DNA from: Adineta vaga
Taxonomy: Eukaryota > Animalia > Rotifera
Assembly (NCBI GenBank): GCA_021613535.1
Contig: CP075493.1
Coordinates: 7,440,001 to 7,504,000, forward strand
Direction: 5' to 3'
DNA: 64,000 nucleotides
Positions 1 through 64,000 of the stretch are shown piece after piece. The position numbers and the translations under genes were made by a program. The notes below the pieces were generated by a model. It was not told the origin of the DNA. It saw nothing but the letters and a program-made list of their open reading frames with translations, and did no database searches. Each line of letters begins with the position of its first letter. The first letter of the stretch is position 1.

Positions 1-2483
1 AGCTATTGTTCAAGCAAAATCCATTGGCATTGATCCACTTCTCGGACAAGTAAAAGAATTGTAAACTTGAATTATTTTTATTTTTATTTTCATTTTTTTT
101 AGTCTGTTATTTATGGTGAAGATTCATGTTCAATTAACGTTGTCCAAATTCATTCAATTCGTCTTCATACACCAACAACTGAACTTCTTCCCAATAAATT
201 TGTTCCATTAACTGTTCTTTCTTATGATCATCGAAAAAGACCAATTGTCGTTACCGATGTTTTTCTTCATTCATTGATATTTACATGGTCTTTATCAAAT
301 ACTTATCTTGCACAATTTCGTCCAATTATTGGTAATTTATCTTCCTATACGCGAACATTTGTTACCAATATTGAAACATTACGAACTGGTCATGTGAATG
401 TTGATGTTCGTTTAACAACGAATTCAAAAACATTAAATAAATTATTCTTTAAAAGTTCACATGAATTAACAAACTCAATCGAATTAAATATTCTTGAACC
501 ATTCTATCTAAATCATTTCGATGAAACACGAACCGTTTTATTAGGACCAAATTCTCGTTTGAATTTATATCATATACCAAATGATATCTCATTAGAATTA
601 TCATCAACATCGAAAAATATTCAATACGATTCAGATACGAAAACATTATTAACAGATCAACATTCCTATGGTGAAGCAATTTTATATATGAAATATCGTG
701 GAATAAAACAAGATAAGAAGAGTATTAGTTCATCAATTGTTGGCGCTTATTTAGTACAAGTTAAACCAATACATTATATACTTTTACAAAGTTATTTACC
801 ACATGAAACTTCGGCATTATTTTCTTCAATACCGGTAGATTATAAACTTCCATTAACTATTTCGTATCATGATGAATTAGGAAGAAGGTAAGATTTATTT
901 TCTTAAAAAAATATACGAATGTTTTGTTTTTCTCGTTGATTTTAGATTTGATGCAACATCGATTCTTCTTCAAACATTTTCTTATCGCAATGATATGATT
1001 TCATCGAATTTAAATAATACTCAACTCTATGAAATAGTTTCATTAAAGAATGGTTCAAATATACTGGTTTTTGATGGAGGTTTCGAACATTTACGTGCTT
1101 ATTTACCGATACAATCGAATAGTGGTTTTCTTTTACCAAAAACATCGATATCTCCATTGAAACAAACATATTTTATAAATGATATTGTTTGTTTTGAATC
1201 AAATTTAAATAATGATGAAACAAATCGTGATCGATGGACTGGTGATGATGGTATGTATGTCGATTCGAAATATGGTATTGGACAAATGATTATGGATGGT
1301 GAACGTCATTTACATTTGAAAATTGATGGACAAACAATAACAAGTGAACGATTTCATGTTCAAATACCTAATGAAATTAAATTATACAAAGGAACAAATG
1401 ATTTCCTATATGATGGAGAAGAAGGTATGTAATGAAAGAGAAGTTTTATTCAAACAATTTTCTCGTATATTCTTTAGGTAAAGTATATTCCTATCCGGTC
1501 ATTTTTGGTGCTAGTTCGACAACGAATCTACACGGTTCTTGTCATCGTGAAGGACTTGAACATGCACAATCAATTCGTACACTTCGACCAACATATGAAT
1601 GTCATCTTGATTTTATTAACAACACTTCGAAACATCCGAAAGCTTCAGGATTATTCAAAACTCAAGCTATATTCGATCTTGATCTAATGAGTTGGGCATG
1701 TCAAATTATTAGTAAATCTTCTCATGATTCAAGTATTTATGATGATTCATTACGATTAATTGTTCAAACACCATATCAAATAACATCCAATGAATTAATT
1801 ATACCTTATCAACCAAGATTTAAATTATCTTCAACATCATCCATCTATCTTTCAGAAGAACATCCATTTAATTCTATACATATATCAACATTACCAAACA
1901 ATGAAAAATATCTCAAATTAGAATCATCGGATCCGTCAATAGTTCGTGTTAAAAGAATACGACTGATCCATTTTTATACGATATTGAATTACGTCATGGT
2001 GCAAAAACGAATAATCAAGATCAAATTTATATTGATATTAAAAATACATTAACCGGACAGACACAACGTATACCAATTAAAGTTCAAAAACGATTTATTG
2101 ATAATCCAATTGGCCGTATTTTAGCAAGTCTTTTACTATGTGCATCATTAGCATTGATTGTGTATGGTTTAGCTAATCGTAAACCTTCGATAGCAAAGAT
2201 CCCTCCCATAATAACTAAACCAGTTTCATCATCAACACCACGTGTTTTACATTCACCTCCAACACCAAAACGACACCTACTTTTTGATGAGCATCATTCA
2301 TCTCCATTTGATACACCAACAACGATGCAACATCATGATCAACCAGTAGTAAGACTCTATTCAGCACAAGATGTACGTTCTCGATCTATAGCAAATACAC
2401 CACGATCAGCAATTAGTAATATGACATTGCCAATGACAGATGATCGAGATCTTCTATTACGTTATCAAAGACTGCATGAATAA
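1..2483 (+). CDS. NUP210: Nuclear pore membrane glycoprotein 210 (gp210), C-terminal part; multi-exon, 5'-truncated by the window edge
   Basis: Spliced translation includes SVIYGEDSCSINVVQIHSIRLHTP, LTISYHDELGRRFD and NTLTGQTQRIPIKV, then one TM helix (ILASLLLCASLALIVYGL) and an S/P-rich tail ending at TAA 2481-2483. This resembles the gp210 Ig-like lumenal region, TM and tail. Apparent 1-nt frameshift near 1951-1955. Confidence 0.75.
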
Positions 2484-3287
2484 AATATGGATCTGTTTGG
2501 TTTATCTCAGGGATCCACCGGTGTTCTCTGTTTTTCTTTGTGATAGAAGTGTTTTACTTTCGAAAAGAAAAAGAAGGCAAAACATTTGTATATTCATTCT
2601 CATATTTGTGTGTGTGTGTGTACTAGGTCAATTTTGTTTTGTGTATGTGCTTCTTTATTTCTTGTGTATTAATCTAGAAGAGTTGTTTTTCTTTTGTTCT
2701 CTTGTTGTGATTTATGAAAGCAAACAAAATGATTTCTTTTCTTTTTTCCTTCCTTTTTGAAATAGAAAATATATATTTGGAGATGATGCATTTCTCTCTA
2801 TTGCATACTTTGAAGAACTAACATCCTAAATTATAAAACTGTTCAATATTAATGTGATACACGTATATGATATTTGTAAAACTAAACTGATGATTGAATT
2901 TTTGTGACTGTAAATTACTTCTTGAGAACACTTATAAACTTTCAAGTTATCTAATCCATTTTTCAAGATCAAGTTCGCTGACATTGGAAACTTGAATAGA
3001 ATATTGTTTATAACACAATTAGCATGATGTATGTGATTTATATGGAATATGTATCACAATGCTTTTGACATATTCAAATTAGTTGTCAATAAAAATTGAA
3101 TCAATTATTCATTCGAATCTTGTTTTGATTAATTTCGATGATCTTTTGTTTTCAAGTTTGAATTCAATCTGTACTGGTTTGACTATGACATTTTCGAACA
3201 ATCATTTTTCGTTTTTTTAACACGAATACGTAGTCTATATATTCATTCAATTGAAACATACGAATGTCCTTTTCGTTCTAGATCATC

Positions 3288-6200
3288 ATGTATAGAAATA
3301 TTCCTTCCTTGTCCTATCTTTTATTCTTATTAATATATTCATCATTAGTCTATTGTCAACGTTCTCCACTAAAAGTTGAAAAAGATTCTGCTGTTTATGA
3401 ACTATTAAAACATTATCATCATTATGATGAATTAAAACAACTTCTGAATACATGGACAAATAGTTATACTAAACTCACACAATTATTTAGTGTCGGTACA
3501 ACTAACAAAGGAAGAGAATTATTCGTCATGCGTTTAACGTCACCGACAACAACGATCAATGATGATGAACATGATGAATTTCAATTATTAAAACCAAAAT
3601 TTAAATGGATAGCAAATATGCATGGTGATGAAACTATTGGAAGAGAAATGATGATTGCTTTAATATATTATTTATTATTAAATTCAAAATCTGATTCACG
3701 AATTAATCGTTTATTATCAACAACAGATATTTATATTATGCCCAGTATGAATCCGGTAGATTGATTACAGAAGATCTTTTCAAGAAATGAAATATAATTG
3801 TTTGATCTTTTCTTTCGAAATATTATTTTAGGATGGTTTTGAACAAGCTGTCGAAGGTAGTTGTGACGGTCAGGCGCCAAGTGGTCGAGAAAATTCTCTT
3901 AATATTGATCTTAATCGAGATTTTCCATCTCCTTATCAATCATTAAAATCAATGACAAATGGTACAAGAGGTGATCTTTTCTATGGTCGACAACAAGAAA
4001 CTATTGCTGTAATGAAATGGATATTAAAAGAAAATTTTGTTCTAAGTGCAAATTTACATGGTGGTTCTCTCGTTGCTTCTTATCCCTATGATGAAACACG
4101 TACTCATCAATCCATCTATGCAGAATCACCTGATGATGACTTATTTCGTTTTCTCGCACATACCTATGCCGAAAAACATTCCACAATGAATAAACGTGAA
4201 TTCAAAACTAATTTATTTAACCTTAAATATGCCGAATTTTGTTTTCTTTTTAATCAGGTGTTGAATGTGGCGAACAGTTTACTGATGGAATAACCAATGG
4301 TGCTAATTGGTATGATGTTTCAGGTGGTATGCAAGATTTTAATTACTTGCATAGTAATACATTTGAAATTACATTGGAATTAAGTTGTTGTAAATATCCA
4401 TCATCCAACGATGGTCTTCTACAAAAAGAATGGGATAAGAATAAAGAAGCACTTTTAACTTATATGGAAATGGTAAATATTCATCGAAAATTAAAATGAA
4501 AGTAAAGATATAACATTGCTTAACTATTTAGACTCATTTTGGTGTCAAAGGTTTCATTCGTGATACTCTTACAAGAACAGGAATATCTGGTGCATTGATC
4601 CAAATTCAAGGTATTCTTCATCCAGTTCGTAGTGTTACATCAGGTGCATATTGGCGTTTATTATTACCTGGCTCATATAATATAACAGTTACAGCATCTG
4701 GATATATAGCTCAAACAAAACATAATATAAATATTATTAATGAAAATTCAACAAATGTAAGAAGAATGAGAGATGATTGATAAAATTTCATTTAAATATT
4801 TCTAGGCACTTCGTCTTGATTTTGATCTTCAACCAAGTACACAAGATATGCCCATATCAGCTGAAAATATATCTGCAATAAATAGTATTTATGATACATT
4901 ATCAAATTATGCTAAACAATTAACAAGCGATTCTCGTGATGAATTACTTAGAACGTTACTCGAACCTACGGTGAATTTTCAATATCATATTTATGATTCT
5001 CTAGTAACAAAATTAAAAGAGTTAAATGCAAAATATCCAAATATCACGACACTATATACGATTGGACAAAGTGTAGAAAAACGTAATCTATGGGTCATGA
5101 TTATTAGTGATCATCCACTTATTCATGAAGCAGGTGAACCTGAAGTTCGATATGTTGGAAACGTACATGGTGATGAAACTGTCGGACGTGAATGTTTACT
5201 TCTATTGATTGAATATTTATGTATTAATTATCAAAAAAATGATTATATTACTAAACTTATTGATAATGTAAGTGAATATTTCAGTGATCAATCATTGATA
5301 TAGAAAATCTCTTGTGGTTTTTTTTCTCTCTGTATAGGTTCGTATACATATTCTTCCAACATTGAATCCGGATGGTTTTGAATATGATTATAAACAAGCG
5401 AAACATGCCGAAGGCAAAGGTCGTTTGAATTCACATGATGTTGATTTAAATCGAAATTTTCCGCGAATCGAACTCGAACAATCATTGAAAGCAGATGTTG
5501 CTAAACCAAAAACAGAATTTAGTAATAATCAAAATCGTTTGGATAAATTTTCTACGGGAAAATATTTATTAGAACCAGAAGTTCATGCTGCAATACATTG
5601 GTCACTTATTTATCCATTTGTTCTTTCGGGAAATTTACATGGCGGTGCACTTGTTGCTAATTATCCATTCGATAGTAGAATTAAAGATTCAACTAGACAA
5701 GAAAGTAAATCACCAGATGATTCAACATTTGTCATGTTATCCAAATCTTATTCACAAGCACATCGACAAATGTTTAAAGATCAATCGTGTATACAATTTC
5801 ACGATGGAATAACCAATGGTGCTGCATGGTATGTAATCGAAGGTGGAATGCAAGATTGGTCATATGTGTATACATCGAATATGGAAATAACAATTGAAGT
5901 TGGTTGTGAAAAATATCCGAAAGAAAATGAATTAGAAATTTATTGGAATGACAATAAAGGAGCTTTATTAGCATTTATGACACAAGTAATTTACAAAGAA
6001 ATGAAATACATTGTTTTTAGCTTTTCTTTTTTTTTGCTTTTAGGTTGTCCATGGTATTCGTGGTTTTGTCTTCGATATTAAAACACAAACAGCAATATCA
6101 GGTGCATCGATTTATGTTCATGGTATTGAACATAATGTTAGTAGTTATCGAGATGGTGATTTCTTTCGCATCCTATCACCGGGAATATATGATATAACAG

Positions 6201-6779
6201 CTGAGCGTAATGGGTATGTTCGAAGATATATTCTCTTTTAAAATTCTATGTTTTCTAATTAGATATATATCAGAAACAAAAAGAAATATTCTCGTAACGA
6301 ATCAATCTTCAACTTATATTGAATTTAAATTAAAACCGAAATATTCTTCTGATGTTGAAACTTCGGATAAGAATTCGTCAAAACTTGAAAAGATTTATAA
6401 TAAATCAAAAGAATTTGTCTTACATCGAACATTATTTTTGATCATTGTTGGTATCCTTGGTTTGTATATCAAATGTTTTATCTCAATAAAAGAAAAGAAA
6501 TTTGATTGTTTTTTTTTGTTTTCTTCAGCATTAACTTTTGCTATGATCTTTGGAGTTATTGTTTTGTATTTACGTGGTCGTTCTTATTCAATTATATCAT
6601 CTCAATCACGTGTCGGTTTTCAACGATACGAACCTATTCCTCAAGATGAAAACGATACATTCACTATGTCTCGAAATAATAGACATAAAACTATACGAAA
6701 TACTCATGCATTACCAAGTGATTCCGAAGAAGATGAAACATTATTTTCTCCCGAAACACAACGAGCAATATTCGCTTAA
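3288..6779 (+). CDS. CPD: Carboxypeptidase D (M14B): signal peptide, two carboxypeptidase domains with transthyretin-like subdomains, TM helix, cytosolic tail
   Basis: Both domains have HGDE, DLNR(D/N)FP, NLHGG, GITNGAxWYxxxGGMQD and EITxE motifs. [26 protein letters not shown]; acidic tail [10 protein letters not shown]. Introns about 55-75 nt. Confidence 0.93.
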
Positions 6780-7748
6780 ACTTCTGACTCCTCATTATAT
6801 ATTCTCTATAATCATGTCTTTCAATTATTTTCTCAAAATTTCTTTTATTTCATTTTTAGTAATCTGAATCTCATTTTTACTAACAGTAACTTTTACTAAT
6901 ATTTTTCTAATTTTTATTAATCAATTTAATTCAAAAAATAAAACATATACTTTGACGCATATTTTTAAGTGAAATACTATTCAATTCTTAACATTCGTTT
7001 TTCTACACGTATTTTTAGTCATGCAAAGCTATGTTGAAAGTATGTTGGAAGATGAGAGAAAAGAATCACGTATTGTTATTCTATAGATCAGATTTTTTTG
7101 CATCCTCACGTTATGTAAAGCTGCTTTGAATATCGCTACAAACGAGTACAATATTATTATAAATCCTTGTGTACATGAACAGCGTTTATATTAATTATTC
7201 GGTAAATTTGTATGACAAGCCGCTAAGAACATCGTAGTATCAATGATTTTGATGGTTTTTATTTCAATAAATGAACACAGATAGAACCCTTAATATATTC
7301 CTTATTTCAATGAAGTACAATCTGTTGTTTCTTTTTCATTAAAAAAACCAACCTATGCAGTATCTTTATCGAGAGAAATTTTCTCGAATCTTGTATACGT
7401 GACAGATACCACTATGTTATTAACAGATTGTTTTAAGTACAAAGCAATGAATTGTAGAACGAAAAGCATTTTTAGGATTGTATTTTAATCATAACTGATC
7501 ATACTGTTTTTTCTTTCATAATTTTGTGTAGGCATCTTATCCAAAAATGATTTATATTTGTTTTTATTTATTATTTTGAAAAGATTATTTATGATAGTCT
7601 ATGAATACGTCACAATGTATGCAGAAATGATTATAAAATAGGACGAGTCTATTATCAGTGCTATACATCAATAAACAAAATATTTTCTATATAGATATAT
7701 GCTCTTCTATACAATTACTTCAAAACGAATTGGAGAAATTAAATTGAT

Positions 7749-8847
7749 ATGTCCGAATCTTTTTCTCAACAACGAATTATGTATACATTAGAAAAAACTG
7801 ACAATAAAAATAAAAAAGAGAATGGAACCGTTTCACTTTCTTTTAATGGTCATGAAAGCATCGAAGATTACGAAACAGAAAAGACATCTACATCATTATC
7901 AATGACAAATGGTGATCAATTACATCGATCTACTCGAAATCGTCGAGCAAGCGTATATGATGATAATGCTCTTCGTGAAAATGATACGGATTTTATTCAT
8001 AGTGAACGATTGACATCATTGACTTCATCTTATAAAGATATATTAGTTAGTATTGGTGAAGATCCGTTACGAGAAGGTACAGATTTGATTAGATATTCAA
8101 TTCTTTTCCTAGATTTCATTCTTAGGTTTATTGAAAACACCAAAACGTGCTGCTGAAGCAATGTTATTTTTCACAAAAGGTTACGAGCAATCTATCAGCG
8201 AAGTCGTCAATGATGCTATTTTCGAAGAAGATTGTGAAGATATGGTTATTGTGAAAGATATTGATATATTTTCATTATGTGAACATCATTTGTATGCATT
8301 TTAAAAGAAGAAAAAAAAATTTCATTTAGTCTAACGTTGATTGTTTTTCTTTCTTTCAGAGTACCCTTCTTTGGAAAAGTAGCTGTTGGTTATCTTCCTA
8401 AAGATAAAGTTATTGGATTAAGTAAAATTGCTAGGCAAGAAAAGACTTTCGTTTTTTATTCTATTCTATTCTATATATTATCGATTACTTTAAAAGGATT
8501 GTTGAAGTATACAGTCGTCGTCTTCAAGGTAAAATAATTATAATTTATTATAAAGATGATTATTTTGTTATTTTCTCATAGTTCAAGAACGTTTAACTCG
8601 ACAAATAGCTGAAGCTATTCAAGAAGCACTTAATCCACGAGGTGTAGCTGTTATTGTTGAGTGTGTGTAAGTAGAAGATAGGTTAATTTGTAATCTAGAA
8701 TTCAAGTCATTTACTTGCAGTCATATGTGTATGGTTATGCGTGGTGCTCAAAAAGTTAATTCACGTACAACAACATCTTCAATGCTTGGCGTTTTTCGTA
8801 GTGATCAAAAAACACGCGAAGAATTTTTGTCACTTGCAAAAATTTGA
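7749..8847 (+). CDS. GCH1: GTP cyclohydrolase I
   Basis: Spliced: [20 protein letters not shown]...[21 protein letters not shown]...[23 protein letters not shown]...HMCMVMRG...EEFLSLAKI*. One intron (8435-8496) is GC-AG. Confidence 0.96.
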
Positions 8848-9914
8848 AAGTTTTATTTAATATAGTAATAAAACGACAAAAGACCAATGCGCTTTTTTTA
8901 TTGACGATCGTTAACATGTCATTTTTCGCTGATTCACGTTGTTTTAATGACTTCAATATGCAAACAATGATTGTACTAGTTTGAAACGATCGGTTTCGAT
9001 TAATCTTGTCAGGACTATGAATGAGTAGACAGTTTAACAAGGAAGAAACACTAAATATAAGCACGGTTACTCCTACTCACAATGAATAAACATGTTTATC
9101 TTTGGAAAAAAACAACTTATAAACGATATTTATACCAATAGCAATTGAATCTAATACATAGACGCATTTTATCTGCAAAAAGATTTTTTTCTAATTGTGA
9201 AATGTCTTGATAAATAGGAGTCAATAATCTACATTTTTTTCTTTTTTCTTTTAAATTATGACGAAAATGATTCATCAATAGATATAATAACAAATACTTC
9301 TATACAGATATTAAATATCCTAAGAAACATATTCTTTTTAGGGATCGTTATTCGATCTACTGATGATTTGTTTAAATTCGAAAGCAAGAGAAAGCTATAT
9401 AGAAATTGTATGGGATCAGGTATTCCTGTAGTGATGAATTATGGCTGCAATGAAAAAGAAATCCAACTTTGAATTTGTTCTTATATATCGTCTCGAAAAA
9501 GAAATAGCACGATAAAAATACACTGTCAGCAGATTTCTTTGATTTTTATGTCCTGTCGATGGTAATAAAATGCAATTTGCCTTTGTATTTTTCTTCTATC
9601 GCATATCTAATTTCTTCTTTTACATATTGACAAGTTTTCAAAAAAATCTATTGATAGAGATGATTCATATCTTTAATAACTTCTTTATAACACATATTGT
9701 ACGTTTGCTTAAAACCTGGATTACTAATTTTTGTTGTTCTTACCTCTTTTACATATATATACATAAAAGGGTAATGTTTTTTCTTTCTCTTTCTGCCATC
9801 GTTGTATAAATATCATCGATTCACCTGTCACAACGTCTAACTCGGGTTTTATATACAAGTGATATAACATCAGTATAATATTTCTTTGCAAATCGTTGAT
9901 TAATAACAACTAAT

Positions 9915-10893
9915 ATGGGTAACAAAGGAGCAAAAAAAAGTGGATCAACTGAATTAACAACAAAACGTTTGTATTCAATTGATTGAATTCCATATGAATA
10001 TTCAATTGTTTTCTTATTAAATTGTAGAAATTGCTATGCTTCGAGCCAATACAAAATATAGCGAACGAGGTAAGTAAAATTATTGTTTTGTAATACAATA
10101 TTTTATTGATTATTTTTGCTTATCGATAGAAATTCGTGAATGGCATGCGGTTAGTTGATTTAAAATAGAAACAATATGTAGACATTTTCCAATGAATGTA
10201 TTTCAGGGTTTTCTTCGTGATTGTCCTAATGGTCGACTTGATAAGAAGAAATTTATTGAAGTCTACAAACAATTCTATCCTCAAGGCAAAGCAGATAATT
10301 TCTGCAAGTAAGATTTCAATGGACTGAAATTTTCGAACCTTGCCTTTTATCATATTTTAGACTTGCATTTGATACATTCGATGCTAATGATGATGGTACA
10401 ATTGATTTTGATGAATTTCTTCTTGCTATTTCGGCAACAAGTCATGGCGATATTGATGATCGACTTTCAGTTGCATTTGATATGTAAGTTTTTTTTTCTT
10501 TGGAAATATGTTTCCCTATATGATTTTTATTACATTGATAGGTATGATATATCCGATGATGGATTTATTGATCAAAAGGAATTATCAAAAATGATTACAG
10601 CTATGGTAAGAATTTGTTTTTATGGGATAGAAGAAGACAATATTGTTGTGTTTAGTACGATCTTGTTGGTGAAACTGATCGTAAAGGTGATCGTGATCCA
10701 AAGAAACGTGCTACAGAAATTATTACAAAACTCGATGTTGGTGGTGATAAAAAATTAAACAAACAAGAATTTATTGCTGGGTAAGTCATGTCAGATTCGT
10801 TACTATATATATAATATAAACCTCTTTATTTCGCTTTTAATTAGATGCAAAAATGATCCTGTTATTCGTAAATTACTTGCACCAAATGCTTAA
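9915..10893 (+). CDS. Neuronal calcium sensor family EF-hand protein (NCS-2/hippocalcin-like), probably N-myristoylated
   Basis: Missed by the ORF track because the exons are short. Spliced: MGNKGAKKS...EIREWHAGFLRDCPNGRL...FDTFDANDDGTIDFDEF...YDISDDGFIDQKE...LDVGGDKKLNKQEFIAGCKNDPVIRKLLAPNA*. Confidence 0.92.
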
Positions 10894-12322
10894 AAATTCA
10901 ATGAACCTTACTGACATTTCTCATTTTTCATAAATATTGTAGTGAATTTCTTGTTTTTTTCATTTTCAAAATATTAACAAAACTAGAACACGTGTAACGA
11001 AATTGTCTAACTCAAAGAATTCAATAAACATTCTTTTTTCCATCTGAAAGCTTTCATATTTTGTTGATTCAATTCATTCGGATGAATTATACGAATTAAA
11101 AACTACTTAAGTTACATTCACTACTCCCACTCACATCTTTAAGTATCATATATATGCGTTTATCCACAATCCATCATAAAGAATCGAAAATATGTTGTTC
11201 TCCAATTGTAATACATTCATCAAATGAAGGATTATGTCGAAGAGAACTGATGATTGAACATAATCATCTCATTCCGCAATAGAGACTTTCAATTTTAAAT
11301 TTCATACTTGCATGTGAGATTGATTGTCATTGAATAAATATCATCGTTTCCATTAAAGATTTAATTATCTTTTAATGGTTCACAACTCGACCAACGACAT
11401 TCATATATAATTACAGATAAATAACTAATCGATTAAAAAAGAAATATAGATAGTGAAGAAAAAGAAAAAGCAATATGGAAAAGTAATAATCAGTCGATGC
11501 AGTTAGAATAAAGAACAAATTATATTAAAGAAAAGAAAAGAGACATGTGTTAAATAAGTTTAGCATACAAGATTTTATTAGACGAACTGTCGTCAATGGA
11601 ATAGAATCTCTTTCAGTATTAGGACATTTTCATCATGAGAGATTTACTATCGAATGAATAGAAACCTTTTCTTCACATTCTATTTGATTTCTTACCATTA
11701 TTTGTTGTAATAAAACAGCAAACATCAAGACAGTAAGCATGATTTGTCTACTTTGTCAAGGTCTAATGCTATTCCAATGACTAGAACGAAGGAATCGTTT
11801 TCTTTAGATAAAATTCATAGATTTGTCGTTGATGAGTGCTATGCAAATTCAACTGACACATCATGATGAAAGTATTCATCGAAAGTGTCAAATTCAGTTG
11901 ATAAATTATTTCCGTAACATTTCTTTCATCACGATGATCATTTTAATATTTCTTATACGAACATTTTCCATTGATTAATGTATCTTAGCTTCTTCACTTA
12001 TCTATTTCATTCTTTTCTTATACAAGATTAAAATTACTTTCAGAGAGACATTTTTTTGGAACAGTACTTCATATAATTCTCATTCTATTATACTGAATTT
12101 TTATTCATTCTGGTTAATATGAGATGCTATGGCAAAGACAAATAACATGTACACATACACAACTATATATATATATACAGGAAATTTGATAAACAAAAGC
12201 AACTAGATTATTGATGGCATTGTGATGTGTGTTTGTTAAGAGCATTTCTTTGATTTCTTATCTTTGTTCTATTCATTTTGTAGTCTGTCTATATTATGAA
12301 TAATAGTTACGATTGAATAATC

Positions 12323-15300
12323 ATGCATTTCTTTCGACTTAAAGCACAATATCAATCACCAAGTGAAAATGATCAACTCGATTTACCTGAAGATTCCTGT
12401 CGACAAACTATAACATCTTCATCAGCAATACCAGATGAATCGAAAGCCCGCTTGTGGCAATCATTACCAGTTATTGAAAAAGTAAGTGAATTTCTTTTTT
12501 TTAAATGAAATATTCTATTTGGTAATATGTCAATATAGAGTTTGTTCTTTGTTTCTATTATTAGCTGTTGAAAGAAAGAAAGAAAGAAAGTTTGACATGT
12601 CTCTCACATGTAAAGATAAATAATCAATTGATGAAATAAGAAAGTTTCAAAAGATTCCGTGACTCTTGTGTATTAAACAATAGGAAAACAAAGACGGATA
12701 TGTTGATTAAAAATAAGTACAGAACTATTTCGAATTTTGCGAATATCCATAATCATTTGTATCAAAAAGAAAAGATATTAGTTACATTTTTATGCATCTT
12801 CGATCAGGAAAATCATTTCGTCGTCATCGACAACGATATCGTCGTATACCTGATATGAGTAATGAAGTTTATGAAAGAATGGTATCAACAATTCGGCGAG
12901 ATCATATCAGTCCACCGAGATCAACGAATGAGCAATGTCAGGTATGGATAAATACATATCGACTAAAATATGCAGATATGTAATATAAGATTGTCTTATT
13001 CGTCTAGTAATGTTTGTATTAAGTGAAGTCGAAGTAGTTTTGATAAGAATAAAGAAACATCCTATGGTTTCTAATGACGACAGAGAATTCTAACTGATAT
13101 ATATATATATATATGAATTTTTTCCGCTTGATTTTTGTTAATGTGACATTAGATAATTGAATAAATGTCATCAATATGAATTAATGATATTCAGATGTTG
13201 AAAAAATGTCCTAGTTTTTGAAAAGTAATATAACTAAAACGATTAACTCGATGAGAAACAAAGTAGTCTCAACATTCATTTATAATTCATCACATCTGGA
13301 TCTATTTGTTGACAACATGTCATGAATAAATTTGTTTGATATAATGAAAAATGTATATATGTATATATATATATAGAAAGGGAGAGAAGTATTATCTTTT
13401 CTTTTGTAAGCGGTAAAACCTTTTTTTCGTCTAAAACAGATTTCTTGATTAGTTACATTAGTAAATTAGATAATTATCTAGAATAAAAGACATATACGAT
13501 GGAATTTTTTTGCTCTATAAATAATTCTATGAGTTGTTCGATTTTTTAGCATTTCTTACATATTCTTTTCAGACAATTATACGCATCAATATCCTAACAG
13601 TTCTGGTATATGTTGTTATTGAAATTTGGTTTGTATATATCATAACAACATCAAATCTTTGTTTAGTGTAATGATTAGATTCTTTTATTTTCTGTAGGAG
13701 ATAAAAATTTATCACAGCAGTAGGCAGGTATCTTTTTCGGAAAAAAAAGAGAAAAAACAATAAAGAAAAAGAAAGTTGTTGTTGTCTATGAATGAGGATC
13801 ATTCGAGATATAAAGAGCATAGTTGTCCTCTAGCTTAAAGATTTCTTTTCTCTATTCTTTAATACGATATTTCGACTAAAAAAAGAATATTATATCCAAA
13901 AAGATGACAATCATAATTGCGATTGATTGACATTTCTTCATATACTATAGATTTAGTCTATATTATATTTTGGCAGTTGTCTTTTGTTATTATTTGTTCA
14001 AACAATTGTTATTCACAAAGATGTTTCAAATCTTTCGTTGGCGTCGTGATCAACAAAATGAAAATAGTTCCCGACAAGATCGTTCAGTTAATTTACAATA
14101 TAAAAAACATTATTTTCGATCGAATCGTGCACGAGTTTTACAAGGTTTTCGATCACGTCAAAGTTTCCTTCGATTCAGAAAATATTGGTCAAACAATGAT
14201 TTTGATAAAGATCAGGTAACAAAATTAAAAGAAATTTTATCATCCATGAAAGGATATTTACACATAGAAATGTTTCAAATAACTGATTAAATTAGTTTGG
14301 TAGAAAAGATTCATTGTGCATTTTTGAGATCTATAGACATAAACATAATGGCGTTAATTACTACTCGTATAATCTCAACTCATGAAATAAATAAGGTATT
14401 TATTTTAATAAGATTGTTTTCTCTTCGAAAATCTAAATGAACGAGTACAACGATATTTAATTAGATAGATCATGCGAGAATTGGTTATCTATCATCATTA
14501 ATCATTTTTTTAAAGTGTATTTCAGTTCATTTAAGTTCATGAGAAAACAAGAGAATGATGATAGATCTATGATAAATTAGTATCATTTTTATAAGAAGTT
14601 CAATTTCGAAATGTTTGTGATATGATGTCATCTTGTTCTGATTATATTCACAAGTGAAGGACAACATCAGAAATGATTAATCATACTTACACGTTTGTTT
14701 CTTCGTCTTTTTTTTTATGATTATTAATCACAGTTAACATTTCCGAATGATTAGTTGTTTTCTAACAACTATAATTTCCTCATCAGTTCTGATTTCTTCC
14801 TCTTCTTCTTCTTCTTCTTTCTTTACTTTATGTCATTTTATCTTAATCTTGACTTGCATAGAAATAAATAATATACTTCTTGCTACTATTAGTCGTTATT
14901 TCAATAAGAAGATGATCGATTGGATTAGTCAACGATTGAATCGTTCCATGACAAAATACATTTCTTTTTTATCCAAACAATATGAATACTTGTCTTACAA
15001 TGAACATTCCTTTCTTATTCTAACTAATCAAGTACAAGATTAACGAAGAATATTTATCTCGAGTACTCTACTTCATTTTTCTTTCATCTATTTGTTGTTA
15101 TTCTTGTGTAATTTCGAACAACAACAACAATAATCACAATTACTCTTCTCATACAACGCGATTCTTTTGTATATTGGTGTGATATTCTTTCATCAATTGT
15201 CTTCAGTATATTTGTATTTTTGACATTGTTCAAAATGGTTTCCTGGTAATCGACTAAACAAATAAGATTTATATCAAATTACTAAGTAATTGATGGAGAA

Positions 15301-18300
15301 TAGAATCTAATGAGTATTATATGATAGTAATATAAATCATGCTGCTCGGTCATCATCATTCTCTTGCTAAACGACAACATCAAAATAAAGTAAGATTACA
15401 CCAATTTCTAACTATTAATTTATATTATATTTTTTGTTCGTATACAATCGTCATATCGAGATTTGTGTTCTTCAATTACTAGACACTATCAATCGTGTGA
15501 ATTTGCGTTTGAAGAGAAAGATGAGCAGAGAAATAGTAGAGTATTCATAATTAAGTTATTGAAAGAATAGAATTCTCTTTAAATAGCTCAATTATCTTAA
15601 AAATCTTTTCACTTTCTTTTCTATCTGTTTAATAAAAAATAAGAGATCAGATATCTTATTGCTTAGATTATCCGATCTTGGTGTTAATGACCTTTCCTGG
15701 AACTGTTCGAACCTTTGTTTATACATATATATATTTACATCTACATCTGTTGATGAAATTTTTCAATGTCAGCATTTTCTCAACAATATCTACAAAGATG
15801 AGTAAAGAAACGAATTTTCGATTTCATCACTTCTTGACATTGATTAGATAATTCAATTGGTAAGAGTTAACAGATTTCTTTTTTTAGTTTGACTAAAAAG
15901 ACTAAAAAAAAGAATTCCATTCTTTCGCCGCGAATATCATACAATATTCTCATCTTATCTTATGACATAACGTTGTTTTCCCTTTTTTCTTCTTCTTCTC
16001 CCATGGTTTTTGTCATCATTTCATCAGAATAATCATCGAATCTATTACCACAACGTTTCTTCTGTCGACAAAAGAAAAATAACCTATGAAGTCGAGGCAT
16101 ATCCTATAAAACGACTCGAATTATGAATACTATTGTTGATAAAAATGATCGCCACAAGGCTACGTACCAAACGACATTCAACATCATCAATCTATCGACC
16201 AAATACAAAAACCATTCGATTTTTATCCTATCGTCAACCTCATCGTTCAATAAAAAGACAACTATCATCTAATATTGTCGATATTCATATTGATAGTGAT
16301 GATGAAATTCAGGAGAGTACTCAGGTAGAATTAATGTTTTCTCTCTATTATATGATGCACGTTATCCTTTCTTAAAATTGTAAAACAATACAATGTAACA
16401 TTCTGTTGCATGACTTCTACTTTTTCCAAAACCATCATTAATGATTCACGAGAAGAAAGAAAACTTTGATGTAGGTAAAGATATTTAAAATCCAACGAGA
16501 AAAGTTAGCACTAAATTTTTCCTATTTATTCAATTCATGGAAGATATCTAATCGTATTATATTCAATGATTAATATATCACGTATTCATTCTGATTTAAC
16601 ACAGAATAATAATAATAATAATGTGAAGATGAAAATGATTGCGAAAAGTTGTCTATATTTTTTTTGTCTTGTATTTATTTAGTTGAAATTTTCGGATCGA
16701 CCATCAACTCCATCACAATTACGTTCAAGTCATGCGAAATATGAACGTATGCAAGCACCTATTCTATCATTTGATGAAGAAGGAGATATTCCGGTACCGT
16801 CAATCAAAAGTAAACGTATGTAGTGAAAGATTTGACTGAAAGAAAAAAGAAACGATTGTTTTATTTATTCATTATTTTAGGTCTTTTAATACGAGATGTA
16901 CCACATTTCAGTGATGTAGGAGACAATGTAACGATATTAAAATCATTCGAAGATAGTATATCAATTGAAAGAACACGAAAACAAAAATTTCGCCATGCAC
17001 TTCGAACTGTATCAAAAGTTGCTTTTAGTCAATTAGGTTTGGGTAAGTTTATATACAAAGCAATACTTGTTTGTAGAAGAATAGCAAAGGTTAGACAATA
17101 TCCAGTAAGCTGTCTATTTCTCTGAGTGCTTCTTATCTTCTCGAAGATTGATGTATGATGTAAACCTGTTGTCAAGTACGATTTTCTCCTAGGTTGCCTT
17201 TCGTTTCATCAGTCATCGTCGGTCCCAAGACTAACTAAACTATACTAATCACTAATGAATTTCTATTTCAATTTGAACATTACGATGTTAATGAAGAGAA
17301 AAATCATAGAATATTTTGAATATTTCTAGGTGGTCTTGTCGTTGGTTATGTTATTCTCGGCGGATTAATATTTGATGCAATTGAATCACGATACGAACTC
17401 GAACGTTTAGAAGAAAAAGAACGTAATCGTCAACATTTTGTTGATCAATTATATATTCATGCATATCGAGAATTTAATCGTGTATTAAATCAAACATTTG
17501 AATTAAAATATGCTTTATGGCGTGGAGGTATATCACGACTTGATGAACAGAATAATGGCTGGCAAATTGATGTTGAAAAAGATCTATGGAAACATCATAT
17601 AGATTATGAATTATTACAATATTTTGGTGCAGAAGAAAAAAGTCAATATGGAAATGATCAACAACAACAAGAGCAAAATACAATACAAGTTTGGACGTTT
17701 TCTAGCGCAATGCTCTATTCAGCAACTGTTATAACAACGATTGGATATGGAAATATTACACCAAAGACTACTGCAGGCAAAATTGCAACTATGGTAAAGA
17801 AATCTTGAGTTTTCTATTTTGAAATTAGTACATTACTATAGCTAAGTTAGAGAATGCATGAAATCATCGAGTATTCTATTCTTGGAATTGATTCACTAAT
17901 ATAATACGAATTGGAAAACTTTTTCTATCTTTCTCAAATTAACTTTTATAGGTTTATGCAATGTTTGGTATTCCTTTAATGTTTATGTGTTTGACATATA
18001 CGGGTGATTTACTAGCTGATGCTTTTATCTCCGGTTATTCGAAAATGGTAAATTTCTTCTATCGACAATTATGTTGTGGACGACTAATACCTTGGTTATT
18101 AAATACTCGACGACCTATTTTCGAACAATCAGATGTAGGAAAATTCTTTAGAAAAATAATTCAATTTTGAATTCAAACTTTCGTTTCTTTTTAGGAAGAT
18201 CGTGAAGATTCTCGACATGTACCAATTATTGCTACATTAGCTGTCTTAGCATTTTATATTGCTATGGGTGCATTATTATTTGCTCAATGGGAAAGTTGGC

Positions 18301-18551
18301 ATTTCCTTGATGGAGCTTATTTTTGTTTTATTACATTTACAACAATTGGATTTGGAGATCTCGTACCTGGAAAAGGTACAGTCACTGAATCGAAAGCAGG
18401 TAAAGCAGCATTATGTGCATTATTTCTTTTATTTGGTATGGTTGTTATGGCTATGTCATTTAAATTAATGCAAGATGAAATTATATCGAAATTTCGACGT
18501 GTTGCGATACATTTTGGTTTTGTTAAACGTAATATGAATGATCCAGGTTAA
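12323..18551 (+). CDS. Two-pore-domain (TWiK/K2P) potassium channel; common exons from 16683, with several candidate alternative first exons in 12323-16324
   Basis: Pore 1 WTFSSAMLYSATVITTIGYGNITP (about 17690-17765), TM2 YAMFGIPL, pore 2 YFCFITFTTIGFGDLVP, TM4, stop 18549-18551. The upstream exon assignments are less certain than the core. Confidence 0.9.
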
Positions 18552-21116
18552 TAAACAATGAAAGCTGATCTAATAGAAGAAACAAAATTCTTATTTTTGG
18601 TTTTGCTTGTCTGTGATTTTCTTCTTCTTTTTTGCATGTTCTATGTGTGTCCTTGTGCTTCATATTTGTTTTTTTTTCACCATCGACATTAAAAGTCAAA
18701 TAGTGTCATCAATATATCTTTATTATTTTCTTTTTTTGATGCAATACTGTTATTAAAAGGTGTAGATTTAGAAATATTTATGTATATATTATGTGTGTAT
18801 GCGTGTGTGGATTTTTCTATTTATTCGACAAATAATAATAATAATAATAATAATAATGGCATATACCGATGTGACGATAGTTTGAATTCTGAGTAAGAAG
18901 GAAGGTAAGAAGATAATCAGAAAATGGAACATTTGGGCAATATTTTATCTGATAGATTTGCTTTTTTTGCGTGTAGTTTAAGAACTTCTCATCCATTTTA
19001 TCAATCGATATAAAAAAAGAGAGTACTCATTACTCTAATAACAGAATTTCTCTCACAAATTATTTTGTATACAATATTTTATGGTAAGATATGTAACACA
19101 ACTGAAATGGTGAAGAATGAAGATGTTCATTTAGAAATTAAAATTTAGTCAGAGGCCGCTAGGAGTCGGATATCTATACTTAATTTAAGATTTATTATCC
19201 ATTTCACGAACGGTTAATCTTTTTAACCTATCAAAACACTACTCATCAATTTTGAATTCTTTGTTCAAATAATTTTCAATATTTGTAATTCCTACTTGAG
19301 ACATATGCTAGTTTTATATTATGTCTATTTAAATAAACTCAAGTCTAGTGTTCTTAAATGATGAGGTACTAATCGTTTGATATACATTAATGTTCATTGA
19401 TTGTGACTTTGATTACTACATTTACAATGTTATGATTGTTAGCAAGCCAAATTGACTTTGATTACTTGAGGGGAGTCATAGACGCGATCGTTTACTGTTT
19501 TTTTATACATATGTTTGTATGTTTGCTTACCCTGTTCGTCTAATTTTATTCTTCGAGTCTCATATGTGTATATACAAGTTTAACTTGACCTTTAATATAT
19601 ATATATATATACTGAACATCAACTTGTATACTGGAGAAAAAGTGAGAGAACGGACATTTCCTTCTTCTTCTTCTTTCTTTCTCGTTTGAATGTCTGAAAG
19701 AAAACAGAAGAATGAACGATATTTCCATATACTACTATTTAATTGGATGCATATGCAAGTAAAAGAAATCATAAGAAGAAAAAAAAACTTTCCGTCGTGT
19801 TTCTTTATCAAAATCCCTGAAAAGTGCTGAATAACAAAAGAAAATCCTTGTCTTGTCTCATTTTATAGTTATAGATATGTAACGGGATAAACCATTTTTA
19901 GATACGACAGACGCATACATACACGTACACTACCAACGATAACGTTATGCATCATCAACAGTCAACAGAAACGACTCTTGTGACAATGATACTCTACTCC
20001 AATTGTTGCACGACGACAGCAGTGTTATAATGTAAACGTTGAAAGAAAAGTGAGACAGACAAGATGTTAAAACGTGCTTATAACTCTTTTACTTAGAACA
20101 GACAGACAACTAAGAATGTAATAGAAAAAATTAGTTCACTAGTCTACGACAATCGTTCATTCTCTTTTTCTTTTTCTTTCGTTCATCAAATGTCAAAGAA
20201 GAACAGAAGAGTTAGTGGACGGAGGTCGTACAAAAAAATACACGATGAGTTATAATGTACTATTGACCGCAGCCATTCACTACTCGTCATCATCATCACC
20301 ATCACCATCACCACTAAGATTGCCCTTGAAAAAAGAGAGAAAAGAAATCGTTTATTAGTTCGTTGTTACTTCTCAAATAGCAAATAGAAGATTCTTGCGA
20401 CTGTCCATCTTTCTTTTCATTCATGTCTCAAATTTCTTTTCGTGAACGATAAAAATAAATATATGTATAAAAAATTTCGTTAGTCTCTTTCTCTTTCTTA
20501 CGTCGTGCGATTCGTTCGTTTCTTTTATTTGAACTAGAAATGTGCCTGTGTTGTAATAACAAAACTGTCATCATTGTTAAATTCTTTTCGTATGTAACCA
20601 TACGCACTTATATTTCGAGAGAGAGAAGAAATCAATCGGGCATCATTGTTGATCTGCAAGTTTTAAAAATGTTGGTAGTAAGTACCTTTCCTTCATTCGT
20701 CTCGTTATTACTACTAATCAATCGTATATTTCGATCATATATATATACATAAAAATCGATTAGAAAAAAAGTACATTAATGATGACGTTGATTTTTATCA
20801 TCGATTGATGTATATATATATATGTTGAAGTGAACATTTCAGTATATACATTTACCTAAAGAAAAGCATAGTTCTCCTTTTTTTTCTTCATTTCTTCAGT
20901 CAAAAAGAAATTGACATAGGATTTCATCATTTGTACATCTGAATTCAATGAAGTTGTAACATACAAGTCGTACAATCTATTCAAGATCCGCCCCTATTTC
21001 CTTGAATTGAAAATGATCATCTATTCATTGATTTCAGTTTTTTTTTCTTCTCTTCTTGTATATATTTAGATCATGTTGAACAACAAGAAACGAATGATTT
21101 AAAATTACATATCATT

Positions 21117-24100
21117 ATGTCAACATTACAACATAATCAATTGAATAGTTTTTCTCCAATACTTCTTTCACCATCGTCAACAACAATAACAAATCACATA
21201 ACTTTATTTGATAATAGTGATCAAGGTTCTGTTGATTCGGATTATACGTCATTAGGTAGTTCGAAATTCTATGGAAATAGTGGTTCAACATCATCGTTAC
21301 ATCGTCAAGGTCGTTCTCATTCAATTGATGAATTAGCATCAACAACAACAATACCAACAAGACATTTCAATGGAACATTAAATGTAAATAAATCAAATAA
21401 TGATCCATTACAATTCGTTAAAATTCATCCAAATCATGAATTGATCGAACGTGCACAAGAACAATTATGTCTTGCTGAATCGAGAAAACGTTTACAAGAA
21501 AATTATACATTAACTCATCATTCAAATGATAATAAAACTAATGATGAGGAGGTGGATTGGTCTAAGGTAAGAGAAAAAAAACGAAAGTATAATTAGACTT
21601 TATTACCTATTCATTAAGTAGAAAAAGAAACTAATATGGTGAAATTATATATTGTTTTATTTCTAAAGATCAAAGCAATGTTTGACGTGATTTTTATAAA
21701 AAAAATAATCATTTAATGAAATATTCTTCGAGTCTTTTGTTTTCTCTTAGACATAACTGTACATCTAATTAAATCTATTCATAGAAGATCAGAAGCATAA
21801 GAAAGAATGTTACCTAACCTTATGTCAACATACTCATCGTTTCTTCTTCTTCTTCTTTTGCTCTTGGCAGAAATCAATTATGAATTTGTTTTTTCGTGAA
21901 GACAAAATTCTTTCTTTCGCTTGCCAAATATTTCTCGACTTTATTTATTATTTTTTAAAGAAACATCGAAAACTCATTTTGTCCAGATTGTTTTTTCGAT
22001 CAAATTCCTTCTAAAGTTCGACATATTCACATAACTTAATCATTATTTCTTACGTGAACTAAGAAGAAGTTGAAGAACAAAAGAAAAGATTAGTTACTTT
22101 TCTTTTTTGTAGACACCATGCATACTTTACTCGAATGTATCAAATAAAATGAAAAGAAAGCCTTTGTAGTTCTAATAACATGCTCAATTTCTTTTACAAG
22201 TATTTTCAATGGATACTATGATGAGAAGACGTCAAACGTCCATATCGATTCTTTGGTATCACGTAGGAAAACATATTCAAATCTTCATGTACGATAGTCA
22301 AGGTTTTTTCTTCAATGAAATTAGGAAGGAACAGTCGTCTCTCATTACGATTGTTATCTTGGCATTTCTTTTTTCATTTCTGCTCAAAACAGTATTCCTA
22401 TTGTCTGTTACTCATCATTGAAACAGAAGAAATCGAGAGAGAGAGAGAGAGAGAGAGAAAAAATAGACAGAATAAGACTACATGCATCAGCTTGATGAAT
22501 TGTGTAAGACGAGTATGTGAACAAGATCAAAAACGCGAGTGTATATGTATATGTAAAATGGGTTGTGGAAGTACGAAAGAAATATCCAATGAGGAGAAGA
22601 ATGTGAGTGTTAATTTTTGTTGTTCGAAAGAATTGAGATAATATAAATGAAGTTTGTGAAAAAACAATGATATATTTGAAATTTTTAGGCTGTTGACAGT
22701 TGGCGACAAAAGCGAGAACAAAAACGTGTAAAAAATGTGAATAGTACCGATGATAATCGACCATTATCACCGATAAAAGTTGAATCTATTCCAAAGTAAG
22801 ATCAATTCTGTTCTTTCTCCTGTACAATTCATTCTTTTATACAGACTTGATGTATCGAAAAAACTCATCAATGAAACTGTTTCTAAACCTTTATGTACTG
22901 TTCCATCACCACCGATTGAAAAAACAAAATCAAAAAGTCCTTCACCAATGCGAAACAAAGTAGAAAACAAAAGAATATTTCGTATTTTTTTTCCCGATTG
23001 TTTACATATGTTTGTAATAGGGTCCATCAAAAATACATGAAATATCTATTCAAAGACCACTTGATATTCGTGGTTTTGGATTTAAACTTGATGGTGGTCG
23101 GACACAAAATCGACCCATTTTTGTTTCAACAATTGAAGAAGGTTGAAATCAACGAAATTTAATCTTCATCTTAATTCTTTTCGTTATTCTTTAGGTAGTC
23201 CTGCAGATAAAGCTGGACTATGTATTGATGATGAAATTCTATCAATCAATGATGAAAATGTCGAAAATATCACATATGATCAAGTGCGAAAAATTCTTAA
23301 AGAACGAAATATACGTGGAAGTATTAAAATGACTGTTCGAACGTATGAAGGTAATATTGACATTCATATTAAATATATCCCTGATAAGTGTTTAAAGTAG
23401 AGATAATAGAAGCACTATAATGAGTAGGATATATATATATATATATACATATACATATTAAGTGTAATTGATTTTGATTTATATGTTAGATAATCAATAG
23501 GAATGAATTTGAAATCAATCATACAAGTTTTAATACTAACCTTGTTGTTTATCTTTGATATTATCAATTCTTATCGAATTATTTTCTTCTTAGATATTAT
23601 TGATGATAATTCTCAAACAGTTTCAACTGGTTTTACAACTGATCATAGTCGAACTCCATCGCCACAAAAACCATTATTAACTACTCGAACAACTTCACCA
23701 CCGATTTATACTCCAATAACTAAAACAAATACAACTCCATCACCAACTGGGAAACCTTTATCACCTGTGTATACATTTCTACCTTATGATTCATCTTCGA
23801 CTGATATAAACGAATCTCCTTCTGTCCAACCAGCAGTTTCCTCATCATTAAATATATTTGCACCAAAACCATTTCGTTCAACTGCTTCAATTAATCTTGA
23901 TACTCAAAATAGTCAAGAATCAGTAAGATTTTGCTTCTTTTCCACTCGATATTTCCTCAATCTTTCGATAAAATTCAGGCTTCGACATTTTCTCGAAAAG
24001 AATTACTTACTCTCGTGGTAATCATCTCGTTCTTTTCCTCTTTCATACATACGCTAAGTGCATGTTTATAAAACAAAAACAAAAAAAAAGTGAACAAAAA

Positions 24101-26923
24101 CCTTCTAGTGCTGCTTTTCTTTTCTCTGAAATCAATTCAATAAAGCATGTTCAGCTATTCTATTTTCTATTGTTCAGAATATGAACTATATATCACCAAT
24201 TGAAGCATTTCGAAGAATGCTTGAATCATCAAATACAACTAAACATGCGGAGAATGAGGTAGTTAAAACTATTGGATACTAATCATTACTCTCGGTGTTT
24301 GGACAATAATAACATGTTCTGTTTTTAACTTCAAATATGCTCGTAACTTTTAACAGCTTAACACAAGAACTTGAATGAATGAATCTCAATAATGTCTTCT
24401 AGTGCATGTTAGGATATTACATTAGTTCTCTTTTGAATCAATGAAGTTTTAAATTAAATTTATCGTCAAATTGACACTCTTTTTTGTTTTCTATCTAGAA
24501 TATTTGTGGTAAAGAACTTGAAGATCTCGAGATCGAACTTGATAAACAATTGAGAGAATCTGACGCGAAGAAAAAACGTGAGGTATCATTATATGATTTT
24601 ATAATTAGAAAATAGATAAGCACTATGTAGAGATTCTTTACAATAACATACTAATGAATTTTTTTTTTCAATACACATGCATGCCTACAAAACTCCTTCA
24701 TCTTACTTCTCATATTACATACTCATTTCTGTTTCATAGACAACAACTACGAATGAAAAACAACAAACAAATTCAATAAAATTTCCAGCACCACGAGTTT
24801 TAATCGATGCTTGTATGAATATTTTCTCTGCTTTTCATACTTGACTTTCCGTTTCGAATTCTTCTAGCTGAAATAGCAATGGAACGTCCACCACCCCTTC
24901 AACCTATCTCATCTCTAAATGTAGTATTACAAGGAAATTCAACTACAGACAGTAACATAAAACCTCAACAACAACAACAACACCAATTGTGTAAGAATCC
25001 TGATATTGCTCAAGTACGTTCATACGTTGAAAAACAAATGGATCAACTTCAACAAGATTTGGAGTTTGGATTTTCACGTACACCCAAAGTTCCTCCTTCA
25101 TCATCAACATCTGTTTTCTCGACAACGCCTGCTGCATCAGTAAGTCTTATTACATTCAAAAATGAAAGGGTTATTTTCTTCATTTTGTTTTTCAAAATTA
25201 GGATCTACAACAACAACCGGTGAATGTTCCTATCGATCTGACATATGCTTCATCATCTCAACCAGATTTTCTACGTTCATCATTGAAAAAATCTGTATCT
25301 ACTCAAAATGAACTTGATCAAATTCCGCCGAATCGTACATATGGTGTAAAAATCAATCCGAAAGAACAAGTGATTCATTATCTTGATCCATATTCACAAC
25401 AAAAATCATCACTTAACTATGCGAAACGTTCTATACCTGATCTACCTTCAATGACAACAGTTAATCGACCTTCAACAGCACATTCAATTGAACGTACTAT
25501 AAATGAACTACGAATTGATTTACCAGGACCATATTCATCACAACCTCAAACTATAAATCAACAACAAAAGAAAGTTACAATTCAAGTAGGTGATATCGGA
25601 TCCTCGCAAAGAATGACTAGGTAAATCTTTCGAACACCAACAGTCTTCCGTATGAAAAATCTTCCAAATCTCATTTAGTAAACTACTTCATACAACACTC
25701 AATCAAGCACCACGTAAAACTCAAGTTGAAGATCATACATGGATTACTAATGACCAAAGAAAAGCTATACATAAGAGAAGTCATAGTCATCGTTCAACAC
25801 CAACAACTTCACATCATCAAGAATTGCACATGGGTAGACCATCGACAACTCATTATCATGATCAATATACAAAAAGTGGATCAGAAAAAACTTTTGATCT
25901 ATCTCCAAATAAACAACATCGAACGTTTGTTTTTTTTTTCATTATGCAATGCAATAAAAACTTTCATCCGTTTTTTTATATAGAAGATCACCTGGACGTA
26001 CAATGAATAATGAACGTGTTTTATCTGTTAGTGGAAAACTACGTTGTTCAAGATGTGACGAAGAATTAGGTTAATTATCATTGGATGATATATTGAATAT
26101 TCATGCTAATCTTTTTCTATAGGACATGGTTCAGCAATGGTGATTGAATCTCTTGGATTATATTATCATATCGAATGTTTCCATTGTTGTGTTTGTAATA
26201 CTCCACTTTCATCATCACCAGGAGGAGTCGATGTTCGTGTACGCAGTAGTCGATTACACTGTCAAAATTGTTTTTCCGATGAAAATGGTAAGAAAAAGTG
26301 TACTAATATATTTGTTGTCAACATCTAATCAATAAATGAGTACCTATAAATTCACTATCTATTTTCCTAGGAGATTGGATATCCGACGTAAGAAGAAGAA
26401 TTGATCTTTTCTTTCTTCCCTTTTCATATTGCTGGCAAAATCTTTTGATGCTTTCGTGCTTAACACTCTTTATACATACATTTATTTCAGATATGTTGTA
26501 TTTCATATATGAGATAAAAAAAAAGGAACCGTGTGTCTCTTTCAGTAGCGAATGAGATAATCTAAGCATTATGTGAGAAGATAGACACACGTATCATTGA
26601 TATTTTTGTTTCTACACGCTCTGTTCTACTCATTATTGAATTTCAATCTCAGCCTGAAACAAAAAACGCCTTTCGCAATATACTATTGCAATTGATGCTA
26701 AAACTTTTTGCTTATCTCAGCAAATTCAATATTAGTTTCTTCTTATCTATCTGTTTCTAATGAAAATATGTAGTTAGTTGAATATCAACAAAAGATATGA
26801 GACGAATATGAAATTTTTTCATTTTCTCGCATGTACAAATTAACGAAATTACAAGATAAAGTTCATTCAATCCAAACCAATGATTTCTTCTCTATTTTAG
26901 GTGTGAAATTAAGTGCTGTTTAA
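21117..26923 (+). CDS. LMO7: LMO7/Smallish(Smash)-like protein with PDZ domain, C-terminal LIM domain and PDZ-binding C-terminus
   Basis: DWSK|AVDSWRQKR segment; PDZ (GFGFKLDGG...GSPADKAGLCIDDEILSIN); LIM VLSVSGKLRCSRCDEELGHGSAMVIESLGLYYHIECFHCCVC...VRVRSSRLHCQNC, typical of LMO7/LIMCH1/Smash; last exon 26901-26923 GVKLSAV*. True 5' end uncertain. Confidence 0.82.
22435..22457. repeat. (GA)n microsatellite just upstream of the internal MGCGSTK exon
   Basis: Direct run of GA dinucleotides. Confidence 0.8.
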
Positions 26924-27510
26924 AGCTATTATTCTACAAAAGAAAATCTCTTTTATTGTCGATCATATGCAATCAAAATTCAATTCTCATTCTCTCTCAT
27001 TCACTCCTGTTTCACATGTCAATTTACTTTCATAATCAACCAACATTGAACATTTATATTTGGTTTCCTCAATAAGAAGAATACATGAAAACTTTTCTTC
27101 TTATAATAATTTTTGAAAGAAAAACTCTTTATTGTATATAAATACAAAGTACCGTTTGTTTTTCTTCTCTTGTACAGTTCTTGATCTATACATCCACATA
27201 TATATATATACACATACATATATGCAGAAGCGAACAGTTTGTTTCTTGCTTCGTTGTTACTGTTACTGTTCGTCTAGATTGACTATTGTGTTCATTTCGT
27301 TTCATTTTCTTCTATTTTCAGTTTTATATCTCGAAAAAAAAGTTAAATGAAAAACAAAACAAAAAAAAATGACAAGAAAAAAAACCCGTTTCCTATCTTC
27401 TCTATGTGTTAGACTCTATTGTTTTCTTTTTTGTGTTTACTCAGAGAAAGAACTCATTTGGAAAAGAAAGAATAAGAAATCATCAATGAATTTTTGTAGA
27501 ATAAAATACG

Positions 27511-31161
<3,651 letters not shown>

Positions 31162-31552
31162 GCAATACATATATTATAAACTAGTTTTCGATCAGAGTAA
31201 TCGTTCCATTGCATCTCAATAGCGCATGATAGTTACTGATGAGATGATTAAATCGAAGTCATCATTGATTAAGATCTTTTCTCGGAAACTTTTATTTGTT
31301 TTAGAGAAACGAAACAATTTTTTTTTCATACAAATAAAATAAAAACATGCCTACAGATTCTTCCTTGTTCTTCTCTCTCATCATACATCTGTTAATTCGT
31401 CTTTATAAAAAAAGAGTAAACTTCAAGTACGAGAACGACAATCAAGAAAAAAAAATAAAATGTATAAAGGGTAGTTATATAAGATAAGGAAAAAAAGATC
31501 ATCACTTAAACGAGAAAAAAAAGGGAAATCACGACGAACGTACAGATCAAAC

Positions 31553-33200
31553 TTAATAAGCTCGTACTCGGCTATTGAAGTTACCGTAGTACATGCTGTT
31601 ACGATTACCATAACCGCCATTGCCTTGACGTTGATAGTGACCATTATTTCGTCGATAACCTGTGCGTTGATTTCCACCTTGTGGTGTTGGACGATATTTC
31701 AAACCGAATGTTTCAGCATTAACACGTCGTTCTTCATTCCAGTTGCGACGAGTGTTTCTAAAAAGAAAAGACGAACACAAAATTTGATTTGAATGAAGAT
31801 CTGTGGAAATCTTACGTTTTTTCTTTAGTGGTTGATTCACATGAAATTCGATCGAAGAAGCTTTTTTGTTTGTCATAATAACCATCAAGATTCAGTTCTT
31901 GAAGTTCTGATTGTGTTGATGATGACATTGTTGGTTGATTTTCTTTATCTTGTTCACTCTTAGGTGAATCACTTGTTGTTTCACATTTTGTTGGTTTAAT
32001 TGATAAACTTTTCTTGATTTCATCTTCAATAGCATTCTTATCGAATTCAGCATTCGATTTTTCGAAATCGAAATCGCCAACAAATTTCAATGTTGAACGA
32101 TTTGGTCCAGTTGTACGTTCACGTTGTTGACGAGTATTGCGTGATGATTGTTGATTGTTGGGCATACCACCAGTTGAATTACGTCGTGGACGATAACCAT
32201 ATCTTCCAGATGATTGTTGACCTTAGAAAAAAGTACAATAAATATAATTTAATTGCGAAAACAGAATTGAAACTTACGTCTTGCTGGATAATATCGATTA
32301 TCGTTAAAGTTTTGTTGTTGTTGATGTTGTCTTGAAAAACGCTGTGATTGACGTGGCCATTCACCATAACCATTACCACGACGTGATGGTAAATAATCAT
32401 TGTAATAATCTTGTTGTCGACCACGTCGTTGGTTACCATAAGAATAATCTTGGGCATCATAGTGACCTGATGGTGATTGTTGATTGTATTGTCTTGATGA
32501 ACGTTGGTTGAAGTTCATTTGACGGTATGGTTCGAAAGATTTCAAACCTTTACCATTACCTTGACGATGTGGTGGTGATGGCATGGTACCACGGTTTGAT
32601 GATGAACGTGTTTGGCCGTTTTGTGATAATGCTGAAAAGATGAGTTTAGTTTAGAGAAAAAAAACCATGGAAAACTTCATGAATGTTACCTGCAAGATGG
32701 GTGTTGGTTCCAATTGTATTTGAACGAGCATTATCAGAATAGGCAGATGACTACAGAGAAGAAATTAATGGTAAGATATTTTTTGTAAAGAAGAAAAGAA
32801 AGTATATACTTCGACGATGGCTGGATCTTGAGTCATTGAACTTTGTGGAGGTTCACGTACTTGAAGATCTTCAATATCAGCACCACGGAAAATAATGTAT
32901 TCGAAGATTTCATCCCGAGCTGGTACTGGTCGATCAGTTGGACGATCTTCAGTACCAAATGAACGCACTAAAATTAGTAAAAAAATATTATTTCAAAATA
33001 TCGTTTTTCTATTCGTAAATTTCAAAATTTTTACCTTTGGAAAGTGCTACAGTCGATTCATTAGCATCGATTGTATAGAGAATACCTTCATAACGAATTT
33101 TAGCTTTTGATACGAGACTAATTTTCGATCCGAGATATGGCGAATCAGTTGTACCAGATGACGAAGTCTTCTTTAATGTGGTATTATTAGCTAAGCTCAT
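31553..33200 (-). CDS. LSM14: LSM14/RAP55/Trailer hitch (Scd6) mRNP granule protein
   Basis: LSm domain [25 protein letters not shown]...[10 protein letters not shown]...[14 protein letters not shown]; FDF (DFDFEKSN), FFD ([13 protein letters not shown]) and TFG ([11 protein letters not shown]) motifs. Confidence 0.96.
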
Positions 33201-34056
33201 TTTGATATTTGATTTCTGCTATCGACGTATGGACGGAGAAAGACGAAAAGTGAAGACGATAAATCGAAAGTAAACTACTTTTACTTCTTTTTTTTCTTTT
33301 GTTCACATAGATGATTTCGATTATAGGCAGATATATATTGGACGAGAATAGTCACTTTTGATAGAAATCATTCATCGAGGGTTTTATAGAAGAATATCTG
33401 TTCACTTTCTTTGATTAAATCGAATGTAAAAAGAGAGATGTTTCTCGAAGAGAGCGATTCCAGGGATGATACTAGACTAGAGCGATCGATAGAGAAAGAT
33501 TTAAAACGACCGGTAAATCGCCGACGAGGAGGATGATCCTATAAATAAACTAAAGATGCATTTGAAAATTCCAGGATAGAATCATAGATTTAATTCTAAA
33601 GGAAAATATTTCAGAGAAATAATAACTGATCTTTGAAAATCTAGAGGTCACTAATATACAACATGAATACTCATTTCAATAATAGAAGAATTTGATATGA
33701 AAAAAACAAATAGATAATGAATTTGTTTGATGGAATTTAATAGAAAATTTTAAGAGCATTTTCATGGTATGAACAAAAGTTTTTATTGGATTAAATTTGT
33801 TTTCCAGCTGATGTTTGCAATGAGTCATTGATACATCAACCGGTTTCAATTCAATCTATTCTAATCTAATTCTGCTGTCAACTGCGAGACCGCAAAGAAA
33901 TAAAGATGTTAAAATAATGATTGATCAAAATGAATACGAATTGTTTGCTAGTTATGCATTTCATCTGCAAAGAAGGAGAAAAATGAAATAGAGTATGCCG
34001 TGAAAGAGTATTTATTATAGTTTATAAACATAACATTTTATACTCGGAATCCTATG

Positions 34057-34073
34057 TATATAAAATGACGTCA
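34057..34073 (+). promoter_or_regulatory. TATA-like element followed by a perfect CRE palindrome (TGACGTCA) about 110 nt upstream of the SOAT start, in the LSM14/SOAT divergent intergenic region
   Basis: TATATAAAA at 34057-34065, TGACGTCA at 34066-34073. Motif match only. Confidence 0.3.
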
Positions 34074-34184
34074 AACTATGCCATATTTTTGAAAATATTG
34101 TTATGATGCCATAAATATAAACAACATTTCTTTAGAATATCAGTAGATTTGTTTTTTTGATTCGGTTCATCTATCAACACGGTT

Positions 34185-36656
34185 ATGGCTTCAACTAGAA
34201 AACAAGGCCATGGTTCGTTGTATTTAGTTCTTCTCTTGTAAGTCTATATTCAAATATATTTTCTATGTACTTTTAGAACGATCAGCAAGTGCTGAATTTC
34301 GTCGTGTTGATCGAACAGAACAAATTCATAATGCAACTGAAGTAATTCGTTGTTTTCTTCAAAATAAAAACAAACGTCTATAAACTTTGATTTCTTTTTC
34401 AAAAAGCGTCTTCGATCTGATATAATCAATTATGTTAGTACTCGTCTGGAAGAATTTTCGTCAGAAATCAAACAAACAACTGATCTTCCATCTGTTGACG
34501 ATATTCTTAAACAGCCAGTTATGTCTGCATTAGATTTAGCAATAATCAATAAGATTGAAACAGAACCAACAATACAAAATGATGATAATACAAAGAAAAA
34601 ATCGACATCAGCATTTCCTACGAAAATATTTCGAATGCGTTCATCAATACTAACAGAATTATTACAAGTTTCACATATTCGATCTATACGACAAATTTTC
34701 ATTGCAGTTCTTGTCACTGTTTTCTTACAAGTTGCTATCTCTGACCTATTCGAATATGGAACGTAAGTTTAGAAGAATAGATAAGTTTCTTCAACGAAAC
34801 AACTGTTTCTCTAGAATTGATTTTCGTTTCGATGTTATTCTATGGAATTTTTCGAATGTATCTGCTTGTTTTCGACTTTGGCTTTGTTTATTTCTATCAA
34901 CTTGTATCATTGTCTACAATGCGTTTCATTTCTGGGCATATAAACGTCTTTCATTTATTCCATCTGTTTCATCAACAAAAATTCCAATCAAACCAACTTC
35001 ACTCTGTAAAATCGAAAGAAGTTTTTCATTTTTTCAAAATTGTTTCGTTTCTTGTATTTTATTAGTAATCTTTGATTGGTTTTGGCTTGTGGCTTATTGT
35101 TGCTATATTGGATTATTTCTATATTTTCCAGTACATTGTATTTTAGCAGAGAATTATCCAATTGCAACACGAATATTTATTTTAATGGAACAAGTAAGTA
35201 ATCATATGTAGACATAGGCATAATTAATATACAGTCTTCTTTTTAGGTTCGTTTTCTTATGAAATCACATGCATTCGTTCGTGAGAATACACCACGCGCC
35301 ATCCTTTATAGTCAGATTCATTCAAAAGAAAGTTAGTTTTTATCCATATGATTTCCTTATTTATCTTCTTTTTTCTCAGTTGCAACTGAAGAAGCATTGA
35401 ATGATAAACTTGAAGATTCTTTTAGTGGTCAAAAAGCTTTCGCTGTTCCACATACTCCATGTCCAGAATTTTCCAAATTTCTCTATTTTCTTTTTGCACC
35501 TACATTGATCTATCGAGATTCTTATCCACGTACGTCATCAGTTCAATGGAAATATGTTCTATCTCAACTGGCACAATTTGCTGCTACAGCATTATTTGGT
35601 TATTATCTATTCTATCGATTCTGTTTGCCAGTTTTTCGTCATTTTAAATCCGAACATGTTACTCTGAAGAAATTTGTACTTTCAATTCTTAGTTGTACTT
35701 TACCAGGAGCACTTCTTCTATTTTGCGGTATGTTCAAATTATATCGTTGAATAAGGCAACACAAATAGTTCTTTGGTTTTCCTATAGCTTTTTATGGTTT
35801 CTTGCATTGTTGGCTTAATGCATTCGCCGAAATGCTTCGCTTTGCTGATCGACAATTTTATAGTGTAGGATTGAACAATTTTCTATATTTTATTGTCTAA
35901 TTATCTATTCATTTACAGGACTGGTGGACTGCAACTTCATGGAGTAGTTATTATCGAACATGGAATATCGTTAGTTATACATTTCTCCTATTGCTATTGA
36001 AATCATTAATCATCTATGTTATAGGTTGTTCATGATTGGCTTTATACTTATGTATATCGTGATTGTCATAAAGTAAGATGAAATCAATGAAGATAAGATT
36101 TGAAAAAAGGTTTCATATTTTTTTCTTATAGTTACTTGGTGTGAAATATCGTCTAGTATCCATGTATACAGTTATCTTTCTCAGTGCATGTGTACATGAA
36201 TATATTCTTGCGTTAGCTTTTGGATATTTCTATCCAATATTATTTCTACAATTTGCTGTTCTTGGATGTAAGTTTAACTTTGATGTTTAAAAGAAACAAA
36301 AATGTTTTTGGAGTTTTTCTTTCTATTATTTTAAAGTTATTTCTATGCTGATTTTGCCACAACGGACACAAAATAATGCTTTTAATGTTTTTATCTGGAC
36401 ATCCTTATTTGTTGGACTTGGCATGCAAATGTGCTTGTATTCAATTGAATGGTATGCTCGACAAAATTGCCCTCGAACAGTTGTAAGTAGTATTGAAAAT
36501 TTTATCATGACTAAAAATACTTTTCTTTCTCGTTATTTCTTATAGAATGGACCGTTGGATTATTTTGTACCTCGATCACTTTTTTGTCGAGATGTCAATG
36601 ATACAATGACGATAAATAGGGAATCTTCCTCGACAACACTTCATATGGATTTGTAA
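34185..36656 (+). CDS. SOAT1: Sterol O-acyltransferase (ACAT/SOAT, MBOAT family)
   Basis: [115 protein letters not shown]. Confidence 0.94.
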
Positions 36657-38501
36657 ATGAGAGAATGTATCTATTTTGAACTGATAATTAATCAATTTAT
36701 TCCACTATTTTTTTTTGTTTTGACACAAAATCTCATAACACAGAAAAACAAATGAATGTTCTAGATCTGATTTTTATTGTAGTAGTTGTAAAAAATAACT
36801 ATTTCTGAATAAATTTTTATCCTTGAGAGGTTTATTAACGGTTCAATTATATACCTGTCATCACAGTGTACATAATCTGTATAGCGGATAGAAAAGCCGT
36901 CATCATCGTCATCAAAAGGCGACAAATAGTTCATTGTGATTGTGGTTCTTTTTTGCTGTTGAGTAACATGTGATTGATGTATAAGAGAACAATGAAAGAA
37001 GGTTATAATATACACTATGCCTGATTCATTTTTGATAAACGATCAATTCAACTAGAGGGAAGGATTTGCTTGAACTATGAGTATTAGATCAATCATTGTG
37101 TCTATATCATTGATAATATAAACAGGCTTCTTTCTTTTGGATATAATAATATGAGAACTCAGAGGTCAAACAAGTCCTACGGCGGGTCAATATTACGTGC
37201 TTTTCTTCTCGGATTATTATTATTACGATGTCACGACCGTTGTATAAGTTAAAGTAGGAAAAGAACGAGACACACCGGCCAAGGTCTTTTACTTCCTCAT
37301 TTGTTCATTCGTTCCCTTGTCTACTTGTACGAGTACACACCTTTCTATCTTTTTTCTTATTTACTTGCCATATGTCTTGGGACATCGAGACCAAGAATTT
37401 CTTTTTTTCCTTTTCTTCTTTACTGGCAACACAAAAAAATGAGAAGAAGAAAATCAACAGCTTGCTATGTCTTTCCTCTTTCTATTGGGTTAGTTGCTGT
37501 TCAAGGCAAACACGAACATAACAACTCATACGTTGATGGTACTGCACCGTATAGTAGAAACAAGAGGGAATATATATATATATTATATCTTATGTAAGAG
37601 AACAAACTATTCTTTTCTTTCACATATGAAATAGAAAAAGAGAAAGCAAGAAAAAAGACTGTCGTATGCAGAAGAACAAATGATCGAGCTTGTATCCATG
37701 TATTTTATCGATAGAAAACGGGAGAGAAAAGGAAAAAGAGAAGAGAAAAGACAGAACAAACTTTATTCATTCAGAGAAAAAAGCTTAGACGCAAAAGAAA
37801 AAAATCTCTCCTTTTTTTGCGCGGAACTTTTTGGGCCATTTTTTCTTATTCTTCTTTTCATTACTTATTTGCTCGACTCCTTCTTTTCATTGTCATCATC
37901 TATAGCGTCCTTTCTTTCTTCCTGGCCTATTACGTTAGTCGAAAGAGACATCAATACGCCAAAAGTACACACGTGATACGTTAAATGACGAAAGGAAGAC
38001 TGAGACACACCAAGTGGAGGAGGGAAGAGACTACGAAAGACGGAGAGAGAGAGAGAGCAAAAAAACACCTTCATATACATAGATACGCTTTGGAATCGAT
38101 TGTTTTACAAGGCACATTCATCTTTCTGTCTGCCTCTTTCTCTCTCTCTCTCTCTCTCTGTATATATATGTGTATAGACTAGGTACAAAATGACACAATT
38201 AATGTTGACGGTAAGTTAAACAATCAGTTGATTGGAAAGATTTTTTATTTTTTTATTATGATTCTAGAGGCTTATCGACCTTGATTTGAGTTGTATTGGA
38301 AGAAGAAACTGTTTTTTTTTTCACTATTTTTACTTTCATTTTAGATTGTTGTTGGGTTCCATCATTGGCTGACAGCTAGGAGGGAGGGAAGAGAGTTCGA
38401 TAGAAGGTTTTCATCATGACTCGTTAGGTTTACGACACACTGTGGCCTGTTTGCTCGAGAGGCCTCTATATAAAGCGAGCGCAAAATAAATTCTTACAAA
38501 A

Positions 38502-41500
38502 ATGAATGAAACTAGCAATATCAGCAGTACAACCACCGGTGGCGTTTGTTCATCGTGTCTCAAAGAAATGCCTATTGTTATGACATCATCGTCATCATCC
38601 CGACTCTGTTCGAATTGTCTAACAGAGTTTCTCGATCCTCAACAAATACAATCACCATTTTCCTCCGATATCAATAATAAATTCCCACTATTTCCATCCT
38701 CATCATCACAACCATTACTTGGTCTTCAACATCATCATCAGCAGCAACAACAACAACAGCCGCAGTCTATAATTCAACCCCATTTTTCTCCGTTATCATC
38801 ATCATCTGCTTCTTCAACATCATCATCGATTTCATCAACAAATCGACGTTTTAGTACATTTGATCCATTTACATCCGGCAATGATTTAAAAACTAATCTT
38901 TTTCATCCGTTTGCCGATTTAAATAATGCGTTTTCACCATTAACTTCATCAAATTTAAATAACAATAATGATTTCGAATCCACATCGACTACAACGGATT
39001 TTATGCGTTATTTTCATCATTTTCTTAATGGAAATAGCCATAATAGTTTCATGGATCGTGATAGTCCATCTAGTAGTGTTCAAAGTACTGATTTCTCTCC
39101 TTTACTTGCATCCAGTTTACCTAATAATAATAATCATCTTCCAACTCAATCAATATTACAACGTCAACATTCAGCATTTTCATCCATGGATTCAACTACA
39201 AGTTCAACACCATCAATAAATCGTCTATCAACAAATGATCTTCCATCATCATTCTGTTGTTTTGCTAATAATCCTCCATATACTTATTGTCTTGAATGTG
39301 AAACATCTTTATGTGAAAAATGTGCGCTCACACATCCAAAAATGCTTGGTTTTAAAGATCATCGACAACAATTATTATCATCAGCACAATTTCCAAATAC
39401 TAATTCACGATCGATTATCGGTCAACCACCACGGTCATCTACTCAACAACAACAACAACAACCGCCTGATATTTTACCAACAAATGCAGGTAATATTAGT
39501 TTGTCCTTATTTACTTATTTATTTTTCAAGGTAATCTTTCGTTTTTTTCTTCTCTACAGTACGTTTACCTCAACAAACACCATTCGATCTGTCCTTGAAT
39601 CGACCATCTGTGAATAATAATTCTGCGAATGATTTTCAATCATTATTTAGTTCCTTTTTCTCTCAATTATCACTAAATACACCTACTTCAACAGATAATT
39701 CCAATTCAACTCCTTTATCACCATCTCTCTCATCACCACCAGTACCATCCTCCTCTTCATCATCTTCTTCAACTATTTTTTGTCATGAACATCCAACTTC
39801 AAAAGCATCCTACTATTGTGATATGTGTTCACGACCTTATTGTCATGAATGTCAAATTCATCATGCTCAACAGCATACGTTATCATCTTTACAAGATACA
39901 ATTGATAGTGCTCGACAATTAACGAAACAATTTCTAATTGAATCGCAAACATTATTATATCATTTAGATGAATCTTTAAAACAATCGACACGAACAATAG
40001 AAAATATTTCAATAAAAAGTTCAACAATTGAAAATGAAATACGTACAATGATCAAATATTTCCTCGATATACTTTCTCAACGACAAGATTTTCTTTTGAA
40101 AAATGTCGATAAAATACAAACAATGAAAACACAAACATTACAAAGACAAATCAATGAATTAAATCAAGTTATTAAACAGTTACATTTAACGATACTTGAT
40201 TGTAACGAATGTTTAAAAAATGGTACGGATGCTGATTTAATTCGTATACGAACACGTTTATGGAACGAAACAATTAAGATGAAACAAACCTTATTATTAT
40301 ATTTAAAACCTATTGAAGATGATTATATACAATTTCAAGGTTCACCAACATTAATTAATAAATCTTTGATCAATTATGGTCAATTAATGAGCTCAACATT
40401 TCCACCTTTATGTGAATTATATGGTGATTCACTTTATTACACAATACGTAATCGTTTAACTGTTTTAAATCTTCAAACACGTAATCATCTAGGTGAATTA
40501 CGTACAACAGGTGGTGATAATATACAATGTTGTTTAATTGATACAGGTACAAATCAAACGATACCATGTGATATATATGATCGTCAAAATGGTCAATATT
40601 TTATAACCTATATAACACAAAGTGATAATTTACATATTTTAAATGTCTATGTTAATAATGCTCCAATCAAGGACAATCCATTTCGTATACAAATCAAACA
40701 AAATCGTAATTATTCAACTTTAGGTTTAAAATTAGAATTTGAAATTGGTGGAGAAGGTGATCAAGAAGGAAAATTATGTCGACCATGGGGTATTTGTTGT
40801 GATAATCAATCGAATATAATTGTTGCTGATCGATCAAATAATCGTATACAAATATTCAATAAACATGGACAATTTTTAAGAAAATTTGGTACACAAGGTA
40901 ATCGTCCTGGTCAATTTGATCGACCTGCTGGTGTTGCATTTGATAAACAATTAAATCGTATCATTGTTACCGATAAGGATAATCATCGAATACAAGTATT
41001 TACATCTAATGGAGAATATATATTTAAATTTGGTGAAAAAGGTACAAAACCCGGTCAATTTAATTATCCATGGGATGTTGCAGTATCATCATCATCATCA
41101 CAAATTTTAATATCAGATACACGTAATCATCGTATACAATTATTTTCAAAAGATGGCTTATTCTTACGTAAATATGGTTTTGATGGACCTATATGGAAAC
41201 AATTTGATTCGCCACGTGGTGTCGTTTTTACACATGCTGGACATATAATTGTTTCTGATTTTAATAATCATCGATTATTATTTATATCATCGGATTTTCA
41301 AAATGCTCGATTTTTAGGAAGTGAAGGTTCAGGTAATGGACAATTTCTTCGTCCACAAGGTGTTGATATTGATGCTGAGGGAAATATTATTGTTGCTGAT
41401 TCACGAAATTATCGTGTTCAAATCTTTTCCTCACAAGGTGTTTTTAAAACGAAATTCGGTACGCAAGGTTCTGGTCCTTTACAAATGGATCGACCAAGTG

Positions 41501-41571
41501 GCTTATGTGTTACTCCGGATGGTCTTATTCTTGTTGTTGATTTTGGTAATAATCGTATTCTTGCCTATTAA
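38502..41571 (+). CDS. lin-41: lin-41/TRIM71 (wech-like) TRIM-NHL RNA-binding protein; one coding intron 39490-39559
   Basis: B-box 1 (YCLECETSLCEKCALTH), B-box 2 (CHEH...YCDMCSRPYCHEC), coiled coil, filamin (RTTGGDN...NGQY...IKDNPF), six NHL repeats with TRIM71-type GKLCRPWG, VADRSNNRIQ, TDKDNHRIQ, FNYPWDVA, VDFGNNRIL. Confidence 0.92.
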
Positions 41572-42054
41572 AATTCTGTCTACGATTCGATTTCTCACAC
41601 TTTTGCACACTCAGGTATCTTTCTCTTTCTCTTTGTCTCTCTCTCTCTGTTTTTTCTAAACGTATATTCACATATATCAACCCGGTAGATATGCACAAAG
41701 AACAGTCTTTTCTCTTCTCTTCTCTCGGAAAATTTTGGAAAAACAAAATTACAAACTAAAAAAACTAAACTTTTTCAACAAAATATGAGTTATTTCTTTC
41801 TCCTTTTCTGGCTCTCTCTATGAGTGAGGCACAAAAATTCGAACAGTCGCAGGAAACATACAGTTTACATGTATATGTATATAAACAAAGTCTCATTTAG
41901 TTGTTGTTTGTTGTTTATAATCGTTGTTCATTGAATGTCTCTTTCATTCTCGTTTTCTTAATTCGAACTTTTTTTTCCTTTCCTTGTCTTTGCAAGCACA
42001 GTGGTGCTTTTTTTTCAAAAACAAAAGAAATCTTTTCTTCAATTTTTTTATACA

Positions 42055-42077
42055 TATATATATATATATATATATAT
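42055..42077. repeat. (TA)n microsatellite in the lin-41 3'UTR
   Basis: Direct run of TA; similar (TA)n, (TG)n, (CT)n and (AAT)n runs are scattered through the non-coding DNA. Confidence 0.8.
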
Positions 42078-43289
42078 CTATAGCTTCAAGTCGCTAGATC
42101 TATCTGCAGGGTAACACATATACAGACATTTTATAATGTTCTCTCGTTATATAACTCAGGAACACGTCTATGTGTGTCTCACTCAGGATGAACAGTAGTG
42201 ACTTTTTTCGAAACAGTACTACAATAATTCGTTTATATTTTTTTCTCGGTTTTTTTCGTTCTTTCTTTCTTTCTTTCGTCATTTTCCCTTTTCAATTTTT
42301 TTTTGTTTTAACAAAAGAAAAACAAATAATACAGGAATTTTTCACTACTTTATTATATTACTGCTGCTGCTGATAAACAAATATAGGAGGCAAACGAACA
42401 GAGTTCTTGGAAATCTTTTTCTTTTATATTCAAATCTACAAATACGCAGTTCGCAGACATAATCTTGCCACTCGGATTTTCAACGAAATACATATTTAAA
42501 AAAGACTACACTTAGTGTTTTTTTAATCATCGTCTATTGCTATTGTTTTACTCGCTCCTTTTTTTATCCTTTTAATCTACAATTTTGCTCTTTCTCTCTC
42601 TTTCCCTTCGTTTCGCGTTTTCATTTTCTCGCTTTAGCATTTGTTCTATCCTAAATTGCTATTTCTTTGTGTGTGTGTGTGTGTATTGTTCTCTTTTGTA
42701 AAATAATCTTTTCGTTTTGAAATTCGAGTGCAAATCAATAAAAATAAAGTCGATTTATCATATACATATTTATTTGTTTAGTTTGCCTTCAATTCAGGGT
42801 CATTGTCGAAAGACGCCGTCAGCGTCTCGGCACGCATTACTTGTTGACTCTAGTCAAGGTTGCAAATTAAGTATTATATGCATGTATAGTACGTTGCCTT
42901 CGTCGGATAAAAACAGAGTTTGACATTGAGAAAAAACTTGTTTGTCTCGTTCTCTTCCGTCGTTGATAGACATTCGTCCTTGTCTGAGTAGTTAAAGGGA
43001 AAAAGAAAAAAAGAAACTCAAGGCAAAATGTCTACACATAGTAATGAACAACTTGCGTCTCGTTCTTATCAAATAGACATTATTCAAGGTCATCAAGACA
43101 AACAGCAATAGAGTAGAAGAGAAACAGAACGGATGGTTTCATGCATATTTTCCAGCTGATGTTAATCATCTTTCTCTTCGATGACATGTGACCTTGAAAA
43201 GGACAGAGAGAAAGATATTTTTTATTATGCAATAACAAGATTGAAAGAATCTTTTTTTAACTTTATTTTCTCAATGATAAATTCATCAT

Positions 43290-45908
43290 TCAAGGACGAG
43301 ATGCACTACGTGTACTGCATGTTCGCAAATGTATGGTATTATCCGTACAATAACAAGCGAATGAGGGTTGACCAGATGGATTAGCAAAACAATAACCTGG
43401 TGAACAATTCAATTCACAAACAGCTAGAAAGAATAAAAGAAAAAGAATAAAAAATAAATATAAATTCATAGAAAGATAGACCTGGTCGAATATTTAATTC
43501 ACATGTATTTCCCGTATAACCAGGTGGGCAGGCACATGTATAACTATTTCCAACTGCATTACATGTACCACCATTGTTACATGGATTACTATCACATGGC
43601 GCTAGAAATTCAAGTTTTATTTTTATTTTACGACTTGATTTCATTGCGAACTTACACGAAACAGTTGCAATAGTTTCACATTGTTTTCCTCGATATGGAC
43701 TACGACATTTACAATCATATGTAAATGGACCTTGAACACACGTACCAGCATTGCCACAGGGTTGAGAAACACATTGATCTATGAAATCAATAAATTTTTA
43801 GATAATCATTTGAGTGATCGAAAAAAGAAACATACTCAATATTGAATTTTGACATAGATCACCTGTATATCCGGCTGGACAAGCACATTTATAACTTGCT
43901 CCATTTGACAAAGAAACACATGTGCCACCATTGCTGCATAAATGTGAACCACATGAAGCTATCAGTGAAAAACAATCATAAGAAAATCTAGTCATATAAA
44001 ATGGTTTCCAAAACAAAAGATGAATTCTACCTAGAACTGTTTGACATTGTCTACCAGTATATTGAGGAGGACAAACACATGCATAATCAGTATTACCGAC
44101 AAGATAACATGCTGCACCATTTTTACAAGGTGTTGGTTTACAAACTAAAAGGTTTCGGATAGGAATTTGATGAATTATTTTCTATTAAAATAATCCTACG
44201 ATTTGATGATACAACTACTGTCTCACAATATTGACCAGTAAAACCATTCTGACAGACACATATATATGTATTGCCAACTAGAACACAACTATTAAAGACA
44301 AATAAAGGAAAATTTTTCTTTTCATCAATCAACTTACTTTCCACCATTTGAACAAGACGTACTACTTCCTTGTAAACATGTATTAACTATCAATATAGAG
44401 TATAGTTTAGAGAATATACATCAAGATGAACTACAGAATTTTTCACCTGTTGAAGATGTTTCACAAGTTGCTCCCGTAAATCCAGCGGGACATTGACAAG
44501 TCCATGAATCTACACCTACTGGTGAACATCTAAAACAAATCATTATTACTACCGACAATTACTTTATTGTTTCTACGTACGTTCCACCATTTCTGCAAAT
44601 ATTCGGATTAGTGATACAGATATTATTGGCTATAATGATAAATTTTATTAGTATACGTTTTTTCAAAACAAATTGTTTCGTTTTTTACCGATTATTTGTT
44701 CACAATTGGCACCAGTGTATGGTGCTGAACATATACAGAATGCTGCATTGTTAAGATTCGTGCAACTTAATATATAAATTAACAAGAAATGTAATATCTA
44801 TTGCAAAAGAAAAGTATATCTTACATGCCACCATTTCGGCATGGTGATGATGAACATGGATTCACTATTCCAATGGAGAAATAGAAATATAAAAATCAAA
44901 AGAAAACTTCTTATAAAACTTACCGGCATTCGAATATTGACATTGAGATCCATAGAATGAATTAGAACACGCACAACTATACGAACTACCAACATTCGTA
45001 CAAACACCATTATTTAAACATGGAGTACTTGCACAAGCATTGCGAACCGCTAGAATGAAATTCATTTGATAAACGATCTTTAACCAACAATCATTGTTTT
45101 TTTCATACCACAAGTTGAACCTGTATATCCTACTGGACATTCACAATGAAGAATAGTATTTGATGACAATGCGAAACAGGTGCCACCATTTTGACATGGT
45201 CTTGATGCACAAAGTGCTGAAAATGAACTTTATCAGTAATAACTAGTCAACAATAGAAAAATACTTACATATTTGTTGAACTAATGTTTCACAATGGACT
45301 CCGGTATGTTGAGAGTCACATGTACATGAATAAAGTCCATTAACACGAGGAGTGCAGACGCCGTTATTTCGACAAACTGGTGGCTGATTAAAGCATGGAT
45401 TTAAATCTGAAAAACTTACGTAGATGTTCAGAACAAATTCAAATAGTATTTTATTTCTCTCATACTTTCACATCGCGTTCCATATGTGTATTGATTACAC
45501 GTACAAGTATAAGTACTATATATTGAAACACTACATATACCACCATTTTGACATGGACTTGGTGCACATGGTGATGGAAGTGGTGTAGCTATTTAGATAA
45601 ACACAAAAAAAAGTATGTTTGTTATTCAAAACAGTCGAATATGAAAACGTTTTGAACTAACTTGTTGTAATAAGTGTATCACAATTTTTTCCTGTTAATC
45701 GAGGATCTGAACAAGAGCAAACATAATCATTCATGGCAAGACCTATGACTGAGCACACGCCATTGTTCGCACATGGATTGGGCGTACAAGCTGTAATGAA
45801 AATTAGTTGATTATTTTCATTTAAAATTTCAAATTCACTACCTTGTCCATTGACGATTGTAATCGTCGAAAGAATCGTTAGAACAACAGTATACAATACG
45901 CAATGCAT
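43290..45908 (-). CDS. Secreted protein of about 12 tandem EGF-like repeats plus a terminal Cys-rich module
   Basis: Signal peptide [21 protein letters not shown]; mostly one EGF per exon (e.g. [34 protein letters not shown]); last exon [12 protein letters not shown]...RSASRP*, TGA at 43292-43290; no TM helix. Confidence 0.85.
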
Positions 45909-46526
45909 TTGAGAAATCGAATCAAATTGTGTTTTTCAAATGAATACTTATATTTAAGATATTATAGAAAAATAAGCTTAGACTGATATAGAAAAAAAAA
46001 GAATATCAATTTTTTTCTTGAATCATTCTACAAATTATTGTATTTCAATCAATTATAGCCCACTCATTGTTGTTTTTATTTCTGAGATTAAGAAAACTAA
46101 TTTTCTGTTTCTTTTTTTTTAAATCAAACTTTCACAAGTTAGTTTCATATTTCATTCATACTTTTCTTTCTAATCCTTTCGATATTCATATATTAATTAA
46201 AAATATTTGTAGAATAATTGATCAATGTCACAGATGCTCCGTATACTTGTGCGATTCTATGCTAGAAACGACTTACAGGAACATAAAGTCAAATAAAAGT
46301 ACATGACATATTTCCACTTTCTTCTTTCTTATTATTGAATGCGTGAGATATTCAATCTACCAATCCAATTCATCAAAATGTTTTCTCTCATCAGAATAGA
46401 ATTTATTAACCAACAGAATAGTCGGAATAAAAGAAGAAAAAAAAAGAAGAAGAATTTCATTGACTTAAACAACGACGAAAATAGAAATTAGAAAAAAGAA
46501 AAAGATTTAACAACAATTCTAGCATT

Positions 46527-47245
46527 ATGATAAATGAATATCAATATTCTCAATCCTATCCAATTTTTTCATCACATCATCAATTACATCCAAATGACAA
46601 TCCAACAAATTATTATTCTCAAGATTATATATCAACATCACAATCATCATTCTATGATTCGAATCAATGCTATTATCGTCATCATTCGTATCCTACAGAT
46701 GATCCACATGCAATTGAATCATTTTATGAAAAACCTGTTGTTAATGAAACAAAATATAAATGGATGGAAATTAAACGAACACCCGCTAAAACATCAAGTA
46801 TGAAAATGAATGAGTAGAATATTTTATCACGAGAGATGATTGATGTAATGCGATATGAATAGGATCCTTTGAGAAATAGTCGTTGTTAAACAGAATATAT
46901 TTGTTATTTGTAGATTCAATGATGGATGATATGTTTGGTACAATGAACAATATAGGTCGAACGAGTTATTCCAATAAACAATTAACAGTATGAAATAGAG
47001 ATTGAGGGTGTGAAAATGTTTTTTTTCTTCTTCTTCTGTCGTTCTAACCTAGGAATTGGAAAAAGAATTTCATTTCAGTCGATATTTAACACGTGCAAGA
47101 CGAATTGAAATAGCTGCTGCATTACATTTGAATGAAAATCAAGTAAAGGTAAATTTTTGTAAGAAAATTGAATGAAAAACTTATAGGAAATATTTAGATT
47201 TGGTTTCAAAATCGTCGTATGAAAGATAAGAAACGAAAATTGTGA
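46527..47245 (+). CDS. lab: Hox paralogy group 1 (labial) homeodomain protein; introns 46798-46913, 46988-47052, 47149-47197
   Basis: Labial-type hexapeptide YKWMEIKR; spliced homeodomain [14 protein letters not shown]|[32 protein letters not shown]|[13 protein letters not shown]. Confidence 0.92.
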
Positions 47246-48871
47246 AATATTTAATTTTATTCTATTGATATTGTGTTGTTATGCTTCTATTGTAAAAAAA
47301 AAGAACACATCATCTATCTTCAAGTGCAATGTTTTCTTTTGTAATTATTAAAGCGATGCTTTTTATGATGAAGCCGGAAGTTTCTTGTTTTCTCTTTGTA
47401 AAGTATGGCATTTTAATGATGATTCAAGCGAATATTCTCATGCATCGATCAAACGACAAGTAGAGATTTAATTTGATTAGATTCTTTTCTATGTGTCGGG
47501 TGCTTTATCGTTGTCACGAGAGGGAAAGATCGATTAAATTGATTGTTGTTTTATATGTAAATTTTGAGAAAGAATCTGTTAAGAAAATATAGATAGACAA
47601 GCAACAATGTGTGAAATTGTATGACAGATAGATCAAACAAGTGAGCGTGGCATAGCTTTGATTCTATGTTAACAAATATCATTCCATTTTGCATTTATTC
47701 GTCTCGAGTGAACTGAAGTTCAGAGATATTGTTTTAAAGAATTTATGATTTTCGTTTAATTTTTGTCTTTCAATGAATATTTGTAGAAGCACAATGATGA
47801 TAATCATCTTCTTTTTTTTCGTAGAAATACGAAATACGAAACTGGAAATTTCTGTGAGAAGAACCATATTCTAAGTCTAAGTGATTAGTAGAAAGAGTAT
47901 TGATGTCTAAATATTGTTACTAGCAATTTCTAATAAGATTCGATACGTATTTTCCCTGTAATGATCTAAATGATGATGAACTTGTAAGATGAAAATACAT
48001 TCAAGTATTTCAATCATCTTTAACTACTTAGCTGTTTCAAAAACATCGATGAAAGAATTGTAATGCACAATTAACTATTATGTATATTTATTCAAGATAC
48101 ACATTACCAATACTAAATTCATTCAAAAATGTTCAATTTCACATGAATCTGAGAATTCAATATATACGTGCATCATCTTTCTCGCGAATGATTATAGGAT
48201 TTGTTACCAATCGTATTCTATTTGATTTTAATTCTAATCAATACAAACTAGGTATTCTTTCTTTCTTTCTTTGTTGAAGATACAGATCTATCAGAAAAAC
48301 TAAAAAATTTCTCATTAGAAAGAAAATACTTATGAATTAATAATTAAATGAAATGAAATTGACCTCTATTCGCGGTATTCATTGTTTTTTTTCATTGGTC
48401 CAATTCAGCCATAAATATCTTTCCAATCCTCATTATAGATGATATTTATTCAATTTAGATGTCAGCACATAACAATAATCTTCATATGATTTTGACAGAT
48501 CGTTACATAGTGCATTGTTATGTTAAAAGAATCGACCATTGATAAACGATCGAACGCAAAAAGATATAAAAGAAAAAACGAGCCCTATTCATTGCCTTCT
48601 TTTGTTTCTCGTTTACATGTTTTTTTATTGATTATTTGTAAGATGATGATCACTGAATGATTTTTATTCTTAAAACTCGCGTTAATCAGAAATAATCTTT
48701 TATTTGTAGATCCATACCGTTCATCTTTGTCTCTCGTTTGTAACCTATAACGAATAATAACAAATAACTTTTGTGTTTTATTTTATCAATAGATTCAATG
48801 TAAACAATAACTAAAAAAGAAAAGTTTTTTTTTTCATCACTTCCTCAGTTTCATAACTCTTTCAATCATCC

Positions 48872-50407
48872 ATGTCTCATGTAAGTTATAAATCAGGAGA
48901 TATCTACAAAAAACTTATGCGAATCTATTGTGTAGCTCGAAGGTTCAGAATGTATCGAAGCCCTTATTCCATTTGTCAAAGCGTTTTCATTTACATGGTT
49001 CAATTTACAAGCAGCCAAACGTCGTTATCAAAAACAACACGAAACTCCCATGCCTATCGAGATGGAACGCGTGATGAAGGAAGATTTTATGGTTTGTAAA
49101 ACGAAATATCAACATTATGCGTGATAGTTATTTATGCATTTAGAATCAACGTTATGCGGATAAGATCAAATGGACTGTTCGAATATTAGCAAAATTACGA
49201 AAAGATATTAAACGTGAATGTCGTAGTGATCTAGTGAAAACAATTACCGAAGGAAATATTCAAAGTCCATGTATTATCTCCAATGCAGATACGAAAAATA
49301 AAATGCGCCGTATTGATTGTTTAAGACAAGCTGATAAAGTTTGGCGTTTAGATGTTGTTATGGTGGTCTTGTTTCGGGGTAAGGCGCAAGATGTTCATGC
49401 GTTTGTATTATTTTATCTTTCTTTTTATCAATCAAGGAATTCCACTGGAAAGTACAGATGGTGAACGATTAAGTAAATGTAAAGAATGTAAAAATCCGGG
49501 ATTATGTATTAATCCATATCATATTGTTATGCATGTCAAAGAACTTGAAGTTTATCTTGTGAATTTTATTAATAATGCACGTAAGTTGAAGAATGTCAAG
49601 TTGTGCCAATAATTAGTTTCTTTATTTTTTTAAATTATTGATAGAATCGTCACCGGCGAACATCATTCCAAGTGTTTTTTCTACCAGTGAATTACAACAT
49701 ATGGCAACGAGTATGTTTGAATAGAAAAAATGAACATAGTATTCATTGAATTTATCTCTAGGTTCAATTAGTGAAGGTGGTTCAACGAAAGAAGTCCTTG
49801 GCGCGGATTATCTAGGATCAATGTTAAAAATGGAAACAGATGATTATTCAGACACACCATCTATATCAACGGCTCAACAACCAGATTTATTGAAAATGTG
49901 TCGCAGCAGGTAGGAAATAATTATTTATCATTACAGATGTGAGATTTAATTGAATTTGTTCATTCTAGAAAACCAAGTTCATCAGGTAGTCCTCGTACAG
50001 CAAAAAGACGTCGTACATTGAATAATACTTGTTCGGCAGATGAAGGTGATGGTCATGATATTAGTGATGGGCCAGGTAAGATATATTTATACTTTATATA
50101 TTTACATTCTTATTCTCGCTTATCTATGTTAGCCTCAAGTTATGAGGTGTATGAACCAAAAGCTGCACCCGCAACTACCACTGAACATTCATCTTCACCA
50201 TCAACATGTCGCATATCATCTACCAATGAGACCAATACTTATTCAAGTTTTCCACAACAACAACAACAACAGGGTGAAATTAATAATACATCAAAACCAA
50301 TCACCGAACCAAGTAAAGTTGAACCCACGACACCACGACCACCGTTTTCTCAGATTGGTATTCACAATCATGTATCTCTTAACTTACATTTCACCAACCA
50401 ACAACAA

Positions 50408-50439
<32 letters not shown>

Positions 50440-53400
50440 ACCACAACAACTTATACCTAAAACATTACCTTTATCGTCATCAACGTCATCAGCATGCTCA
50501 TCTCAACAAACATCTGATTCAAAGATGATTTCCGAACGTTTTATCGAAACACTTGTTCAACGTTTTAATGATACACAACAACAACAACAGCGTACATCTT
50601 CTCATCCGCATACAATTGAATATTTTCATCAAGATTCACCGACAGAATCAACATCTATGAATCAGAAAATACCAAATAAACTTTTTTCTAAACCATTAAC
50701 TACTACAGCTATCAATATTTTATCGTCGCGTGAAAGACCTATATCAACAACAACGTCATCCGCTACAACAACTAACAATTACAATACATCTTTTATTCAA
50801 TCGCAAGCAGATGAAAAAACGAATTCAAATAATGCCATGCGTATAAGTTCAGCTGCTGATCGTGTTCTACCAGCATTTCATACATTTTCTGAATTAAAAA
50901 GTTATTTACAAACAATTGGTTTAGATGTTGAATTAGTACCAGCATCAAATGCAACAACGACAGACATACATCAACAATCCAGAAATATTGATCCTGTTCA
51001 ACAACGATTATCTGGTAATGAACAACAATATCACGTTCGTTCCAATACAATTAATATTACTCAAACACCACAACAACCACAAATTGTTATGCTAGCAAAT
51101 AATGATAACAATCGCAATTCATGTAATGATGATGGAAAATGTAGTCGATCGAGTAATTTTTCTTTTATAAAAAATAAATCAAATCTAATTATGACTTTCT
51201 CTCTCGTGTATTTAAGGTTCAATCAGTGTTCCACCAAATGTACTTACTGAGAAATTGCTCGAATATGCATCAAGTGCACCATCAATTCGTCATTCACATA
51301 ATTCTTCTCGTCCTTCATCTTTATCTTCTCAACAACAACAACAACAACAACAACAACGTCGTTCTCCCGCAAAACCACCTATTGTTACTAATATTGCAAA
51401 TCTTTTAGCTGTTTCAAATAATACAAATAAAGATCAACCTATTGTTCAACAAGTGACTCGTCAGACACTTCTTCCTCCCCCGCCACCTCCACCGCTACCA
51501 TCTTCATCAGGATCGACGACAACTGTTTATCATCATATCACATCAGCTGATAAAGTTTCAACAATGGTTAAACGTGATCTTATTCATGATGATGTTCATT
51601 TACATGATCGTGAAGTTGAAGAATATATGAATATGGCTTCATCAGGTCGTTCATCAAAGTCACGTAAAGCAACAACATCTCAAACAATCAATGATGCGAC
51701 AACAAAATCTATTGTTGTTCTCGAAAGTGGTTCAGCTAGTAATAGTAATGATAGTAATGTTTCTTCTTTATCATCGTCGTCATCAACATCAATGAATAAT
51801 TCAACTAATAACAATCATAGTATAAATAATAATAATAATAATAATAATGTTACATTAACAAATAGTATAAATAAAACGAAAAATAATTCAACAATAGCAA
51901 GTCAAGATTCACGAAATATTTGTGATCTTTTATTAATGTTATATGAACAAGAAAGAACACGAAGTACACAATTACAAAAACAAATTGAACAAGTTAGTCG
52001 ACAACAACGTTCAAGAAATTCAAGTGGACAATCTCATTCAAGTGAATCACAAACTGGTCTTGAAACACCGCAAGGACCAACAAGTGGAAATACAAATTCA
52101 ACACGTATGTTAAGTCCAGCAGCATGGATGTCAACAACAGGAAAAGATAAAACATCTGTTCATATACAACAAAGTCATCATCAAACACTGAAATTTGATT
52201 CATCAACATCGATTAATGGTTCACCTCCAGAATCGCAAGATGTATGTTAATTGATTTTTGTTAGTATTTCTATTGGAAAAACAAAATTTTTCTATATCTA
52301 GTGTTCACCACCTGATCCTACAAAAAGTGGTTTAAGTCCGACAAAAGTAGTTCAATTTTCTCAATCAATTGGTTCAGCACAAAATCTCATTCCACGACCT
52401 GTACCAATGTTAGCAACAAATGATGGTCTTGTACGTCATACATCATCATCATCATCACATACTGCGACACCAACAGGATCGACTAGTTCATCAAATAATG
52501 GTAAATTTTTGTTGAATTTTTTCAATTCTTAATTTTTTATGATCATTTCTAGGTGTCCTCTATACACCGGGCAATCGTATTTTTCAAAGTCCACTTGGAC
52601 AGGTACATATTCGATCAATTAAATATATTTTCGTTTATTCATATTCTTTATTTTTCTAGGCATTCGCAGCACTAAGTCCTGCTCTGAGTCCATTTTTATC
52701 ACCATCAACTAGTCGTGCTGGTACACCCAGTGAATTAATGATAATTCCTGCTGATTTACTCAATGTTCTCAATAGTCGTATATGGAGTGAAGATGAATTA
52801 TTACAAGCATTTGTTAATCACTTAGATTCTGGTGGTGTGTAAATGTTTTCTTCTGCACTTTGCTTTTATCTTCAACACATCATTGAGTATCGCTCATGTA
52901 CTGGCAAGAAAAACATTTTTCTAAATGTTTCATTGCGACATCAAGCTTTACTCATATTGTGTTTCATTTTTATGATTATAGGTTGTCAATTTTAATTTCA
53001 ACGTCTATAATATTGTTTTTCTTCTTTGTTTTCGATTTTCCAAACATATTTAACACACACGCACAAATGACTAACTAAATTTCCGGTGTATTATTAATCA
53101 TTACTCAGGAACCATCGATATGAGAAAGAATAGACATATAGAAATGTACAGATATGAATCGAAATCTTCTTTAAAATTGTATAAACAACATTTCAAAAAC
53201 AGTATTTGTGCATGTTTAAACACATTTTTATCCGTCTTCCAAAGAAAAAAAAATAAAATTTAAAAAAAAAAGAAAGAATATTTCAATTCTTTTATATCTA
53301 TACATATCAATGTATTCTTTTGTTTTATTTTAGCAAGGTATTCGAAATTCAAGCTTCATCAAAGCTGTTTTTTGATACCTACCATTCGGCAAAATTGATT

Positions 53401-53568
53401 TTCTTTGACATATTTTAATCTCTTATTTTTCTATTAGGAGTGGGTTCAGGTCGTCGTTCACGAGTAAACAATGAAGAACCCAAACAACAAGGTAAACCAA
53501 CAAGTGTATCTAATAATAATAATAATAATAATAATGGTAATGGCAAAGCCAGAAGTATTGAAAAATAA
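48872..53568 (+). CDS. NFI: Nuclear factor I (CTF/NFI) with a long Q/S/N-rich C-terminal region
   Basis: MSH|[31 protein letters not shown]...LAKLRKDI...[18 protein letters not shown]...[12 protein letters not shown]...LCINPYHI. The 3' end is either unspliced (TAA about 52840) or spliced to the exon 53438-53568. Confidence 0.93.
50398..50449 (+). repeat. CAA/CAG polyglutamine-coding repeat in NFI
   Basis: Encodes [17 protein letters not shown]. Confidence 0.85.
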
Positions 53569-54301
53569 GCAACGAGTGACGTTTGATGATTCGATTTTCC
53601 TTTCGTCTTTTTCTTTTCTTTTTTTTGTAATATTAGTCTATATCGTCTGTTTGCTGTGTAGTGCTTCTCGTTTCATCATCATCATCATCCTTGTTCTTTT
53701 TCTCTGTATATCGAGTAATTTTGTTCTTTTTTGTAGTTAGAAACAACATATAAGGGGCATTGATTTCTGTTCTTTTGTTTTTAATTTTATGGTTTGATCG
53801 GAAAAAGAGAGTTCATATAAGTCTCTCTTGTCAGATAAAGTGCAACATTATGCGTGAGAAAAAGACGGTCTTGTTCTGCTTTGGTTCTTCAGTTTTTTTT
53901 CTATATGTATGACTCATTTTTCATTCAATCTCACTAATGTAGTAGTACTGGTGGTTCTCTTTTCGATGTTGTTCGTTTCGAAGGAAGAGATTTATTAAAA
54001 TTAGATGATGTTTGATCGATTTTTTTTCTAAGGCTGTTGTCTGTCACGTCTTGTTTTTTCCTCTTCTTCTCTTTTTTGGCATAAACTATTTAATCGGTAT
54101 TAAATATTATTTTATTCAAAATAAAATTGAAGAAAGATTATCTATCCAAATTTATCTCTGACTCGTTTGAGTAATAGATGACGATTTGATATTTTGTACT
54201 CGATTACATTTCTATTGTTATTCATGCATGACTATTGTGGGGATATATATGTATATAGATAATGATTGACGAAATAATGTTTATTCAATAAGTTATTGAG
54301 G

Positions 54302-55024
54302 ATGTGTTGGAGTCTTGAAGTTTCATTGAAATTTGCTTTTGCACATTTCCTAGCAGCAGTTTATGTTGCATGGCATCGTCCACCTCATATGCGTTATTTT
54401 CTATCGTTTATTTCATTCTATTTGGCAATGGAATTATTACAAGCACTTGAATGGTTCACTGGAGTTGAATCACATTTAAATCAAACATGTACAAATACGA
54501 ATACATTTCTAACTATTATTGCGTATATCTTTATTTGGTTGCAACCAGTTCTATTTGCTTCATTTGCAACGAAACATGACAGTCGATTTGTATGGTATTA
54601 TTCTTTGTATACTCTTGTGGCAGCTTTATTTAATCTTATTCTTGGCTTTTGTCAAAAAGCTATAGGATTAGAATTAATGTCTCAAACTGAAAAAACAAAT
54701 TATGGTCAACATACATGTACGTATCGTGGTGAAGGTAATCATTTAGTATGGAAATTTTCAGTACCATCATTTAATTATCAACCGACACATTATGTTTATT
54801 TTTCAATTATTTTGTTAACTATCATTTTTCATTTTGATCGAATTCTTCAATTTACAATTGGAATAGGATGGTTAACAACATTTTTTCTAAGTCTATTCAT
54901 TATCGGCGGTGTCAATGCTGAATTAACTTCATACTGGTGTCTATTAAGTATATTTGCTGATATTCCAATTATTATTTATACAATGTTATATGCAAGAAAC
55001 AAAAGCAAACAAAAAATAAACTAA
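54302..55024 (+). CDS. Intronless multi-pass membrane protein, DUF5765-like (MCW...MELLQA...QP...WCLLS); candidate horizontally acquired gene
   Basis: 240-aa uninterrupted ORF with about 7 hydrophobic segments: MCWSLEVSL, FYLAMELLQA, CTNTNTFLTIIAYIFIWLQP, HLVWKF, ELTSYWCLLSI. Family assignment is from remembered motif pattern, not a search. Confidence 0.65.
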   Translation: MCWSLEVSLKFAFAHFLAAVYVAWHRPPHMRYFLSFISFYLAMELLQALEWFTGVESHLNQTCTNTNTFLTIIAYIFIWLQPVLFASFATKHDSRFVWYYSLYTLVAALFNLILGFCQKAIGLELMSQTEKTNYGQHTCTYRGEGNHLVWKFSVPSFNYQPTHYVYFSIILLTIIFHFDRILQFTIGIGWLTTFFLSLFIIGGVNAELTSYWCLLSIFADIPIIIYTMLYARNKSKQKIN

Positions 55025-55584
55025 TAAATTATATCTTTTTTTTTTTCTAATAAAATCTTCCATTCATTTTCATTCAATCAGCATGAAATTATGATTATCT
55101 TCATCTACGACTAATTGATGTCGGATTGTTGACAACTTGTCAGTTGATGAATACTAAGAGGTGTCAATTCTTATCTATACAAGAAAGCTGACTTTTGCTT
55201 CGCGTGTCCAGAATACATATGAGTTTGACCATCATTGTTCTTTCTTTCTTCTATATGTCAAAGTACAAGAGAAAGAAAAATATTCTTCATTCTTTTTGTA
55301 TTGAATGCTTTATACCGGAAAATAGTCTGTTAGGGCTCATCGGATGTCTATATTAATGTAAGACGGATCAGCATAATGAGTTTTCTTTTTTGTCACCGAG
55401 GCATTAGTTCAAATAGAAAAAATCGTGGAAAAATTCACGGCAATAGTTCGGCAAGTGATATTTTTTAATTTGATTTATAGATAAAACATAGTCTATTTAT
55501 ATATCCAGATGTTCTTTAAGTAGGATTTTATATATTGTTATAAAGCTCTAATAAAAGTATTGATTTCTAGTTCGAGAAAATCAT

Positions 55585-56163
55585 TTACACAGTCATACGT
55601 CGTATAAGATCATTGCTTAGAGCTTCGAGTTCCATTTGTCGTTTCACCCGTTTTGTTCTTAACATGCGACTAATGATAAACACTGTTAATAGGATACCAA
55701 TCATATTTATAATTAACTCCATAATGAAATCAGTTATTTCTTCATTCATTTGTTTTTCCTTCGTCATCGTTTTGTTTATTTGTGTTAGATTCATTCGTAA
55801 AAATTCAAATGATGAATCGAGTGAATTTTCAAAAGAACCAAGATGATAATAATAATATAAATCGAAAAGAAAACGAATGATAAATAGAATGAAGAGAAGA
55901 AGAAGAGAAATTGATAAAATTCCAACACGTTCAAACCATAATGAATAAATAATTAAGATTGAATAGATTGTTATACAGAAAGTACTGATAAGACTTCGAA
56001 TTGAAAGATAAATTTTCAGATGTATTGATGAAATCGAATTTGTCGATTGAAAAATCACATGTTTAGTATATTGAAATGTAGTTGATACAAGATAAGCATA
56101 GAAACAATTGAGTAGAACACGTAAATTATTGATTTCTATCGAAAAATAATTGTTTCTCGACAT
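55585..56163 (-). CDS. Uncharacterised small multi-pass membrane protein (192 aa, single ORF)
   Basis: 579-nt ORF with 3-4 hydrophobic segments and a basic/helical C-terminal tail; no family recognised. Confidence 0.55.
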   Translation of the reverse strand: MSRNNYFSIEINNLRVLLNCFYAYLVSTTFQYTKHVIFQSTNSISSIHLKIYLSIRSLISTFCITIYSILIIYSLWFERVGILSISLLLLFILFIIRFLFDLYYYYHLGSFENSLDSSFEFLRMNLTQINKTMTKEKQMNEEITDFIMELIINMIGILLTVFIISRMLRTKRVKRQMELEALSNDLIRRMTV

Positions 56164-58046
56164 GTGTTAATGTTTATATGACAATGAAGAAAATGACTCG
56201 TTCATTTTTATGAGATTATTAGAGATAAATCCTTTTTTTTTCTCTATCTGTTTTCGTCAAATTTACGAGATGATAAATTATCGTTCAAATAAATTTATAT
56301 ATTCTTTCAAATGTCATCGAACGAAGAACTTGTCTTTGGCGACATTTAGTGAGAAAAGTTTGACAGGCATCGTCAAATGTCTCTCTTATCTATGATTTGA
56401 TTATTTATAAAATACAACATAATTTCTTCGATGTGATCAAGTTATTTGATTGCGTGCCATTTCTAAGATTAACAATGACATGAAGTGAATAGAATAACAC
56501 AAGACATATGTAAGATGTTAGACAGAATATATAAGAGAAAGGAGGCGAAGTTTTTTTTCCGAAGATTCATCTTCTGATTTAATTAAATCATTGAGAGAAA
56601 GAAGAAGAAGAAAAAGAAGATGTGTGCAGACCTTATATATAAATAATGAACAATACACTTCTTGATTGCAATTTCTCATGAAAAAAAAACGAAGAAGAAG
56701 GAGAGGAAAATGTTTTATCTCATCCATGGAAGATATACAGTTCGATTATGCAATAGACATAGTTCAGTTTTTTTTATCAGAGTTGTAATTGAAGCTTATA
56801 TAATTTTCTTGTGACAAATAGAAATCGATTTGTTCAATCTTTTAAGTAAATTTTCTACATTGATTAATTCAAATTTGTATAAAATTCTCTGTTATATCAA
56901 TACTTTTGTTTGTCACCTCTGATTTGTTAAGTTTAATTTTTCTCTTCGCAGAAAAATGTCACAAGTACGAAAAAATTTCTTGCTTTTTCTTCTCTCGTGT
57001 ATATCACTTTCATCATACAGGTATTGAACTATGCGCCACTTAACTGATTACGTAAGAAGAAAAAATAATATAAACAACACGCGTCTATATATATATATAT
57101 ATATGAATGTATATCGAAGACAATACAATCGTCGTTCTCGTTTTATTCATACTAAAGTATATTTCTTAGGTGGTTCAAGGCTGGGAGAAAGAAAAAATTC
57201 TTACAGGTTTGTAAAAAAAAAAGAAGAAGAAGAAATTCTCTGTTTTATGTTGTTTTTTCATAGTTCATAATTGTGAACGTCATCGAAGATCCATTGTTCT
57301 CCTCTTCGTTTTCTTCTCCACTTAGTATCAAGAGACAAAATGGATTGTTGAGTTTTTCAATTTCCTACTAAAGCAATCTTCGAGTAGAAAAATGACGATG
57401 ACGATTCGATAGTACAAAAAAAAAGAAGAAATCAATCGATGTTTGATGATCGAGTCTAGTGACATTGACGAATGCGCACAAAAAGGAAGAAGAAGCAGAA
57501 GACTAGTCGTTTTTCTTATTTTATCGAATGGTCTCTCCTTTTGACATTTAGATATTTATTAATCATATCAGAACATCGATTATAATATCTTTATCATTTA
57601 TTTCATCAAAACGATAGGAGACTTAATAGAGCAAGTAACTTGACTTTTTTTCCGATTAATAATAACAAAATATTAATTTTCCTACTAATGTGATTGAATC
57701 GATTAACGTCCAGACGTCAATCTGTTTTCTCTCGAAAACTTTCTTTTCTTCTTCAAAATCGATCATTTTTCAATCCAACTGGGTAGATTATTCTTTAGAC
57801 CTTACAGCGTTTTGTTACATATATATATATATACGTGATAATAACACACACAGAGAGAGAATGTAACAGATGAAAAAATCTGTTGGACATCTTTAATAGA
57901 ATGTGTAAAGAAAAAAAATCGATTAACTAAAGTAATCATGTAAAACATTGATATAAACAGAAAACAATCTTATATTTTTGTTTGCTATTCTTTCTATTTA
58001 CTTGTAGATCGATGCAAAATAAGACTTTATTCATCTGTTCTCATCG

Positions 58047-60233
58047 ATGGACGATTCATCGATGTTCCTAGAAAGTCTTTTCATTTTTTTCTTATTTTTT
58101 TCTTCTATACATTCAAATGAACTTCGTATCAATACAACATCAGGTCTGTTCGAAGGTAAAGAAGTCATTATCAATAATGTTCCTGTACGACAATTTTTTG
58201 GTATTCCATATGGTGAAAAACCAGCTCGTTTTGAATTACCAATCTTACGAAAATATAAATCGAATATAACATATGCAACAAAACGAACACCAGGTTGTTT
58301 ACAAGCACAAGGTGGACTTTCCTATGGTCCATTTGAATTAACAGATATGTTTGAAGAAGATTGTTTAACATTGAATATGTTCACACCAAGAATCAAATCA
58401 TCAACACCACGAGCAATTATGGTATTTTGTCATGGTGGCTCGAATCAAGTCGGTTCAGCTTCTTTATTTGATGGAAGTGCTGTTTCTGCAATTGGTGATG
58501 TGATTGTAATATCAATAAATTATCGATTGAATATCTTAGGATTTCTTACTCCAGGTCCAGATACAATGTCAGGAAATTATGGTTTACACGATCAAATTTT
58601 AGCTTTAAAATGGATATCAATTAACGCGAAATCATTTAATGGTGATCCAAAACGTATTACTTATATTGGACATTCAGCTGGTGCAGCAAATGCTGTTCTA
58701 CTAGCAATGTCTCCACGTTCTAATGGTTTAATTGCTCGAGTTATTGCTCAAAGTGGTTGTCCATTAAATCAATGGTGAAAAAAAGAAACAATTGAAATTT
58801 ATTCTTGAGCTTTGTTTCTCTCTTTAGGGCTATTGATAGACAACCATCAATTCGATTTGATAATGTTATTAAACGTAATGGAATGATAGCAAAGAAAAAA
58901 TATATGCAAGAAAATATAAAACAATTGAAAAATATCTCGACAAATGAGTTTCGTTATATGTATCATTCAGGTTTAGAAATATCACCAGATTATCCGTAAG
59001 AAAAGATTCGTTTTCATTTTTAAATTCTTTCTTTTGATATATTTTAGATTTCCCACTATTGACAATGATATTCTTCCAAGTGATTTAGAAGGATTGATTC
59101 GTAAAGGACCACTTCGAAATGTTGATATATTAATTGGTGTCACAGCTGATGAAGCATTATATTTTGCTGAGGAACATATATTTAATCATTATTTACCAAG
59201 AAAATATCGTACAAGTTCATCATTAACAACTACTCAACGACCATCGACAATGAAAACTAATGGATTCATGTCAACATCGAATCCAATTCATAAAAAAACG
59301 GAAACCGAACCACCACAAGGATTTTCCTATTTTCGAAAGAATAAATATATTAAAAATTATTTAAAAACAAATTATCCCGATCATCTTTGTTTCTATGAAA
59401 ATATTCAAGCAAGATATATGCCACATATTGATGATCAACATAATCTCACAGAAACAGCACGTCTATATACAAATCTAGTCAGGTATGAAAAGAATAGAAA
59501 CGAAAAGAATATCATAATTTTCTTTTAAATTTTTCTTTAGTGATTTGATGTTTTATTATGATCTCGTTCGTTTTCTTCATGAACGTTTAGAATCGAAATC
59601 ATCGGCATCAACTTATGTTTATTATCATAACAATCCACCCGTATTTGATCTCGATCAAATTCTTCGTCGTATTCCACATATGATTGGACATTTTGCTGAA
59701 CTTGATCTGACATGGGGTGTACCATTTTTTAATCGAAAAAATCGAACCAATATAGCGTATCATTTGAATATTTCCTACAAACCAGAAGAAGTTGATTTGA
59801 GTTTTCAAATGATTCGTTATTGGACAAATTTTGCTAAAACTGGTAAATATAAAAAAGATAATTTGATTTCATTGAAAATTTTCATTCTTTAGGAAATCCT
59901 AATGAACCGGAATATGTTTTTGTTTATTGGCCAATGTATGAAAGAATGAAGAAATCATTCATTAGTTTTAATGCAAATAATACTCATATTGAAGAGAATT
60001 TTCTTGAAGAACGTTTTCAATTTTGGAATACAGTTTTACATAGTCATATGTGTGCACCATTTCGTTGGTATCATAAATGTTTATTGATTGGTATTCTCAT
60101 TATTGTTCTTAGTCTGTTATCAATTTATATTTTTTATAATGCTAAACGATCACGTCGAAATATCAAACCAACTGAAGTAACAAATACAGACACTGTGACT
60201 ACTTATCGTTTTACATCAGATGTTGTCTCTTAA
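58047..60233 (+). CDS. Type-B carboxylesterase/cholinesterase-fold protein with signal peptide and C-terminal TM helix; catalytic triad appears intact
   Basis: FFGIPYG, EDCLTLN, HGGS, NYRLNILGFL, GNYGLHDQ, GHSAG (Ser), GVTADEA (Glu), GHFAEL (His), YWTNFAKTGNPN, TM LLIGILIIVLSLLSIYIFY. Confidence 0.9.
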
Positions 60234-61010
60234 TTTTGTGTGTGTGTGTGTTGATGTATTTGTAGTTCAGACCTTTGCTATCTTTCTCTTTTCTCTTGAT
60301 TTTATTATCTATTAAACAAAATGAAATCTTAGTGGACATCATTTATACATTAACGTATCATCTATAAGATAATCTTTTTCTTTTGTTTTCTTTTTCTTCT
60401 TCTAATAACCTTCTAATATATCATTACTACGTAAGAATTGATCTATTACTCAGTATCAAGAGAAGTCAATCAATCAGATTGTTTTATTGATCATCTGTTG
60501 AAAAGGCGAAAATATTGACAAAGATTATATAAAAACTGTACTTGAAAATTAGTCATATGCTTTTATAACATTTAGTAAATAGGTTGATGATCGATTTCTT
60601 TTATTAAAATGGAATTTTATAAAAGAAATCTATTTAAGTATTAATCGATTGATATTTATGTTTACATGTTTTATCTAATCAAAATCATTTTCTTTTTTGA
60701 ATAATAAAAAAAACGCACGTTATTTGTCTGTTTTGTTTATATAAGATAAGAAAACGGAAAGCCTTCTGATTATATCACAGGTCAATAATATATTAAACAA
60801 GAAAGAAAAATATTCATGTTCGTCCTTGATGAGAATGATGGTCCTTCAAAATCAATAGACACATACACACACACAACATGTCGATGACCTTTTTCTTCTT
60901 CTATATTATTAACTATATATCTTTCAATCTTATTTAATCCACTAAGTCTTGATTTGATGTATAGTATTTCATACATAATCATTATATAAAAAGAATAAAA
61001 ACGAATAATA

Positions 61011-62327
61011 ATGAGAAGAATGTTTTTCGTTTACATCATTTTTGTTTTTATTCAAACAATTCATGGAGAAGAATTGTTATGTGATACAAATGATTCATGG
61101 TCATGGACACCGTGGTTTAATTCACATACACCAAATTCGAAAGGTGAATATGAATTACATGCAACTATACGTAGTCAACATCCTACTCTCGTTTGTGCAC
61201 ATCCACGAGCAATTTCAGTACTTAATCAAGATGGTGTCAATATGGATCAAACACATGATAAGATGGTTTTACGTTCTTATGATATATATTGTTTAAATAA
61301 TTATATGTCTGAATATCAGAAGAAAAAATGTGATGATTATAGTGTACGCTATTGCTGTCCAAAAGTACTGAATACAACAACAGAAGAATTACGAGATATA
61401 TTTATCGCTAGTAATGAAGCAAAAAGTACACAATTAAAATGTGGTCGAACATTACGTACAGGTGCTGGACTTATCAGTTTATTCGGTAATCTAGCATCAA
61501 AAATTGTTAATGGTGTTGAAGCACGTCCGAAAAGTTGGCCGTGGCTTGTTTCAATTGGTGTTCGATATCGTGGTTTAAATGGTGTTTGGCAAAATCGTAC
61601 GCATATTTGTGGTGGAACATTAATTGATTTATCACATGTTCTTACAGCTGGTCATTGTCTTGAACAAAAGATTGATGATCGTTTTGTACCATTAACACCA
61701 ACAAATCCAACATTAGAATCATTTTTTTTCTTACGAATTGGTGTTCACGATATTCGTTTAACACGATCACAAGATATTTATCGTGCACGACGAATATTTA
61801 CTCATGAAAAATTTATTTCCAGTACATTTGAAAATGATATTGCGATGATTCGATTAGATCGACCAGTCTCAATTTCAGATAATATTACACCAATTTGTTT
61901 ACCATCAGCAAATGTTCCATTAGGAAAATTAGTTACTGTTGCTGGCTGGGGTACAGTTAGTGAAACATCACGTGTACATTCGAATGTTCTTCGACAAGCA
62001 AATGTTAATGTTTTACCATCAATTAACTGTCGAGTTTATATGGATATTCATTATGATGGAACGAAACAAGTTTGTGCTGCAGCTTTAGATTGGTCAAAAG
62101 ATACTTGGTAAGATCAAGAATTTATTTGTAATTTAAAAAACATCGAAAATTGTTTTTTTAGTGCCGGTGATAGTGGTGGTCCTTTAATGTATCAAGAAAA
62201 TGGTGGCTGGTCAATTGGTGGTATCACATCTTATGGTTATGGTTGTTCAAAACGTGGTTTTCCTGGTGTTTATACTCGTGCGTCATCATATTCGACATGG
62301 ATTAAAGAAAGAATGTTAAGCAATTAG
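61011..62327 (+). CDS. Secreted trypsin-like (S1A) serine protease with an N-terminal WxxW (mucin-2/CILP type) domain
   Basis: Signal peptide; [14 protein letters not shown]...C...[11 protein letters not shown]; activation site K-IVNG; TAGHC, NDIAM, spliced DTC|AGDSGGP (Asp at S1), PGVYTR; stop TAG 62325-62327. Confidence 0.92.
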
Positions 62328-62728
62328 TCTGTCTTCTGGATATTTTTTTCTTTTTCCTCTACAAATAAATGACTATAAGAAAATTTCTTTATCACAACTA
62401 AATGAAAACATGAAGCGTATTCTTTTCTTTATTTATGATATTCATCATACATATGTATTACAATAGTTGTTCTAATAGATAAGATTTCTACGCAACGGTA
62501 AATAGAAACTGTGAATATTTCTCGTAGTAAAGAAGAAGAAGAAGAAGAAATACTGTTGAAATAACCTTGCTTCTTTTGTGTATGCGTTCTTCATCGTACG
62601 CTTCAATTTAATCATATAACTGACTCATTTCTAATAATATACAAAAGAAAAAAAAGAAGAAAATACATTATATTATTTTAAAGTTCTTTCGAACTGATAA
62701 TAATAATAATAATAATAATCACAATAGC

Positions 62729-64000
62729 ATGTTGAGAATTATTAATCAAATCCAGTCAAATTTTCAATATGTCCCATTGAAACAAGTAAATATTGATGCA
62801 ACGATTAGTTCATTTGCTGCTGATGTAACAATCACACAAATTTTTCGTAATGATACAATATTGCCTATTGAAGCTATCTATTGTTTTCCAATTGAAGAAC
62901 AAGCCGCTATTTATAATTTTACAGCTCGAATTGATCATCGAGAAATCATTGCACAATTAAAGGAAAAAGAAAATATTTATAGTGAATCTATTGATCATTC
63001 GTGTTCAAATAATCTTGGAACTTATTTCTTAGAACAAGACGAAAAATCTCAAGATAATTTTATTATCAATGTTGGTGCATTACCTCCATCCAAAGAATGC
63101 ACAATTATCATTTCTTATGTGACTGAATTAGATCTTATACAAGAATCAATTATTCGTTTTGTCATTCCGGCAACAATTGCTCCTCGCTATAGTCCACAAC
63201 GGAAAGGATTAGCTGAATCATTGAGAACAAAATCGAAATATGTTCAATCGAATCCATATGAAATTCATTTTCATTGTCGTATTGAGAAATTGAAAGGATC
63301 AAAACAAGAACCGTATATTGCTCGATTAACTTCCCCATCTCATCATGTTGATATTGATTTATCTCATCAAGATATATATTTAGTAACATTTGATCAAAAC
63401 AAGACTTATCTAGATCGTGATATTTTAATTGATATAAAATTATCAGATAAACGAGCAAATACATTTGTTATTTTCGAATCAAATGCTGCTATGGCTGCAG
63501 TGACACCATTTGAAGAAGATTGTTATTTAAATTTAGATCATAATCAAACAAACGAATTCATCTTTATTCTTGATTGTAGTAGTTCAATGAGAAATGAAAA
63601 TAAAATTGGATTAGCACGAGAAGCAATGTTATTCTTCTTAAGAAATTTACCACAAAATTGCTATTTTAATATTATTAAATTTGGAACCAGATATACTTGT
63701 TTATTCAATGAATCCATTGTTTTCTACAATAATGTTAATGTACACATTGCTGAGAAATTTATTAGCCAAATACGAGCAGATCTAGGTGGAACAGAAATCG
63801 TAAGTATCTAACCGTATTGATATGAAATTTTGTTATGTTTCTACCATTATCTTTAGCTTGCACCGTTACAATGGCTTGAGCGTCATCCTTCCACAAACTG
63901 ATCATGTTCGTCAAGTATTCCTGTTAACTGATGGTCAAATTTCAAATGTTTCCGAAGTGTTAGAATTATGTCGTTCGATGGTTTCATCAACACGAATATT
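62729..64000 (+). CDS. VIT + vWA domain protein (VWA5A/BCSC-1-like), 5' part; apparent frameshift at about 63890
   Basis: VIT (VPLKQVNI...ADVTITQIFRN...IEAIYCFP), vWA MIDAS FILDCSSSM, FNIIKFG, ADLGGTEI, then VFLLTDGQI in a shifted frame. Confidence 0.85.

Follow-up and report, generated by a model that had tools for sequence, protein, structure and literature searches.

A conserved 17-nt microexon and a dual-frame last exon predicted to give a bdelloid Smash/LMO7-like protein two alternative PDZ-ligand tails

The Smash/LMO7-like locus of Adineta vaga

The stretch of 64,000 nucleotides analysed here (the window) comes from chromosome 1 of Adineta vaga and carries the gene I4U23_002378, which encodes a PDZ- and LIM-containing relative of Smash/LMO7. 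All features are given in window coordinates and lie on the forward strand. The public protein model of the gene (P0207; UJR15435.1, "hypothetical protein I4U23_002378 [Adineta vaga]", 914 aa) maps to 21117 to 26325 by tblastn; its exons from 25677 to 26071 are 100% identical to the window, and its LIM sequence is the same. The same tblastn alignment places the first coding exon of the long isoform (MSTLQHNQLN...) at 21117-21593. An alternative first coding exon, MGCGSTKEISNEEKN, lies at 22558-22602, followed by the donor GTGAGT; it is missing from the public A. vaga model and is kept in relatives, and its MGCGS start is also found in A. steineri P0006, Rotaria P0195 and P0202, A. ricciae P0205, and D. 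carnosus P0159. The MGC start resembles, and might act as, an N-terminal lipidation signal.

The PDZ domain is located upstream of the LIM domain, at about 22.8-23.4 kb (Pfam PF00595/PF17820), and the exon map assigns it to the exons of 22783-23361. An exon of 27-28 residues (N.N/THxSPIEAFR.ML...), found at 24178-24258 and at L012:6642-6731 in R. socialis, is present in the R. socialis model P0189 and absent from P0221 and P0229 of the same locus; it is likely to be a second cassette exon of this gene. The exon at 25984-26069 carries the LIM domain's first zinc finger (...SVSGKLRCSRCDEELG), as read from the window and the exon map, and the remaining LIM exon at 26123-26287 (Pfam, 1.7e-09) ends in phase 1 with GAA AAT G, followed by gtaaga.

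Downstream of the LIM exon, an 83-nt intron (26288-26370), which holds a read-through stop (26326-26328) and an AATAAA signal (26331-26336), precedes the conserved 17-nt microexon GAGATTGGATATCCGAC at 26371-26387. This microexon encodes G-D-W-I-S-D and is flanked by the acceptor tattttcctag and the donor gtaaga. A 513-nt intron (26388-26900) with a conserved TCTTTTGATGCTTT block at 26441-26454 separates it from the last exon, whose dual-frame start, GTGTGAAATTAAGTGCTGTTTAA, occupies 26901-26923 after tctattttag and was identified from the window and from relatives. The 3' UTR extends over 26924-27300, with a putative 3' end. An NSUN5-like gene begins at about 27511, a few hundred bases past the 3' UTR, and some public Rotaria models (P0201 and P0202) fuse the LIM gene with it, an artefact of annotation.

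The LIM exon was used in a whole-library HMMER search, which, together with cluster look-ups, placed its nearest relatives in the bdelloid rotifers Adineta, Rotaria, and Didymodactylos. Every HMMER match whose sequence was read aligns to this exon at 52-89% identity, and most annotated full-length matches terminate 7-9 residues past the LIM domain. The rotifer protein has a C-terminal LIM domain of the LMO7/Smash subtype, directly followed by a class I tail homologous to FSCV/FSKV. Vertebrate LMO7 also possesses a PDZ domain, as the rotifer protein does. The DUF4757 domain (PF15949), which is listed for arthropod kin, gave no Pfam match in the rotifer proteins.

The microexon and the two frames of the last exon

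The splice sites put forward in the original prediction proved to be correct to the base, both by direct reading and by script. Skipping of the microexon, which joins 26287 to 26901, yields ...ENGVKLSAV with a stop at 26921-26923, the last exon being read as (G)GT GTG AAA TTA AGT GCT GTT TAA (GVKLSAV-stop). Inclusion of 26371-26387 yields ...ENGDWISDV, for which the last exon contributes only GTG TGA (V-stop), with the stop at 26904-26906. The cassette lies within the 27-30 nt limit that defines a microexon; its length is not divisible by three, so that it is a non-triplet cassette, and the dual-coded stretch amounts to 6 nt (GTG TGA), while both outputs are tails of seven residues. As had been proposed, both A. 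vaga tails fit the class I PDZ ligand, -SAV and -SDV, with Ser at -2 and a hydrophobic C-terminus. Both stops are also located past the final junction (26900/26901), in the last exon. Under the exon-junction rule, an mRNA whose stop lies in the last exon is not an expected target of nonsense-mediated decay (NMD), and thus neither mRNA should be subject to it.

The uniqueness of the cassette was examined by a script that scanned the 613-nt intron for AG..GT cassettes of 3-60 nt. Among the 58 cassettes found, three have a GTRAG donor together with a pyrimidine-rich acceptor, and only the one at 26371-26387 is stop-free. By our own estimate, about one in ten such introns would by chance contain a stop-free cassette that is 2 mod 3 in length and places Ser/Thr at -2; given a good-site, stop-free candidate, we expect these two properties together in a few percent of instances. 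The window sequence taken alone is therefore suggestive of a microexon, and it is the conservation in relatives described below that raises it far above chance.

The microexon acceptor is a tandem TAGGAG of the NAGNAG type (26368-26373), which is also seen in A. steineri and in L004. With its second AG in use, the exon would be 14 nt long, the frame shift would be unchanged, and the tail would read ENDWISDV, lacking Gly. The intron just 3' of the microexon (26388-26454) is partly conserved, as GTAAGAAGAAGAA...TTTGCTTTTCTTC and TCTTTTGATGCTTT, both of which contain UGCU (YGCY-type) motifs that could be candidate splicing-factor sites. A hairpin that pairs the microexon donor (GUAAGAAGAAG) with a downstream CUUCUUUCUU was predicted in Adineta and Rotaria loci and was rejected, as its z-scores range from -2.0 to +1.1 in low-complexity sequence; sequestration of the donor is unsupported.

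Searches for the products of the window copy itself were also carried out. Word searches with the LIM exon (30-95 aa range) and with the LIM regions of relatives, in which exons were queried one at a time, found no A. vaga protein or contig carrying either spliced tail from this copy; the read-through model P0207 was all that they returned for it. An exact look-up of the read-through ORF of the window in public assemblies gave no record, nor did a look-up of the locus of A. ricciae P0205. The microexon 17-mer alone, compared with JGI metagenome contigs, gave 40 matches, all of them chance matches in unrelated contexts.

Conservation and transcripts among bdelloids

Genomic loci were compared from the A. 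vaga contig-4 paralogue (L010), A. steineri (L011), R. socialis (L012/13), and D. carnosus (L014), and further from L002/3, L004-7, and L008. The cassette is present in 8/8 genomic loci and in one transcript, and its length is exactly 17 nt throughout, so that the absence or variable length in relatives that would have counted against the microexon was not encountered. Each locus contains one stop-free cassette sequence consisting of YAG, 17 nt, and GTAAG[AG], situated 54-106 nt past the LIM exon. The consensus peptide across loci is G-[A/D]-W-x-[S/A]-[N/D], represented by GAWRSN, GAWRSD, GAWRAN, and GAWKSN in relatives and by GDWISD in the window. When the first intron was aligned (A1), invariant columns were concentrated at the exon end and at TAGG.G..TGG....C..A.GTAAG, the remaining intron being poorly conserved and gap-rich. 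Read-through ORFs from further metagenomic and Logan contigs contain the same cassette in its own or another frame (LGAWKSNVR and RRLEIQCKK).

Codon differences among nine cassettes also point to the inclusion frame as the coding one. In pairwise comparison this frame shows 77 synonymous to 45 non-synonymous differences, against 9:91 and 26:79 in the other two frames; these counts are descriptive because the pairs are not independent, and their direction is still clear. Of all these cassettes, that of the window has diverged most (DWISD vs consensus AWRSN). Ser at -2 is found in 8/9 of the relatives' inclusion tails and is replaced by Ala in one (RANV), so the inclusion tail does not carry a class I motif everywhere. 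Most bdelloid copies end in -SNV, and the -SDV ending is confined to Adineta and there to the paralogue lineage of the window. In A. steineri L011, the cassette with identical flanks occurs twice, at L011:5733-5749 and L011:5955-5971, 222 nt apart, which is a tandem duplication of the microexon.

The last exon is conserved in a corresponding manner. In 7/7 loci with enough sequence, AG followed by GTNTRA, with a pyrimidine-rich acceptor and a seven-residue skip tail, is located 331-1343 nt downstream of the cassette. L010 and L012/13 each have a second AG-GTNTRA match, with a poor acceptor and no seven-residue skip tail. The GTGTGA start expected in relatives is retained in its coding sense and varies in its letters: in the same seven loci the inclusion frame always reads Val-stop, by the codons GTG, GTA, or GTT and the stops TGA or TAA, and the shared form is GTN TRA. 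The skip frame reads G[VIL][KR][LS]S[AV]V-stop across loci.

Both types of splice junction, the presence of which had been proposed for A. vaga, were found in spliced contigs of relatives. Inclusion is seen in the Logan contig L001 (SRR31189393, 1972 nt), which has an intron-free ORF of 419 aa across several exons and joins the LIM exon (...GATAATCAC G) to the 17 nt (GCGCTTGGAGATCAAAT) and then to the last exon (GTTTAA...). Skipping is seen in the Logan contig L016 (SRR22100210), where the LIM exon (...GATGATAATG) is joined directly to GTGTGAAATTAAGCGCCGTTTAA. In addition, the JGI proteins P0160, P0211, P0191, and P0194 end in AWRSNV; their ORFs of 626-915 aa lie on contigs of 2.5-3.4 kb, which are far shorter than the intron-bearing gene, and we thus infer that they represent spliced transcripts. 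At the R. socialis locus L012, the models P0189 and P0229 end in AWRSNV and P0221 ends in VKLSAV. The inclusion and skipping transcripts come from different species or genes (runs), and it is as gene models that both tails occur at one locus.

Alignment A2 of the 3' UTR shows blocks conserved in the genomes of relatives and in L001. Two of them, ATATGCAATCAA at 26965-26976 and GCAGAAGCGAACAGTTTGTTTCTTG at 27224-27248, are shared by different genera, by the two A. vaga paralogues, and by transcript L001; GCAGAAGCGAACAGTTTGTTTCTTG is followed by GTTGTTACTGTT...GATTGA within 27224-27290. These blocks may be regulatory elements. Since they lie past 26923 and are common to the relatives and L001, they support 26901 onward as the true terminal exon. 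Collectively, the comparative evidence and the transcripts of relatives strongly support the splice-switch architecture as a predicted property of the gene.

Competing readings and comparison with known systems

Four other readings of these data have to be weighed. The one that survives best, and is nevertheless unlikely, holds that the window copy retains its cassette only as a decaying relic, that the cassette is still spliced in the contig-4 paralogue and in other species, and that only ...VKLSAV is made here. DWISD indeed departs from the AWRSN consensus at 3/5 positions, and the searches described above returned no A. vaga protein or contig with a spliced tail from this copy. A relic would, however, hardly be expected to keep the 17-nt length, both splice sites, the open frame, the Trp, the Ser, and the terminal Val-stop, all of which are intact. 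Moreover, the copies that share the LIM-sequence variant of the window keep the tail type (A. ricciae P0205, AWLSD-V; A. steineri L011, AWRSD-V), and the changes in the window therefore look like lineage variation under constraint.

It is very improbable that the microexon is constitutive and the VKLSAV frame an unused remnant, even though inclusion is displayed by most of the transcript-derived contigs found (L001, P0160, P0211, P0191, and P0194). In every locus the skip-frame peptide has been conserved, with synonymous changes, in a stretch that would belong to the 3' UTR if it were unused, and the spliced contigs L016, P0200, P0216, and P0217 use the skip junction.

The public model itself provides another reading, in which the transcript ends at the AATAAA of 26331 and the main product has no PDZ-binding tail. 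UJR15435.1 runs from the LIM exon into the intron, ends in ...ENGKKKCTNIFVVNI, and misses both spliced tails; the AATAAA follows closely after the stop, and intron-retaining contigs occur in relatives (P0162 and L015). L015, from a possible non-bdelloid relative, displays intron read-through only. The read-through peptide, however, differs between species (KKKCTNIF, KN, KEYYSF, TYSQ, and others), intron retention is common noise in assembled contigs, and the conserved 3' UTR blocks sit past 26923 and occur in transcript L001, all of which makes it highly doubtful that this is the main product. The ending of UJR15435.1 is either a misannotation or possibly a minor intronic-polyadenylation form without a PDZ-binding tail, and the read-through product may exist as a minor third form. 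Finally, a chance AG...GT pair in an AT-rich intron, for which the two further good-site cassettes of the same intron could be cited, is effectively refuted, because the cassette keeps its position, length, frame, and splice sites in 8 loci and is present in spliced contigs, including L001.

We return to the splice switch as the preferred reading: probably, the bdelloid Smash/LMO7-like gene on A. vaga chromosome 1 yields the ancestral GVKLSAV tail when the microexon is skipped and a second S-x-V tail when it is included. The LIM exon terminates one base into a Gly codon, and its direct splicing to the last exon would give the ancestral LIM-plus-tail module ending in GVKLSAV, which is homologous to the GVKFSCV tail of Drosophila Smash. 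Inclusion of the 17 nt would shift the frame by +2, so that the last exon would add only Val-stop and the protein would end in G-D-W-I-S-D-V, a tail that matches the skip tail in length, is of the S-x-V type, and bears a conserved Trp at position -4. Both forms would be made from this copy. In the functional reading, which is plausible, the microexon tail would be a working PDZ ligand, its partner preference may differ from that of the ancestral tail, and epithelial and neuronal use might be separated.

The assignment of the ancestral state relies on kin from other animals, the full-length forms of which end in GVKFSCV, GIKFSCV, AGLKFSKV, GVKFSKV, AGLKYSAV, or GFEFTEV. The skip tail GVKLSAV matches the animal-wide Smash tail GVKFSCV, which indicates that the skip tail is ancestral and the microexon tail was added; the Trp-bearing tail is seen only in bdelloids among the sequences examined. 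Some non-rotifer kin (P0018, P0025, P0038, P0053, and P0183) end in ...EG[IT]x[FYH][ML][GA][TVA]F instead of ...KFSKV. This ending, which directly continues the LIM exon or occurs in full-length models, appears to be a separate conserved alternative tail of other phyla.

A more far-reaching proposal can be advanced only tentatively, and on balance we do not expect it to hold in full. The Trp tail, G-[A/D]-W-x-S-[N/D]-V, which was not seen in the non-bdelloid kin examined, may be an innovation older than the split of the A. vaga paralogues, which we take to reflect an ancient genome duplication, and may have been under selection in both copies. In that case it could offer a further PDZ ligand and steer the Smash/LMO7 scaffold towards another PDZ partner, perhaps the PDZ domain of the protein itself, and inclusion would act as a regulated switch of junctional wiring.

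Apart from this proposal, the analysis amends the C-terminal end annotated for a conserved cell-junction scaffold in the reference bdelloid genome, where the public model is without a functionally important tail. It also describes an unusually compact frame-shifting microexon that has stood the test of evolution: two equal-length, predicted PDZ-ligand tails are interchanged through the reading of six nucleotides (GTN TRA) in two frames. The arrangement is kept by both ancient paralogues and thereby provides a natural test case for selection on dual-frame sequence, as well as for isoform-specific choice of PDZ partners. The principle is not new; non-triplet splicing that produces alternative C-termini is a known class, and both tails are already present in gene models of relatives. 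These bdelloid models are public, and a description of them was not found in the literature searched.

Splice control of PDZ-ligand tails is known in the NMDA receptor GRIN1 (C2/C2') and in PMCA (a/b), where alternative splicing close to the 3' end moves the stop or alters the frame and thereby sets the tail. In these variants, the motif is gained or lost, or exchanged together with long unrelated tails. Unlike GRIN1 and PMCA splicing, the rotifer 17-nt exon would exchange two short S-x-V tails of equal length.

The closest relative in terms of domain organization is the LIM-PBM module of Drosophila Smallish (Smash, CG43427) and vertebrate LMO7, which, like the rotifer protein, has a C-terminal LIM domain and a class I PDZ-binding tail within 7-9 residues. 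The statement in the original prediction that Drosophila Smash binds junctional scaffolds through its C-terminal motif is borne out by the literature: FSCV belongs to the class I PDZ-binding motifs and interacts with Baz PDZ2/3 as well as with the Cno PDZ (Beati et al. 2018, PMC5839775). In Smash, the PM and PI isoforms share the LIM-PBM module, and PJ is without it (PMC5839775). No isoform with a different PDZ-binding tail is reported in that paper, whereas the rotifer microexon would swap one tail for another.

With respect to the splicing event, C. elegans and humans provide described cases of non-triplet alternative splicing that leads to alternative C-termini, among them a non-triplet microexon in tnt-3 (PMC13247117). 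As would the rotifer microexon, that of C. elegans tnt-3 shifts the frame without NMD, and in tnt-3 two functional C-termini result (PMC13247117). The two systems differ in the extent of dual coding: tnt-3 encodes long unrelated segments in its two frames, whereas in the rotifer gene a dual-coded stretch of 6 nt would suffice to give two seven-residue tails of the same class.
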